A stretch of 64,000 nt of DNA from a bacterium (GTDB lineage: Bacteria > Zhuqueibacterota > Zhuqueibacteria > Residuimicrobiales > Krinioviventaceae). The position numbers and the translations under genes are program-made. Shown here one piece after another: positions 1 to 64,000 of the stretch (positions are counted from its first letter, which is position 1; each line of letters opens with the position of its first letter). Below the pieces are notes generated by a model that made no database searches, had not been told where the DNA came from, and worked only from the letters and a program-made list of their open reading frames with translations. The stretch is taken from positions 5,696,001-5,760,000 of the forward strand of contig OY843751.1 of assembly GCA_963693055.1 (NCBI GenBank), in the 5' to 3' direction.

Positions 1-2728
1 CGCCGCTGCCTATCTCAAACACGCGATATTCATCATCTTTACCAACAAATGTAACTCCTTTGACGGTATCTGCAGGCTTTCCGCTTTCAAAGATGGTTGA
101 TCCCGCTTCTGCCGGTATATAAACTTCGGCAGTTGCACCAAAAGGTACCCGTACATGGTGACGATAGCCCTTTTCAGTAATATGCCATTCCGATTCCACC
201 AATCCCCGTAAAGTCCGTGTAGAGGCTTGTACATAATCCAACCCCTCTGCAAGATAGGGTTTTATAACAAAGCGCTCATACGCGGGAAATTCTTCATCCA
301 GTTGAATGCCCGCAAGGAATTTGTAAAACCAGGCATCTATGCTGCCCATCATAACATGATTATGGGATTGCTTGAGCGTCCAGAATTCACACATGGTGTT
401 ATATTTTTGCATCATCTCTGCCCAACTTGGATAAGTAGTCTGAGTGATCAATTTATACGCAACATCAAAACGATTAAATTCCGCAAGCGCATCAAACATA
501 TATTTTGTACCCAACACACCGGTTGTAAGGTGAACATTGTTCTTTTCAACAATATCCGAGACCAGATTATTTAGGACCTGTTGCTGGTTCTGTTCAGGCA
601 CTATTCCCAGCAACAATGGAAAGGAATTTGCCATTTGGCTGCCATCATTGTAATTGCCGGTTTTTGGATCAAAATAAGCATTGTTGTAGGCTTTTTTGAT
701 TTGATCGGCCAGATCATCGAACCACTGTGCGTCCGCGTCTTTGCCAAGGATTGCCGCGGTTTTGGACAGTATCACTGCATTCAAATAATAAAACGCAGTG
801 GGTACAGATTCCGGTTCCCCTTCATGCCAACCTTCTACCATACTGCCCCAGTCACCAATCCAGCCCATTGGCGCAATATAGTCAGTAGATATGGTATCCA
901 GAAATTGCATATAACGGACCATAGCATCGTAATGCTCTGCCAGGATGCGCGAATCTCCATAATAGCGATAATATTGCCACAACATTAAAATATAGGTACT
1001 GCTCCACTCTATGCCTTCATCCCAAATATAGGGCCGCGGAGAGATAATGGGAATGTCACCCGTTTTTTCATTCTGGTTACCACGTATACCACTAAACCAG
1101 TTATCAAAATACAATGTCATATCATAATTAAACATGGCTTCTTCTGCAGTGACCTGGGCATCGCCAAACCAACCGAGCCGTTCATCGCGTTGGGGACAGT
1201 CCATAGGATACCCGATCATATTACTGCGCTGAGACCACACTGTTGCGTTATGGATCTTGTTGATGAGCTCGTTACTGCACTCGAATGAACCAGCGAGCTC
1301 ATTGTCCGTGTGCACAACTTGTCCCAAAACCGATTCGATTTCAGGGAGCCTGGGTTCTGCCGTTATCTCTACAAATTGAAATCCAAAATAAGAGAACCGG
1401 GTTTCATAAACCTCTTTGGCGCCACCCTTGAGCGTATAATAGGCAACCGCATCGGCATGCTCGTTACTGGTTATATTTAATGTGCTGTCATCATAAACTT
1501 CTTCTGCAAAACGGATTTGGATGGTTGTGCCTTTTTCGCCTTTTAACGCAACTTTTGCCCAGCCGGTAAAATTCTGTCCCATATCATACATCATTACGCC
1601 GGGTTCAACCTCCCAGCTTTTGACAGGTTGCCGGGATTCCACAACACGCATGGGAGGCATGCGGTGAGACAGTAATTTTCCACCCGGCTCTTCAACCCGG
1701 TTAACAGATTGCCACGCAGAGTCATCAAATCCGGTTTCGGCCCAGCCGGGTTGCTCCAAAGTGGCATCGTAACGCTCACCATCATAGATACAGTTAAAAG
1801 TAATGGGGCCCGGTGCGGTCTTCCAGTTTTTATCGGTAATAAAGACTTTTTCTGATCCATCAGTAAATTGAATGTGCATTTGCAGCAGCGCGCGTTTAGC
1901 ACCAAACCACTGCATACGGTAATCTTGCCACCATTCTTTATAGGGATTAAACCAGCCGTTACCCAGGTGCATACCCACAGCATTATCGCCTTTTTTCAGC
2001 ATATCGGTAACATCATAGGTATCGTACAGCACTTGTTTACGGTAATTGGTTTTAGCCGGTGCCATAACCCGGTCTCCTACCCGGTCACCATTGATATATA
2101 ATTCATAAAATCCGAGACCAGTTACAAAAACTCTGGCAGATTCGATTGCTTTATCACATGTTAACTCGTTACGCATCAGAACCGAGCGACCGTTGTGAAT
2201 GACCGTATCCTCAAGCGTATACTGTTCATCCCGGTGCATAAAAAATCCCTTTTCGGTGCGCGGCTCGGTTTCCGGCCCTGCGCCTATCCATTGAGCGGAC
2301 CAGTCCGATTCATCCAGTAATGTTGTTGTAAATGTAGCAATATCGCTGGTTACAGCCTTGCCGTCTTTGTCCCAAACCGTCACCTGCCAGTAATAGGTTG
2401 TATTGCTTTTGAGCGCTTTACCGGCATAGACATGATGCAGTGTTTGGGAGGATTCGAGCTTGCCGGTATCCCACAGATCGGGATTGCCGGACTTTATCAG
2501 ATCCTCAGATGTTGCCATTTGGAGTTGATAGGCGGATTGGGTTTGCCCACGTTCAGTGGTTTCCATCACCCACGAAAATCGGGGCTGTTTCAGATCCATA
2601 TCAATAGGAGATTCCGCATACTCGCACAACAGCCGGTCAAATTGTAATGTCTTGACCTGACCGCAATGGATATTCAAAAATAATACAATGATGCTGGAAA
2701 TTACAACAAAAATGGATTTCAATTTCAT
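1..2728 (-). CDS. Alpha-L-rhamnosidase, GH78 family (3' end runs off the window)
   Basis: Missing from the ORF track because it is open at the left edge. Manual translation of segments from ATG 2728: MKLKSIFVVISS...LLCEYAESPIDMDLKQPRFSW...WDTGK...YYWQVTVWD, and the GH78 motif YPMDCPQRDERLGWFGDAQ near 1160-1215. Confidence 0.9.
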   Translation of the reverse strand, partial: MKLKSIFVVISSIIVLFLNIHCGQVKTLQFDRLLCEYAESPIDMDLKQPRFSWVMETTERGQTQSAYQLQMATSEDLIKSGNPDLWDTGKLESSQTLHHVYAGKALKSNTTYYWQVTVWDKDGKAVTSDIATFTTTLLDESDWSAQWIGAGPETEPRTEKGFFMHRDEQYTLEDTVIHNGRSVLMRNELTCDKAIESARVFVTGLGFYELYINGDRVGDRVMAPAKTNYRKQVLYDTYDVTDMLKKGDNAVGMHLGNGWFNPYKEWWQDYRMQWFGAKRALLQMHIQFTDGSEKVFITDKNWKTAPGPITFNCIYDGERYDATLEQPGWAETGFDDSAWQSVNRVEEPGGKLLSHRMPPMRVVESRQPVKSWEVEPGVMMYDMGQNFTGWAKVALKGEKGTTIQIRFAEEVYDDSTLNITSNEHADAVAYYTLKGGAKEVYETRFSYFGFQFVEITAEPRLPEIESVLGQVVHTDNELAGSFECSNELINKIHNATVWSQRSNMIGYPMDCPQRDERLGWFGDAQVTAEEAMFNYDMTLYFDNWFSGIRGNQNEKTGDIPIISPRPYIWDEGIEWSSTYILMLWQYYRYYGDSRILAEHYDAMVRYMQFLDTISTDYIAPMGWIGDWGSMVEGWHEGEPESVPTAFYYLNAVILSKTAAILGKDADAQWFDDLADQIKKAYNNAYFDPKTGNYNDGSQMANSFPLLLGIVPEQNQQQVLNNLVSDIVEKNNVHLTTGVLGTKYMFDALAEFNRFDVAYKLITQTTYPSWAEMMQKYNTMCEFWTLKQSHNHVMMGSIDAWFYKFLAGIQLDEEFPAYERFVIKPYLAEGLDYVQASTRTLRGLVESEWHITEKGYRHHVRVPFGATAEVYIPAEAGSTIFESGKPADTVKGVTFVGKDDEYRVFEIGSG

Positions 2729-2997
2729 ACCACTGCCTCTGAATATTTTATATAAGGGATTTCATAATGATATGCAAGAATTTCTAAAAATTCAACCAAA
2801 AACATTTAAATTTTAATCGTCATTTGCAGCTAATGGAAATATTTTGTTCAAGAATTCATGTTTAATAATTCGACAATGCTAACATAATATCAGGAATACA
2901 TTGATTATTACAAAAAACTAGATAAATTAGGTCAATTGATTCTTAATCACTTTGATCTACCTTGAAAATTGTTATACATACTACAAAGCAGTCCATT

Positions 2998-4404
2998 ATG
3001 AAAATGAATTTTAAAATTCTTCTCCTCAAAACAGTCTTGATAATGTTTATCTCTCTTTTCTTTTCCCAAGCCAGCATGTCCCAAACAACCACGAAAAAAG
3101 TAACGCAAGACTCTGTTCAAACAATTCAGGATATCTATTTACATACACGGGGCTTACAATACGATAAAAAAGACGGCGACGAAACATTTAGAAAAATTGC
3201 AAATAGTGCATTGTTTCTTCCCCGAATATGCATTGATGGATTACTGTATTCATTCGGAAGCGGTGCAAACTATGTTGAAGAATCGAATATTATTTTAAGA
3301 GCAGAAAATTTTCTCTATTTCTACAATAAAACGCTGGGTTGGTATCCCAAAATAAAATATTCATCAGATTACAAGCTGGCAGTGGGCGCGGCTGTTTTCT
3401 ACAAGCATTCCAACATGAAATACAGTATTGGTGCCTATTATGCAAACCGGAATTATTGGGATGCAAAAATCAGCTCTGTATATATTTTTCGCAACAACGG
3501 CGTCCTCTATAATATCAATCTTTCAGGACAAACCGGTGCGATTGAAGAAATGAAATTCTATGGCTATGGACACAATCCTTTACAGGATTCCCGTAATGCA
3601 ATTCTAAACCCCAATAAAAAATATGGCACTTTTAATCAGGAACGTTCAAAAATTCAACTGGTAACCGGCGCCCAAATCTCGTCACTATGGGAGTTCTTTT
3701 ATACAGCGTTCTATTCAAAACGTAAATTATTAATTCCTGATCCAAACAAAACAAATACTCTTGTGAATGTTTTTGATCTGGAAACACTACCTGGCATCAT
3801 TAATCAATCCAATCTTGAAACCGAGCAACTGTACAATGAATTCTCGTGCCGGTTCGATACCCGCTCGAACGTTAAAGAGTTATCACCCGGTATAAGACTA
3901 GAGGGGTATTGGGGATACGCAACGGGCATGAACATGGATAAAAGCCAATTCATAAGGACCGGGTTTGATGCCGCGTTTTACATACCCGTTATTCTGCGAA
4001 ATCGATTGATTGTACCTCGTATTCTGTTCGACAGCGTTCATAATCAAAACGAAAATTTTGCAATTCCCTTTACCGAATACATGCGCCAACCAGCTTTTCG
4101 AGGTGTATCAAGCCGACATCTGCTTAGAACAGACAATTATTCCATGGTCACGTCTTTGGAATATCAATGGCCGCTCACACAGCATTTTCGCGGACATATC
4201 TTTTATGATATGCTGCTTGTATCGCAGGAATTGAAAAGCTTGACTCTGCATCAAAATCCCTATGCAATAGGTATCGGTTTTGACTTGAACCAGTCACACA
4301 GTGAAATTTCAAGAGTATCATTAACTACCGGTAGTGAAGGATTTAGATTCATCCTGACAATGGGATTATCTGAAACCAATAGTTATAGAAGTAATTGGAA
4401 ATAA
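2998..4404 (+). CDS. Omp85/BamA-TamA-like outer-membrane beta-barrel protein, no evident POTRA repeats
   Basis: Signal peptide, amphipathic beta strands, 'RFDTRSN...PGIRLEG' and lid-like 'FRGVSSRHLLRTDN...SLEYQWPL'. Start inferred at ATG 2998. Confidence 0.65.
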   Translation: MKMNFKILLLKTVLIMFISLFFSQASMSQTTTKKVTQDSVQTIQDIYLHTRGLQYDKKDGDETFRKIANSALFLPRICIDGLLYSFGSGANYVEESNIILRAENFLYFYNKTLGWYPKIKYSSDYKLAVGAAVFYKHSNMKYSIGAYYANRNYWDAKISSVYIFRNNGVLYNINLSGQTGAIEEMKFYGYGHNPLQDSRNAILNPNKKYGTFNQERSKIQLVTGAQISSLWEFFYTAFYSKRKLLIPDPNKTNTLVNVFDLETLPGIINQSNLETEQLYNEFSCRFDTRSNVKELSPGIRLEGYWGYATGMNMDKSQFIRTGFDAAFYIPVILRNRLIVPRILFDSVHNQNENFAIPFTEYMRQPAFRGVSSRHLLRTDNYSMVTSLEYQWPLTQHFRGHIFYDMLLVSQELKSLTLHQNPYAIGIGFDLNQSHSEISRVSLTTGSEGFRFILTMGLSETNSYRSNWK

Positions 4405-4408
4405 TACA

Positions 4409-6049
4409 ATGATAAAAATAAACAGACCCGGACAATCCCATAAACACACATTGAAATCCATACTCTTTTTCGGATTTTTAATATACATCCTTTCTCTCGG
4501 TTGTTCCTCCCGACTTGGCAAATTTAAAGATGCACCTTTAATAACAACCGCAAACGATAAAAAACCGGTGCCTGTACCCAAATCCAGCAATTATGAAAAA
4601 TTATTCTATACCTATGATGTGCTGTTTAGAAATCCTATGGTCAACACATTGGATGTTTCAAAAATACCTCCCGCAATGGATGTTAACGCGGTGGATAATG
4701 TTATCACCTCCAGTTGGTACACACCGCGCCTGGGATTCAGAGACATATCCTCAAAAGAATTGTTACACGGTTTGGAAGAAATTGGGCCGCCCCAAAAGCC
4801 CTTTTATGTGAGTAAAGCCAAAAAAGGTGGTGGAAATCCGGGGTTCATCATCAAAGACAGCAGGGGTAAATCATATCTGCTGAAATTTGATCCCCCGGAA
4901 TTCCCAGGTATTGAAACCACAACGGATCTGATTGTGAGCCGCCTGTTTTGGGGATTTGGATATAATGTTCCCGAAGATTATTTGATCTATTTCAACAAGA
5001 ATGATTTGTTAATAGATGATAAAAGTGAACTTTCAATAAACGATTTAACAGACGTATTACACCAGGTTGCCGAACCCATAGACAATGTGTATCGCGCGAC
5101 TGCCAGCCTGTGGTTGCAGGGCATTTTTCTGGGCCCCATACCGGCAAAAGGGATCCGAAAAGACGATTTGAACGATCGCATCCCGCATGAAAACCTTCGC
5201 ATCCTTAGAGCATTAAAAGTCTTTTGTTCATTTGTGAACCATAGCGACATTCGAATTGACAACAGTGCAGATATCTATACCGGAGAACCCGGTAAAGGTC
5301 ATGTTGAACATTACCTACTGGATTTTGGAGAAGCCTTTGGCGGACATGGTGCGGAGCATGATTACAAATGGGATGGGTTTGAACATTATTTCAGTTACAG
5401 TTCTGCCTTTAACAATTTTATAGCAGCAGGATTAAAAATACATAATTGGGAGAAACTGGAATATACTCCCTGGAAATCTGTGGGTGCCTTTGAGGCAGAC
5501 AAATTTAATCCCGGTGAGTGGAAAGAAGTATACCCCTACCTGCCAATTCGATCCAGTCAACCCGCGGATGATTACTGGGCGGCAAAAATTCTGGCCGCTT
5601 TAACTGATGAGCATATTACCGCGTTGGTCAAAGCCGCTGATTATCCCGAACCGGACGCAGAAGCCTATATGATCAAAACCCTGATCCAACGCAGGGACAA
5701 GGCATTGACATATTTTATGAGCGAGGTAACGCCTATAGAATTTGAATCTGGAAATGAGAGCGAACTGGCCTTTGTTGATAATGAAAATTTACTGTTAGAC
5801 CGTGACAGTGATAAAATAGATTATCAAATAGAGTTGTTAAATCCGCAGGGCGAAAAGATCAAATCGCTTACCTGGCGTAAAACAGACGACAAGCGCATAG
5901 TCATCTCACTTGACAAGGACATAAACGCAAACCGTTATTCAATCGTCCGGATTGCGAAAGTAAAAAACTCTCATATTGCACCCTCTGCCGCAGAGTTTCA
6001 TTTTGTTGTAAACAATAATATAATCAACCTGGTGGGTGTAGTACATTAA
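4409..6049 (+). CDS. Lipoprotein with atypical (HipA/PI4K-like) kinase fold
   Basis: Lipobox LSLGC; Gly-rich KKGGGNPGF; YLLKFD; ETTTD...GYNVP; NHSDIRIDN; LLDFGEAFG. Starts 4 nt after the Omp85 gene. Confidence 0.6.
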   Translation: MIKINRPGQSHKHTLKSILFFGFLIYILSLGCSSRLGKFKDAPLITTANDKKPVPVPKSSNYEKLFYTYDVLFRNPMVNTLDVSKIPPAMDVNAVDNVITSSWYTPRLGFRDISSKELLHGLEEIGPPQKPFYVSKAKKGGGNPGFIIKDSRGKSYLLKFDPPEFPGIETTTDLIVSRLFWGFGYNVPEDYLIYFNKNDLLIDDKSELSINDLTDVLHQVAEPIDNVYRATASLWLQGIFLGPIPAKGIRKDDLNDRIPHENLRILRALKVFCSFVNHSDIRIDNSADIYTGEPGKGHVEHYLLDFGEAFGGHGAEHDYKWDGFEHYFSYSSAFNNFIAAGLKIHNWEKLEYTPWKSVGAFEADKFNPGEWKEVYPYLPIRSSQPADDYWAAKILAALTDEHITALVKAADYPEPDAEAYMIKTLIQRRDKALTYFMSEVTPIEFESGNESELAFVDNENLLLDRDSDKIDYQIELLNPQGEKIKSLTWRKTDDKRIVISLDKDINANRYSIVRIAKVKNSHIAPSAAEFHFVVNNNIINLVGVVH

Positions 6050-6228
6050 ATCCCTGCTGAAATCCTAAAAATAACAAAATGATCAACAACTCTTCGATTC
6101 CAGTCAAAGATCGCCCACGAAACACACGAATAAACACAAAATCTTCTCCGTCCCAAATTCCGCAGACTGTGTGAAAATGAATCATATTAATAAAATATAG
6201 CGTTTTTTTGAAATTTACTATAAATAAG

Positions 6229-6404
6229 GTGGAGTGCATTACTTTTAAGGAATGTGGGCCGTCGAAGACGGCCTTGACAAGATTGTATATTTATAAAAAT
6301 ATTGAACTTATAATGACACTGAAATTACTTGATATTTGAGAATAAAAGCAGTTTTTTTTCGGACCTTTGGTCCGACGCTTCGCATAAACGCGATGCACTC
6401 CAAA
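6229..6404. repeat. 176-bp palindromic REPIN/MITE-like element, copy A
   Basis: Ends GGAGTGCAT...ATGCACTCC; internal hairpins GGCCGTCGAAGACGGCC and GGACCTTTGGTCC. Colinear reverse-complement homolog at 22858-24374. Confidence 0.7.
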
Positions 6405-6848
6405 AACACTATTTTTTCAAATTTTCACACAGTCTATCCGATTTGGGACGGAACGATGGTGCGAAGCTCTGCTTTGCAAAAATTTATAAATTAATTATTT
6501 GTATTTTACACAGTTATCTCCAAGCACAGCTTGGAGCCAACTTTCCTTCCCAAATAAAATTTGGTTAGGAGATTATATGGTTTTTCAACTGTCACCTGAA
6601 GGATACATTTTAGCATACAGTAACATTTCGAGTTACCTCCGGGAGGGGTGTCCAAATTTTGTGCTTCGTGGGCAAAACCCCAACCAAGGGCATCTATTTC
6701 AGTAGATATAAAATCAGATTCCCCATACCCAAAAATATTAACTCTAAATTATACATGAATAAATCAAAAACTCCAAATTTCTGATATATCATATGATGGA
6801 TTGGAGTAAAAAAGAGCACATCCCCTTTTAATTGCCAGACATCAGGAA

Positions 6849-7247
6849 TTACATCAGCCTTTCTTTAAATTCCTCCGGCACTTTGGTGACCTTGCCGCTT
6901 GCATCAGCGAATCCAAAGCTTACAGTTGCCAGGGCCACTAGCTGACCGGTCGATTTATTATTGACCTCATACTCGAGGGTAAAGCCCACCCGGCGCCATT
7001 CAGTAAACTCGGCTATCAGTTCTATTTCATTATCCACAAAACAGGGGGACTTGTATTGAATATCCACCCGTGTAACAAAGGGTGTTACACCCCAATCGTG
7101 AAATTTCTGAAAAGAAAGTCCTGCCTGGTTCATATATTGGCAGCGTGCGTATTCAAGGTATTGCAAATAGACAGCATTATTGACATGTCCAAACGAGTCC
7201 AGTTCGTAACTGCGGACCACAAGCGTAGCGATATATTTCTTTGACAT
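6849..7247 (-). CDS. Acyl-CoA thioesterase (YbgC/4HBT family)
   Basis: VRSYELDSFGHVNNAVYLQYLEYAR hot-dog-fold motif. Confidence 0.9.
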   Translation of the reverse strand: MSKKYIATLVVRSYELDSFGHVNNAVYLQYLEYARCQYMNQAGLSFQKFHDWGVTPFVTRVDIQYKSPCFVDNEIELIAEFTEWRRVGFTLEYEVNNKSTGQLVALATVSFGFADASGKVTKVPEEFKERLM

Positions 7248-7354
7248 TGATATTTCCTGTATGTTCTTGTAAACCTCCGGTAGGTCAAGACCGACCGGAG
7301 TGGATTGTTCAATCGTCCCGAGGGGCTAATAGCCCTCGGAACGTTAATAAAAAA

Positions 7355-9289
7355 TTATAAAATTCTTCTGACCTGAACGGTCTCGGTAATGTGCTTCATG
7401 ATCTCAAATACCTGGTGCGACACATTCCGGTCCACATCCACAATCAAGTAACCGATGGAATCCCGAGTTTGCAATATCTGTCCCTCAACATTGATGTTGC
7501 GACGAGCAAACACGCTGTTGATCTTGGCAAGTACACCCGGCACATTCTTGTGAATGTGCAAAATGCGGTGGGTGTTTTCCACCCGGGGCAGCTCTACCTC
7601 GGGAAAATTGACTGACCCCATTGTGGACCCGGTTTTAACATAACTGATCATTTTCTCGCTTACATAACGAGCAATATTTTCTTGTGCTTCCAAAGTACTG
7701 CCGCCAATATGCGGAGTTAGAATAACATTGGGCATGCCCTGCAATGGCGACTGGAACGGTTCATCGGTACTTGCCGGTTCTGACGGAAACACATCCACTG
7801 CCGCACCGGCAATATGGCCATATTCCAACAACTTGTGCAGCGGCTCAATATCCACAACCCGTCCACGACTGGCATTGATCAGATAACTGCCGCGCTTCAT
7901 ACGCACCAGTTCTTTTTCTCCAATCAAACCACGTGTATCAAGAGTATCCGGTACATGCAGGGTAACCACATCAGAGCGTTCGAGCAGGTCGTAAAGGTCA
8001 TTTACTTTTTGCGCATTACCCAGGGGGAGTTTATCGACAATGTCATGGAACAGTACGGTCATTCCCAGATTTTCCAGCATGATGGAAACCTGCGAGCCAA
8101 TGTGTCCATACCCCACAATACCCACGGTTTTGCCACGGATCTCGCTGCAGCCCTCGGCCTGTTTCAACCATTGACCGGAATGTGCGGCCGCGCTCTTTTC
8201 AAAAGTACGCCGCATCAGCATAATGGTTTCTCCAACCACCAGCTCGGCAACTGAGCGGGTATTGCTGTACGGTGCGTTAAAAACCGGTATTCCTAATGCG
8301 GTTGCGGTTTCAAGATCGATCTGGTTGGTGCCAATACAAAAAGCACCAATCACCCACAAGTCTTTTAAATGGTTCAACACGTTGGCGGTAAGTTTGGTTT
8401 TTGAACGGATTCCCATTACATTGGCATGCAGGGCTTTATCAATCAGCTCTTGTTCACTCCATGCCGGTTGATAACTCGCCACATTGTATTGGGCGCTGTT
8501 TAACCGTTCAATGGCAATATTGTGTACATTCTCGAGGAGAAATACATTTGGGGTATGTAAATCTTCATCACTAAAACCGGCATCTTTGGCTTGCGGCTGA
8601 TATTCTTCTGTAGAGCTGAGAAGCGGCAGCAACTGATCAAAATTATCAATGGTAAAATCCGCCTGCAAACGAATGTCTTCACGATCAATTGTACCCGCGT
8701 AATAGACAAACATTTCCGCAATACCGTTTTTCTTGACAGCAAGATCGGTAACTCCATCTCCAATAATTGCGGTAGGGCCCGTCAACCGTTCCTGACTTTT
8801 CAATTGCTCTGAAACATAAACTTTTCCCAGGGTCATACATAGTGGACCGTCTTCCTGTATACCGAGAATAGTGCCATCATCATTTGTTTGCAGATGTGTT
8901 GTAAATACATTTTCACGGACTATGCCAAGTGCATCCGTAACAGGCAGCACAACAGGTTCGGGACTGGTACTGTAGACAAAAATGTTCTTGTCCCGTGCGC
9001 GCAAAGCATCGAGCGCTTCTTTGATCTTGGGATTTATGGTATTCACAATTGCTTTGGAAACAGCCTCAACATCCTCTGCTTCTAGCTGTGTCAGCGCATA
9101 GCGGCCGCTCATGGCTTTTGTGAGGGGAATTTCACCATTGGTGCATTGCCGGGTCAGGATTTGCATCTGTTCCAGTTTTTCCGTTTTTTCTTTTTCGGGC
9201 AATCTGCTCAAAGCATGCGCAATTAACAGTTCATTGCCTTCGGCATTAATGAGAGTACTGTCAAAATCAAATATAATATTATGAATCAT
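7355..9289 (-). CDS. serA: D-3-phosphoglycerate dehydrogenase with N-terminal HAD (phosphoserine phosphatase-like) domain and C-terminal ACT domain
   Basis: HAD motifs DFDSTL and GDGVTD; PGDH motifs GIVGYGHIG, INASRG, LTPHIGGST; ACT motif HKNVPGVL. Confidence 0.9.
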   Translation of the reverse strand: MIHNIIFDFDSTLINAEGNELLIAHALSRLPEKEKTEKLEQMQILTRQCTNGEIPLTKAMSGRYALTQLEAEDVEAVSKAIVNTINPKIKEALDALRARDKNIFVYSTSPEPVVLPVTDALGIVRENVFTTHLQTNDDGTILGIQEDGPLCMTLGKVYVSEQLKSQERLTGPTAIIGDGVTDLAVKKNGIAEMFVYYAGTIDREDIRLQADFTIDNFDQLLPLLSSTEEYQPQAKDAGFSDEDLHTPNVFLLENVHNIAIERLNSAQYNVASYQPAWSEQELIDKALHANVMGIRSKTKLTANVLNHLKDLWVIGAFCIGTNQIDLETATALGIPVFNAPYSNTRSVAELVVGETIMLMRRTFEKSAAAHSGQWLKQAEGCSEIRGKTVGIVGYGHIGSQVSIMLENLGMTVLFHDIVDKLPLGNAQKVNDLYDLLERSDVVTLHVPDTLDTRGLIGEKELVRMKRGSYLINASRGRVVDIEPLHKLLEYGHIAGAAVDVFPSEPASTDEPFQSPLQGMPNVILTPHIGGSTLEAQENIARYVSEKMISYVKTGSTMGSVNFPEVELPRVENTHRILHIHKNVPGVLAKINSVFARRNINVEGQILQTRDSIGYLIVDVDRNVSHQVFEIMKHITETVQVRRIL

Positions 9290-10157
9290 TACTGTCCTCT
9301 GTTGACTTTTTGGGGATCACGCCCTGAAGCGCCTGCTTAACCATTTCTTTGGTCTCATCTGAAAATTCACCGTTAATCATCCAGTTCAGGTAATGGGTTT
9401 CATTATTCGACAACCATAAAAGTGTTTTACCCTTGTGTTTTCCGAATGCAATCACAGGCTCACCATGACGCCAGTAAAACCTTCGGTCAGGTGTCACCCA
9501 GCGATCATCATTTAAATTACAAAAAGAACCGAGCTTGCTCATATCTTTGGGCAATTCGGCATATTTGTACAATTGTGCGTTGAACACATCCAAAGTTACA
9601 CGCACATCGCCCATGGCATCGTGCGCGTCTTCATGATCGCCTCCGCAGTAATAGCGATATGCTGCGGAAAGGGTACGCGGCTCCATTTTGTGAAAGATGG
9701 TTTGCGCGTCAACAATACGAATTTTTTCAAGGTCCAATGCCTGACCATGACGGTCCAGCTCTTTTTGTAAAAAGGGTACATCAAAACGAATGATGTTAAA
9801 GCCGGACAGATCACAATCCTCCAGATAGTCTTTAACCAGCGGCGCAAAATGCGCAAAGTCGGGTTTGTCTTTTACGGTCTCATCGGTAATCTTGTGCACC
9901 GCTGAAGATTCAGCAGGGATTTGGATGCGTGGATTTACCAGCTCCTGCCACTCGTCCTGAGTGCGGTCCGGATTCACTTTCAAAAACGCAAACTGTACAA
10001 TGCGGTCAATATCCTGATCCAGTCCGGTGGTTTCCAGATCAAAAAACACCAGGGGACGTTCCAAATTCAATCCATCCAGCAATACAGATTCGGGGCCTGT
10101 ACCTGAATCTTGACTTTTTTCAGGATTTTCAAAATTAAATGTTGCCTGTTCAGTCAT
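9279..10157 (-). CDS. DEDDh 3'-5' exonuclease (DnaQ/Pol III epsilon-like)
   Basis: FFDLETTG, FNIIRFD, HDAMGD motifs; C-terminal FGKHKG. Confidence 0.88.
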   Translation of the reverse strand: MTEQATFNFENPEKSQDSGTGPESVLLDGLNLERPLVFFDLETTGLDQDIDRIVQFAFLKVNPDRTQDEWQELVNPRIQIPAESSAVHKITDETVKDKPDFAHFAPLVKDYLEDCDLSGFNIIRFDVPFLQKELDRHGQALDLEKIRIVDAQTIFHKMEPRTLSAAYRYYCGGDHEDAHDAMGDVRVTLDVFNAQLYKYAELPKDMSKLGSFCNLNDDRWVTPDRRFYWRHGEPVIAFGKHKGKTLLWLSNNETHYLNWMINGEFSDETKEMVKQALQGVIPKKSTEDSNDS

Positions 10158-10359
10158 AATATCTTTCTATTTTTATTTTTTAACAGTTTACAAAATACAT
10201 GTCAAACCTGCAAATAGAAATTTACTTTTATTGTTACCAGCAGTTCTCGTCCTGGCAATTTGGTCATTTTGACCCACTGGTTACCAATTGTACTAAACTC
10301 ACTTTTACAAGCAACTAAAGTAAACCAGAAAAAACAACAACTTGCAACAAAAACTTTCA

Positions 10360-10375
10360 TGGCAGACTTTTTGCT
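10360..10375 (+). promoter_or_regulatory. Sigma54 (-24/-12) promoter upstream of the curlin-like gene
   Basis: TGGCAGACTTTTTGCT has exact GG-N10-GC spacing. Palindrome GGTCATTTTGACC at 10262-10274 is a candidate activator site. Confidence 0.7.
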
Positions 10376-10408
10376 AATATAGCAGCAACAAAACAGAAAG
10401 AACTTATT

Positions 10409-10957
10409 TTGCGAACCAGCTTTTTAACATTTTTTCTTGTGCTTTTTACCGGATGCCTGTTGGCAGCAGAACATGCAGATTTAAATGCTGTAGCAATCAC
10501 GCAAGTGAATCCTTTGGAAAATGACATCCAGGTAACGTTTGAAAATGACGAATCCATCAGCAATTCTCTCTATATTGAACAAGCCGGTATGATGAATATA
10601 TCAAGTGTAGATATTAAAGGCGACAAAAACCGGCTCAATCTTGAACAAACAGGTAACAACAACCTGCTGGAAATAGAGATTGAAGGAAGTAACAATGGCA
10701 AAACCCATTCATCTGATCCGAAACTGTCTGAGGGCATCTCTGTTAATCAAATCGGTAACAACAACAATGCAGACATTTCAATTATAAACAGCAGTAATAA
10801 CAATTTCATTATAAATCAAATCGGTTCCGAAAACCTCGCGTCTATCGTTCAGAAAAATGGCAAAGAGAATATAGTCTTGATTGAACAAGGCGATGGCAAC
10901 ACGGCAATTGTTGAACAGTTTGGCAGTTATAATTCGGTTACTGTTCAGCAGCAATAA
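10409..10957 (+). CDS. Curlin-repeat (CsgA/CsgB-like) secreted protein
   Basis: Signal peptide plus repeated Q-x-G-x-x-N units: EQTGNNNLL, NQIGNNNNA, NQIGSENLA, EQGDGNTA, EQFGSYNSV. Confidence 0.75.
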   Translation: MRTSFLTFFLVLFTGCLLAAEHADLNAVAITQVNPLENDIQVTFENDESISNSLYIEQAGMMNISSVDIKGDKNRLNLEQTGNNNLLEIEIEGSNNGKTHSSDPKLSEGISVNQIGNNNNADISIINSSNNNFIINQIGSENLASIVQKNGKENIVLIEQGDGNTAIVEQFGSYNSVTVQQQ

Positions 10958-11036
10958 AACTGACCCTATACCATAAACATACAACGTGCGGTCCGGTATC
11001 ACACACTCTTTATCGGACCGTACATCCCCCCCTACA

Positions 11037-11939
11037 CTATTTTCTTACCATATCATAAACAGCGTTTAAGTCAGGCAATCCATTGCGTGCGCCCAGTTTT
11101 GTACAACATAGCGCAGCGGCGGCAGAAGCAAAGGCTAACGACTCTTTCCAGGGCATAACCCGAGATACTGCAAAGGCAAGCGCACCATGAAAAGCATCTC
11201 CTGCTCCGGTGGTATCCACGGCAGTAATACGATGTGCTGGCAACTCTCCTGTTTCTCCATCTCGCTGCCAGACCAAACCCTGATCACCATAGGTTATGAT
11301 CACATTATTGTTCAATTCTGACAAGTCTCTCAATGCCTGCGTTGGATTCACCTTACCGCACATTCCTGTTGCAAACGCGCTCGAAGCCGCCAGAATGTCC
11401 ACCTTGTCCGCAAGCAAGCGAGTACCTTCCCGTAGAGAGCCGGCATCCAGGATGGTTGTAATCTGCTTCTCACTTGCCCAATCGCATAATACTCTTGAAA
11501 TCTTTGGCTCGTGCCCGTCAAACAGAATCACTCGCGGATTTAACGATTGCAGCATGGCTTTCGTAATACTAGCTGAGGATTGCGGAACAACATCCGCTTT
11601 CCAGTTGACTACACTACGCTGGCCATCCGGTTTGACATAGATTGAGGAAACCGGCGTGTGTTGGTTCCCGCGAAAGATATAATCGGTATTCACACCTTCC
11701 CGTTTAAACTCTTGCAGATGCATATTTCCAAAATCGCCGTTGCCCAGGTAGCCCATAAATGCAGATGTACCCCCCAATCGAGCGACTGCTACTGCTGCGT
11801 TTGCCGCGGGTCCCCCGCCCATAGACGACAAGAATTCGGCAAACATTTTCTCATCACTATGGGGTTGATGTTTGATTTCAAAAATCAAATCCCAAGAGGC
11901 ATGCCCCACACACAAGACATCAAATGATTTATTCTCCAT
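11037..11939 (-). CDS. PfkB/ribokinase-family carbohydrate kinase
   Basis: GGGPAANAAVAVARLG and DTTGAGDAFHG signatures. Confidence 0.9.
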   Translation of the reverse strand: MENKSFDVLCVGHASWDLIFEIKHQPHSDEKMFAEFLSSMGGGPAANAAVAVARLGGTSAFMGYLGNGDFGNMHLQEFKREGVNTDYIFRGNQHTPVSSIYVKPDGQRSVVNWKADVVPQSSASITKAMLQSLNPRVILFDGHEPKISRVLCDWASEKQITTILDAGSLREGTRLLADKVDILAASSAFATGMCGKVNPTQALRDLSELNNNVIITYGDQGLVWQRDGETGELPAHRITAVDTTGAGDAFHGALAFAVSRVMPWKESLAFASAAAALCCTKLGARNGLPDLNAVYDMVRK

Positions 11940-13476
11940 TCGGAATCAATTCTTTTAATGAATACAGATCGTTTCGCCTGTCGCGTAACTGACAAACCGT
12001 ACCGGCAAGCCGATTTCTTTTCAATACTTCAAGGTCAACATCGGCAATTACTACCGTTTCAATATTCGGCTGACACTCTCCTGCAATACCGTCCCGGGCA
12101 AATGGAAAATCAGATGGCGTAAAAATACCGGACTGGGAATAATTGATATCCATGTTTTCAACAGAAGGGATATTACCCACACATCCGGCAGTAGCAACAT
12201 AAACCTGATTCTCAATAGCGCGTGCCTGTGAACAATACCGGACCCGTAAATAACCGTGACGTTCATCCGTACAAAAGGGAACAAAAATAATATTGGCTCC
12301 TTTTTCCGAAGCAATTCGTGATACTTCGGGAAACTCTACATCGTAACAGATATTAATCGCAACCTTGCCGCGGTCCGTATCGAAAACATTGATTCCTTTG
12401 CCCGGCTTGATTCCCCACCAGCGATGCTCATTGGGTGTAATATGAAGTTTGTATTGTTTTTCAATACCACCGTCTCTTTTGAACAAATACGAAATATTGA
12501 ACAAATCTCCGTTTTCCTCACAGTAATGTGATCCGCCTATAATATTAACCGCATACTTGATTGCAAGGTTTTGAAACAAATCCAGATAATCATTGGTAAA
12601 GTTGTTGAGTTTGCGAATTGTGGTGCCGGGACGCTCTTGAGGCAAAAACGATAACAATTGCAAGGTGAAAATTTCAGGGAACAAGGCGAAATCGGCTTTA
12701 TAATTAGAAGCAACATCAACAAAATATTCACAGTTTCTGGCAAAATCATCAAAAGAGTCAATCTTGCGCATCTGGTATTGAATGCAGCAAATCCGCACCG
12801 GTAACGATGACAGATTATGTTCTGCAGGACGCGGATGGTAATGAAGATTCACCCATTCCAACAGCATGGCATATCCCCTGGACTCGCTGTCACTTTTCAG
12901 ATAATCGTGGAGTACCCGCTTAAGCACAAATCCATTGGCAATTTGAAAAGTCAACACGGGATCATAAATTTTCTGGTGCATAACCTGATCCACATATTCA
13001 TAAATATCCATTTCATGCATATACTTGTGAAAATTGGGTACCCTGCCGCCTATGACAATTCGTTTTAAATTTAGCTGCTTTGCTAATTGTTTCCGGGCCT
13101 GGTAGATACGCCGTCCAATCTTCATACCCTGAAAATCAGGATCAACCATCACTTCAATGCCATAAAGCGTATCACCTTCAATATCATGGTTGTTTATATA
13201 ACCACTGTCCGAGATCTCTTGCCAGGAATGCTTTTCAGAATATTCATCAAAATCAATGACCAGACTGCTTGAGGAGCCAATAAGCTGACCATTAAACTCG
13301 ACGCCAATCTGCCCCTCAGGAAACTGATCCAACTGACTTTTGATTTGTTCAATTCCCCAGGGTTCCATACCAGGGAAACATTTTAATTGTATTGCCTTGA
13401 TCTGTTCATAGTCTTCAATTGTCAAGGGACGGACCTTGACGGTTTTTTCAATCTCTTCCAGGTTTATTTTTGACAT
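11929..13476 (-). CDS. Bifunctional GNAT acetyltransferase / carbon-nitrogen hydrolase
   Basis: GNAT motif VDPDFQGMKIG; nitrilase triad FPE, QYKLH, ICYDVEFPE. Confidence 0.9.
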   Translation of the reverse strand: MSKINLEEIEKTVKVRPLTIEDYEQIKAIQLKCFPGMEPWGIEQIKSQLDQFPEGQIGVEFNGQLIGSSSSLVIDFDEYSEKHSWQEISDSGYINNHDIEGDTLYGIEVMVDPDFQGMKIGRRIYQARKQLAKQLNLKRIVIGGRVPNFHKYMHEMDIYEYVDQVMHQKIYDPVLTFQIANGFVLKRVLHDYLKSDSESRGYAMLLEWVNLHYHPRPAEHNLSSLPVRICCIQYQMRKIDSFDDFARNCEYFVDVASNYKADFALFPEIFTLQLLSFLPQERPGTTIRKLNNFTNDYLDLFQNLAIKYAVNIIGGSHYCEENGDLFNISYLFKRDGGIEKQYKLHITPNEHRWWGIKPGKGINVFDTDRGKVAINICYDVEFPEVSRIASEKGANIIFVPFCTDERHGYLRVRYCSQARAIENQVYVATAGCVGNIPSVENMDINYSQSGIFTPSDFPFARDGIAGECQPNIETVVIADVDLEVLKRNRLAGTVCQLRDRRNDLYSLKELIPNGE

Positions 13477-13781
13477 AAGATTCCTTTAATTAAAGTCATG
13501 TATATGATTCAATCTAGAAAAAAATAAATAAAAGAAAATATTTTTTTCTTTTTATTAATAAGGAATTGTTGTTTTTTTATTTAAAAAAATAGGTCAATAT
13601 TAATGAAATTAATATTAAATTCCTATTCTATTATCAAAATAATAGCTGAATTTTCGTAAATACAAACATTATTTTGATTTAAAACACTTGCGGAACTATC
13701 TCCAATTAGCCCCAAAAATATATGTTGAAAAAAACATTTTTTGTATTAGATTAATACTAGAACAAAACAACATAACACAAA

Positions 13782-14795
13782 ATGAAAAAACACACGGATC
13801 TATCTATTCAGACCTTACGGGGGTTTGCTGTTTTTTTCATCGTAATGGCCCATGTAATAGGATATAATCGCACCTTTGGCATGCATGTAGAGAACGATTC
13901 TTTTTATCGTTATTTTTATTACACACTGCAATTCCTGAGGATTCCATTATTTACAACCATTTCCGGATTTGTTTACTGCTACCGCCCCCTGATAAAAGGT
14001 AACCTTGGCCTGTTTTTAACCGGCAAAGTGAGGCGTATATTAATACCGCTGGTAACAGGCACGGTTTTAAAATATTATCTCAACCTGTTCGCAACCCGAT
14101 ACGAACCAGGCTTGTACCGGTATGCCTGGAAATTTTTTGTTTACCCTTTTGGGCATCTCTGGTTTCTGCAAACCATTTTCCTGGTGTTCCTATGTATTTG
14201 TTTTCTCGAGCTTACTGGATTGTTAAAATCCTTTCGTAATTGGGCAATAATTTTAATGCTTTCTTTTATTATCGCAATTGCAACCCGGGATACATTGCCC
14301 AACTTTTTTTCTTTTGAGAACTTGCCCTACCTGCTGTTCTTTTTCCTTTTGGGGGTAGGCCTATTCCGGTTTCCCGAACGCATACTAAATCCCAAAGCTG
14401 TATTGATCGTTTCAGCAGTGTTTGTTGCAGGTGTGGCCTTCCAACAACTGAATTGGTTCTTGAACTGGAATCTGGATGAGGATTACAAAAGTGTGATGGG
14501 ATTTTGGGTCAGCATCTCGGGCATGCTGGTCTTTTTCAGATTTCGTAAAAACATTCCCTTTATTGCCAAACTGGGGTCATATTCTTACGCGATCTATTTG
14601 TACCATCTGATTGGAACCTCTGGAATTCAATGCCTGTTCAGACAATTAAACATCTATTGGGATCCATTAATCTTTGTGGCAGCAATGACCTGTGGTGTTG
14701 GGATACCCATTTTCCTTGAACGAGAGGTATTCAGGCATCCCATTGCACGGTTGGTCTTTTTGGGACTACGGACGCACAAAAAACCAAAAGAGTAA
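13782..14795 (+). CDS. Acyltransferase-3 family membrane O-acyltransferase
   Basis: IQTLRGFA, PLFTTISGF, HLWFL and SYAIYLYH motifs; multiple TM helices. Confidence 0.88.
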   Translation: MKKHTDLSIQTLRGFAVFFIVMAHVIGYNRTFGMHVENDSFYRYFYYTLQFLRIPLFTTISGFVYCYRPLIKGNLGLFLTGKVRRILIPLVTGTVLKYYLNLFATRYEPGLYRYAWKFFVYPFGHLWFLQTIFLVFLCICFLELTGLLKSFRNWAIILMLSFIIAIATRDTLPNFFSFENLPYLLFFFLLGVGLFRFPERILNPKAVLIVSAVFVAGVAFQQLNWFLNWNLDEDYKSVMGFWVSISGMLVFFRFRKNIPFIAKLGSYSYAIYLYHLIGTSGIQCLFRQLNIYWDPLIFVAAMTCGVGIPIFLEREVFRHPIARLVFLGLRTHKKPKE

Positions 14796-17417
14796 CTAGA
14801 GTAGTTCCAGACAAAAATTCTGAAAATGTACTTTGCCATGTCCCGGACCATGGACCAAGCCTACACTTGTTAACAGATCAGGCTGGGTGTGGTTTGTCTT
14901 GAATATTACTTGATCATTCACCCTGCATTCCAGAACGCCCTGTCTTTGGATAACCGTCAGAACAAAACTGGCAATATCATAGTCCAGTGTTTTTTCCGCC
15001 AACACGTTTTCCTTCCGTTGCACACCAAACTTTAATCCATCCCGGTCACTGGTGATCCCTAAAAAGCCAAACATATCATTATTCTGATGATCAAAAACCA
15101 GTCCGCATTGCTGTATTCCGCCATTTTCCATATCATCTGGCTTTTGCTCAAGACACAGTTCCACAGAGAGCTTAAAATCCTCCTTTGTGCCCTCACCCAA
15201 TAGATACGCAGTGCTTTCTGTCATAGTGGATGTGGCATGACCACGATAGATTTCGAATCCCTCATTCTTCCACTCGGAGCCGCTCTCCGCATAGTCGATA
15301 TTCCCGGGTGCCCGGTTAAACGAGTCGTAAATCCATACCCGGGGGAAACGATAGCGAGGCAATTCCACAATATTCCGGATCATGTACCGGGTCAGGATCT
15401 GCCGGATTTCGTTCAAATGCACAGGCACATCAGCAAGGTATCCCGGCTTTACCAGTTTTTCCAGCTCTTCCTTACTGAACATGGTTTTTAAAAACTCTTC
15501 CCGTGTCAGGGGCCATTCATCGGCATCAAAACTGAATCGGGGTTGTTTGATTTCCCGATATCGGTTCAGCAGCTCAATTGCTTCGGTGTGAATGGGATAC
15601 GTGGGCTGCCACTGGTCTGTAATATTGTGTGGAGGAATACCCAGCACACCCGCCATCTGTTCAAAAGGAAATTGCGGTGTACCAGCTATGGCATTTTCAA
15701 AATAGACAATAGCGGTATTCAACCGACTGACCAGCAGCCATTGCAGTTCCAGAGTATTGACCTGCGATACCGGTACATTATGCTGTTTTGCCAGAGCGAT
15801 CATTGCTGCCGCAGCCACACCCAAATGGTTCATGCTGGACCCCGCTCTGAGTGACGATTGCGCCATAAAGGTTGCCGCAGGCGTCCCGGGAGAAAGATAA
15901 TTGTCAATCATGCTGTAGTCCGGCTCTATCACCTTGCGCGGCAGACTGTGAAAATTGAGTCCCGATGCTTCCGGCACGCAATAGGTAAAAGCCGAGCCCT
16001 CGGGGCCCGCACCCGGGGGACTAGGTACGCTTTTAGCGAGGATTGAATGATAGTCGATTTCCAGAAGGGGTACGCCTATACCATCAGACACCCACCAGGA
16101 TTTTTCATGAAAGTAGGGTCTTCCCTCACGACGAAAGAACAACTGGCCGCCCAGGGGATCAGGAACATCCAGACGCGCCAGCACGCGATGATACAAACGG
16201 CACCCAACATACTGATCTCCGCCATAACTTGTGGTGCCAAAATCAGACAGCTTCCACGGTGCACCGTTGGTTTCGAACGATTCTTTATCAAAACCAAACC
16301 GCTTGCCTTGCGGTGTATTGTTCTGATAGTAATACATGGACTGCACCGTAAACAGAAACGCCTGTTGTTCAACATAGCGTTTCCACTTCCACACATCATC
16401 CTGGCGTAGATAGTGTGTACCGTCAGGCAATTTGTACCACTCGGGTAAGGACTTGAGCGGTTCATTGCCTGAAAACCGCCATACCTGCCTTCCGTTACGG
16501 TTACCGCCGGGACGTTTCTCGTCTTTCAGATATTCAAAATTTGCAGCATCATAACCTTCAGGAGGTTTGGCCAGCAGCCACGGTGCATTATCCGGTACAT
16601 CTGCACCTTCGGGAGCATATTCTTTTAATGGCGTTACAGGACTGGCGGCCATGGAATTGTCTTCGGTCTCGGACGCGCGATCACAATACTGTTCCAGCAG
16701 CGGCACCATACCGCTGAGAATGGGACCGTTTTCGCGTCGGGTTGCAAACATGCGCCGTCCTGCAAAAGCTTCCATATTGCGGGTGGGGTCTTCATCCGCG
16801 TGCATGCCTTCACGCCCGAATATCAACGGCAGATCAAATGCCTTTGCTCCATAGCCTTCGGGGGTGCCATCTATGGCATATTGACAATGTATAGTAATGA
16901 CCTCTCCCGCTTCCGAGATCACCGATACCTGCTGTACCCGCTTTTGCGTGTCTAGCACTCCGGAATGCGGCTGGGGCAGGTAACCGGTAATGATCTTTAT
17001 ATTTTCATAACGGCTGATCAACGAATAAAGAAAATCGATACTGGGACCAGGTGGTGCAACACGTCCGTCTTTGCCCGCGGTAGACGAGCCTGAGGACTGG
17101 TTGGTGTGCCTACGCGCAAAGGTATCATACACGTAATTGATGCCGCCCACACAACGGGCTGATACGGCAATGTCGGTGGGGATAAATTGGGTAAAATCCC
17201 CGCCAAAGTCCCGTTCATGCGCCAAAACCAGCAGGGTTTCAATGCCCAGTTCACCCGCGGCCCACACCGCGCCCAGACCGGCATCGTCACCACCCAAAAT
17301 CACCAACTCGGTGGTGATCTCTGTAGGCGGATTCTGCCAGACGGAAGCAGCGCCCAATGACACAAAAAGTAACATGCTGATCATAGTATAAAGTAATCCG
17401 AATTTGAAACCTTTCAT
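14796..17417 (-). CDS. Secreted FAD-dependent oxidoreductase-like protein with C-terminal beta-sandwich domain
   Basis: Signal peptide; degenerate Rossmann LVILGGDDAGLGA; AIDGTPEG...FGRE; late SLR...MNHLGVAAA segment. Confidence 0.55.
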   Translation of the reverse strand: MKGFKFGLLYTMISMLLFVSLGAASVWQNPPTEITTELVILGGDDAGLGAVWAAGELGIETLLVLAHERDFGGDFTQFIPTDIAVSARCVGGINYVYDTFARRHTNQSSGSSTAGKDGRVAPPGPSIDFLYSLISRYENIKIITGYLPQPHSGVLDTQKRVQQVSVISEAGEVITIHCQYAIDGTPEGYGAKAFDLPLIFGREGMHADEDPTRNMEAFAGRRMFATRRENGPILSGMVPLLEQYCDRASETEDNSMAASPVTPLKEYAPEGADVPDNAPWLLAKPPEGYDAANFEYLKDEKRPGGNRNGRQVWRFSGNEPLKSLPEWYKLPDGTHYLRQDDVWKWKRYVEQQAFLFTVQSMYYYQNNTPQGKRFGFDKESFETNGAPWKLSDFGTTSYGGDQYVGCRLYHRVLARLDVPDPLGGQLFFRREGRPYFHEKSWWVSDGIGVPLLEIDYHSILAKSVPSPPGAGPEGSAFTYCVPEASGLNFHSLPRKVIEPDYSMIDNYLSPGTPAATFMAQSSLRAGSSMNHLGVAAAAMIALAKQHNVPVSQVNTLELQWLLVSRLNTAIVYFENAIAGTPQFPFEQMAGVLGIPPHNITDQWQPTYPIHTEAIELLNRYREIKQPRFSFDADEWPLTREEFLKTMFSKEELEKLVKPGYLADVPVHLNEIRQILTRYMIRNIVELPRYRFPRVWIYDSFNRAPGNIDYAESGSEWKNEGFEIYRGHATSTMTESTAYLLGEGTKEDFKLSVELCLEQKPDDMENGGIQQCGLVFDHQNNDMFGFLGITSDRDGLKFGVQRKENVLAEKTLDYDIASFVLTVIQRQGVLECRVNDQVIFKTNHTQPDLLTSVGLVHGPGHGKVHFQNFCLELL

Positions 17418-19021
17418 GCCGTTTCTCCCGCATTGTCGTTTCCGGATTTCGCTTCTTGTGCGGCTGTCATTTCCGCCATCACTTCTATATAATGCGCTTC
17501 CATCTCCATCACCACATCCGGCTTAATCTTTGCCAGATCTGCCAGTTCAGTAGGATCCTTTAATATATTGTACAGCTCCCAATCGCCATTGTTGACCCGC
17601 ACAATCTTCCACTCGCCTTTGCGGAACATGCGGAACCGCTCAGAGTGTCCCGAGATAAAATATTCCGGTTCTTCACGTTGTTTTCCTCTGAAAATGGGCA
17701 TAAGCGAATGGCCATGCAGCGGCGCTGTGGGTTTTTCGTTAAAGCTCTGCGGATATTCGAGTCCCACGGCTTCCAGAAACGTGGGGAACAGATCCACAAC
17801 ATGCGCGGGTTGGTGGGTGATCTGACCTTTTTTGATAAATTGGGGCCAATGTGCTATAAAATGGGTGTTGCAACCGCCCTCGTGACCGTATTGCTTGTAG
17901 AACCTGAACGGTGTATTGCCTACGTTGGCCCATGCGGGACGCAAACAGCGGTACGATTCTGGCGGTCCCGGTGGGATGTTGAAATCCTCATTGCTGTCAT
18001 AGGGACACGATCCGTTATCGGTAAAAAAGACGATCAGGGTATTGTCCAGCTCACCCGCGTCCTCTAATTTCTTGATGAGCAGGCCAATGTTCTGGTCCAT
18101 GCGGTCAATCATGGCAGCAAACACGGCCATCTCTAAATCGTAATCGTCTTTTTCCTGCTCGGTCAGCGACTCCCAGGGACGATAAAGCGGAAATTTGGCG
18201 CGTTCTTCTTCAAAGCCTTCCGGATGACCGCGGAATTTATTGATATTGTCCTCGGGTGGAGAGAGACGTGTATCCTCTGCAATCACACCCAGCTTTTTCA
18301 TACGCTCGAACCGTTCCTGCCGCACCGCATCCCAACCTTTGCGATACTTGCCGCGGTATTTGGCAATATCCTCCGGACGTGCCTGCAGGGGATAATGACC
18401 CACATGGTAGGGCATGCAGAGCAGAAACGGCTGGTTGTTCTGTAGAGGTTCGTCCAGCCATTCTAATGCCAGATCAGTAAACTCGTCGGTTTTGTAGAAC
18501 GGTTTGCGGTGCACCGGTAGTTCAGAAGCATCCAGCGTCTTGCCGTTCATGATAAATGGACGTTTAAACTCGCCCGAAGGTGGAATAAAATACTCGGTAG
18601 ACGCCCAAAAGGTAAAGGATTTATCAAAAATTTTGTGCGCGTAACAATGCTGCGGTACCCACTTGTCGAAATGCTCTTTTCCGCTGTACAGGGTGGCGTA
18701 TCCCGCCTGCTTGATGAGCTGGGCAAAATTGATGGAATAGTCGTTGCCGAAATACTGTCCCGTGTACAGGCTCGAGCGGGTGGGATTGCATTTGGCCATA
18801 TTGTAAAAATGCCCAAAGCGGATACCGTTGTTTGCCAGACGGTCCAGATTGGGGGTATCGATCTCTGCGCCGTAACAACCAATATCTGAAAAGCCAATGT
18901 CATCTGCCATCAACAACACAATGTTGGGTTGTTTGGGGATGCGTGAGCACGCCAACGGTGACAGGGACAGCGCCCCTATCCCCGCGCCAATACGTTTGAT
19001 AAACGCTCTGCGGGACTGCAT
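17414..19021 (-). CDS. Arylsulfatase (formylglycine-dependent), Tat-exported
   Basis: SRRAFIK Tat motif; PNIVLLMADDIG; CNPTR; FTDNG; WELYNILKDPTE. Confidence 0.92.
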   Translation of the reverse strand: MQSRRAFIKRIGAGIGALSLSPLACSRIPKQPNIVLLMADDIGFSDIGCYGAEIDTPNLDRLANNGIRFGHFYNMAKCNPTRSSLYTGQYFGNDYSINFAQLIKQAGYATLYSGKEHFDKWVPQHCYAHKIFDKSFTFWASTEYFIPPSGEFKRPFIMNGKTLDASELPVHRKPFYKTDEFTDLALEWLDEPLQNNQPFLLCMPYHVGHYPLQARPEDIAKYRGKYRKGWDAVRQERFERMKKLGVIAEDTRLSPPEDNINKFRGHPEGFEEERAKFPLYRPWESLTEQEKDDYDLEMAVFAAMIDRMDQNIGLLIKKLEDAGELDNTLIVFFTDNGSCPYDSNEDFNIPPGPPESYRCLRPAWANVGNTPFRFYKQYGHEGGCNTHFIAHWPQFIKKGQITHQPAHVVDLFPTFLEAVGLEYPQSFNEKPTAPLHGHSLMPIFRGKQREEPEYFISGHSERFRMFRKGEWKIVRVNNGDWELYNILKDPTELADLAKIKPDVVMEMEAHYIEVMAEMTAAQEAKSGNDNAGETA

Positions 19022-19482
19022 ATTAAACCTCCGGTTGGTTTATCAAAAAGATACTGGATATTGGGGAAATGGGCAAGGAAAAGATTTTTTGGCAAAAGGA
19101 GTTAAAGAGTCATTCACAAGATCGTGACGGGGTTTAGCAAGGGGATCTCTGCCACGGGATCAATTATTAACCACAGATGAATCCGCCAGAGGGCGAACAC
19201 GTGCTGACAAACGCAGATGTAGAATGTTGCTTGCCATATCTCAATAAGATAATGAACCTCGGAGCATCATAGCTACTAAAAGAAACCACGTGCGCTGAAA
19301 AACGGTTGGCTCTATTCTTTTTTATTGTGGACATAATTTTTATTTTATATCGTATCGTTGCTCATCAAAAAAAATAAACTTTCAATCAAAATATTTTTAA
19401 AAAAACATTTTAAAAATTATAAATTATGCCTATTATGAAGAGGTAGTAATTATAAAAAATCGGACTTTTAAAACAATTCTTT

Positions 19483-20145
19483 TTGCGAGGATATTTGAAT
19501 CATACTGTACCTAAAAACATAAAAATTTATCATATCCTTCATATTGATAAATTATCTTCAGTCATTAAAGATAATGCTCTTTATAGTGATTCAAAATTAT
19601 TAAAGATAAATCCAGCAGGTACTACTATTGGAATGCCCAAAATAAAAAAAAGACGCTTAGAAGAATTAACTCTTTCAAGTTATCCCGATCTTCATGTTGG
19701 TGATTGTGTTCCGTTTTATTTTTGTCCTCGTTCTGTGATGCTTTATTTATTCCATATGAACAATCATCAGGAAATTGATTACCATGGTGGTCAAGAACCA
19801 ATTATACATCTTGAAGCTGATTTTTATAAAGTAATTAACTGGGCGAATAGTTGTGGTAGAAGGTGGGTTTTTACTCTATCAAATGCTGGTTCATATTATT
19901 TCGAAGATCGAACTGATCTAAACGATTTAAATCAAATAAATTGGTCTGCCGTCAATGCAAAACAATGGCGAAACTGTAGAGAAGAAAAACAAGCCGAATT
20001 CTTATTAGAAGAGGAATTTCCTCTGAATCTTATCGAAAGAATTGGAGTTTACTCAAACAGGTATTTACTTGAAGTAAAAAGAAATTTCGCGTCTTTAAGC
20101 TTTCTACCTAAAGTAGAAATCAAAAAAGATGAATGGTATTATTAA
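19483..20145 (+). CDS. darT: DarT DNA ADP-ribosyltransferase toxin (DUF4433)
   Basis: IYHILHIDKL, VPFYFCPRSVML, FTLSNAG and KQAEFL (catalytic Glu). Start may be TTG 19495. Confidence 0.88.
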   Translation: MRGYLNHTVPKNIKIYHILHIDKLSSVIKDNALYSDSKLLKINPAGTTIGMPKIKKRRLEELTLSSYPDLHVGDCVPFYFCPRSVMLYLFHMNNHQEIDYHGGQEPIIHLEADFYKVINWANSCGRRWVFTLSNAGSYYFEDRTDLNDLNQINWSAVNAKQWRNCREEKQAEFLLEEEFPLNLIERIGVYSNRYLLEVKRNFASLSFLPKVEIKKDEWYY

Positions 20146-20157
20146 GGGAAATATTAT

Positions 20158-21189
20158 ATGATAAAATTTATTACTGGTGATATTTTTAAAGTAGAAGCGG
20201 AAGCTATTGTTAATACAGTTAATTGTGTCGGTATTATGGGACGAGGACTGGCACTCCAATTTAAAATTAGGTACCCAGAAAATTATAATGAATATTATGA
20301 TGCCTGTAAAAAAAACAAAGTTCAACCTGGAAAAATGTTTCTTCATGAAACTGGAAAACTTGTCTATCCTAAATACATAATAAACTTTCCAACTAAAAGA
20401 CATTGGAGAGGTAAAAGTAGAATTCAAGATATCGAAGAAGGATTAAAAGATCTTATTAAGATAATTCAGAAAAAGAAAATTACGTCCATAGCGATACCCC
20501 CCTTAGGTAGTGGTCTGGGTGGTCTTGATTGGTCTGAAGTGAAAACAGTTATAAATAAACAATTAGAATGTTTAAAAGAAATCGAGATCATGGTATTTGA
20601 GCCACATAATCCAGATACAATAGAAAAAAAAGTGAAAAACAAAGATATTCCCAATATGACTCCTGGGCGGGCCGCACTTATTGAATTGATTCACCGTTAT
20701 CTTGGCGGATTACTCGATCCTTTCGTAACATTATTAGAAATACATAAATTAATGTATTTTTTGCAAGAATCTGGTGAAGATCTTAAACTCAATTACAAAG
20801 CAGGTCCCTATGGCCCCTACGCAGAGAATCTTCGTCATGTACTCCAAAGAATAGAAGGGCATTATATATCGGGATATGAAGATGGAGGAGATAATCCAGC
20901 TAAAAGATTATCACTTGTTCCTGGTGCGTATAATGAAGCATCGGAATTTTTAAAAAACCACAATGAAACTAAAAATCGATTTGATAGAGTATCTGAACTT
21001 GTTGATGGATTTGAATCCTCATATGGTTTAGAATTATTATCGACAGTCCACTGGGTAAAAAAAACGAATTCATTAAATACTTTAGATAGTATTATAAAAA
21101 AAACATATATGTGGAATGAACGTAAAAAACAATTCACTCCACGCCAAATTGAGTTAGCACTAAATATTCTTAAACAGAAAAAATGGTGA
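20158..21189 (+). CDS. darG: DarG macrodomain antitoxin
   Basis: GDIF..EAEAIVNTVNCVGIMGRGLALQF, NFPTKRHW, IPPLGSGLGGL; DarG C-terminal HKLMYFLQ..YGPYA, GLELLSTVHW. Confidence 0.9.
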   Translation: MIKFITGDIFKVEAEAIVNTVNCVGIMGRGLALQFKIRYPENYNEYYDACKKNKVQPGKMFLHETGKLVYPKYIINFPTKRHWRGKSRIQDIEEGLKDLIKIIQKKKITSIAIPPLGSGLGGLDWSEVKTVINKQLECLKEIEIMVFEPHNPDTIEKKVKNKDIPNMTPGRAALIELIHRYLGGLLDPFVTLLEIHKLMYFLQESGEDLKLNYKAGPYGPYAENLRHVLQRIEGHYISGYEDGGDNPAKRLSLVPGAYNEASEFLKNHNETKNRFDRVSELVDGFESSYGLELLSTVHWVKKTNSLNTLDSIIKKTYMWNERKKQFTPRQIELALNILKQKKW

Positions 21190-21569
21190 ATCTTTTTCTT
21201 AATCCTTCGACACTATCCGCAACAGAACCCTCTATACTTATCTCCATCTCGATCATGTATAGTAAGCTGTTGCTCTGCGTTTCATTTTTTGGGTTCTAAG
21301 GCAGAGTCACTGGAACCAGAAACGCAAAATCTTTACTCATCTCTCCGTGCCCGTAGTTCATCCGCACACTTGCTGACGCCTCAGTATAAGGATTGAACAA
21401 GCCACAAAGCTCACAAAAAAACATTCATACGTGACGGAGAGTGCTACGCTTATCTCCGTCACGATCAGTGAGTATAGATTCTTCTCTGGGTCCTCTGCTC
21501 CTCTGCGTTTTATCTTTTAGGTTCCAGGGCAGAGCCACTGGCCCTTGTGGTGTAATAAATCATACACGA

Positions 21570-22553
21570 TCAGGGACCATAAACAAGAACAACCCCGCTG
21601 TTTGTGATTGCCCAGCCTTTTGATTCATTCAGGAAATACATATCCGTAATATAACCCATATCTTCATTTTCAAACTGAACATTCCACGAGTTTCCGCCAT
21701 CTGATGTATGATAAATTTTAGTTACCTGGGTTAACCATCCTTTTTCAGCATTTACAAATTGAATAATACCTAAAGACAATCCAGGCAGCGCTGCCTGACG
21801 TTGCCATGTTGCCCCTCCATCAATAGTTTTATATACTGAAGCACTGTCATGAATGGTCGAACTAGGTCCCCAATCTTCTGTCATCCATCCAAAATTGTCA
21901 TCCAAAAAGTATATACTCATAGACCATGCAGTTGGGGTCTGGCATTGATTCCAGGTATTGCCGCCATCAATTGTTTTCATCAATTTAACACCAAGTGCAT
22001 CTCTTGCAAATCCAACAGAACTATTGGGGAAGAACAAATACGAGAAACCCCATGAATCGAGTTGACTCTTTAATGTCCAATCTTTTCCCATATTTGTTGA
22101 ATTAAATATTTCTCCGTAATTTGAGACAAACCACACATTATTATCCTTATCAGAACAGATGCTACTGAATATTGTTGAACAATCGCTTTTGATATCAACA
22201 GCATTCCAATTCTTACCGCCATCATGAGTGTAAAGCAAGGTATTATCATATCCCGCAGCAAATCCTTTTTGATTGTCAATAAAATAGATGGAAACCAGTT
22301 TAGCTGTGGTACCGCTGTTTTGTCTTTGCCAAGTCGTGCCGCCATTGTTCGAATAAAAGATATCTCCACTATTGCCGACGATCCAGCCATTATCAGGGTC
22401 GACAAAATAAATATCCCGTATTCCGGAATTTACCGTTGATGCACCCTTCCAACTCTCATTTCCTGGTTCAGGCAACAGTGGATTTTTGGATGTTTCACAG
22501 CTCAAAATACAAAGTGTTATCAATAGCGGAACTAGAAATTTTGCTGTTTTCAT
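21570..22553 (-). CDS. YCF48/BNR-repeat beta-propeller lipoprotein
   Basis: Repeated T-x-D-G-G-x-x-W and F-x-D-x-x-x-G-W units; lipobox ILSC. Start inferred at MKTAKF. Confidence 0.8.
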   Translation of the reverse strand: MKTAKFLVPLLITLCILSCETSKNPLLPEPGNESWKGASTVNSGIRDIYFVDPDNGWIVGNSGDIFYSNNGGTTWQRQNSGTTAKLVSIYFIDNQKGFAAGYDNTLLYTHDGGKNWNAVDIKSDCSTIFSSICSDKDNNVWFVSNYGEIFNSTNMGKDWTLKSQLDSWGFSYLFFPNSSVGFARDALGVKLMKTIDGGNTWNQCQTPTAWSMSIYFLDDNFGWMTEDWGPSSTIHDSASVYKTIDGGATWQRQAALPGLSLGIIQFVNAEKGWLTQVTKIYHTSDGGNSWNVQFENEDMGYITDMYFLNESKGWAITNSGVVLVYGP

Positions 22554-22977
22554 TATACATTCTCCCCATATTTTGTTGTAGGCTACAAACATTTTTAGAC
22601 TGCACATATTTTATAAAAAATCAATGCATCATCAGAATATAGTATTTGAAAATCATTCCGCCCTGAAATCCCCAGATCAGTGTCGCATATATCTATAGAT
22701 ATAAAATCCCGGCAATAAATACAAGACTTTTTTTATTTAATATCAATATAATGTGACGGAGTTTAGTGGGGCAGTCTCAATTACAGGATAATCAGATCGA
22801 TAATGAAAAACACAATAATAATAACCGCAGAGGCACTGGAACCAGAAATTAGGTGTATTTGGAGTGCGGCGCCTTTATGCGCCGCGTAGGGCCGTTGGTC
22901 CGATATAAATTGGGCCTTAAGATCAAATGTTAAATATTTATGAAAGCATCTTTTGTTCAAAATTTTTATTATAATAT

Positions 22978-24309
22978 CACTACTGTCCCAACGTTAGGGG
23001 AAAGTAGTGATTGTATTTAATTGTTAATTATATCTTTACGCTATCATTTTTAACGGGAACGATTTGAATTAAATTATTACATTTCACCATTCTATCACAA
23101 CAAAACAATGGCGGAGGAATGGCGAAATGCACGAAGGGAAAACTGTTTTTTCTCAAATAATGGAATTCCTGCCTTTAAAGGCATTCCATCGTTGCGTCCA
23201 CAAATACAGAGGAGAGTATAAAGTTAAATCCTTCTCGTGTCTTGATCAATTTTATTGCATGGCTTTTGCCCAACTCACTTTCCGAGATAGTTTGAGAGAT
23301 ATAGAAGCTTGTTTAAGATCACAACGAAAACTACTTTACCACATGGGTTTTCGCAGCATAGTTGCTCGAAATACTTTGGCTAATGCAAATGAACATCGAG
23401 ACTGGCGCATCTATGCTGAATTTGCTCAAATACTTATTAATCAGGCCCGCAAGTTATATCGTGATGAAAAATTCGGCCTTGAATTAAAAGAAATGGTTTA
23501 CGCATTAGATTCAACAACAATTGACTTGTGCCTTTCTTTATTTCCATGGGCCAGATTTAGAAAATCAAAAGGTGCTATAAAAGTGCATACTCAAATGGAC
23601 CTTCGTGGTAACATACCAACTTTTATAGAGATAACTGAAGGGAAAATCCACGATGTTAACATTCTTGATATGTTGATTCCTGAGCCTGGCGCCATATATT
23701 TGCTAGACAAGGGTTACATAGATTTTGAGCGTCTGTATAGATTCCATCAAGCTGGAGCCTTTTTTGTCATTCCGGCAAAGTCGAACCTTAAAGCTAAAAG
23801 GGTCTATTCACATCCGGTTAATAAAAGTACAGGTCTTCGATGTGATCAAACAGTTTCTTTAGTGAATTACTATGCATCACGAGATTATCCTGAAAGACTC
23901 AGACGCGTTAAAATATACATAACTGATCAAAAACGAACGCTCGTTTTGTTGACAAATATTTTTAACTTGCCGGCATTAACTATTCCTGAACTATATAGAT
24001 GCCGCTGGCAAATTGAATTGTTTTTTAAATGGATAAAACAAAACCTAAAAATTAAGTCCTTTTATGGCACTTCAGTCAATGCCGTTAAATCGCAAATATG
24101 GATTGCAATATGTATATACGTGCTTATAGCGATAATAAAGAAACGTTTGAATATTGCGATTCCGCTCTACACTTTTTTGCAAATATTAAGCGTTAATATG
24201 TTTCAAAGAACTCCTATTTTACAGTTACTTAGCAACAATGATAATCTTACTCATGGCTTACAAAATGATAACCAATTGAATTTATTCAACTAATATTGGG
24301 ACAGTAGTG
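22978..24309 (+). mobile_element. IS4-family insertion sequence, 1332 bp
   Basis: Terminal IRs CACTACTGTCCCAACGTTAG and CTAATATTGGGACAGTAGTG (18/20 match); 9-bp target duplication TTATAATAT at 22969-22977 and 24310-24318. Confidence 0.95.
23127..24293 (+). CDS. IS4-family DDE transposase (DUF4372 N-terminus)
   Basis: ALDSTTI, LLDKGY and YRCRWQIELFFKWIKQ (YREK-type motif). Confidence 0.95.
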   Translation: MHEGKTVFSQIMEFLPLKAFHRCVHKYRGEYKVKSFSCLDQFYCMAFAQLTFRDSLRDIEACLRSQRKLLYHMGFRSIVARNTLANANEHRDWRIYAEFAQILINQARKLYRDEKFGLELKEMVYALDSTTIDLCLSLFPWARFRKSKGAIKVHTQMDLRGNIPTFIEITEGKIHDVNILDMLIPEPGAIYLLDKGYIDFERLYRFHQAGAFFVIPAKSNLKAKRVYSHPVNKSTGLRCDQTVSLVNYYASRDYPERLRRVKIYITDQKRTLVLLTNIFNLPALTIPELYRCRWQIELFFKWIKQNLKIKSFYGTSVNAVKSQIWIAICIYVLIAIIKKRLNIAIPLYTFLQILSVNMFQRTPILQLLSNNDNLTHGLQNDNQLNLFN

Positions 24310-24571
24310 TTATAATATAATTGTTATGAGGCCGTCTCCGACGGCCCGCTGTACATAAAGGTACAGCACTCCACGTCTTTTTTTACTTTTCTCTGGAATT
24401 ATTCTGTTTTAATTTATTTTTACACAACCTGATAATTTGGGCAAGAAGTTACGTGACGGAAACCGCTGTGCTCTTTGTGTCTCTGTGGTGATTTATTTGA
24501 GCCGCTTGTTGAAATTAAACCTATAAATCCCTATATTTTCGCATTCAACAACACCCTTGAAGGATATGAAC

Positions 24572-25192
24572 ATGAAAGAACTGTACGACGGCATTATCAA
24601 ATTCAATCAAACCGATTTCCTGGAGCACAAGGACCTGTTTGCCAGTATCGGCAAACAGCAGACTCCGCACACGCTGTTTATCAGTTGCTCGGATTCCCGT
24701 ATAGTTCCCACCTTGATCACCAAAACGCTGCCCGGTGATTTGTTCATCATTCGCAATATTGCCAACATGGTTCCCCATTACCGCCTGTCTAACGAGTTCC
24801 TATCCACCACTTCAGCAATCGAATATGCCGTGCAGGTACTGGACGTGAAAAACATTGTGGTTTGCGGACATTCAAACTGCGGCGGTTGCAAAGCCCTCTA
24901 TGCGGAAAAGGCATTCATGAAAAAGCTACCCCATACCCAAAGATGGCTGGAACTTGCACAAAAGGTCAAAACCAAAATTGAAACAGAGAATATTACTGAT
25001 CCAGCAGAGCGCGAGTGGAAAACAGAACAATTGAACGTTGTTGAACAATTGAACCACCTGTTGACCTATCCCTATATTGAAGAACGGGTAGAGAACAATA
25101 CATTGAGTATTCTGGGTTGGTATTATATTATAGAAACCGGAGAAGTCTTTAATTATGATCTGGAGAAAAAAGAGTTTATTCTGGTAGAGTAA
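24572..25192 (+). CDS. Beta-class carbonic anhydrase
   Basis: CSDSR, RNIAN and HSNCGG zinc motifs. Start inferred from the AAGGA RBS. Confidence 0.92.
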   Translation: MKELYDGIIKFNQTDFLEHKDLFASIGKQQTPHTLFISCSDSRIVPTLITKTLPGDLFIIRNIANMVPHYRLSNEFLSTTSAIEYAVQVLDVKNIVVCGHSNCGGCKALYAEKAFMKKLPHTQRWLELAQKVKTKIETENITDPAEREWKTEQLNVVEQLNHLLTYPYIEERVENNTLSILGWYYIIETGEVFNYDLEKKEFILVE

Positions 25193-25316
25193 CAAGCTAT
25201 TCGGGAAAGAAAGCACCGCGCTCAACAATTACGATCAAAAAACCGGCCCGGTTTCCCGATCCGTCACTTGACAGATCGGGATGTATCAAAAGACCGGTTT
25301 TCATAAATTCTACAAT

Positions 25317-27842
25317 CTATCCTGTAGTCAAAGACGGTGGGACCGATTCTGGTGCACTGCCCCACCCGGTATTGGGCTGGGGACCCATATTAAATATGAG
25401 CGTACCGCCATTGACAATTTCCTCATGTGAGATCCAGTTTTTGGTAAAGGGTTTGCCATTCAGCGTTGCCGACTGGATATAGATATTCTCTGCAGATACA
25501 TTGTCTGCCTTGACGGTAAAAGTTTTATTGTCAAAATATTCACCCAGATTCAGGGTTGCTTCCTCAAACAGGGGTGTACCAATCACAAATACATTTTGCC
25601 CCGGTGCTACGGGATAAAATCCCAACGCACTGAAAATGTACCATGCGGACATTTGGCCCATATCATCGTTGCCGCACAAGCCATCCGGACCGGTGCCGTA
25701 CATTTTATTGCGCACCTCGTTTACCCATTTCTGGGTTTTCCACGGTTGCCCAACATAATTGAACAAATACGCTACATGGTGGACCGGCTCATTGCCGTGA
25801 ACATACTGACCAATCTTGCTGCGGAGCGGTGCGTATTGCCGTTCTCCTGATTCTTTGGGAGACATGACAAAAAGACTGTCGAGTTTTTCTATAAAGGCAT
25901 CTTTGCCGCCCATAAGCTGGCTCAGGCCATAAATATCGTGCGGCACATACCACAGGTACTGCCACGCGCTCGATTCGGTAAAATGACGATTGGGACTCAC
26001 CCCCACCCACAAGGGATCAAAACAGCTGTAATAGGGGTGCACATCGGTAGTGACAATGTGGGGCAATTCATTATTACACATGCCCAGCCACGAGCCGTCA
26101 ATCATACGGGGACGCATAAATCCGGTTTGCATATCATACAGGTTGCGGTAATACAAAGAACGATTGCTGAAATAGACAGCGTCATCTTCTTTACCAAGGG
26201 CTTTGGCAATCTCTGCCATACACCAGTCGTCATAAGCATCTTCAAGTGTTACGGATACAGACTCGCGCACCTTGTCCGCGGGAATGTATTTCATCTTTAT
26301 ATAATAATCCAGCCCATAGCGGCTCCAGGGACGTTCTCCCGGCTCCATGGCATTTTTACGCATGGCTTCGTATGCCTTTTCCACATCATAATCGCGCAAA
26401 CCTTTCATGTACGAATCCACAATAACAGAAGTTGCGTGATCGCCAATCATAACCGCCTGGTAATGGTTCTTGTAGCTCACATGAAGGGGCAGTCTTCCGC
26501 CCTGATCGTACATGGTCAGAAACGTTCTGATCATCTCGTTCTGTCGTTCAGGCTCTAAATACGCCAACAGGGGATGGTGCGCCCGGTAGGTGTCCCAAAG
26601 GGAGAAATCCACATAATAGCGAGCATCGGGACTGCCGTGCACTGCGTCATCAAAGTGGCTGTAATATTTGCCGTCAACATCAGAAAATACACGGGGAAAC
26701 ATGTGCGCGTGATACATGGACGAATAGAATATAATCTTCTGGTCTTCCGTAGCACCCTTGATGGCGATTTTGTCCAGCTTTTTGTTCCATTTGTCTCTGG
26801 CTGCCTGATGCACTTGTTCAAAATCCCAGTGCGGCAGCTCTGCCTCCATATTCTTTTTAGCACCATCTATGCTGACAAAAGAGATTCCCACTTTGATCAA
26901 AACCTGCTCACCTTGAGTTGTGGTAAAATTCAAAACAGCTCCTACGCCGTCTCTACCTGAGATCTCTTTTTGTCCATCATATACCGTTTCACCATTCCAG
27001 GTACTCACAGAAGAGAATGGTTTGCTGAATTCCGCGTAATAATAACAGGTAAGTGGCAAATTATAAGAGCCTTCCATATCACCTGTTACATATCCCTCAA
27101 TCTGGTGATCGCTCAGGATTTTTACATGTGCGTCACGGTCCGGGGTAAGCGAGTGCGTCACATCCATAATGATATGCGCATTGTCAGATTCCGGAAATGT
27201 ATAGCGATGAAGCCCCACACGCTCGGTCACGGTCATCTCGGCTTTAATGCCGTAATCTTGCAGGTTTACTGCATAGTAACCGGGACTTGTTACTTCTTCA
27301 TCATGGCTGTATGCAGATTCATATCCGTGAAAGGTCTCTTCCGAGTAATAGCCATCTTCATCCATATTGTATTCGTCCAGAATTATCAACTTTTCTTCAT
27401 TGACGATTGCGCGCTGTTTCTTCTCCCTTTCTTTTGCGGATAATCGCTGTAACCGTTTCTCTGCTCGTTTTGCGGCTTCGGCATTTAGCTCTTTTTGAAC
27501 GCCCGGCATAATTTCTACATCACCAACTGTGGGCATGATCAACACGTTATTATAGTGCGTTTTGGTATAAGGCCCCGTTCCGCTCAAATGGGTATGACTG
27601 AAACCCAAAATAGACTTTCCGGCATAACTATAAGCTTTGACTCCCTGGTATCCGTTATCAGGACTTAGTTGCACCATACCAAATGGCAAACATGCCCCGG
27701 GAAACGTGTGACCGGCAGCATCTGTTCCAATCATGGGATTCACATAATCCACGGATTGCTTGCCGCCACTTGAACAATTTACAAAAACATTCATCAGCAA
27801 AAACATCAATACAACGGGGAGCAGTTTTAGCAATTTTGACAT
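25317..27842 (-). CDS. GH92 alpha-mannosidase (lipoprotein)
   Basis: GHTFPGA..PFGMVQLSPD, FSHTHLSGTG, SLWDTYR, HGNEP and GNDDMGQMSAW. Confidence 0.93.
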   Translation of the reverse strand: MSKLLKLLPVVLMFLLMNVFVNCSSGGKQSVDYVNPMIGTDAAGHTFPGACLPFGMVQLSPDNGYQGVKAYSYAGKSILGFSHTHLSGTGPYTKTHYNNVLIMPTVGDVEIMPGVQKELNAEAAKRAEKRLQRLSAKEREKKQRAIVNEEKLIILDEYNMDEDGYYSEETFHGYESAYSHDEEVTSPGYYAVNLQDYGIKAEMTVTERVGLHRYTFPESDNAHIIMDVTHSLTPDRDAHVKILSDHQIEGYVTGDMEGSYNLPLTCYYYAEFSKPFSSVSTWNGETVYDGQKEISGRDGVGAVLNFTTTQGEQVLIKVGISFVSIDGAKKNMEAELPHWDFEQVHQAARDKWNKKLDKIAIKGATEDQKIIFYSSMYHAHMFPRVFSDVDGKYYSHFDDAVHGSPDARYYVDFSLWDTYRAHHPLLAYLEPERQNEMIRTFLTMYDQGGRLPLHVSYKNHYQAVMIGDHATSVIVDSYMKGLRDYDVEKAYEAMRKNAMEPGERPWSRYGLDYYIKMKYIPADKVRESVSVTLEDAYDDWCMAEIAKALGKEDDAVYFSNRSLYYRNLYDMQTGFMRPRMIDGSWLGMCNNELPHIVTTDVHPYYSCFDPLWVGVSPNRHFTESSAWQYLWYVPHDIYGLSQLMGGKDAFIEKLDSLFVMSPKESGERQYAPLRSKIGQYVHGNEPVHHVAYLFNYVGQPWKTQKWVNEVRNKMYGTGPDGLCGNDDMGQMSAWYIFSALGFYPVAPGQNVFVIGTPLFEEATLNLGEYFDNKTFTVKADNVSAENIYIQSATLNGKPFTKNWISHEEIVNGGTLIFNMGPQPNTGWGSAPESVPPSLTTG

Positions 27843-27993
27843 GTCAAACTCCGGTTATTTACAGCGTGAATTCAAATTTACATCAGACGAGTAAAAGAAT
27901 ATATAAAAGGCTTTTAAAAAATCAAAGATTTTCTCAAATCTTTTCCCCAGTCAACAGCTTAAAAAAAGCGAATAGCCAATAAATCTGTCATTT

Positions 27994-28095
27994 TTATTTT
28001 CGACGAACAACTCGTGTTACCCAAACACCAGGGGTTACCTCGTTACGAACCACTGCCATATGCAACTGTCAATTCGAACACAAACAAGCGGTACA
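27994..28095 (-). pseudogene. Displaced duplicate of the methyltransferase 3' end
   Basis: Degenerate direct repeat of 28591-28674; reads RNEVTPGVWVTRVVRRK* versus RNEVTLGVWVTRLQRIGKE*. Confidence 0.75.
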
Positions 28096-28105
28096 TATCA
28101 TGCAT

Positions 28106-28540
28106 TTAGCAAATGTTTCTTTCCCAATGCATAACAATTTCAACATGTCCAGTATTTTCATCAATTTGTTCTTTAACTTTGCAAAACCCCATTTTTTTAT
28201 AAAATCTTTCAGCCCTCTGATTCTCCTTATAAACCGATAGAGTCAACGAATCTCTCAACTCTTTAGCTTTATTAATCAATTCTTTGCCTACCCCTGTATT
28301 TTGGCACAATGGGCTCACAAATAGCGCTTCCAAAGAATTTTCGTTTAAAGACACAAATCCTTTAATCCCTGATGAATCTTTATATACATACGTTTCTGAC
28401 ATTGGTATGTAGATATTACGCATATCGTCAATTTTTGAGGCCCAATACCTATTATCAATAAAGTCATGCGCATTAATTGATGCCTCGTACCATATATCAA
28501 TAATCGCTTGCAAATCCTCTTTTTTGTAACCCTGTATCAT
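28106..28540 (-). CDS. GNAT N-acetyltransferase (YjaB/YiaC-like)
   Basis: AHDFI, LFVSP..QNTGVG and N.RAERFYKKMGF. Confidence 0.88.
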   Translation of the reverse strand: MIQGYKKEDLQAIIDIWYEASINAHDFIDNRYWASKIDDMRNIYIPMSETYVYKDSSGIKGFVSLNENSLEALFVSPLCQNTGVGKELINKAKELRDSLTLSVYKENQRAERFYKKMGFCKVKEQIDENTGHVEIVMHWERNIC

Positions 28541-28565
28541 TAAAAGCCTGTTATTAAATATGATT

Positions 28566-29441
28566 CTATTCTTTGCCTATCCTTTGAAGCCGTGTCACCC
28601 AAACACCCAAAGTGACCTCGTTACGAATCACCTGCCATATGCGACTGCCAAGCCGTTCTTCTACAACCGGTACAGAGGGAGCATAAATAAACTCACCGCC
28701 CGGCATGAGCGACTCGAGAATCTCCCGGTATCGTAAAAAATACGCGGAAACCCGCTCCGGTTCATTCCGCAGACAATAGACGAGATGGTTGCTGAATCCC
28801 ATGTTAGAGATAACCGTTCCCCATTGCTTTTGCTTTAGATCAAAATCGAACCAGTTGGATTCAATCAAATACGCTTCCGGATTATTAATAAGGCGGTCAA
28901 TGCCAATCGCGTCAATTCCGCCCTCTACCAATTCACGGACGAGATTTCCCTCCGGACCGCAGCCAATATCCAAAACAGGGCCTTGTAGTTTTTCCACATC
29001 AATATTCAACACCCGCAGTTGAAATTCCGCGGAATAGGATTTATTCAGCACTGCTCCAACCTGCGGCTGCTGCTTTAAAGCCTGAATAAAAGCATCCGGA
29101 TAAAAACGCGCCAGCCAGTCCGCAAGACGGTAATGATGGTCCCTCATAACTGCATCAAAATTGTGCGTATCCATATCGTCCCAGGTAGTATGATATATTT
29201 TTTTCAATTCGCCCATATCCTCTTCAGGAATGTCGATATACTGGTTAATCTGATAGATGGCCTGGATGGACTGACGCGCAGTCTGCTCTATCAGATTATC
29301 AATATCAACAGAGTCTTGATTTTTTAGATCCAGGACCCTGGTTCTGAACGTATCGGTAACAGACAAAACCTGGTCCAGATGATCGAAAAACAGATTGAGA
29401 TGCTGGTTCGCGGTAATTTGGGATTCAATAGCGTGGATCAT
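28566..29441 (-). CDS. Class I SAM-dependent methyltransferase
   Basis: VLDIGCG, GIDR and LMPGGEF. Start inferred at MIHAIE behind GGAGG. Confidence 0.8.
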   Translation of the reverse strand: MIHAIESQITANQHLNLFFDHLDQVLSVTDTFRTRVLDLKNQDSVDIDNLIEQTARQSIQAIYQINQYIDIPEEDMGELKKIYHTTWDDMDTHNFDAVMRDHHYRLADWLARFYPDAFIQALKQQPQVGAVLNKSYSAEFQLRVLNIDVEKLQGPVLDIGCGPEGNLVRELVEGGIDAIGIDRLINNPEAYLIESNWFDFDLKQKQWGTVISNMGFSNHLVYCLRNEPERVSAYFLRYREILESLMPGGEFIYAPSVPVVEERLGSRIWQVIRNEVTLGVWVTRLQRIGKE

Positions 29442-29519
29442 ATTTTCACTTCCTCCCCGTTTCCAGAGTATCCGTTTGTGGAATAAAAACATTCTAGGAT
29501 CGGGCATATATTCCGCAGT

Positions 29520-30368
29520 TTAAAATTTTTGCCGTTTAACAATAAAGTCCCCGGTTTTGGCACCCAGTTTGGATGCGATTCCGTCACACTTGGCTACAAG
29601 TATAAAATAAATATTGGCGTGCACATCCATCAGTGCTTCCAGATTGCCCTGTCCCTTGGATATCACCACATCCGCAGACATGACCGCATCCCTAAACGCC
29701 TGTGAAGCAGTCTCCCACACAGCACCAGGCGAGTTGTCGCCAGTGGTTATGATTCTCGCGTATTCCGGGATTCCTGCAAATTCAGCATCCTCAATCAAGG
29801 CATCATTAATAGCAGGCCCGCCGCGTACCACAAACGTCACATTGGGATGATCCAGTATTTGCAGAAACAACCGGTCCAGTACAATTTCTCCACAATTATC
29901 ACCAATGTACAACAACGACTTGGCAGTTTCTACCTGTTTTTCAAGACGTTTGGAATCATCAATACCCAATTCTGCATCTACCACACGGCTGATGGTTTGC
30001 ATAATGTCCAATTGATTCTGAGGACCAAAATCGATCACATTACCGGCCATTGCCAGTCGTAGGGCCATATCAAAAGGATGGGCTGCCTCGTTTATCATTT
30101 TATCAAACCGGGGCAGCATATCCATCATTTTTTGATTATACTGCTTTTTGATTTCCAGATAAGGATCAGGATTATTCAGCTCTTGCCGGATGATTGCATG
30201 CATTTCGCGCGCCAAAGCCGGTGGAGATTTTTCCAGGTCCGCAGTAGACAAATACCCCAGCAGCCGCTGAGTCGCATCCACATGTTTTTCTTCCGGCAGC
30301 ATGCCGTTACCCAGTAATCGCAAAAAACTGTTAATCATACAGGGAATACAATCCAGAGAGGTCTTCAT
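29520..30368 (-). CDS. ARMT1-like / DUF89 damage-control phosphatase
   Basis: DCIPC, AGNVIDFG, GDNCGE, INDA and SKGQGN.E. Confidence 0.9.
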   Translation of the reverse strand: MKTSLDCIPCMINSFLRLLGNGMLPEEKHVDATQRLLGYLSTADLEKSPPALAREMHAIIRQELNNPDPYLEIKKQYNQKMMDMLPRFDKMINEAAHPFDMALRLAMAGNVIDFGPQNQLDIMQTISRVVDAELGIDDSKRLEKQVETAKSLLYIGDNCGEIVLDRLFLQILDHPNVTFVVRGGPAINDALIEDAEFAGIPEYARIITTGDNSPGAVWETASQAFRDAVMSADVVISKGQGNLEALMDVHANIYFILVAKCDGIASKLGAKTGDFIVKRQKF

Positions 30369-30411
30369 TTATAATTAATTCTTTCCATTTTTTAATATGT
30401 AAATATTATGC

Positions 30412-30963
30412 TTAAAAGGGCGTCCATTCAACACCTATACTCATCATCCCCCAATCGGGATTTACCATCAATCCATAAGCCTCAACTCCAATCAAATATC
30501 GATTGTAAAAATTAACAGTAGGAGAAAATTTGTATTTGAGCATTATTGAACCCACTCCGGCGGCATGATAAAAAAAGGATTTATTACCCCCTCCATCAAG
30601 GTCATATTTTTCAAATTGACCTGTTCCCGCACCGGTGTAAAATTCAAATTTTTCACCCGCATACCATTGATAAGACAAGAGCATAACAACGGACTTGTTA
30701 CCAAAATACCAGCCATCTGTAATTAAACCACCCCCATACTGTTGTTCAAAAGTATAATTCCCGTCAACGCCATCCCACCACCACCACGAGATATCACACA
30801 GCAGCTTTTGCTCAATTGGCAAGGACACATTCAAATGATAACAGGATCCCAACCCGATATTCTCCACCCCGCTGAAACCGGTTCCAAATCCAATACCTAA
30901 CGAAAAAACATTTACCGTTAATCCAAATACCAGTACTGCCAGAATACGACCAGACTTTTTCAT
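30412..30963 (-). CDS. Small outer-membrane beta-barrel protein, unknown function
   Basis: Signal peptide, Gly/aromatic alternating strands, C-terminal Phe (GVEWTPF). Confidence 0.55.
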   Translation of the reverse strand: MKKSGRILAVLVFGLTVNVFSLGIGFGTGFSGVENIGLGSCYHLNVSLPIEQKLLCDISWWWWDGVDGNYTFEQQYGGGLITDGWYFGNKSVVMLLSYQWYAGEKFEFYTGAGTGQFEKYDLDGGGNKSFFYHAAGVGSIMLKYKFSPTVNFYNRYLIGVEAYGLMVNPDWGMMSIGVEWTPF

Positions 30964-31008
30964 AATACACCCCTCTTTTTTTTTATGAATGGATTCTGCT
31001 ACGATATA

Positions 31009-31812
31009 TTAAAACGCTACATACAATCCAGCATCCAACATCAATCGGGTATTGCGTACAAATTTATCATTGTCTGATGAATGGATCCAGTCAAGCCCTA
31101 CTGTTGCCCACAAGCCATTAACCAACTTGCGGTCCACATTTACACGGGTTGCATAGATATAGCTGTCAAATGACTGCTTGTTATCCTCGTCATCATCAAT
31201 AATATATTCACTGCTCAGCGTTGGATAGTACATGAACATCATACGTAATGAATATCTGCGATTAATCATATTATTGGTTTTAATTCCTATACCCACACCA
31301 TTGCCGGTCATGTTGAACACAGCCTGCTTTAAAAGTGCGCTGCCTTCGCCAGCATCAGCAGGTTCAGCATCATATCGCATATTCAAATAGGTAGCTGTTA
31401 AAGCCAAAGATTCCTGAATATACCAGTCTAATGCAATCTCGGTATTGCCGGTTGTACCCTCAACATCACCAAAAGACTTGCCGGATTTAAACTCCATTTC
31501 GGTTTTCGATGCGGCACCAACCGAATCAAACAGCTTGTTGCCAAATTCGGAAAAGCCAATGCCTACACGCGAGTACTTGATATATACCCATGGTTTAAAC
31601 ATATAGGTGGGACTGAAATTCTGTTCGGGATTCACATCCGAACCGCTAAAAGGATTGCCTTCCCATTCTACAAGGGCTTCAGGATTATGATTAAACATGC
31701 CGAATTCATAATCAAGTCCCGCGCGTAACTCTAAATTTTCCAAAATCGGTAATCCCTGCGCAAACGACAGCGAAGAGATAAACACCAGTACAAATACAAA
31801 TTTTGTTTTCAT
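31009..31812 (-). CDS. Outer-membrane beta-barrel protein, paralog 1 of a three-member unknown family
   Basis: FAQGLPIL...WEGNPFSGSDVNPEQ...KPW matches 41987 and 42798; C-terminal GLYVAF. Confidence 0.7.
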   Translation of the reverse strand: MKTKFVFVLVFISSLSFAQGLPILENLELRAGLDYEFGMFNHNPEALVEWEGNPFSGSDVNPEQNFSPTYMFKPWVYIKYSRVGIGFSEFGNKLFDSVGAASKTEMEFKSGKSFGDVEGTTGNTEIALDWYIQESLALTATYLNMRYDAEPADAGEGSALLKQAVFNMTGNGVGIGIKTNNMINRRYSLRMMFMYYPTLSSEYIIDDDEDNKQSFDSYIYATRVNVDRKLVNGLWATVGLDWIHSSDNDKFVRNTRLMLDAGLYVAF

Positions 31813-31905
31813 GATACCCCTCATGATTAAGTTATTTTATTCATAATTTAATGATTATCTTGAAAAATAAAACAATCTTTTTTTAGGGGGTATTCGCTGA
31901 ACTAT

Positions 31906-32368
31906 TTATATGATTTCTTGAAAAACATACTTTTCGTTAAAAGGGATACAAAATAATTTAAAAAAATTGAATATATTCCTGATGAAAAGATGATTTTGTA
32001 TGGTGGTACTGCTGATTGTTTATTTAGTTTGTTACATCATTAATTTGTGAACGGGAATAGGAAAAAGCGCCATAAACTGATTGCCAATTGAAATTCCCTT
32101 TCAAAAAATCTTTTTCATTAATCCATATAGATGAAGAACCTTTGATATCTTGAAGCATATTCGGTATTTTTTGATTTGGATTATATCCAAGCAACAGGTG
32201 TAAATGATCGGGCATCCCATTGATGGCTATCAATTTGTGTCTTTGATTTTGCACAATTCCTGAAATATATTTGTATAATTCATCTTTCCAGGAATCCTGA
32301 ATTAGTGACATCCGGTTTTGTACGGCAAAAACCAATTGCAGATAAATCTGAGTAAACGTATTGGCCAT
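31906..32368 (-). pseudogene. tnpA: IS200/IS605-type (RAYT-like) Y1 transposase, inactivated
   Basis: MANTFTQIY...MPDHLHLL (HUH)...WQSVYGAFS. The codon expected for the catalytic Tyr is TAA (DVTN*INNQQYHH), and there is a further frameshift in the A7 run at 31960-31966. Confidence 0.85.
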
Positions 32369-32420
32369 AATTAATACCCCCATATAATTTTTATCAAACA
32401 CCAGGAATTTTAATAATTTC

Positions 32421-32668
32421 TATCGCGTCCCCATGGGACGCAGATTTGGTTTTCCGGCATAGGCTACAAATATCCGGTCCCTGCGGGACCGCTGTCAAAC
32501 GATTCCGGTTTAAAGTATTCTAGCAAAGAAACGGATTGATTCCGTAATTCAATCTAAATCCACATTGTGAGCTCTTTGATCCTTCCATCAATCCAAAGGT
32601 CCCGTCAGGGACCCAATATCTGTAGAAACCATGACAACCAGAAACAGGCATCCCGTAGGGATGCGATA
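32421..32668. repeat. REPIN-like element, copy 1 (about 247 bp)
   Basis: Inverted arms with four hairpins: GCGTCCCCATGGGACGC, GGTCCCTGCGGGACC, GGTCCCGTCAGGGACC, GCATCCCGTAGGGATGC. CTAC/GTAG tetranucleotides are present. Confidence 0.85.
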
Positions 32669-32745
32669 GTAAACCTATAATAATTCATAAAAATCTGAAT
32701 ATTACAAACATATATATAATATTTTGAAATCCTTTATTATTTCCT

Positions 32746-32991
32746 TCGCGTCCCCATGGGACGCAGATTTGGTTTTCCGGCATGGGCTACAAATACCTGG
32801 TCCCTGCGGGACCGCTGTCAAACGATTCCGGTTTAAAGTATTCTAGCAAAGAAGCGGATTGATTCCGTAATTCAATCTAAATCCACATTGTGAGCTCTTT
32901 GATCCTTCCATCAATCCAAAGGTCCCGTCAGGGACCCAATATCTGTAGAAACCATGACAACCAGGAACAGGCATCCCGTAGGGATGCGATA
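32746..32991. repeat. REPIN-like element, copy 2 (near-identical direct repeat of copy 1)
   Basis: Same sequence as 32423-32668 with only a few substitutions. Confidence 0.85.
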
Positions 32992-33036
32992 TGAAATATG
33001 TCCCCTGTTATATGCTCCACCAATATTTCAAGATTT

Positions 33037-34113
33037 TTATAAAGCCTTTTCCGGGAACAATATCCTGAATTCCAGGCCCGATTGATCTGAAGAATAATTC
33101 AGAGTTCCCCGTATCTGTTCAACCAAAGATAAAATGATTTGCATCCCCAATGAATTCGATTTTTTAATATCGAATCCCGGTGGAAAGCCACCCCCATTGT
33201 CCTTGATTACAAATTCAATTTTTCCACTGTCTGCTGATTCTAAATGAATATCCAATATACCTTCTTTATGATCTGTAAATGCGTATTTAAACGCATTTGT
33301 TACCAATTCTGTAACAATTAATGCAAAGGGTACCAGAATATGAACATCCAAAAGAAAATCCTTAATACTGCAATCAATCTTTACTTTTTTAATATCTTGG
33401 GCAAAATTTTGTGCCAAATCACGAACCAATTTACATATATAATTTGACACGGGTATCATTTGTATTTCCCCGCCATAAGCAAGCATATTATGAATATCAG
33501 AAATAGACCTTACACGTCCCGCGCATTCTTTTAATACCATGCGAGAATGCTCATCCTTTAAATTGTGGTACTGGAGTTGAAGTAAACCCTGGACCATATT
33601 GAGATTATTTTTAATACGATGGTTCATTTCTTTCATTAACAATTGATTTGTCTCAAGTGCTGCAGTTTTTTCCTTTATGGCTTTTTCAAGCCGGGCTAAA
33701 AGATTTTCCTTCTCCCTTTCAATTCTTTTACGCTCTGTTATATCATGAATAATGGAATGTAATACTTTTTGCCCTTCCAGATCAATGGGGCAACTATAGA
33801 CTTCTACATCCCTAATTTCTCCATTTGCCAGTCTGTGTTGAAAAAGAAAATAATTTCGATGATCTACTTTGGCTTCATGCATCTCGTTTTGTATTTCTTT
33901 AGGAGAAAGTATGTTGATATCCATAATTGACATACTGCACAAAACATCTTTACTATATTTGTAAAAGTCGCAAGCAGACTGGTTTACATCAATAATTTCA
34001 CCTGTCTCAGGCTGAATGATTAGCATTATAGAATGGTTGTTTATAAACAAACTTTTATACAGTTCCCCGGCTTCATCAAATCGATGCGATATTTTTTCAA
34101 GTATATTTTTCAT
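33037..34113 (-). CDS. PAS-domain sensor histidine kinase (HisKA_2/HWE-like)
   Basis: PAS ending HDITERK; EMNHRIKNNL; ELVTNAFKYAF; DNGGG; SLGMQII. Confidence 0.9.
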   Translation of the reverse strand: MKNILEKISHRFDEAGELYKSLFINNHSIMLIIQPETGEIIDVNQSACDFYKYSKDVLCSMSIMDINILSPKEIQNEMHEAKVDHRNYFLFQHRLANGEIRDVEVYSCPIDLEGQKVLHSIIHDITERKRIEREKENLLARLEKAIKEKTAALETNQLLMKEMNHRIKNNLNMVQGLLQLQYHNLKDEHSRMVLKECAGRVRSISDIHNMLAYGGEIQMIPVSNYICKLVRDLAQNFAQDIKKVKIDCSIKDFLLDVHILVPFALIVTELVTNAFKYAFTDHKEGILDIHLESADSGKIEFVIKDNGGGFPPGFDIKKSNSLGMQIILSLVEQIRGTLNYSSDQSGLEFRILFPEKAL

Positions 34114-34324
34114 TTTATTCTTTCATTAATAAAAGTCTAAATTATTATAATAAAGATTTAAATTCAAGTCAATTCCTTTATAATCAAGATTTAGAATACA
34201 TGATTTGTTTTAATTAAAATGCATCCGCCAGATTTTCCTCCTTTCTCATTTTCTGCTTGAATCTTGCCTGATATTTAATTATAATAAATTAAATTACCCC
34301 ATATCCGCATTTGAGAGGAGCATC

Positions 34325-35584
34325 ATGATCCGTATTATATATCGCATAATTTTAATACTGTGCTTGCCTGTATTTATATACGCGCAAACCCTTGCCGTTA
34401 TCCAAGTAAATGCAAAATCAAAATCCCATAGCAACACACCCGTCAGCATTTCACTGGACAATCTGCCGGTACCGCTGGATGCGTATCGACTCAAACTCGT
34501 CGAAAAAACCAAATCCGGCAAAATCAATGTACCCTGTCAGGTGGAAGCAGCGCAAACGCCCCGACTATGGTGGATTTTGGATAACCCATCCACCTCAAAG
34601 TCCCGTACATACGAATTGATCTATACGGATTCATCCTATACCGCCCCTTCTCTAATGTGCAAAAAAACAGATACCGATCTGATATTGCAGCAGAACGGCA
34701 CTCCTGTTCTCAGCTATCGCCATGCTGTACAACCCGCTCCCCCGGGCGTGGACCCCTTGTACAACCGAAGCGGATTTATTCATCCTTTATGGACACCCAA
34801 CGGACAGGAACTGACCCGCATTCAACCCCCGGACCATTATCACCATGTGGGCATCTGGAACCCCTGGACCAAAACCCATATTGAGGGACGTGAAGTGGAT
34901 TTCTGGAACCTGGGCAAAGGGTTGGGAACCGTGCGTTTTGCCGGTGTTCTTTCTACTACCGATGGTTCTGTCTATACCGGATTCAAAGTCCGGCAGGAAC
35001 ATGTGGATCTGAAAGCAGAGACAGGCCCCGAGGTTGCCATAAATGAAGTGTGGGATGTGCGCGCCTGGAACATTTCGCCCGACAATAATGTCTGGCTCTG
35101 GGACATGTCAACCGTGCTCAATTGTACGGGCAAACCTGTCGAGTTGACAGCCTACCGTTATGGTGGTGGAATTGGATACCGCGCACTGGAATACTGGACC
35201 AAAGACAATTGTACCGTGCTCACCTCTGAGGGTAAAGACCGCGCGGAAGCAGACGGCACCAGTGCTCGCTGGTGCAACGTAAATGGAGAAATGCCACAGA
35301 GCGGTAAATCCGGCATCTTGTTCATGAGCCATCCCACCAACCGCGAACACCCCGAGCCCATGCGCGTATGGCCGCTCAATGCAAATGGTGACCGCGGTGA
35401 TATGTATTTTGAATTCTGCCCCATTCGTCATAAAACCTGGAACCTGGTTCCCGGTAATACCTATGGATTAAAATATAGAATGCTTGTATACGACGGTACA
35501 ATTACCGCGGAACAGGCAGAACAATACTGGCAGGATTTTGCCAATCCTCCGAAAATTACTGTGGACTGGAAACAATTTCAATAA
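34325..35584 (+). CDS. Secreted DUF6807 ('PmoA family') protein
   Basis: RSGFIHPL.TP.G..LT...P.DHYHH.GIW and YGGGIGYR. Confidence 0.75.
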   Translation: MIRIIYRIILILCLPVFIYAQTLAVIQVNAKSKSHSNTPVSISLDNLPVPLDAYRLKLVEKTKSGKINVPCQVEAAQTPRLWWILDNPSTSKSRTYELIYTDSSYTAPSLMCKKTDTDLILQQNGTPVLSYRHAVQPAPPGVDPLYNRSGFIHPLWTPNGQELTRIQPPDHYHHVGIWNPWTKTHIEGREVDFWNLGKGLGTVRFAGVLSTTDGSVYTGFKVRQEHVDLKAETGPEVAINEVWDVRAWNISPDNNVWLWDMSTVLNCTGKPVELTAYRYGGGIGYRALEYWTKDNCTVLTSEGKDRAEADGTSARWCNVNGEMPQSGKSGILFMSHPTNREHPEPMRVWPLNANGDRGDMYFEFCPIRHKTWNLVPGNTYGLKYRMLVYDGTITAEQAEQYWQDFANPPKITVDWKQFQ

Positions 35585-35596
35585 CAGGAGAACAAA

Positions 35597-36346
35597 ATGT
35601 CAAAACTATTTACCGCATTACTTACCATCTGCATAGTGCTGGGATTATACATATCTGCCAGTTCGCAGGTTCTGATTTATACCAAAAACGGCAAAGACGG
35701 TTATATTCACGACAATATAGATGCCAGCGTTAAAGCCCTGCAGAAACTGTGCAAACAGAACAACCTCACGTCTGATGTCAGTGACGATCCCGCTGTTTTT
35801 ACTGACGAAAACCTGAAAAAATACAAAACCCTTGTATTCTCCAACTCGAACAATGAAGGCTTTGATACGGATGAACAACGTCAGGCATTTGTTAGATTCA
35901 TTCGCAATGGTGGCGGATTTATGGGAATCCATTCCGCGTGCGCGTCCGAACGTGACTGGCCCTGGTTTCATGAAATGGTAGGCGGACTTTTTGTACGTCA
36001 CCCCAAGTTACAGTCTTTTGATATTAAAATTGTAGATGCAGACCATCCCTCAACTTATTTTCTGCCTGATCCCTGGAAATGGGAAGACGAGTGCTATTAC
36101 ATACATCACCTCAATCCCGATATTCATGTATTGCTGGCAGCCGACCTTACCACCATCACAGATGATAAACGCAGCGAATACCCGGGCGAAACCTGGGGCG
36201 ATTATATCCCTATTGCCTGGTGCCACGAGTTTGACGGCGGACGCCAGTTCTTTACCGCGTTAGGACACAAGATCGAATACTATGACGATCCCCTGTTTTT
36301 GAAACATCTTGAAGCAGGCATGTTGTGGAGCATGAAAAAAAAATAA
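35597..36346 (+). CDS. ThuA (trehalose utilisation) domain protein
   Basis: GGGFMGIHSA, WEDECY and GGRQFFTALGH. Confidence 0.88.
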   Translation: MSKLFTALLTICIVLGLYISASSQVLIYTKNGKDGYIHDNIDASVKALQKLCKQNNLTSDVSDDPAVFTDENLKKYKTLVFSNSNNEGFDTDEQRQAFVRFIRNGGGFMGIHSACASERDWPWFHEMVGGLFVRHPKLQSFDIKIVDADHPSTYFLPDPWKWEDECYYIHHLNPDIHVLLAADLTTITDDKRSEYPGETWGDYIPIAWCHEFDGGRQFFTALGHKIEYYDDPLFLKHLEAGMLWSMKKK

Positions 36347-36382
36347 TTAGAATATTTTAAATAAAGAGATTGGGAAGTAAAA

Positions 36383-37762
36383 ATGAAAAATATCAACAGA
36401 CGTAATTTTATCAAAACCACATTATCAAGCGCAGCCGTGATTGGTGCGCCCATGATCGTACCCGCAAAGGTATTCGGCAAAAACGCACCCAGCAATACCA
36501 TTAACGTGGGTCAAATTGGCTGCGGTCGTATTGCACGCGGACACGACATGCCCGAAACATTGAAAAACGATTGTGTCAACATTATCGCTGTAAGCGATCT
36601 GGATTCCAAACGCGTACAAGAAGGCAAACAATGGGTCAATGAGTGGTATAAAAAGAACCGCGGTTCCATCCCCGTAAATGTTAAAACCTTTGGCGATTAC
36701 CGTGAGATGCTGCAACTACCCGAACTGGATGCTGTAATCATCAGTACTCCGGACCACTGGCACGCGCAACCCGCCATTGAAGCAGCGCTTGCCGGTAAAG
36801 ACATCTATTTGCAAAAACCTGCTTCTCTTACCATTACAGAAGGCCGTCTGATGAGTGATGTCATCCATCGCACCGGACGTATTTTACAAATCGGCAGTCA
36901 ACAGCGTTCCATGCCCCAGTTCCGCATTGCCGCCGAGCTGGTGCGTAATGGCTATATCGGTAATATCAAGAATGTGATCATTGGTCTGCCTTATGATCCC
37001 GCCGGCGATGTAGAACCGGAAATGCCCATTCCTGCTAATCTCAATTATGACATGTGGCTGGGCGAAACTCCCTGGCGCTATTACACCGAAAAAGGCGTTC
37101 ATCCCCAGGATGGCTATTCACGTCCCGGTTGGCTGCGCTGTGAACAGTTTGGTGCCGGCATGATCACCGGTTGGGGCGCACACCATCTCGATTCCATGAA
37201 CTGGGGACTCGGTACCGAGTATACTGGTCCGGTAATGGTAGAAGCTGACGCAGAATTTCCAAAATCCGGATTGTGGGACGTGCACGGCGCGTTTCTGGTA
37301 AACGGACAGTTTGAAAGCGGCACCACCTTTCAGGTCAGTGACAAGTTCCCCAATGGTGTTAAATTTGAGGGCGACGAAGGCTGGATCTTTGTCACCCGCG
37401 GTAACTATGCGGCAACTGACAGTGACCCCGTAAAACAAAAAGACAACGCCAAAGCGCTCGATGCCAGTGATCCCAAAATCCTGCAAACCCAGCTCAAAGA
37501 TACCGATGTGCATTTGACAGTGAGCGATGAACAGCATAAAAACTGGATTGAAAGCATCAAAAGCCGTAAACAACCTATTGCTCCCGCCGAAGTGGGACAC
37601 CGTGCCTGTACCGGCTGTCTTATCAGCCATATCGCAATGAAACTGGACCGTAAACTGCATTGGGACCCGGTTAAAGAACGCTTTCATAATGACGACGAAG
37701 CAAACAGCATGCTCAGTCGTCCACAGCGTTACCCCTGGGGCACCGATTACGTGAATATGTAA
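36383..37762 (+). CDS. Tat-exported Gfo/Idh/MocA oxidoreductase
   Basis: NRRNFIK, IGCGRI, STPDHWH, YLQKP, IGSQQRS and WGAHHLD. Confidence 0.92.
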   Translation: MKNINRRNFIKTTLSSAAVIGAPMIVPAKVFGKNAPSNTINVGQIGCGRIARGHDMPETLKNDCVNIIAVSDLDSKRVQEGKQWVNEWYKKNRGSIPVNVKTFGDYREMLQLPELDAVIISTPDHWHAQPAIEAALAGKDIYLQKPASLTITEGRLMSDVIHRTGRILQIGSQQRSMPQFRIAAELVRNGYIGNIKNVIIGLPYDPAGDVEPEMPIPANLNYDMWLGETPWRYYTEKGVHPQDGYSRPGWLRCEQFGAGMITGWGAHHLDSMNWGLGTEYTGPVMVEADAEFPKSGLWDVHGAFLVNGQFESGTTFQVSDKFPNGVKFEGDEGWIFVTRGNYAATDSDPVKQKDNAKALDASDPKILQTQLKDTDVHLTVSDEQHKNWIESIKSRKQPIAPAEVGHRACTGCLISHIAMKLDRKLHWDPVKERFHNDDEANSMLSRPQRYPWGTDYVNM

Positions 37763-37838
37763 TTATCGATCCCTGAGTTTTAGTTCCAGTCCCATTTGGG
37801 CCGAAACTAGAGTATAAAAGGGCGCTGTCATGAGCTTG

Positions 37839-38099
37839 TCGAAGGGCCGGTAATTAAACTGATAATTAAGAATAATCCCTCCCAAAGGCTTATATACTTT
37901 GGGAGGGTATTCTAAAAAAAAATGATCACAACAGAGATGAGCAAAATGATCTCTTACGGTTTTAACAAGGGAACAAACATTGGGGCAATCATAATGAAAT
38001 ATTTCAACACAACACTATTCTTATTGGCTATACTTATTCATACCGGCAATTGCTATACCCTGGAAACTCTCCCTGCCGATTCCGCAACAGTGGACAGTG
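37839..38099 (+). repeat. 260-bp direct repeat, copy 1 (upstream region plus 5' end of a secreted-protein gene)
   Basis: Matches 40149-40408 with about 4 substitutions and 1 indel; includes hairpin CCCTCCCAAAG...CTTTGGGAGGG. Confidence 0.92.
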
Positions 38100-38311
38100 A
38101 CTTTACTAAAGTAGCATTGAATACAGGATTAAAAATAAAATACGTTAACGGTCCTTTCACAATCAATTTTTATCCCCAAATGTCTATGTTTCTTTTTGTA
38201 AAACTGAATGTTACCCATTTTACAATACACTTTAACAAATCTATTAGAGCATTCCAGTTAGCAGGATGCGCCTCGGCACATCATCAACAATCAATTATTT
38301 CCATAAAGTGA
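37994..38311 (+). pseudogene. Truncated paralog of 40303-41088
   Basis: Identical N-terminus to ...ADSATVDS, then diverged homology (VNGP), then an early stop. Confidence 0.65.
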
Positions 38312-38766
38312 TAAAAAAAAGATTCACCACTGAGTTCCTGAGAGTACAGAGGAAAAAAGCGAATGAACAACGGATGCACGCAGAACATCAGCGGAGTGTT
38401 CTCTGTCACGAATAGAACGGAGAGCAAGATAGCACAGACATTATGACCGGGTTTTACTCTGTTTTTCAAGATTCTCGGACACGAGACCCGGGTTACCAAC
38501 TATGGCGGCAAGGTACATATTGGGTTAGGATGAAATAGGTTTCGCTTTAGAACAACTATTTTTTACCCGTATCAGCAAAGACGGTCTCTGGGCGGCCCAT
38601 AAAAAGGTACTTAAACAAATGTATATTTCTGCAAGGCCTGATAACCATATGGATTTTTTAAATAAATACAAACAATAGGAACTAAAGTCCTCGAAGTAGA
38701 TAGCAACACGGACTGGTCACATTCCCTCATCTCTGTGTGTCCTAAATCTACCTCGACAGCAATATT

Positions 38767-38806
38767 AAAAAAAGCCCGTTCGCATATTGGAAGACGGGCT
38801 TTTTTT
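38767..38806 (-). terminator. Rho-independent terminator
   Basis: A7-GCCCGT...ACGGGC-T7 directly downstream of 38818-39954. Confidence 0.75.
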
Positions 38807-38817
38807 AATCAAATCTA

Positions 38818-39954
38818 TTAACGCAGCATGAGCACTTTTTGTGTTTTAACAGTGTTTCCAGCTTTGAGCACAATAAAATATGTACCACTTGGAACTGTTA
38901 TTCCTGTATTATCACTGCCATTCCAATCAAGATTATAAGTACCAGCGGTTCTATACTCGTTTACAAGCGTCTTGACAACCTGTCCATTTACATTGTAAAT
39001 AGTAAGATTCAAATCACTATCAGCCTGCAGATCAAAAGTTATTCGAGTTTGCGGATTAAAGGGATTGGGATACAAAGATTTCAAAGAGGTTTGGTTTGGC
39101 AAACTGGTAACATATTTATCTACTGAATTATTAATTGTCACACTGCCATCAATTGAAACATCAGACAATCGATAGGTATAACTGCCCTCTTTTACATCTT
39201 GATCTGTAACTGTATAATGTCGGGATGTTGTTGAATTACCCTGGCCTGCAAGTGCGGAATCAGTCAGATAGTCTGCAATTTTTGTCCATTCACCAGCCTT
39301 GGAGATTTTGCGTTCAACGATAAACCCTAAATGGTCAATTTCACTTTCTGTGGTCCATTTAATGATTACATCACGTCCGATTTGTTTTGCGGTTAAAGAA
39401 GTTAGTTCTACCGGCAAAGAACCATCTGCTTCCATCATTTCTACTTCTTCAAAGTCAACAAACTGGTTAGGAACGGCGGATGGCGGTACAGTTCCTGATC
39501 CTGTAACCCAAAAACGGTAATAACGGTAGGCGGTAACATTTACAAAACCGTTATAAGTGTGCCATGTATTAAGAGCAGTTTGTTGGGCAGTTTGTGTATC
39601 CAAATCATCCCAGTCTGCATCATTGTTAGAACCTTGAAATATCCAGTCATCTGGATTATAATGTATGTCATTGCTTGTATAAAAACGGTATTGTATTATT
39701 ACTTTTTCATTACCCTCACCAAAATCATATTTCAGCCAATCAGGGCTGTTTTCCAAATCAGCACCATTTGATCCCCACCTACTGTCGTCGTTGTCTGGAG
39801 AATAGGTATCATCAAAAGCATTAGCTGCTACATTATAAGTATAAGCAGTGGAAGCAGAAGCTGTACCGCCAGTACACACATCACCAGTGTATTGGGCATA
39901 GGCACTAATAGAAAAAATAAGAAACAATGTAATCAGTAACAAACTTTGTTTCAT
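38818..39954 (-). CDS. Secreted discoidin/F5-8-like domain protein with T9SS-type/FlgD-like C-terminal tail
   Basis: ANAFDD...WLKYDFG...PDDWIFQGSNN...AYRYYR; LPVELTSL; YPNPFNP...KVLMLR. Confidence 0.75.
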   Translation of the reverse strand: MKQSLLLITLFLIFSISAYAQYTGDVCTGGTASASTAYTYNVAANAFDDTYSPDNDDSRWGSNGADLENSPDWLKYDFGEGNEKVIIQYRFYTSNDIHYNPDDWIFQGSNNDADWDDLDTQTAQQTALNTWHTYNGFVNVTAYRYYRFWVTGSGTVPPSAVPNQFVDFEEVEMMEADGSLPVELTSLTAKQIGRDVIIKWTTESEIDHLGFIVERKISKAGEWTKIADYLTDSALAGQGNSTTSRHYTVTDQDVKEGSYTYRLSDVSIDGSVTINNSVDKYVTSLPNQTSLKSLYPNPFNPQTRITFDLQADSDLNLTIYNVNGQVVKTLVNEYRTAGTYNLDWNGSDNTGITVPSGTYFIVLKAGNTVKTQKVLMLR

Positions 39955-40006
39955 AAAAACACCTCTTTCTACATTTAATAATTTTTGATTGTATCAAAAA
40001 AAAATG

Positions 40007-40022
40007 AGCAAAATTCATGCCT
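40007..40022 (-). promoter_or_regulatory. Sigma54 promoter for 38818-39954
   Basis: Minus strand AGGCATGAATTTTGCT (GG-N10-GC), about 50 nt upstream of the ATG. Confidence 0.6.
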
Positions 40023-40148
40023 CATAATATTAACTATACAAGAAAAGATTTACAGGAGTTTAAGTTATACACCACAGAGCCGCAAATAGCACAAAAAAAC
40101 ATTAAACCGGATCCCTGAGTGATCCGTCTGTTTTTAAGAGGGATTGTA

Positions 40149-40408
40149 TCGAAGGGCCGGTAATTAAACTGATAATTAAGAATAATCCCTCCCAAAGGCT
40201 TATATACTTTGGGAGGGTATTCTAAAAAAAATGATCACAACAGAGATGAGCGAAATGATCTTTTACGGTTTTAACAAGGGGACAAACATTGGGGCAATCA
40301 CAATGAAATATTTCAACACAACACTATTCTTATTGGCTATACTTATTCATACCGGCAATTGCTATACCCTGGAAACTCTCCCTGCCGATTCCGCAACAGT
40401 GGACAGTG
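40149..40408 (+). repeat. 260-bp direct repeat, copy 2
   Basis: Matches 37839-38099. Confidence 0.92.
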
Positions 40409-41088
40409 CATTTAAACAGGTTGCGGCAAATACGAAATTACAATTAGAATTCGTCAATGGCCCGATAAAAATCGGATTTAACCCCAATTTGTCAATGCCT
40501 TTTTCCCTTACAATGGATGCTGGCTATATTGCGATATACGATTCCTGTTCTTATTTGTTTGAACCATCGGAATCGACTCCACTCAACCTCAAATTTGGAA
40601 TACTACGCTTAAAGCCATCGAACAACGGTGGTTCTACTGAATGCAAATGGAAAATCATGCCAGACAATCCTTTTGATCTATATCCTTATAACCGGTTATT
40701 AGCTGATTTGACCAATCAACAAATCCAACTGGACCGGAACGAGACAACCCCGTTTATCAATCCGCGAAAAAGCAAAACCAAATATATACTGCTCAATACA
40801 ATCACTCCGTTATTGGGGAATTACTATATCAACAAAAAAAATCCGCTAATTACAAAATTTAATTACAATTTGAACATTGTATTTCTATCCTTATATGAAA
40901 TCACTGCCGCGGGACTGATCACTTATGGAGTAGTAAAAGACAATGATGACAGTATCAAGTATATTAATGGTGGGCTGCTTGTAGCATGTGTCACCAGACT
41001 GTTCGGTATTCAAAAGTTCAAAAACATATCAGACTATAATACACTTGCCAACACTCCTTATAACCTCAGCCGGCTAAAATATGATTGA
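40303..41088 (+). CDS. Secreted/membrane hypothetical protein with TM2/DUF5683-like C-terminal region
   Basis: Signal peptide; RKSKTKYILLNTITPLLGNYY resembles the KS..A..LS...PG.GQ.Y pattern; two hydrophobic helices. Confidence 0.55.
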   Translation: MKYFNTTLFLLAILIHTGNCYTLETLPADSATVDSAFKQVAANTKLQLEFVNGPIKIGFNPNLSMPFSLTMDAGYIAIYDSCSYLFEPSESTPLNLKFGILRLKPSNNGGSTECKWKIMPDNPFDLYPYNRLLADLTNQQIQLDRNETTPFINPRKSKTKYILLNTITPLLGNYYINKKNPLITKFNYNLNIVFLSLYEITAAGLITYGVVKDNDDSIKYINGGLLVACVTRLFGIQKFKNISDYNTLANTPYNLSRLKYD

Positions 41089-41181
41089 TTAAAAAATTAT
41101 TTATGCGATCGCAACGGGGATGAATGAAACGATCTCTTGAGGATTTATAAACAGGGGCTTTTTTAACATGGGGCTAATACA

Positions 41182-41325
41182 ATGAAATTTTTCTACTCGC
41201 TCATACTCTTTTTAATAATGGCATCTACTACCGGTTTCGGTTATGTCCTAAAAACCATTGATGCAGATTCAGCAACAGTGGATAGTGCGTTTAAATTGGA
41301 ACGCCAGTTCATTCTCCCAACGTAA
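41182..41325 (+). pseudogene. Third, 47-aa truncated paralog of 40303-41088
   Basis: Manual translation MKFFYSLILFLIMASTTGFGYVLKTIDADSATVDSAFK|LERQFILPT* shares ADSATVDSAFK. Confidence 0.7.
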
Positions 41326-41706
41326 CAGTTGTCCTGTCACCTCTGCATTATAGAGATCCTGCCGCATGGAAAAAGCATCAAGCGATAAACCCTCCAGTTG
41401 AAATGAGCCAACCGGTAAACGCGTATTCAAATTACCATCATCATCATTGCCCTGATGGTCAAACAGATCACTGCGACCCATTTCCCATTTTAATCCGCCA
41501 GCACTGTCGGCAAAGATCATGGCGCCTACCAGTCCATTGCCAACAAAGGCCCCTTGCGACCATTTGAACGGCGCACGGTCCCACAGCAGGTCTTTTTCAG
41601 CAAGAAAAGACTGCCAGTCGACATCCGTTTTAATTTGTTTATTTATAGTTTGAGAGCACCCCGCGAAAATCACAACCAGCCACAAGAAATAGATAATATT
41701 TTTCAT
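41269..41706 (-). pseudogene. N-terminal fragment of a GH95-like glycoside hydrolase lipoprotein
   Basis: Lipobox FAGC; DLLWDRAP..WSQGAFVGNGLVG; GRSDLFDHQ; RLPVG. Only 145 aa. Confidence 0.6.
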
Positions 41707-41986
41707 CTTGAATCCTTGTATGTGATATAAAATTTTTATGTATAATTATTATATATCCATTTTCGGGAACAGATGCAATGGTAAATTTTTTAGTAACTCA
41801 GCCTCTATTCATAGTATTCAAGGTCTTTAATAAACATTTTTCTTGATAAAGTAAAAATTTTTTCTAATTTATTATATCCCTTTGGGGGAGGCACGTCGAA
41901 ATATATTTGAATGGTTACACTTTATTATTCTCTCAATCATTGCAGGGAACGGCTTCGAATACAATAATATATTTGAGGGGGACATT

Positions 41987-42796
41987 ATGAAACATATACT
42001 CATTATAATAATCCTGTTTATCTCTTCCTTTGGCTTCGCACAAGATCTGCCAATACTCAAAGACATCAAGATCACCATTGGGTACAACAACCAAAAAGGA
42101 CAGCTTGTTCATGATCAGCAATCTATTCTGCAGTGGCCGGAAAACCCTTTTTACCAAAGCAATATAAATCCTGAGCAAGAATACTCCTTTATCTATATGG
42201 CCAATCCCTGGGCGCAAATCAAGCTCTACCATTTTGGTTTGTACTTTTCTGAAAGCGGTAATCAATTGTTTGATGTTATAGGCTTTCCATCCAAATCTGA
42301 AATGTATTATTCAGACAACTCTTCTTTCAGCAAAATAGAAGGCTCCTTCCGCTGCAGACAAATATCTGCAGACTGGTACGTTATTAATCAACTGGCACTA
42401 TCAGCCTCTTATCTTGATTTGAGATACCAATCAGTTAACTGGGGAAATATCTACTATTACAGTGATCCTTTACGCCATAAAAATGATTTTTTAATAAAAA
42501 GCAAAGGTTTGGGCCTGGGTGCCAAAGCCAATTATCCCATAAACGATAAATACAAGATTACCGGTCAATTTTATTACTACCCCGAACTGGACACCAAATT
42601 TACAACCGCATATGAATATGAAAACATACGTAAATTCAAGTCCACGGCAGCTTCTGCAAACCTGGCCCTTAACAGGCAGTTATTCAGTGATCTTTGGGGC
42701 TCACTTGGTGTAGAGATGTTCAGGCATTCCGCAAAAGACTATGACATTAAAACAACACGTGCCATGATAACATTGGGGATTTATTACGAGTTCTGA
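41987..42796 (+). CDS. Outer-membrane beta-barrel protein, paralog 2
   Basis: Signal FGFAQDLPIL; beta-signal GIYYEF. Start at ATG behind GAGGGG. Confidence 0.75.
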   Translation: MKHILIIIILFISSFGFAQDLPILKDIKITIGYNNQKGQLVHDQQSILQWPENPFYQSNINPEQEYSFIYMANPWAQIKLYHFGLYFSESGNQLFDVIGFPSKSEMYYSDNSSFSKIEGSFRCRQISADWYVINQLALSASYLDLRYQSVNWGNIYYYSDPLRHKNDFLIKSKGLGLGAKANYPINDKYKITGQFYYYPELDTKFTTAYEYENIRKFKSTAASANLALNRQLFSDLWGSLGVEMFRHSAKDYDIKTTRAMITLGIYYEF

Positions 42797-42797
42797 T

Positions 42798-43607
42798 ATG
42801 AAAAATATATCTATTTTAATATTACTATTGATTCACTCTTTTGGCTTCGCACAAGATCTGCCAATACTCAAAGACATCAAGATCACCATTGGGTACAACA
42901 ATCAAAAAGGGCAGCTTGTTCATGATCAGCAATCTATTCTGAAATGGCCGGAAAATCCATTTTACCAAAGCAATGTAAACCCAAATCAGGAATTTTCGTT
43001 TATCTATATGGCCAATCCCTGGGTTCAAATCAGGCTTTATCAGATAGCATTTAACTTTTCCGAAACTGGTAATGAATTATTTGATTTGATGGGTGCGGCT
43101 GTTAAATCCGAAATGTACTATAATGACAATACCACTTTTACAAAAATTGAGGGTTTATTTCGCTGCAGACACATATCAATAGACTGGTATATTATTGACC
43201 GACTTGCTCTCTCTGTCTCGCATTTGGATGTAAAATACCGATCAGAAAAAGCGGGTAATATTTCATATATCAGCGATCCACTACGACGGGAAAACGATTT
43301 TTTAATGAAAAGCAAAGGACTGGGACTGGGCGTCAAAGCCAATTACCCAATAAACAACAAATACAAGATTACCGGTCAATTTTATTACTACCCCGAACTG
43401 GATACCAAATTTACAACCGCATATGAATATGAAAACATGCGCAAATTCAAGTCCACGTCTGTCTCAGCAAACCTTGCCCTTAACAGGCAGTTGATCAGTG
43501 ATCTTTGGGGCTCACTGGGTGTAGAAATGTTCACGCATTCCGCAAAAGATTATGACATTAAAACAACACGTGCCATGTTAACATTGGGGATTTATTACGA
43601 GTTCTGA
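42798..43607 (+). CDS. Outer-membrane beta-barrel protein, paralog 3 (tandem duplicate)
   Basis: Highly similar to 41987-42796 at protein and DNA level. Confidence 0.75.
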   Translation: MKNISILILLLIHSFGFAQDLPILKDIKITIGYNNQKGQLVHDQQSILKWPENPFYQSNVNPNQEFSFIYMANPWVQIRLYQIAFNFSETGNELFDLMGAAVKSEMYYNDNTTFTKIEGLFRCRHISIDWYIIDRLALSVSHLDVKYRSEKAGNISYISDPLRRENDFLMKSKGLGLGVKANYPINNKYKITGQFYYYPELDTKFTTAYEYENMRKFKSTSVSANLALNRQLISDLWGSLGVEMFTHSAKDYDIKTTRAMLTLGIYYEF

Positions 43608-43608
43608 T

Positions 43609-45786
43609 ATGAAAAATACAATCACGCTTTTTCTCTTGCTTGCGGTTACCACTCTTTTTCCGCAAGCAGACAAGACCTATTTATACGGCACATTAACAGA
43701 TGAAAATGACCGCCCGCTTGAAGGTGCCCATGTCATTATAGAAAGCACTGTACTGGGCACCAGTACCAATGCGCTGGGTAAATACAAGATCAAACTGCAG
43801 CCAGGTCAATATACGGTCAAATATTCCTATGTGGGATACAAAATAATTGAAAAAACTGTTCAAATCAAACCAGAGCACAATACGGAGTGCAGCATCAACC
43901 TTTTTCCTGATCCCATCATGTTTAAAGGAGTAATGATTGAAACAGACCGTTATAAATCAATGGGTACAAGCCGCTCCTTTGTCATAGAACCACACCTGAG
44001 TAAAAACATCCCCGCCCTGGGTGAACCAGACATCCTGCACGCTGTTAATTTTTTACCGGGTGTAATCAACAGCAACGACTTTCGCGGCGAGTTCCACAGT
44101 AAAGGCGGTGGGACTGATCAGAACACTATACTTTTAGACGGTGTTGAAATTTACAATGCCTATCATCTCTATGGTCTAGCCGGCATATTCAATATCGACG
44201 CGCTGGAAAGTGCCGAGGTGTTTCTGGGAAATTATCCGGCAAAATATGACGGTCGTGTCAGCAGTGTGATTGATATCAAAACCGCTCTACCCAAAGAAAA
44301 ACTGGCCGTTAACGTCAGCCTGCTTTCTTCAAGTATTGTTTACAACAAGCCATTCAAATCTTCATCACTTTTGTTTGCCGCCAGAAAAACCTATTTTGAT
44401 CTTGTTACGCCAATACATTATTCCTTTTACGATATCAACACTAAATACCGCTATCAAAAAAACGCGTTTACAATCACTCCGTTTGTATTCCTGAACCGCG
44501 ACAAGGCCTCGGAAGACTCCAACAATGGCGAAAAACTAATTTGGGGCAATACCGCAGCAGGTATCAATTCCACATGGCAGCATGCAAACAACCGGATCGA
44601 TTTTTCACTCGCAAACAGCCGTAGCACAACCCGTTTCAATTCGCTGGACAACAAGAGCAATGAAAATAGTATCAAGCTCGATTATTCAGGTCAATACAAA
44701 CACAATCGGTTACAATTGGGATACAAATTAAAAGATGTGGATTTTGATTATTTCTGGAACGAACCAACAACATCTGATCTGGAAGATTTTTTGACCGAGT
44801 CTATTCCCAACCGTTTTGAGGATTCATTTAATTTAAAGGTACAGGGTCTTTACGCCAATCACATCCTCACACTCTATCATAATATTGAAATAGAAACCGG
44901 TTTACGTTCTGAAAAATACCTGGACAATTATTATCAAATGCCCAGAGGTGGAGTTACACTCAACCTGCCAATGCGGCTGCGGTTGTCCCTCAATTCCGGA
45001 CGCTATTATCAATATTATGGTTTTGGCGAAGAAGCCAGAAAATTGAGCGTATCTAACCTCTTGTTTTTGACCGACTCCCCGGTAAAAAGCGACAATCACA
45101 GTATTGGCTTGAAAGGATATTTAAAACAAAATATTTCCTTTGAACTTGAAGTTTATAAACGCAAAATAGAAAACCTGTCAAGATACACAGACATCTTTCC
45201 CGAGTTTGAATACGGTGACGGTAACATTTCGGGATTCAACATTATTCTCAACAAATCCGAAGGAGCTTTTACCTATCAACTGGATTATAACTATCTCGAT
45301 ACCGAAGCAACGTTTGGACAGCAAACCTTTCCCCTGCAATGGGAGGCGAAACATGCCTTTCACGGTTTTACTGGCCTCCAGATCAAAAAAGGCTGGTTTC
45401 TGAACCTGTTGTTCACCTATCGCTCGGGAGTTCTTTTCACACCCATTAGAGGCGCTTTTGGTAAAATAAATCCGTTTGATAATAATATCGACATTCAATA
45501 TCGTAACGCTGAAATGTTTTATCTGGAAGGCAAGACCAACAGCGAACGCCTGCCGGCGTATTCTCGCCTTGATGTTAGCATTCGTAAAAAAATGGTGCGT
45601 ACAAAATACAGCTATACTGTCTATTTCCAGATCATAAACCTGCTGAACCGGCAAAATCATCTATATTATGATTGGGACAAATATTATTCCGGCTATGGTT
45701 ACGATGATGAGGGTAACAAAACCCATGTTGGTAATGAAAACTCTTTGCCCATTGTTCCATCAATTGGAGTCTATTATGAATTTTAA
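43609..45786 (+). CDS. TonB-dependent receptor with carboxypeptidase regulatory-like N-domain
   Basis: G.LTDENDRPLEGA..GTSTN..G.Y; plug GEPDIL..LPGV...GG.TDQN; RLPAYSRLD; C-terminal YYEF. Confidence 0.9.
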   Translation: MKNTITLFLLLAVTTLFPQADKTYLYGTLTDENDRPLEGAHVIIESTVLGTSTNALGKYKIKLQPGQYTVKYSYVGYKIIEKTVQIKPEHNTECSINLFPDPIMFKGVMIETDRYKSMGTSRSFVIEPHLSKNIPALGEPDILHAVNFLPGVINSNDFRGEFHSKGGGTDQNTILLDGVEIYNAYHLYGLAGIFNIDALESAEVFLGNYPAKYDGRVSSVIDIKTALPKEKLAVNVSLLSSSIVYNKPFKSSSLLFAARKTYFDLVTPIHYSFYDINTKYRYQKNAFTITPFVFLNRDKASEDSNNGEKLIWGNTAAGINSTWQHANNRIDFSLANSRSTTRFNSLDNKSNENSIKLDYSGQYKHNRLQLGYKLKDVDFDYFWNEPTTSDLEDFLTESIPNRFEDSFNLKVQGLYANHILTLYHNIEIETGLRSEKYLDNYYQMPRGGVTLNLPMRLRLSLNSGRYYQYYGFGEEARKLSVSNLLFLTDSPVKSDNHSIGLKGYLKQNISFELEVYKRKIENLSRYTDIFPEFEYGDGNISGFNIILNKSEGAFTYQLDYNYLDTEATFGQQTFPLQWEAKHAFHGFTGLQIKKGWFLNLLFTYRSGVLFTPIRGAFGKINPFDNNIDIQYRNAEMFYLEGKTNSERLPAYSRLDVSIRKKMVRTKYSYTVYFQIINLLNRQNHLYYDWDKYYSGYGYDDEGNKTHVGNENSLPIVPSIGVYYEF

Positions 45787-46501
45787 ATATATCGTGTGCC
45801 TTTTCATCCTTACACTACTTTCTTTCTTTTCATGCGGTAATGACTTTAGCATTTCCTCCAATACAACAAATAAAAAGGAAATCGTAATACAAGCCATTTT
45901 AAAAACCTCATCGGACCGACAAGCTATTCAAATAGTAAAAACTCATCCCGTCAAGGGGGATTCTATTGATTATAATTATCATAATGCTGTTTCCGGTGCA
46001 GAGGTTTATGTAAACAATGTTCGTTTTAAAGAACGAAACCCAAAAGATACAACTATAAGCAGCTATACAAATTATTATAGCGATTCTTTGACTGTTACTC
46101 CCAATACATTTTATAAACTATTGGTAATCATCGAAAAGGATACGATCAGGGGTGAAACCTTAACGCCGGACACAACAACCATCCAATATAGTAACAAAAC
46201 GTTTTACTGGTCCGCTCCTGAGCATGCGGAATATTATCAATGCCGTTATGAATGGAACTATGAAGAATATACTGATTGGGATACGGAATTAACTTCTGAC
46301 ACCAAAATATCTATCGACACTACAATACCCACCTTGAAATGGGGTGATTTTAATGTCATTCTATATGCCTATGACAAGAATTCTAGTCTGTACAGCAAAA
46401 AAACAATCTATAAATCTGGTTTGACTGGTAATGCATTTGGCCTGTTCGGATCTGTAACACAAATGGAATCCCAATTTTACATTCCATCGCCGGCAGATTA
46501 A
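45776..46501 (+). CDS. DUF4249-like lipoprotein partner of the TonB receptor
   Basis: Lipobox FFSC; IVIQAIL; VSGAEV; C-terminal GNAFGLFGS. Overlaps the receptor stop. Confidence 0.7.
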   Translation: MNFKYIVCLFILTLLSFFSCGNDFSISSNTTNKKEIVIQAILKTSSDRQAIQIVKTHPVKGDSIDYNYHNAVSGAEVYVNNVRFKERNPKDTTISSYTNYYSDSLTVTPNTFYKLLVIIEKDTIRGETLTPDTTTIQYSNKTFYWSAPEHAEYYQCRYEWNYEEYTDWDTELTSDTKISIDTTIPTLKWGDFNVILYAYDKNSSLYSKKTIYKSGLTGNAFGLFGSVTQMESQFYIPSPAD

Positions 46502-46632
46502 GCGGGCATTCATCCAACAGAGCTATATTTCATCTTTTCCCAATTCCCAACAAAATCCATTGACCGGAAAGTTTTTTCGTTGTATCTTTAGTAAATTCAT
46601 TAAAACCGAAATCAGGCAGGCGGAGCGAACGG

Positions 46633-47847
46633 ATGGCAAACCCGGATCATCTTAAAATATTGCGTCAAGGTGTCAAAGAGTGGAACGAGTGGCGGAAAAC
46701 CAATCCCTTGGTTAAACCCGATCTGAGCGGAGCCAAACTTAAAGGCGCCAAATTGTGGGGCATTAACCTGCACCATGCGGATTTGCGCGGCGCCAACCTC
46801 AAAAGCACAGCCCTGTTGAAATCCAACTTGATTGAAGCCGACTTGCGGGACAGCATCATGGAAGACACCCGCCTGATGATTGCAGAAATGTGGGGCGTCA
46901 ACCTGCGCGGCGCCAATTTAAAGGGTGCCGATATGCGCATGGCCGAGATTGGCGATGCCAACCTCATAGGCTGTATCCTTAAAAATGCCAACCTGGGCAG
47001 AGCCAACCTGATGGCATCTGACCTTACAGATGCTAATCTGGAAAACACTATTCTTATTGAAACCAACCTTAATGATACCATACTCGACAATACCAATCTG
47101 ACCGGCATGACCTTTTATCGCTGTACCAGTTACGGCTGGAAGCTCAGCAATATATCTTGCGATTACATGTTTACAGACGTGGCCCGCAAGAGCCGTTACC
47201 CGAAAAACGGAAACTTTAATCCCGGTGAATTTGAAGAGATCTATAAATCCAAACCCACCATCGAGTTTACGTTTGAGCATCCCATTACCTGGGTAGATTC
47301 TCTCATTCTGGAAGTCATTCTCTCTGAACTGGAAATTGAAAAACCCGAATTGGGCATCAAGCTGATCAGCTATGACAGCCGCGGCGGCCAGTCCCGCGCA
47401 ATACTTACCATTCCCTCACTTTCCATGGAAGAGGAAGCACAGGCAATCTTGCGAGACAGGTACGATATTAAAGCCCAACTGGTCGAGTCCCGAATGGACT
47501 ATATGCTGCAGTTTATTGTTCAGGCAACTCGTGAACCGGGTGAAGAAAAACTCCTTGAAAGCGAAATTGAAAAGCTGCGGGATATTCACAATCACAATAT
47601 CAGCATTTGTACCAATGCCATTCGCGAGATCCAGAATGTTGTGCAAAAACAACCGGATGAGATCCTCTCGCATCAAAAACGTAACTATATCCTGGCCGAA
47701 CTGGACCACTATCTGAGACTGCTGGAAATGGACGGACCCAAAGTAACGGGTGAAAAGATCATGACTCTGGCACAAATAGAAATGGTACCTATTTTACCAA
47801 GAATTATCACCCAGCTTGCTGTATTGACTATCAGTAAACAGGACTGA
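46633..47847 (+). CDS. Pentapeptide-repeat protein with helical C-terminal domain
   Basis: MANPDHLKILRQGVKEWNEWR followed by A(N/D)LxG repeats. Confidence 0.88.
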   Translation: MANPDHLKILRQGVKEWNEWRKTNPLVKPDLSGAKLKGAKLWGINLHHADLRGANLKSTALLKSNLIEADLRDSIMEDTRLMIAEMWGVNLRGANLKGADMRMAEIGDANLIGCILKNANLGRANLMASDLTDANLENTILIETNLNDTILDNTNLTGMTFYRCTSYGWKLSNISCDYMFTDVARKSRYPKNGNFNPGEFEEIYKSKPTIEFTFEHPITWVDSLILEVILSELEIEKPELGIKLISYDSRGGQSRAILTIPSLSMEEEAQAILRDRYDIKAQLVESRMDYMLQFIVQATREPGEEKLLESEIEKLRDIHNHNISICTNAIREIQNVVQKQPDEILSHQKRNYILAELDHYLRLLEMDGPKVTGEKIMTLAQIEMVPILPRIITQLAVLTISKQD

Positions 47848-47902
47848 TTCCATTGCAGTAACGGAACCCATTCCTGTTTTGTACTCTAAACAGGAGTTTT
47901 GC

Positions 47903-48521
47903 ATGATACAAATGAACAACTGTATTCAGTGCTCAGGTTTACCCTGCCAGGACGTACAAACCGGCTCGAACTTTATCCCCAACACACCCATTAATCCGGA
48001 AACCATCCATTCATTCATGATCACCGAAGCGCCGACGGAAGATTTGAACGAGCATCTGTATGCATCTGGAAACCCTTTTTTCCTGCAAACCACTTTACAG
48101 GCTTTTGCCGATGCAGGATTTAAAGCCACAAGCTTGCAAGAGATAATAGATAAAGGCTTTTATATCACCACGGCTATCAAATGTGCCAAGACCGGGTATG
48201 ACGTAACTGCAGATACTATTAAAAACTGTTCAAAACTTTTGCAGCAGGAAATGGACCGACCTGTTTCCCAAAATTCAAAATCACTTTTTAGGCGGAGATG
48301 TTGCAATCAAAATGTTTAACCGGATATGCAAAAGTAACTCTGGGAAACGGGTTATTCCATCAGGATCAACATACAAAATACGCCATAATTCTTTTTACTA
48401 TAAAGAAGCTAAAGTATTCCCGTCTTATGTGATGACAGGTAAAAATTTTCTAATTGAAAAAAGCAACCGCAGAATGGTTGCAGAGGATCTGCAAAAAATC
48501 CAGGTAAAACTCGACAATTAA
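47903..48521 (+). pseudogene. Uracil-DNA glycosylase-superfamily gene, frameshifted
   Basis: MITEAP, TTAIKCAK and NCS..L..E. A 4-bp duplication GACCGACC at 48254-48261 splits the ORF; removing it joins EMDLFPKI..LGGDVA..FPSY. Confidence 0.75.
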
Positions 48522-48608
48522 TTATCATTCTGCATTTGGGAGGTCTATTGTGTATATAATAGTACTGAGTGTTGTATAATATATGTAAAACAAACTCTGG
48601 GGAAAATT

Positions 48609-50084
48609 ATGAAATATTTAAATGCAGTAATTCTTCTGGTGAACATACTAGTACTCTGCACTGGCAGTAATTTGTTTGCACAAACCACAGACGACCTGAT
48701 TTTCATCCACCACTCTTGCGGGGCCAACTGGCTCTCTAACAGTTTAAATGCCGCACTACTTGCCAAAGACTATATAAACGAACGCAATGATATTACATAT
48801 GGATCTGTATTGAGCCCCGATACAGATCGTTTGGCATCCCTGGCCCCAACTCCGGGAGACAAAACAGACATGAACCACTGGATTCTCTGGTTCAATGACT
48901 ATCTGGAAAGAGTTAAAACCTGGGACTGCTCGGATGGAGAAAACAAGATCATCATGTTTAAAAGCTGCTATCCTATCAGTAATATCTATTCGGATGGTAC
49001 AGAACCCGGCGATCCGTTCAGTGCAATTCGTAACGTGGTCAATTACAAGGCAGTATATCGCCATCCTGCCGGGACGGGTAACACCTATACCCATAACGAA
49101 AAGACCTATTATCCGCTCGAAGACATTTTCGCGGCCAATCCCAACACCTTGTTCATCGCAGTAACAGCGCCTCCCCGAAACTATGGCCCTACAGATGCCA
49201 CTGACGATGCCCAGGCACAACGGGCCAGAGATTTTAACACCTGGCTCAAAACAGATTGGCTGGACAGTTACAACACTGCGAATCCCGGTTTGAACAATGT
49301 AGCGGTTTTTGACTGGTTCAACATCCTTGCTAATCCTGACGATCATGCCGATCATCCCAACCGGTTAAGAGAAGAGTATGGCGGCAATGACGGAGACTCT
49401 CATCCCAACAGCGCAGCAAACGCATACAGTACCATGCAGTTTGCCAGTAATGAAACCAATTTTATTGATACCGCCTGGGACCTGTTCAACAGCACAGTAC
49501 CGGTTGAATTATCTTCGTTTTATGCGGAAACCGGTGCTCAAGGTGTCACATTATTCTGGTCTACTGCCAGTGAGCAATTAAATGTGGGCTGGAACATTTA
49601 TCGAGCAGATGCGGATAACATGTGGCAAAAAATCAACAATTCTATTATACCGGGTTATGGTACCAGCGCATTTGAGCATAGTTATGAGTATATTGATCCA
49701 ACTCAACTCGTTAACGGACAAACCTACACCTATTTGCTTGAAAGTTTAGATGCAGCGGGAAATAAAGAACAACATCCCGCTATATCCGTAACTGCGACAA
49801 GCGGCTCTACAACACTACCGGGAACATTTGCGCTAAACGCCAATTATCCCAATCCATTTAACAGCCGAACAGTTATTCCGTATACACTTCCGGAACGTTC
49901 ACATGTGACGTTGAACATTTATGACGTACGCGGAAAGCTTGTTCAGACCCTGGTTAACAATGAACAATCCGCAGGGGAATACCATGCTGTCTGGAATGCG
50001 GACGGGCTCAGCTCTGGTACTTATTTTTGTCGTCTGAAAACCCCGGAATTTAACCAGACCATCAAACTGTTATATATTAAATAA
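48609..50084 (+). CDS. Secreted SGNH-like hydrolase-domain protein with T9SS-type C-terminal tail
   Basis: FIHHSCGANW, IMFKSCYP, VFDWF, GDSHPN; VPVELSSF; YPNPFN. Confidence 0.65.
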   Translation: MKYLNAVILLVNILVLCTGSNLFAQTTDDLIFIHHSCGANWLSNSLNAALLAKDYINERNDITYGSVLSPDTDRLASLAPTPGDKTDMNHWILWFNDYLERVKTWDCSDGENKIIMFKSCYPISNIYSDGTEPGDPFSAIRNVVNYKAVYRHPAGTGNTYTHNEKTYYPLEDIFAANPNTLFIAVTAPPRNYGPTDATDDAQAQRARDFNTWLKTDWLDSYNTANPGLNNVAVFDWFNILANPDDHADHPNRLREEYGGNDGDSHPNSAANAYSTMQFASNETNFIDTAWDLFNSTVPVELSSFYAETGAQGVTLFWSTASEQLNVGWNIYRADADNMWQKINNSIIPGYGTSAFEHSYEYIDPTQLVNGQTYTYLLESLDAAGNKEQHPAISVTATSGSTTLPGTFALNANYPNPFNSRTVIPYTLPERSHVTLNIYDVRGKLVQTLVNNEQSAGEYHAVWNADGLSSGTYFCRLKTPEFNQTIKLLYIK

Positions 50085-50116
50085 CAGACGATAAAAAATA
50101 GCAGGAACTCCCCCGC

Positions 50117-50446
50117 ATGGCTTACAACCAGGAACTGGCAGAACGTATACGCCCGTTATTAGCGGAAATGACCGAATTTGATGAAAAGAAAATGTTTGGC
50201 GGCGTGGGATACATGGTCAAAGGGAATATGTGCTGCGGAATCTATAAAGATTCATTAATTTTAAGACTTTCCATTGAAATGGCAGAACAGGCGCTTCAAC
50301 TGGAACATTGCCGGGTATTTGACATAACAGGCAGACCCATGAAAGGCTGGGTCATGGTAGCCCCTGAGGCCTGGGGGGATGATTTGTTTTTAAAAACATG
50401 GCTAAAAAACTGTTACAATTACTGTATCTCGCTGCCCCCAAAATAA
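50117..50446 (+). CDS. TfoX/Sxy N-terminal domain protein
   Basis: MAYNQELAERIR, EKKMFGG and GRPMKGWV. Confidence 0.88.
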   Translation: MAYNQELAERIRPLLAEMTEFDEKKMFGGVGYMVKGNMCCGIYKDSLILRLSIEMAEQALQLEHCRVFDITGRPMKGWVMVAPEAWGDDLFLKTWLKNCYNYCISLPPK

Positions 50447-50474
50447 AACCTTTAGAAATCCGGGACTGATTATT

Positions 50475-51206
50475 ATGATTGAAACTGACAGTATTGTTAC
50501 TGCCGTGTCACCTATGGGTATGGCAGTTTCCGACTATATGCAAGGCAATATGCACGAACTGCTTGTTACCGAACGTGATGATGGCTATTGTGATGATATG
50601 CCCGTACGCAGCTTTTTTCGTTCATTTGCTGAAATGGCACCTCATGAAAAAGCAGCTCTTGAACAATGCGATGGAAAAATTCTGGATATTGGTGCCGGTA
50701 CAGGCCCCCATTCCCTGGTATTACAAGAGTATGGCCGGGATGTGCATGCCATTGACATTTGTCCCGAAAACGTAGATTCAATGAAGGAACGCGGCGTCAA
50801 ACATGCGAATTGTATTGATATTTGGGACCTAAAAGGTAAATATGATACCCTGATGCTGCTGGGCCGTGGGATTGGAATTGTTGGAGATCTTGAAGAACTG
50901 GAGCGGTTTTTAGTCCATTGTCAATCTCTGGTAAATAAAAACGGACAAATGCTGATCAATGGTATCAATTTTAAACAAACTGATTTTATCAAACACATCC
51001 GCTATCAGCAAAGAAACCGTAAAGCACATCGTTTTGAAGGCATCTCACGGATCCGGTTGAAATACAAAGACCTTACCGGCCCATGGTTCAACTGGCTGCT
51101 GGTGGATTATGACACATTGAAAACGTACGCCCAAAAAACCGGATGGAGAACCAAAGTTCTTGAAGAAGAACCGGATGGTAATTATCTTGCGGGGTTGACG
51201 CTATAA
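50475..51206 (+). CDS. Class I SAM-dependent methyltransferase
   Basis: ILDIGAGTG, AIDIC and GPWFNWL. Confidence 0.85.
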   Translation: MIETDSIVTAVSPMGMAVSDYMQGNMHELLVTERDDGYCDDMPVRSFFRSFAEMAPHEKAALEQCDGKILDIGAGTGPHSLVLQEYGRDVHAIDICPENVDSMKERGVKHANCIDIWDLKGKYDTLMLLGRGIGIVGDLEELERFLVHCQSLVNKNGQMLINGINFKQTDFIKHIRYQQRNRKAHRFEGISRIRLKYKDLTGPWFNWLLVDYDTLKTYAQKTGWRTKVLEEEPDGNYLAGLTL

Positions 51207-51210
51207 ACAA

Positions 51211-52959
51211 TCACCCCATCCTGTACTTGTTGGTAATGGGCATACGGCGGTCTTTGCCAAAAGCGCGAGGAGTTATTTTCACACCGGGCGCTGCCTGTCG
51301 GCGTTTATATTCATTAATATCCACCAGGCGAATTACATCCTTGATAGTTTGACGCTCATAGCCCTTGGCTTCAATATCATTAACACTGAGATCATCTTCC
51401 ACATAATATTCCAGGATCGCATCCAGAATTTCATAAGGCGGCAGACTGTCTTCATCTCTTTGATCGGGACGCAATTCCGCAGACGGCGCTTTGTCTATAA
51501 TGGATTGCGGGATGATATCGTAACCGGCAATCTCGTTGCGTCGCCTTGAAAGTTTATAAACCCACATCTTGTAAACATCTTTGAGCGGAGAAAATCCGCC
51601 CACCATGTCACCATAGATGGTGCTATACCCTACACTTACTTCACTCTTGTTGCCGGTTGCCAGGGCAATCCATCCAAACTTGTTTGAAAGCGCCATTACA
51701 ATAGCTCCGCGTATGCGGGCCTGCAAATTCTCTTCAGCTACATTAAAAGGCTGGTCTTTGAACAAGGGTTCCAATAGTCCCAAATAACTGTTGAATACAT
51801 CTTCAATGGCCAATTCATTCAATGTAATACCAAAATTCTCTGCCAGGCGCACAGAATCATCTACACTACCGCGAGATGAAAACCGCGTGGGCATGGTTAC
51901 ACAGTGTACATGCTCGGGTCCCAAGGCATCGGCGGCAATGGCCGCCACCAGCGCAGAATCAATTCCACCGGAAAGGCCAAACACCACCTCCTTGAATCCG
52001 TTCTTGTGCACATAATCTTTGAGACCCAGTATCAATGCCTGGTATACCTCATCTTCATCAGACAATCGCGGACGTCCCGGTGCGGTAATTTTCAGCTCGT
52101 CATGAACAAAACGTGTTTGCAGTTCTACATATCTCAAATATTCAAAAGGGCAGTTAAATGCCTGGGCATCCTGTTCAAAAGTCTTGTCATTTTCACGGTG
52201 TCTACGAATACGATCCACATCCACATCAAACACCAGCATATCTTTTTCAAAAGCATGACCATGGCCTGCAAGAGCACCTGTCTCATCCACAATCAGGCTG
52301 TGACCGTCAAAAACCAGCTCATCCTGACCGCCAACCAGGTTATTATAGATCACAAACGCACGGGTACGCTTTGCACGACTTTGGACCATTTCTAATCGTT
52401 CATTAAACTTGGCCATATAATAAGGAGATGCAGATATATTGATCAAAATTTCTGCTTCACCACAAAAAGCCTGACTCTCGGTAACACATTCTTTAATCCA
52501 AATATCCTCACAGATCCCAATTCCCAGCTTGACTCCGTTTACAGAAATCACAAGGGGTTCATTCCCTGCTTTAAAATATCGTTCTTCATCGAACACACTG
52601 TAATTGGGCAATTGGATCTTGTGATACACCTGCTGTACCTTGCCCTCGTGGATCACCGCAGCCGCATTAAACAGGTCTTTCTCTACCCTGTCTACAAATC
52701 CTACAATACAGACAATATCATCAACTTTTGAGGTAATTTCATCCAATATACTCAACTGGTCAACAATAAACTGGTTTCTTAACAACAAGTCCTCGGGGGG
52801 ATACCCCGTAATACTTAATTCCGGAAAAATCACAACATCACAATGTTGTTCAACGGCTTGTGAAATACCGGATAATATCTTGTCTCTGTTGCCAGTCAAG
52901 TCACCAACAATAAAATTATACTGGCACATTGCTATTTTTATATTCAAATCGGATCGCAT
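51211..52959 (-). CDS. nadE: Glutamine-dependent NAD+ synthetase
   Basis: Nitrilase domain FPEL/ICEDIW; GLSGGIDS; ENLQARIR; PSAELRPDQ. Confidence 0.95.
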   Translation of the reverse strand: MRSDLNIKIAMCQYNFIVGDLTGNRDKILSGISQAVEQHCDVVIFPELSITGYPPEDLLLRNQFIVDQLSILDEITSKVDDIVCIVGFVDRVEKDLFNAAAVIHEGKVQQVYHKIQLPNYSVFDEERYFKAGNEPLVISVNGVKLGIGICEDIWIKECVTESQAFCGEAEILINISASPYYMAKFNERLEMVQSRAKRTRAFVIYNNLVGGQDELVFDGHSLIVDETGALAGHGHAFEKDMLVFDVDVDRIRRHRENDKTFEQDAQAFNCPFEYLRYVELQTRFVHDELKITAPGRPRLSDEDEVYQALILGLKDYVHKNGFKEVVFGLSGGIDSALVAAIAADALGPEHVHCVTMPTRFSSRGSVDDSVRLAENFGITLNELAIEDVFNSYLGLLEPLFKDQPFNVAEENLQARIRGAIVMALSNKFGWIALATGNKSEVSVGYSTIYGDMVGGFSPLKDVYKMWVYKLSRRRNEIAGYDIIPQSIIDKAPSAELRPDQRDEDSLPPYEILDAILEYYVEDDLSVNDIEAKGYERQTIKDVIRLVDINEYKRRQAAPGVKITPRAFGKDRRMPITNKYRMG

Positions 52960-53206
52960 TCATACTCCTGAAAATTATATCAAATAAATTATAAAAAATT
53001 TTCAGGATTTCAAAGCAATTCTAAAATAACATGAAATAAATAAAGGTTTTTAATCGTTTTTTTACAGGCATACGGAATTGTTTTCAAATCCGGTTAATAC
53101 AAAATCTCTTTATAAACAAATTGACTTTTAATGTTCCGGTTTGTACATTTATCTCTTGTAATTATTGAGGTTTATGTATTTATAATTGTACAGCAGCAGG
53201 GAGAAT

Positions 53207-54211
53207 ATGACAAAATACCTGGTAACCGGTGGTTCAGGTTTTATTGGCAGTAATTTTATTCACTACCTTTTTAAAAAATACGGGGACTCTATTCACGTAA
53301 CCAACCTGGACAAATTAACTTATGCGGGAAACCCCGACAACCTGTTAGACGTTGAAAACAGAACAAACTATACCTTTGTCAAGGGAGATATTTGCGATAC
53401 CAATATTGTAAACCCCCTGGTGGCAGAGTGTGATATTGTTGTTAATTTTGCAGCAGAAAGCCATGTTGACCGGTCCATCGGCAGCCCCGATGACTTTATC
53501 AAAACCGATGTTTATGGCGCATTTGTACTGCTCGAAGCCGCACGCATCAGCAATATTCAAAAATTTATCCAGATCAGTACTGATGAGGTATATGGCAGCA
53601 TTCTTGATGGTGCTTTCAAAGAGACAGATGTGTTAGAACCTTCCAGCCCTTATTCTGCATCCAAAGCGGGCGCTGATCGGCTGGCTTTTTCATATTTTGT
53701 GACTTATGATGTGCCGGTAACCATTTCCCGTTGCTCAAACAATTACGGTTTGTACCAGTATCCTGAAAAGCTGATCTCACTGTTTGTTACTAACGCTATT
53801 GAAGACAAACCCTTGCCAGTGTACGGTGACGGCAAATACGTTAGAGACTGGATTTATGTAATGGACCATTGTGACGCGATCGATTTCCTGATCCAGAATG
53901 GTGAAAACGGTCAGGTTTACAATATTGGTGGCGGCAATGAAAGAAACAACCTGGAAATTACTCACTTTATCCTGGATGCACTCAACAAATCCAATGATTT
54001 AATTACTTATGTAAAAGACAGACCCGGTCACGACAGACGCTATGCTGTAGATATGAGTAAAATCAAAGCCCTGGGTTGGGAACCCTCACATACATTGCAG
54101 GAAGCCCTTACAAAAACCATCAACTGGTATGTTGAGAATGACTGGTGGTGGAAAAAAATCAAATCCGGTGAATATTTAGACTATTATAAAAATCATTATA
54201 AAATGGATTAA
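53207..54211 (+). CDS. rfbB: dTDP-glucose 4,6-dehydratase
   Basis: VTGGSGFIG, AAESHVDRS, ISTDEVYG, YSASK and DRPGHDRRY. Confidence 0.95.
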   Translation: MTKYLVTGGSGFIGSNFIHYLFKKYGDSIHVTNLDKLTYAGNPDNLLDVENRTNYTFVKGDICDTNIVNPLVAECDIVVNFAAESHVDRSIGSPDDFIKTDVYGAFVLLEAARISNIQKFIQISTDEVYGSILDGAFKETDVLEPSSPYSASKAGADRLAFSYFVTYDVPVTISRCSNNYGLYQYPEKLISLFVTNAIEDKPLPVYGDGKYVRDWIYVMDHCDAIDFLIQNGENGQVYNIGGGNERNNLEITHFILDALNKSNDLITYVKDRPGHDRRYAVDMSKIKALGWEPSHTLQEALTKTINWYVENDWWWKKIKSGEYLDYYKNHYKMD

Positions 54212-54244
54212 CAAATTTCAGCCTTTTGGTAAAAAGGAGTATAT

Positions 54245-55570
54245 ATGAGCATTGAACAAAAAATCAAAAACAAAGACGTATTGGTAGGTGTTGTAGGCTT
54301 GGGATACGTTGGTCTTCCGCTGGCTGTTGAATTTGCAGACAAGGGATTCAAAGTCATAGGTATTGACAAAAGCCAGAAAAAAGTAGACCTTTTAAACAGC
54401 GGCAAAAACTATATCGATGATGTTGAAGATGCCAAATTTGAAAAAGCATTCAAAGCCGGTCTGTTTTCTGCCACTACCGAGTACGACCAGGCAGATCAGA
54501 TGGACATTATCTATATCTGTGTACCTACTCCCTTTACCGCAAACAAAGAACCCGATGTTTCTTACATTGTAGACGCGGGTAAAGGTGTTGCTCCAAAACT
54601 CCGTAAAGATCAAATTATTATCCTGAAAAGCACAACTTTTCCTGACACCACCGAAGGTGTTTTGCAACCCATCCTGGAAGCCAACGGAATGGTAGCAGGT
54701 AAAGATTATTATCTTGCTTTTTCACCAGAACGTATTGATCCCGGAAATAAAAATTTTACAACAGCAAACACCCCGGTTGTAGTTGGTGGTGTAACAAAAA
54801 AATGTACCGAACTGGCGTGTCTGGTTAACGAACAGATCATCAATACAGTTGTTCCGGTTTCATCTCCCAAAGTTGCTGAAATGGAAAAGTTGCTTGAAAA
54901 TATTTTCCGCAGTGTAAATATTGCGCTAGTAAACGAAATGGCCCGTCTGTGTGACCGCATGGGTGGAATTGACATCTGGGAAGTGGTTGAAGCCGCGGCA
55001 ACAAAGCCCTTTGGTTATATGCCCTTTTTTCCGGGACCCGGAATTGGCGGCCACTGTATTCTAATTGATCCCTATTATTTATCCTGGAAAGCGCGCGAAT
55101 ACGATTTCCATACCAACTTTATTGAACTGGCAGCAGAAACCAATGAAGACATGCCCTTTTATGTATTGGGACTCATTCGTCGGGCTTTGGGCCAGGTGGG
55201 TGTACCCTTTAACAATGCAAAAATTCTCATTCTGGGTGTAGCCTTTAAAAAAGATATTGATGACATGCGCGAATCCCCGGCATTAAAGGTTATGAAGTTC
55301 CTGGATGAACGCGGTGCAACTGAAATATCTTATAATGACCCCTATGTTCCGGAAATACAGTTCAAAGGAAACACACTAAAATCCACTGAACTGACCGCAG
55401 AGTGCCTGGAGTCATTTGATGTTGCGGTTATTGCAACTGACCATACAGCTTATGATCCTGAATTCATTGTTAAACACTCTAAAGCTGTTGTTGATACCCG
55501 AAATCTTACTAAAAATGTAGATGATGTAGATAAAAAGATCACGAAACTTGGATCAGGTACCCGATTCTAA
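54245..55570 (+). CDS. Nucleotide-sugar dehydrogenase (UDP-GlcNAc/ManNAc 6-dehydrogenase family)
   Basis: VGLGYVGLP, SPERIDPG, GIGGHC and D.RESP. Confidence 0.92.
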   Translation: MSIEQKIKNKDVLVGVVGLGYVGLPLAVEFADKGFKVIGIDKSQKKVDLLNSGKNYIDDVEDAKFEKAFKAGLFSATTEYDQADQMDIIYICVPTPFTANKEPDVSYIVDAGKGVAPKLRKDQIIILKSTTFPDTTEGVLQPILEANGMVAGKDYYLAFSPERIDPGNKNFTTANTPVVVGGVTKKCTELACLVNEQIINTVVPVSSPKVAEMEKLLENIFRSVNIALVNEMARLCDRMGGIDIWEVVEAAATKPFGYMPFFPGPGIGGHCILIDPYYLSWKAREYDFHTNFIELAAETNEDMPFYVLGLIRRALGQVGVPFNNAKILILGVAFKKDIDDMRESPALKVMKFLDERGATEISYNDPYVPEIQFKGNTLKSTELTAECLESFDVAVIATDHTAYDPEFIVKHSKAVVDTRNLTKNVDDVDKKITKLGSGTRF

Positions 55571-55579
55571 GGATATATT

Positions 55580-56677
55580 ATGTTAAAAATTGCAAATATT
55601 GTTGGGGCCAGACCCAACTTTATGAAAATTGCACCTATACACAGACGGATGCAGGCAAGTTCAAAAATTGAACCTCTGCTTATACATACCGGACAGCATT
55701 ATGATGAAAAAATGTCTAAAACATTTTTCACTGAACTTGGCATGCCGGAACCCGACCTTTATCTAGGGGTCGGTTCCGGAACTCATGCTGAACAAACCGC
55801 TGCTGTTATGATTGCGCTTGAAAAGACCTTTATGGAACAAAAACCAGACTGGGTTCTGGTAGTTGGCGATGTAAACTCTACTATTGCGGCTTCTCTTGCT
55901 GCATCAAAATTACACATCCCCATTGCTCATGTGGAAGCAGGTCTGCGCAGCTTTGACCGTCAAATGCCGGAAGAGATCAATCGAATTCTTACAGATTCAA
56001 TCTCTGATCTTTTGTTTATCACCGAGCAGAGCGGCATTGACAATCTGGCAAAAGAGGGAATTCCGTCAGACAAGATCCATATGGTGGGCAATGTGATGAT
56101 AGATTCTCTCATTGAACACCTCAAAGCGTCAGAAGCCTTGACTGTTCTTGAAGAAAATAACCTGGAACCAAATGGTTACGCTCTCGTTACATTACACAGA
56201 CCCTCAAATGTTGATAATCCTGAAATTCTGCAACAGATACTAGACACATTTGAAACTGTACAAAAAGATTTACCCATATTTTTCCCAATTCATCCAAGAA
56301 CACGGAAAAATCTGGAGAAATTTGGTCTGCTTGATAAGGTTGAACAAATGCAAAACATCCAATTGGTGGATCCCATCGGTTACCTGGCATTTTTAAGACT
56401 GATGAGCAAAGCCAGACTGGTACTGACCGATTCCGGTGGTATTCAGGAAGAAACAACCTATTTGGGAATCCCCTGTATCACATTACGGGAAAACACTGAA
56501 CGCCCCATAACGGTTGAACTGGGAACAAACAAACTGATAGGTGTTCAACCCGATGCAATATTAAAAGCATATCAGGAGACCATGAATGGCGATCAAAAAC
56601 AACACTCGATTCCACCATTATGGGATGGAGAAGCATCCAAAAGGATTGTTGAGGTTTTTGAAGCATTAGCATCATAA
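55580..56677 (+). CDS. wecB: UDP-N-acetylglucosamine 2-epimerase (non-hydrolysing)
   Basis: GARPNFMK, HTGQH, HVEAGLRS, TDSGGIQEE and TERP. Confidence 0.93.
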   Translation: MLKIANIVGARPNFMKIAPIHRRMQASSKIEPLLIHTGQHYDEKMSKTFFTELGMPEPDLYLGVGSGTHAEQTAAVMIALEKTFMEQKPDWVLVVGDVNSTIAASLAASKLHIPIAHVEAGLRSFDRQMPEEINRILTDSISDLLFITEQSGIDNLAKEGIPSDKIHMVGNVMIDSLIEHLKASEALTVLEENNLEPNGYALVTLHRPSNVDNPEILQQILDTFETVQKDLPIFFPIHPRTRKNLEKFGLLDKVEQMQNIQLVDPIGYLAFLRLMSKARLVLTDSGGIQEETTYLGIPCITLRENTERPITVELGTNKLIGVQPDAILKAYQETMNGDQKQHSIPPLWDGEASKRIVEVFEALAS

Positions 56678-56713
56678 TTTAGAATTACATATATCAGATT
56701 TTTTGGAGGAGAA

Positions 56714-58450
56714 ATGTATAAAACCATCCTGGCATCTCTGTCACTATTAATTCTCTCATTAACGGTGACAGCACAGGATTTTAGTAGTATTGAAAGCCTA
56801 AGCTCTTTAAAAAATATATCCAAACCCGCACAAAGTGCAAGTATTACTCCCTCTACACCTATCGAGTACCCTGTTGATGAAAACGAGTACAGAGTAGGCC
56901 CCGGTGACATTATTCAAATTGTTGTAGGAAATCGCGAAGAATCAACATTCAACAATTTAAAAATATCACCAGAAGGTAGTTTATCTATTCCCTCTGTGGG
57001 AAGTGTAGATCTTACAGGAATGACACTGGCACACGCCAAATCAGAAATTACAGAACTTGTTAAAAGTAAATACCTTGATGATAATATTGAAATCACACTG
57101 ATGGATGTAAGGTCTTTTAAAGTTACGGTTAGTGGTGCGGTTAACAGTCCGGGGTTGGTAATAGTAACTGCCGGAGACAGAGTTTCAGATGCTATTTATC
57201 TGGCCGGTGGATTTGAAATGGAAGCCCCTCCTGAGAATCTCCCCAAGAAACCAACTGCCCGAACCAATCCTAACGCACAACAAACCCAAAAGCCGGAAAA
57301 CAGTGAATTTGATCTGGAAATCACCAATCCGCAGGAAAAAGATCGTGAAATTGTTGCATCCAAACGTAACATTACTGTTAAACGCCGTACCGGTGAGGTT
57401 TTGAATGCCGATTACCTGAAATATTCATTGATTGGTGATCTGGATGCGAATCCCGTTTTGGTTGATGGAGATGTTGTAACAATTTCCAGCCTCAAAGAAG
57501 GATTAGGCCAGGTTTCCATATTCGGAGCAGTAAAAAATCCGAAAACCTATGAATATCTGCCCGGTGACAGAGTTAAAGATATTCTCAATATGGCCCACGG
57601 TTTTACCATAGATGCAGACTCTTCTCAACTTGAACTGGTTCGTTTTACCAACCACGCTTCTGCAACTAAAAAGATCAACATGTTGCTGGATACTCCGGAA
57701 CGTAAAAAAGAATCATTAAATTTTATGCTAAAACCGGACGATCGGTTGTTTGTTCAACAAATACCCAACTATCACTCTAAACAAACCGTCGAGATTAAGG
57801 GAGAAGTTCTTTACCCCAATAAATATGCACTGGATGATACCGTAAGACGATTAAAAGATGTTGTTAGACTTGCGGGTGGCTTTACATCCAACGCCTCTTT
57901 GAAAAATGCATACATCATTCGCCGCGCGTTGGAAAACGTTCAAGATCCAGAATTTATCCGTTTGCAGAATATGATGGTTGCAGACATGACCGAGATGGAA
58001 CGCGATTATTTCAAAGTTAAATCCCGTGAACGTACCGGCCAAATGGGTATCGACTTTATTCAAGTCTTTGAACAAAATGATGAGCAGCAAAACATTCTAC
58101 TACGCGATCAGGACCTTATCGTTATACCGACCAAAGATCTGACAGTGAATATTGCCGGCCAGGTTATTAACCCCGGATTGATTCCCTTTGAAAACAACAA
58201 AAAACTGGAATACTATATTGCAGAAGCTGGTGGATATAACTATAACGCTAAAAAATCCAAAGTTCATATTATCAAAGCAAAAACCGGTGAATGGCTCAGA
58301 CCGGGCAGAAAAGTTTCCATTGAAGTAGGAGATACTATCTTTGTTCCTGAAAAAGGAGAAATCGATTGGTGGGAACTGACTCGAGACCTGGTACAGGTGG
58401 GATACCAACTGGCAACCATTTACCTTGTTATAGAAAGAACACAAAAGTAA
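56714..58450 (+). CDS. Polysaccharide export protein with SLBB repeats (Wza/KpsD-like)
   Basis: YRVGPGD poly-export domain; repeated G.V..PG / LAGG units. Confidence 0.88.
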   Translation: MYKTILASLSLLILSLTVTAQDFSSIESLSSLKNISKPAQSASITPSTPIEYPVDENEYRVGPGDIIQIVVGNREESTFNNLKISPEGSLSIPSVGSVDLTGMTLAHAKSEITELVKSKYLDDNIEITLMDVRSFKVTVSGAVNSPGLVIVTAGDRVSDAIYLAGGFEMEAPPENLPKKPTARTNPNAQQTQKPENSEFDLEITNPQEKDREIVASKRNITVKRRTGEVLNADYLKYSLIGDLDANPVLVDGDVVTISSLKEGLGQVSIFGAVKNPKTYEYLPGDRVKDILNMAHGFTIDADSSQLELVRFTNHASATKKINMLLDTPERKKESLNFMLKPDDRLFVQQIPNYHSKQTVEIKGEVLYPNKYALDDTVRRLKDVVRLAGGFTSNASLKNAYIIRRALENVQDPEFIRLQNMMVADMTEMERDYFKVKSRERTGQMGIDFIQVFEQNDEQQNILLRDQDLIVIPTKDLTVNIAGQVINPGLIPFENNKKLEYYIAEAGGYNYNAKKSKVHIIKAKTGEWLRPGRKVSIEVGDTIFVPEKGEIDWWELTRDLVQVGYQLATIYLVIERTQK

Positions 58451-58486
58451 AAAAAAGGCCGCTGAAATTCAGCGGCCTTTTTTTTT
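58449..58486. terminator. Bidirectional Rho-independent terminator
   Basis: A8-GGCCGCTGA AAT TCAGCGGCC-T9 between convergent genes. Confidence 0.88.
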
Positions 58487-59354
58487 ACTCTATAATACCT
58501 CGGGTTTTTAACCATTCAATGCATAACATGGGCCAATAACGAAAGGCCATGTCTTTGGGACCCAAGCCCAATCCATGACGCCCTTGTTCAAAGATATGCA
58601 TCTCTGCAGGAACACCGGCTTTTCTTAATCCCAGATAAAACAAAACGCTGTTTTCAGAGGGAACACCCGTATCTTCATTGGTATGTGCCAGAAACGTGGG
58701 GGGGGTATCTTGAGTAATGCTTTGATTGTTTGAAAACTTTTCAACCAGTACAGGATCCGGATTTTCTCCCAACAGATTCCGCTTTGATCCCTGGTGTGTA
58801 TATTCGGAATTCAAAGAAATTACCGGATATATCAAAAGCATAAAATCGGGTCTGCAGCTCATTTTTTCAATAGGGTCCTTGGCATCGGGATTACCCAGAT
58901 CAAAATGAGTACCCGTTGTTGAAGCCAGGTGACCACCTGCTGAAAATCCAATTACACCTATTTTGTTTGGATCAATATTCCATTTTTTTGCATTATAACG
59001 CACCGTTCGAATGGCGTGTTGTGCATCTGTCAAAGGTACAGGATGCTGACTGCCCTTGCCGCGGCGATAGGTTGTGATAATTCCCGCAATACCATTTTCA
59101 TTCAACCATTCAGCAATCTGTTTTCCTTCATGGTCAGTTGCCAGTCCCGAATAACCACCACCAGGATAAATAACCACAGCAGCGCCTGTATTTTTTTCGG
59201 GTTCAGGTAAATAGATGCTCATCATGGGTTCTTCTGCGGTTTGTTCTGCTGTTTTCAGAGGTACACCATCTGGCCACAAGGATTGTACGGTTGGCTTTTC
59301 AGCAGCCCACAAATTTATTGCAATTAACATGAAAATACCTGCTATTCTTTTCAC
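58485..59354 (-). CDS. Alpha/beta hydrolase (acetyl-xylan/feruloyl esterase-like)
   Basis: PGGGY, GFSAGG and GRHGLG. GTG start inferred behind AGGGAG. Confidence 0.85.
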   Translation of the reverse strand: MKRIAGIFMLIAINLWAAEKPTVQSLWPDGVPLKTAEQTAEEPMMSIYLPEPEKNTGAAVVIYPGGGYSGLATDHEGKQIAEWLNENGIAGIITTYRRGKGSQHPVPLTDAQHAIRTVRYNAKKWNIDPNKIGVIGFSAGGHLASTTGTHFDLGNPDAKDPIEKMSCRPDFMLLIYPVISLNSEYTHQGSKRNLLGENPDPVLVEKFSNNQSITQDTPPTFLAHTNEDTGVPSENSVLFYLGLRKAGVPAEMHIFEQGRHGLGLGPKDMAFRYWPMLCIEWLKTRGIIE

Positions 59355-59433
59355 GGTCAACTCCCTATTTACTTTTTTCATATTTAAAATTTTCTTATAA
59401 TACAGAAATTCTGTACAAGAAACAAGAAAAGAT

Positions 59434-59943
59434 ATGTTGAGAAATATAAAAACCTTTTCAGTAGATACATGTTCCCTTTTGCTGCTGCATCGATCAGACA
59501 CCTTGGAACTTGCAATGCAGCATTACCAGCTCTTTTCTCCATCTCAGGTAATCATAGAGCTGAAAGAAAAATCATTCCATGGAATTCATGAAAAACTACT
59601 CGAAAGAATACATACTGTTGATGTAAAAATAACAAACCCAATCAACAAAACCTGTCTGTCTCTAGCGGATAAGGCTGTCATCTCATTGTACTTGTCAGCC
59701 AATTGCGATGCTGTATTAAGCGATGATAAGAAAATATTGCTTTATTGCAAAGACAATAATATTCCACACTTTTCCTGTGTTTCAATCTATGCGTTAATGC
59801 AATATCAAAACATTCTTGATAATAAAACGGCTGAAACTTTGATTTTAAACATGGGCAAGATAGGCAGGTATTCTGAAAAAATAATCAAAATGGCATTGGA
59901 TCTACAAAACAAATGGCCCGCCAAAAAGACGGGCCACATTTAA
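59434..59943 (+). CDS. PIN-domain-like protein (DUF3368-like)
   Basis: Acidic residues in VDTCSL, LSLADKAVI and VLSDDK. Confidence 0.55.
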   Translation: MLRNIKTFSVDTCSLLLLHRSDTLELAMQHYQLFSPSQVIIELKEKSFHGIHEKLLERIHTVDVKITNPINKTCLSLADKAVISLYLSANCDAVLSDDKKILLYCKDNNIPHFSCVSIYALMQYQNILDNKTAETLILNMGKIGRYSEKIIKMALDLQNKWPAKKTGHI

Positions 59944-59947
59944 AAAA

Positions 59948-61264
59948 TCACTGGTTTGAAAAGATCTGAAAACCACTATATGCTTCCATACCATGTTCAC
60001 CAATATCAAGACCACCCAGTTCTTCATCCTCAGTAACACGGATACCCAGGGTTGCTTTTAATATTGAAAAGATGATAAAAGCGGCTATTGTACACAAAAC
60101 ACCTGCTGCCAATACACCAATCAGTTGGTTTAAAATACTATATTCTTTACTGAAAATGCCAACTGCCAATGTACCCCAAACACCACAAACCAGGTGAACA
60201 GAGATAGCACCAACAGGATCATCAACTTTAAGATGATCAACAGCCAACACAGAAAATACAACAATAACACCGGCAATCAAACCGATAATAATTGCAAAAG
60301 GAATAGAAACAACATCTGCACCGGCTGTAATTCCTACCAGACCGGCAAGTGAACCGTTCAAGACCATGGTCAGATCCGGTTTCTTTTGTACACTCCACGA
60401 AGTAATCATTGAAGAAATAATTCCAGCAGAAGCGGCTAGAGAGGTAGTAACCAGAACATATGATACAGCACCAGGATCAGCAGACAATACAGAGCCGCCA
60501 TTAAAACCAAACCAGCCCATCCACAACAAAAAGACACCAATGGCTGCCAACGGCATGCTGTGGCCCATAATGGGTTTAATATGGCCATTTACAAACTTGC
60601 CGGTACGAGGTCCCAGAACTATTGCGCCAACCAGGGCTGCCCATCCACCAACAGAATGTACAAAGGTTGAACCTGCAAAATCATGGAAATTCAAGTCAGC
60701 AAGCCAACCACCACCCCATCCCCATGAACCAACGATGGGATAAACGATGGCAATATAAATCATAGAGAAAATAAGAAAACTGTTCAGTTTTATACGTTCT
60801 GCAACAGCACCGGAAACAATCGTAGCAGCGGTAGCTGCAAACATTCCCTGAAACAAGAAATCGGTCCAATAAGTATAACCAGGATTATAAGCGCTTGTAA
60901 GACCAGCTGCGTCAGTACCAACACCAAATCCTGCAAATCCTAGAACCTTGCCCAGCAGCCAGGCATCACCAGGATACATTAAATTAAAACCCATCAAGGT
61001 ATAGGTCAGCAACCCAATGGATACAATTAATGTATTTTTGAACAAAATATTTACCGTATTTTTTGCACGAGTTAAACCCGTTTCAAGGGTAGCAAAACCC
61101 AAATGCATTATAAAGACTAAAAATGTAGCAACCATCATCCAGGTATTGTTAACCGTAAACAAAACATCGCTTGCTGAAACAGCATCGCCTGCTGCTTCCT
61201 GGGCAAAAACGCTTGTAGCAAATAAAAAAACTCCTCCAATAATACCAAATTTGAAATTTTTCAA
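59948..61264 (-). CDS. amtB: Ammonium transporter
   Basis: FQGMFAA..IVSGAVAER, DFAGST.VH, GWFGFNGGS and DDPVGAISVH. TTG start inferred behind AGGAGGAG. Confidence 0.95.
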   Translation of the reverse strand: MKNFKFGIIGGVFLFATSVFAQEAAGDAVSASDVLFTVNNTWMMVATFLVFIMHLGFATLETGLTRAKNTVNILFKNTLIVSIGLLTYTLMGFNLMYPGDAWLLGKVLGFAGFGVGTDAAGLTSAYNPGYTYWTDFLFQGMFAATAATIVSGAVAERIKLNSFLIFSMIYIAIVYPIVGSWGWGGGWLADLNFHDFAGSTFVHSVGGWAALVGAIVLGPRTGKFVNGHIKPIMGHSMPLAAIGVFLLWMGWFGFNGGSVLSADPGAVSYVLVTTSLAASAGIISSMITSWSVQKKPDLTMVLNGSLAGLVGITAGADVVSIPFAIIIGLIAGVIVVFSVLAVDHLKVDDPVGAISVHLVCGVWGTLAVGIFSKEYSILNQLIGVLAAGVLCTIAAFIIFSILKATLGIRVTEDEELGGLDIGEHGMEAYSGFQIFSNQ

Positions 61265-61294
61265 AACTCCTCCTAATATCTGATCCATTAATAA

Positions 61295-61636
61295 TTACCC
61301 GATGGCATCATGGCCCGTTTCTCCGGTACGAATACGAATACAATCATCCAGAGAAAGCACAAAGATTTTTCCATCACCAATATTTCCGGTTCGCGCACCC
61401 TGAATAATTGCATCAATTGTGGGTTCCAAAAATTCATTATTGATTGCCACTTCAATACGAAGTTTTTTCAATAAATTCACCTCAATATCCGTACCGCGAT
61501 AGGTTTCATGATAACCCATCTGCTGACCACAACCCAAAGCATTCGTAACAGACATTTTGTAAATTTCGTGTTCATAAAGTGCCTGTTTTACAGAATTCAA
61601 TTTTTCGGGTTGTATATAAGCAATTACAAGTTTCAT
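61295..61636 (-). CDS. glnK: P-II nitrogen regulator
   Basis: YRG (T-loop), [12 protein letters not shown] and RIRTGE; directly upstream of amtB. Confidence 0.9.
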
Positions 61637-61683
61637 TTAACACTCCCGTTAATTAATAAAAAACAGCTAGTTTTAATGACATT

Positions 61684-61699
61684 GTCAAATATCATACCA
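61684..61699 (-). promoter_or_regulatory. Possible variant sigma54 promoter for glnK-amtB
   Basis: TGGTATGATATTTGAC is GG-N10-GA, with a non-canonical -12. Confidence 0.4.
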
Positions 61700-61973
61700 A
61701 AATCGAAAGCATACACAAGTGCTTGTTTTGAAAGAAGTTACAAGAAATAAGGTGAAATATTTCCCTACATAAATGGAGTAAAAAAATAAATAAACTACAT
61801 TTTTGTATATTACAAAAAACGCAATAACACAAACATTTTTAATTTATCACGGCATGTTATGCTGTTTTTTATAGACTTGTGAATAGTTGTTGTAACCGGG
61901 AAAATCAAAAGGAAGGCATGAAAACTACTATTTTGAAAGAATAAATAAAAAATCCTACAAAAATGAATATTTC

Positions 61974-61999
61974 AAAAAAGGCCGCGTTCGGCCTTTTTT
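61974..61999 (-). terminator. Rho-independent terminator
   Basis: A6-GGCCG CGTT CGGCC-T6 downstream of the 62015 stop. Confidence 0.8.
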
Positions 62000-62014
62000 G
62001 AAATTATTACACTT

Positions 62015-64000
62015 TTACTTGACCAAGGTCATCTTTTTTATCAAATTACAATTTTCCGCTTCAAACTTGTAAAAATAAATCCCACTAGGTACATGCTTTG
62101 AATCCCAAACAACCTCGTATCTCCCTGCATTTCGCTGACCATTCACCAAAACCTCTACCTCCCGGCCTAAAAGATCGTACACAGCCAGCTTTGCATGGCC
62201 TTTTTCAGCCATTGTAAATCCAATCCGGGTTAACGGATTAAATGGATTTGGATAATTTTCTTCAAGACTAAATTGAAATGGTGAATTTGCATTGCCTTCC
62301 ACTATATCCGTCATCACAACTGAGGGTAAAGTCCGCCCAGCCTCCCGCTTCTTTCCCTCTTTATCAGCCAGATAGACATTGACCCAATCAGGACGACTGG
62401 GACGATAATATTGAAGAATTTCTCCCCATTCGCTATCCGTTAATCGCTTATAATTATTTGTAATCAATTCGTAATATGACATTACCGGTCCGGTAAACAG
62501 CATCGGCTCAAAATTGTTTGAAGGAGAAGGTGCTATAAAGAACCCCATATTAAAATTTCCGGTCCCAACATGCAGAACTTTACCCACTGGTACTCCATTT
62601 TCATCTGTCGGCTGGGTGTGAACATCTGCAACAGGGGTTTCTCCGAAAAACAAACCCTGTTCACTGTAAATAAAGTCATTATACCAGCCCATTTTTGACC
62701 GCTCTCCGCAAATACCCGGATAGTAAAGCATATTTTGCAAAAACTCAACTTCCGTATCTGAAAACGGTTCCTGGCTTAATTCCTTTTCAACGATCACTTT
62801 GAGTTTTCCCGCGGCAAGTCCCAAATTTGTAAAATATAACGGGATCGAATTTGATATTTGACCTTCCTGGGCATATACTGAAAAATAATCGTAAGCTTTT
62901 TCGGCAAAATCCTTAATTCTGGTATATAATCCGGGGCACGGTTCTATAAAAGAGTGAGGATATGAGCACCCTGTAACACTCGCGTATGACTGTTTTGTAT
63001 ACAACAGGTTGTCATGCCGCAATTGCGCCCAGGATGCCAGTTGTGTGTTCAGTTTCTTCTGCTGCCAGGCAGCCGACTGCATCATTAATGGATATCCGGA
63101 CAAGTCCTCTTCTGGGTTCAAGGCCCGAATGGCATTCAACCAGACATTATATAAAGATTTTTCCCAGAACTCGTCATCATAACTGTCTACCAGATATCGT
63201 AACCCTGCCAGATTCTGTGAATAATGATATTGCTCGAGCTCTTCGCGCAGCAACGGCAGTGCGTTGTTGTTGCCCAAAACAAACATAGCGTCCATCGGGT
63301 CAGGCATGGGTCTCCATATCTTTTCACCGTTAAAAGTGATCTGGTCAAACACAATATTTGAAAAAACATAAGAATCGATCATAAAGCGCTGACCCATTAA
63401 TTTATAGGAAACCGGCAGCGCGCCGGGTTTCGGATCAAAGGGATCCATCTTAAGGATTGAAGACAAAATCTTTTGCCCAAACTCATCAGAACTGGTGAGA
63501 ATTTCCTGAAATGCCGCTACACTGGCACTGTCTGCAATAGATGAAACCGTTATATTGTTTTCAGTATTAACCGATTCCAGTTCCGACGGGGTCAGATTAT
63601 CACTTTCACCGGTAAAAAAGGCGATCATTTCATTGATCTCTGCCAGTTTTGACCAACCGTCCGACAGACTCAAAAGCTCATTCATCAACAGTGACGTCTG
63701 CGCCATTCTTTTAATTTCATCCCATTCCCAGAGAGTTTCCCATGGATTTGCAGGCGGAGCTGTCAGAAAGAACTCGATTCTGCCCAGCCACATCATGGTC
63801 TGAAAATATCCTTCAAGGCCTATATCTTCATACTCACTTTTCACATAATGTCCCCGTACGGTAAACTGACTGAAATCAATATCTCTATCTCTTTCCGAAA
63901 ACAGGGGCAGGTTTACGGCCTGTTCCGCTTCAATTGCCGTCCACACCTGTTCAAAATTTGTCACCCATCCTGTTTTTGGCTGCATTTGCTGCTGATTATA
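62015..64000 (-). CDS. DUF3160-like secreted protein with T9SS-type tail (5' end outside the window)
   Basis: DFSQFTVRGHY, MMWLGR, LASWAQLRHDNLLY.KQSY, VADVHT, GPVMSYYE and YPNPFNP. The frame is open to the window end. Confidence 0.8.
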   Translation of the reverse strand, partial: YNQQQMQPKTGWVTNFEQVWTAIEAEQAVNLPLFSERDRDIDFSQFTVRGHYVKSEYEDIGLEGYFQTMMWLGRIEFFLTAPPANPWETLWEWDEIKRMAQTSLLMNELLSLSDGWSKLAEINEMIAFFTGESDNLTPSELESVNTENNITVSSIADSASVAAFQEILTSSDEFGQKILSSILKMDPFDPKPGALPVSYKLMGQRFMIDSYVFSNIVFDQITFNGEKIWRPMPDPMDAMFVLGNNNALPLLREELEQYHYSQNLAGLRYLVDSYDDEFWEKSLYNVWLNAIRALNPEEDLSGYPLMMQSAAWQQKKLNTQLASWAQLRHDNLLYTKQSYASVTGCSYPHSFIEPCPGLYTRIKDFAEKAYDYFSVYAQEGQISNSIPLYFTNLGLAAGKLKVIVEKELSQEPFSDTEVEFLQNMLYYPGICGERSKMGWYNDFIYSEQGLFFGETPVADVHTQPTDENGVPVGKVLHVGTGNFNMGFFIAPSPSNNFEPMLFTGPVMSYYELITNNYKRLTDSEWGEILQYYRPSRPDWVNVYLADKEGKKREAGRTLPSVVMTDIVEGNANSPFQFSLEENYPNPFNPLTRIGFTMAEKGHAKLAVYDLLGREVEVLVNGQRNAGRYEVVWDSKHVPSGIYFYKFEAENCNLIKKMTLVK

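Follow-up and report, generated by a model that had tools for sequence, protein, structure and literature searches.

A POTRA-less Omp85 barrel paired with a kinase-fold lipoprotein, a likely envelope phosphorylation unit with a possible link to nucleotide carriers

Introduction

Omp85 barrels with 16 strands, lid-lock motifs and no POTRA domain are known as noNterm Omp85 (PMC4104836; Leptospira paralogues, PMC11358297), and no function has been assigned to them. The lid-lock motif itself is described in PMC11358297. In PlpD (patatin) and Metallo-Omp85 (PF00149) an enzyme is tied to an Omp85 barrel, and in the TpsB/TpsA systems a gene for an Omp85-superfamily barrel is followed by a partner gene. 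On the side of nucleotide transport, Major et al. 2017 (PMC5381601) describe NTT/TLC carriers (PF03219) of free-living bacteria, among them HEAT fusions with an adjacent cNBD gene. The part of that paper available to us assigns no function to them, names no kinase or barrel neighbours, and leaves as an open question why free-living bacteria retain these carriers.

The locus described here lies in a 64,000-nucleotide stretch of bacterial DNA, the whole of which is called the window, and combines features of these systems. The window barrel resembles noNterm Omp85. It differs in having a kinase-fold lipoprotein as a fixed operon partner, an additional helical region of about 65 residues and a C-terminal extension with a conserved Trp close to its end, and the word "kinase" does not occur in the main texts of PMC4104836 and PMC11358297. 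Unlike PlpD and Metallo-Omp85, the window system consists of two genes, the kinase is predicted to be lipid-anchored and POTRA is absent. Because the ORFs are separate and neither patatin nor POTRA is present, it falls outside type Vd, in which both are fused to the barrel. It also lacks the two POTRA domains of TpsB, and its partner is a globular lipoprotein in place of a beta-helical passenger. The kinase shares the fold (Z 10.8-13.5) and the K/D-x-x-x-x-N/DFG order of Fam20C/Fam20B, CtkA, CotH, PI4KII and HipA, but the identity is 7-14%, the top matches are tied and there is no Pfam match. As a lipoprotein with a C-terminal Ig-like domain and a barrel partner, it also differs from the Fam20/CtkA group.

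The barrel and kinase genes form a conserved pair

The preliminary description of this DNA placed two genes 4 nt apart. Both ORFs are intact, and the gap is TACA (4405-4408); a TTG at 2962 lies upstream of the barrel ATG and in frame with it (Table 1). The barrel-kinase pairing is, as that description supposed, a dedicated one, and it is conserved: the barrel gene is directly 5' of the kinase gene at 75 of 80 loci, and at all 73 loci with at least 600 nt of upstream DNA. The barrel has 29 homologues, and the kinase 375 among 7993 scored candidates, with 3268 representatives at E≤0.001, numbers that speak against chance ORFs. Longer fused forms of the window-type kinase (1069-3050 aa) numbered 0 among 3906 candidates, which is weak evidence. 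ORFs of ~950-1050 aa in loci L049, L062 and L080 were rejected as fusions, being upstream read-through in GC-rich DNA that overlaps the barrel gene. A promoter and terminator scan gave nothing above shuffled controls, a search of sequencing runs listed none for RNA, and the partner genes that recur elsewhere (NTT, phosphatase and others) were not found at the window locus. The pairing had been called uncharacterised, and no account of it was found in a literature search that covered the main texts of mostly open-access papers.

Table 1. Features of the barrel-kinase locus (positions in the window)
Feature	Position	Strand	Details
Barrel gene	2998-4404	+	468 aa from ATG at 2998; POTRA-less (noNterm-type) Omp85 barrel
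Signal-peptide-like N-terminus of barrel	2998..3081	+	basic start, hydrophobic core, by eye; helix 5-25 in model
Short helical N-terminal region, residues 43-106, where POTRA would be	3124..3315	+	pLDDT 43-61
16-stranded Omp85 barrel domain, residues 113-455	3334..4362	+	model, structural matches
Loop-6 lid-lock motif FRG, 367-369	4096..4104	+	27/28 close, 62/64 broader barrels
FxD lid-lock partner motif, FYD 402-404	4201..4209	+	27/28 close, 47/64 broader barrels
Kinase-fold lipoprotein gene	4409-6049	+	546 aa
Lipobox LSLGC, Cys32 (predicted)	4490..4504	+	Cys in 99/113 close, 96/135 broad homologues
Gly-rich loop KAKKGGGNPGF, conserved K138, G141, G145	4814..4846	+	homologue alignments
Beta-3 lysine K159 in LLKFD	4883..4885	+	111/113 close, 126/135 broad
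Catalytic loop D280-x-R-x-x-N285 (DIRIDN)	5246..5263	+	N285 111/113; D280 77/113
DFG metal-binding motif, 305-307	5321..5329	+	D305 112/113 close, 130/135 broad
C-terminal Ig/fibronectin-III-like domain, residues about 440-546	5726..6046	+	Z 8-9 vs FN3/Ig chains

Structure of the two proteins

The barrel model (pLDDT 77) has 16 strands and no POTRA, in agreement with what had been read from the sequence. The best structural matches were BamA, Sam50 and TamA (Z 20-23), and the top 18 matches were all Omp85/TpsB proteins (Z 16-23), with FhaC and CdiB at about 20, level with TamA. The fold, the loop-6 xRG and the beta-13 FxD place the protein in the Omp85 superfamily, and F402 and D404 are invariant in the alignment. 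As in the noNterm class, there is no folded periplasmic domain: only low-confidence helices precede the barrel, and a POTRA match was absent in the Pfam search. Residues R51 and P75 are conserved in this helical region, which may be a docking or plug element. Neither window protein matched any Pfam or NCBIfam family. The barrel paralogues match PF01103/NF047779, with NF047779 scores below the cut-off (74-94 of 200 bits). A sequence search of the PDB with the barrel and kinase profiles gave nothing meaningful.

The kinase model (pLDDT 94) matched CtkA (Z 13.5), Hydra Fam20 (13.5), Fam20C (13.4), PI4KIIa (12.4), CotH (12.1) and HipA (10.9). The first 13 matches all belong to the two-lobed PI3K-like atypical kinase group, which upholds the earlier assignment to a PI3K/HipA-like fold. 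Fam20C was the top match in a separate structure search, and the N-terminal extension aligns with that of Fam20C; like Fam20C, the window kinase is predicted to act outside the cytosol. Protein, sugar and lipid kinases tie, so that the fold does not tell which class of substrate is used. No Pfam match at E≤1 was obtained to the families of Fam20C (PF06702), CotH (PF08757) or HipA (PF07804/PF20613), and atlas neighbours that carry these families scored just 0.78-0.79. A HipA toxin-antitoxin reading was rejected, since the kinase is predicted to be exported and no antitoxin-like gene recurs among its neighbours.

The lipobox and kinase motifs previously noted (LSLGC, KAKKGGGNPGF, LLKFD, ETTTD, DIRIDN and DFG) were all found in place. 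The protein is predicted to be a lipoprotein with a signal peptide, a call based on the motif and its conservation; the full lipobox pattern occurs in 83/113 close and 85/135 broad homologues. F306 is present in 113/113 close homologues, and E169 of ETTTD is not family-wide (45/135 in the broad set). The window copy holds K159, D280, N285 and D305, that is, all catalytic residues, as assigned by motif order and not by residue-level superposition.

Repeated loss of the catalytic Asp is confined to the subfamily of the window copy: 36 of the 113 close homologues have another residue there, whereas 118 of 121 members outside keep it. A 143-row FastTree tree requires 14 changes at this position, as compared with 2-4 for K159, N285 and D305. 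Each of the ten genomes checked with an Asp-less copy also encodes a kinase of the other type in which the Asp is present, a weak co-occurrence because six of the ten look closely related. Both pair types stand in tandem at loci L020 and L026. In the genome of the window, the NTT-adjacent kinase paralogue has Glu in the catalytic Asp column and DFD for DFG.

NTT carriers are encoded near the kinase in several phyla

The source of ATP was called unknown in the preliminary description; NTT carriers encoded outside the window are now a candidate. An NTT gene was found near the kinase at 27 of 80 loci, and at 19 of the 43 loci of at least 12 kb, as compared with a chance expectation of about 1-2%, assuming 2-4 carrier genes in 6 Mb. 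PF03219 was confirmed in 18 loci among those put through Pfam. Among 145 genomes of the own phylum, the kinase was present in 36, NTT in 48 and both in 34, and none of the 29 genomes that have a stand-alone NTT lacked the kinase. Here and in the counts for other phyla independence is overstated, since kinase-adjacent carriers were the source of the NTT profile and the genomes are related and mostly fragmented. Adjacency was found in 26 of the 36 kinase genomes, and 25 of the 33 stand-alone NTTs lie no more than 12 kb from the kinase.

The adjacency recurs across several phyla and gene orders. For two other phyla (121 genomes each, seed genomes included), NTT was present in 9/10 and 20/23 kinase genomes and adjacent to the kinase in 7/10 and 7/23. 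Counting against the link, NTT without kinase is common there (60/111 and 32/98 kinase-free genomes), and NTT adjacency is rarer in the window's subfamily (7/35 loci) than in the rest (20/45). The genome of the window has only two PF03219 genes, which adjoin a paralogous barrel-kinase pair 3.1 Mb from the window pair; its stand-alone NTT gene lies at 2607022-2608350, and a kinase paralogue of the other type at 2148620-2150299. Other neighbours of the family are phosphoesterase, PAP2, Na/Pi-cotransporter, cNMP-binding and two-component genes, with separate Na/Pi cotransporter and PhoU genes in L065, L083 and L084. At kinase-free loci, NTT stands beside signal-peptide-bearing PPDK_N (ATP-binding) proteins.

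The carriers belong to PF03219, and their profile matched the structures of AtNTT1 and chlamydial NTT1 (E 6.5e-30 and 2.9e-35); HEAT fusions with a cNBD gene were seen here too, in line with PMC5381601. In the K527 column of AtNTT1, Asp stands in 24 rows of kinase-linked stand-alone NTTs and Lys in only 4, a count that contains duplicates. In PamNTT1, K446E raised the Km of ATP uptake (8.6 to 552 uM), lowered that of ADP uptake in exchange for internal ATP (1401 to 29 uM), and abolished Pi transport (PMC2606016 Table 1). By analogy, Asp in this column should disfavour ATP entry. The Asp-type carriers have Gly in the E245 column, and E245K nearly abolished exchange by AtNTT1 (PMC3306366); for this reason their substrate may not be ATP. 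The main type of stand-alone carrier, to which that of the window's genome belongs, has Asp and Gly in place of the ATP/ADP-translocase signature (Lys 527, acidic 245). These carriers score far under the TIGR00769 cut-off. A minority of linked carriers retain Lys 527 and Asp 245.

Discussion

The two genes probably encode a unit for phosphorylation in the envelope. Our best reading, to which we give about even confidence, is a periplasm-side kinase held at its own barrel and fed with exported ATP. The lipid-anchored CtkA/Fam20-like kinase would act at the periplasmic face of its Omp85 barrel, and the barrel would serve as a scaffold or substrate-presenting platform instead of a secretion pore. 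Inner-membrane NTT carriers would exchange cytoplasmic ATP for periplasmic ADP, with ATP moving outward. The co-encoded phosphatases would undo the phosphate mark, the Na/Pi carrier would regain the phosphate, and the window copy may be served in trans by the distant carriers beside the paralogous pair. The acceptor may well be a membrane lipid or glycan, which we hold slightly short of even; an envelope protein is a somewhat less favoured candidate, and the absence of any acceptor is unlikely.

In a rival reading, the window's subfamily would be an ATP-binding pseudokinase or regulator that cooperates with a paralogue that is active, and the Asp kept in the window copy need not be used. Fam20A, a regulator-type partner of Fam20C, offers a parallel. 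The repeated loss of D280 with the ATP and metal ligands kept, the Asp-bearing second copies and the tandem pairs all point this way, but every catalytic residue is retained in the window copy and in two thirds of the subfamily, and the second type is present in 8/12 subfamily genomes of the own phylum regardless, and we consider the pseudokinase role unlikely, though not far-fetched. It would alter the role of the window copy, not the idea of ATP in the envelope. An Asp-less ATP-binding form would also fit a system of nucleotide scavenging or sensing, in which the barrel admits nucleotides, the lipoprotein binds them, NTTs import them, and phosphatases and Na/Pi carriers harvest phosphate. 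The phosphoesterase, Na/Pi, cNMP-binding and two-component neighbours agree with it, as does the import activity of most NTTs so far characterised (PMC5381601); Lig E also shows that an enzyme using ATP can be exported although no dedicated carrier is known for it. Scavenging is nevertheless quite improbable, as the catalytic Asp of the distant members would be superfluous for a pure binder, the barrel retains its lid lock, and Asp in the K527 column should hinder ATP entry.

The preliminary description had favoured a dedicated translocator and effector that places the kinase in the periplasm or on the surface. In the surface form, the kinase would be flipped or secreted by the barrel and use outside or host ATP. 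The strict one-to-one operon pairing resembles two-partner secretion, FhaC and CdiB are among the structural matches, and the secreted CtkA and MavQ are among the nearest kinase folds. This proposal did not hold up well: POTRA is absent, the lid-lock motifs are retained, the partner is a lipoprotein whose model contains no two-partner-secretion domain, and the linked inner-membrane carriers would supply the periplasm, not the surface. The precedent it invoked, type Vd export of patatin, has been overturned, since the patatin domain of PlpD stays periplasmic (PMC11116518). Secretion via the barrel is unlikely, and the full translocator scheme very much so. We give equally low credence to a real pair that is independent of ATP export, with NTTs carrying another nucleotide such as NAD, ADP or a cyclic nucleotide and merely sharing a neighbourhood of signalling genes, and the kinase using leaked ATP or another donor. 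The divergent carrier residues would suit it, as would NTT-HEAT genes beside cNMP, regulator and histidine-kinase genes at loci without the kinase pair (L097-L100) and fused kinases in NTT-free genomes. Against this independence stand the coincidence of every stand-alone NTT with the kinase in the own phylum and the adjacency seen again in more than one phylum and gene arrangement.

The periplasm is commonly regarded as having no usable ATP, and the module links this question with that of the NTT carriers, where the natural Asp predicts the direction of exchange. Several free-living phyla may, as a tentative wider proposal that we hold clearly below even, possess a periplasmic ATP shuttle: NTTs with the Lys-to-Asp change (ADP-in/ATP-out) would feed Fam20-like kinases docked at barrels and, in other settings, PPDK-like enzymes that are exported. 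The system would comprise an active kinase with its pseudokinase partner as well as phosphatases, and cNMP would control it. If true, bacteria would have their own version of secretory-pathway phosphorylation, the NTTs of free-living species would gain the function they have lacked, and the module would give POTRA-less Omp85 barrels a first function beyond assembly and secretion.

Kinase-Omp85 fusions

Fused kinase-Omp85 proteins were compared with the split pairs. At L107-L109, NTT stands beside fusions with the kinase N-terminal to the barrel, a position that is periplasmic in PlpD (PMC11116518). Counting against the link, 11 genomes with the fused family had no NTT match, and NTT was found in 0/12 fetched loci. 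The L065-seeded genome sample turned out to be the window's own phylum again and therefore gives no independent NTT count. Comparison of the split and fused kinase profiles gave a probability of 1.0%, and of 10.7% by hhalign, which is weak homology. In L143 and L144, a phosphoesterase, a DRH-type kinase-like domain and a barrel, the three parts of the split loci, are fused in one protein, which would flag an overlooked kinase-like domain in the Metallo-Omp85 family.

Conservation of the barrel–kinase pair and its carrier neighbours

The barrel and kinase genes of the window, both intact, are separated by 4 nt; their neighbours are a rhamnosidase gene in divergent orientation and unrelated opposite-strand genes. 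All of the motifs named in the preliminary description were found in the window sequence. Despite the lack of a Pfam or NCBIfam match for either protein, both are members of conserved families: the kinase has 375 homologues in a set of 7993 scored candidates, the barrel 29 in a set of 4690, and kinase representatives at 50% clustering numbered 3268. Named relatives are Calditrichota, KSB1, Omnitrophota, Gemmatimonadota, Fibrobacteria, Myxococcota and Acidobacteriota records. In the best 80 of the 229 genome loci found, the barrel gene lay directly upstream of the kinase in 75, and the other five end at contig edges. All loci with at least 600 nt upstream (73/73) had this arrangement, and the pairing, for which a neighbourhood survey had been suggested, is conserved. 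The window's genome contains three such pairs. A patatin-Omp85 (PlpD-like) gene adjoins the pair in L007, L013, L016, L038 and L043.

Positions of the window pair and of the kinase-like domain/Omp85 fusions in fetched loci
Feature	Position	Strand	Description
Barrel gene	window 2998-4404	+	intact, 468 aa
Kinase gene	window 4409-6049	+	intact, 546 aa
DRH-type kinase-like domain/Omp85 barrel fusions	L107:6272-8992; L108:9401-12148; L109:10334-13132		906-932 aa; NTT, PAP2, cNMP genes adjoin
Longer fusion with N-terminal phosphoesterase	L143:870-4724		PF00149, E 9e-5
Longer fusion with N-terminal phosphoesterase	L144:1483-5298		no PF00149 match

When all ORFs of the 80 loci were clustered, one recurring neighbour set emerged. 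Pfam, applied to selected neighbours, identified ATP/ADP-translocase-family carriers (NTT/TLC, PF03219), stand-alone (~445 aa) and HEAT-fused (~934 aa), together with cNMP-binding proteins, response regulators, histidine kinases, metallophosphoesterases and PAP2, and a Na/Pi cotransporter with PhoU in three loci. With profiles built from the neighbours, NTTs were detected in 27/80 loci, phosphoesterases in 10/80 and PAP2-like proteins in 9/80; by chance alone, ~1-2% would be expected to have an NTT within 12 kb. The following counts are from related genomes, so not independent, with an NTT profile derived from kinase-adjacent genes: among 145 genomes of the own phylum, 36 had the kinase, 48 an NTT and 34 both, the kinase was present in 29/29 genomes with a stand-alone NTT, and 25/33 stand-alone and 16/51 HEAT-fused NTT genes lay within 12 kb of it. 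In samples from two other phyla (121 genomes each), NTTs occurred in 9/10 (one weak 53-residue match dropped) and 20/23 kinase genomes, with adjacency in 7/10 and 7/23 (the seed genome is part of each of these counts), and also in 60/111 and 32/98 kinase-free genomes. The only two PF03219 genes of the window's genome follow the pair at 2.61 Mb, which is 3.09 Mb from the window pair; the window copy is carrier-free and would be served in trans, if at all.

Structural models of the barrel and the kinase

The barrel was modelled (pLDDT 77) with 16 strands; nothing lies before them but a signal-like helix and helices of low confidence (43-106). Its best matches were BamA, Sam50 and TamA (Z 20-23), with FhaC/CdiB at Z ~20, and the earlier assignment as an Omp85-like barrel without POTRA stands. 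The loop-6 RG and strand-13 FxD motifs, described as a lid lock in PMC11358297, are kept in 27/28 close barrels. In domain make-up, the barrel fits the noNterm Omp85 group of PMC4104836, a group linked there to Metallo-Omp85 barrels.

The kinase model (pLDDT 94) matched CtkA (Z 13.5, rmsd 3.7, 228 aligned), Hydra Fam20 (Z 13.5), Fam20C (Z 13.4; ranked first by Foldseek), PI4KIIa (Z 12.4), CotH (Z 12.1), and actin-fragmin kinase, MavQ and HipA (Z 10.8-11.4), which agrees with the expected fold of the HipA/PI3-PI4K kind. The fold gives no indication of the substrate, since the top matches are ties between kinases that act on proteins, sugars and lipids. Residues 440-546 structurally match an Ig/FN3-like domain. 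The lipobox Cys32 is present in 99/113 close and 96/135 broader homologues.

The beta-3 Lys (K159), catalytic-loop Asn (N285) and DFG Asp (D305) are almost invariant among homologues. The catalytic Asp (D280), which the window copy retains, is found in 77/113 members of the window's subfamily, whereas 118/121 kinases outside it have this residue. A FastTree tree built from all 113 close rows and 30 taken from the broad set (143 rows) requires 14 changes at D280, against 2-4 at each of the other three residues. A second, Asp-bearing copy of the paralogous type outside the subfamily was present in 10/10 genomes picked for an Asp-less copy; since the base rate of this type in subfamily genomes of the own phylum is already 8/12, a partnership between pseudokinase and active kinase is a lead and not a result. 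In five small genomes with an Asp-less kinase, the carrier adjoins the Asp-bearing copy.

The two carrier-free kinase copies of the window's genome look intact, unlike its NTT-adjacent paralogue (L081:12419-14212; G000:C1 ~2.609 Mb), in which Glu replaces the catalytic Asp and the DFG motif reads DFD. Subfamily copies in L032, L033 and L035 have His for the catalytic-loop Asn, yet lie in operons with a phosphoesterase and two NTTs. Third paralogues in two small genomes (L170, L169) are degenerate, without the Lys, Asp and DFG residues. A 1117-aa ORF (L118:310-3663) matches the kinase core weakly (E 3e-10), has a long uncharacterised stretch after it, and gave no Pfam match.

Carrier residues and the proposed mechanism

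The NTT profile aligned without gaps to the K527-bearing segment of AtNTT1, with columns numbered by the spacing of K155, E245 and K527 in PMC3306366. At the K527 column, the kinase-linked stand-alone rows (some loci twice) have Asp in 24 and Lys in 4, and HEAT fusions have mostly Thr or Gln. According to PMC2606016, the equivalent K446E exchange in PamNTT1 altered two Km values, that of ATP entry rising from 8.6 to 552 uM and that of ADP entry in exchange for internal ATP falling from 1401 to 29 uM; it also lowered the Vmax and blocked Pi transport. By this analogy, extrapolated across low identity, Asp-type NTTs are predicted to take ADP in and ATP out without Pi, which would explain a separate Na/Pi carrier. 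These carriers lack an acid at the E245 column, and therefore it is equally possible that they move a substrate other than ATP/ADP.

As the most likely reading, at about even odds, we propose that the kinase would leave the cytoplasm as a lipid-anchored protein and be held by its barrel on the periplasmic side, where NTT exchange would supply it with ATP, and that it would mark an envelope lipid, glycan or protein, a mark that phosphatases are predicted to reverse. Each part belongs to a known structural class; no description of barrel, kinase and NTT together was found in the literature searched, which took in few subscription papers. According to PMC5381601, what NTTs do in free-living bacteria is an open question.

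It is unlikely that the window subfamily is a regulatory pseudokinase; the repeated changes at D280 would suit this reading, and the full set of catalytic residues in the window copy speaks against it. Nucleotide scavenging, against which the transport direction predicted for the Asp-type carriers would speak, is less probable still. Lowest, and on a par, we place two others. One is a carrier function unrelated to the kinase, for which the divergent carrier residues may speak, and the co-occurrence in the own phylum against. The other is secretion of the kinase through the barrel, for which type Vd (patatin-Omp85) had been cited as precedent; that precedent is no longer valid because the PlpD patatin domain remains periplasmic, as stated in PMC11116518.

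Other partners of the carriers

In kinase-free loci, NTTs adjoin a PPDK_N protein of 970-1020 aa with a signal-like start (by eye), and two exported genes of the serine-hydrolase (beta-lactamase) fold are also present; this set of NTT or NTT-HEAT, ATP-binding PPDK_N protein and the two exported proteins was seen in L088-L093, L096, L114-L116 and L119. The module is a candidate for a second exported ATP-using system. The kinase-like domain of the Omp85 fusions (table; also L148-L159) is unannotated and has the motif GG.Q...R..DK...GD.DRH...DRDQAF; because the longest fusions carry a phosphoesterase as well, an overlooked kinase domain is probably present in the Metallo-Omp85 family. NTTs thus adjoin exported ATP-binding proteins of three different kinds. 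Speaking against a general link, the fused form is present in 11 genomes without an NTT match (NTT in 0/12 fetched fused-form loci), homology of its kinase domain to the window type is weak by profile comparison (best PDB sequence match CtkA, E 0.18), and several NTT loci have no barrel–kinase pair, PPDK_N or kinase-Omp85 fusion. Genes for exported kinases of the CotH family immediately precede the fused genes in L150, L155:3248-6532 and L157:2028-3608, all from genomes that gave no NTT match.

In the window, the kinase stop is followed by an AT-rich non-coding stretch of ~500 nt (6050-6560), in which ~6147-6215 and ~6400-6450 look by eye like an imperfect long inverted repeat. Farther on are a SerB/SerA-like fusion of a HAD phosphatase and an ACT-domain D-2-hydroxyacid dehydrogenase (7355-9289, minus strand) and a lone curlin-repeat protein in a low-GC patch (10409-10957, plus strand).
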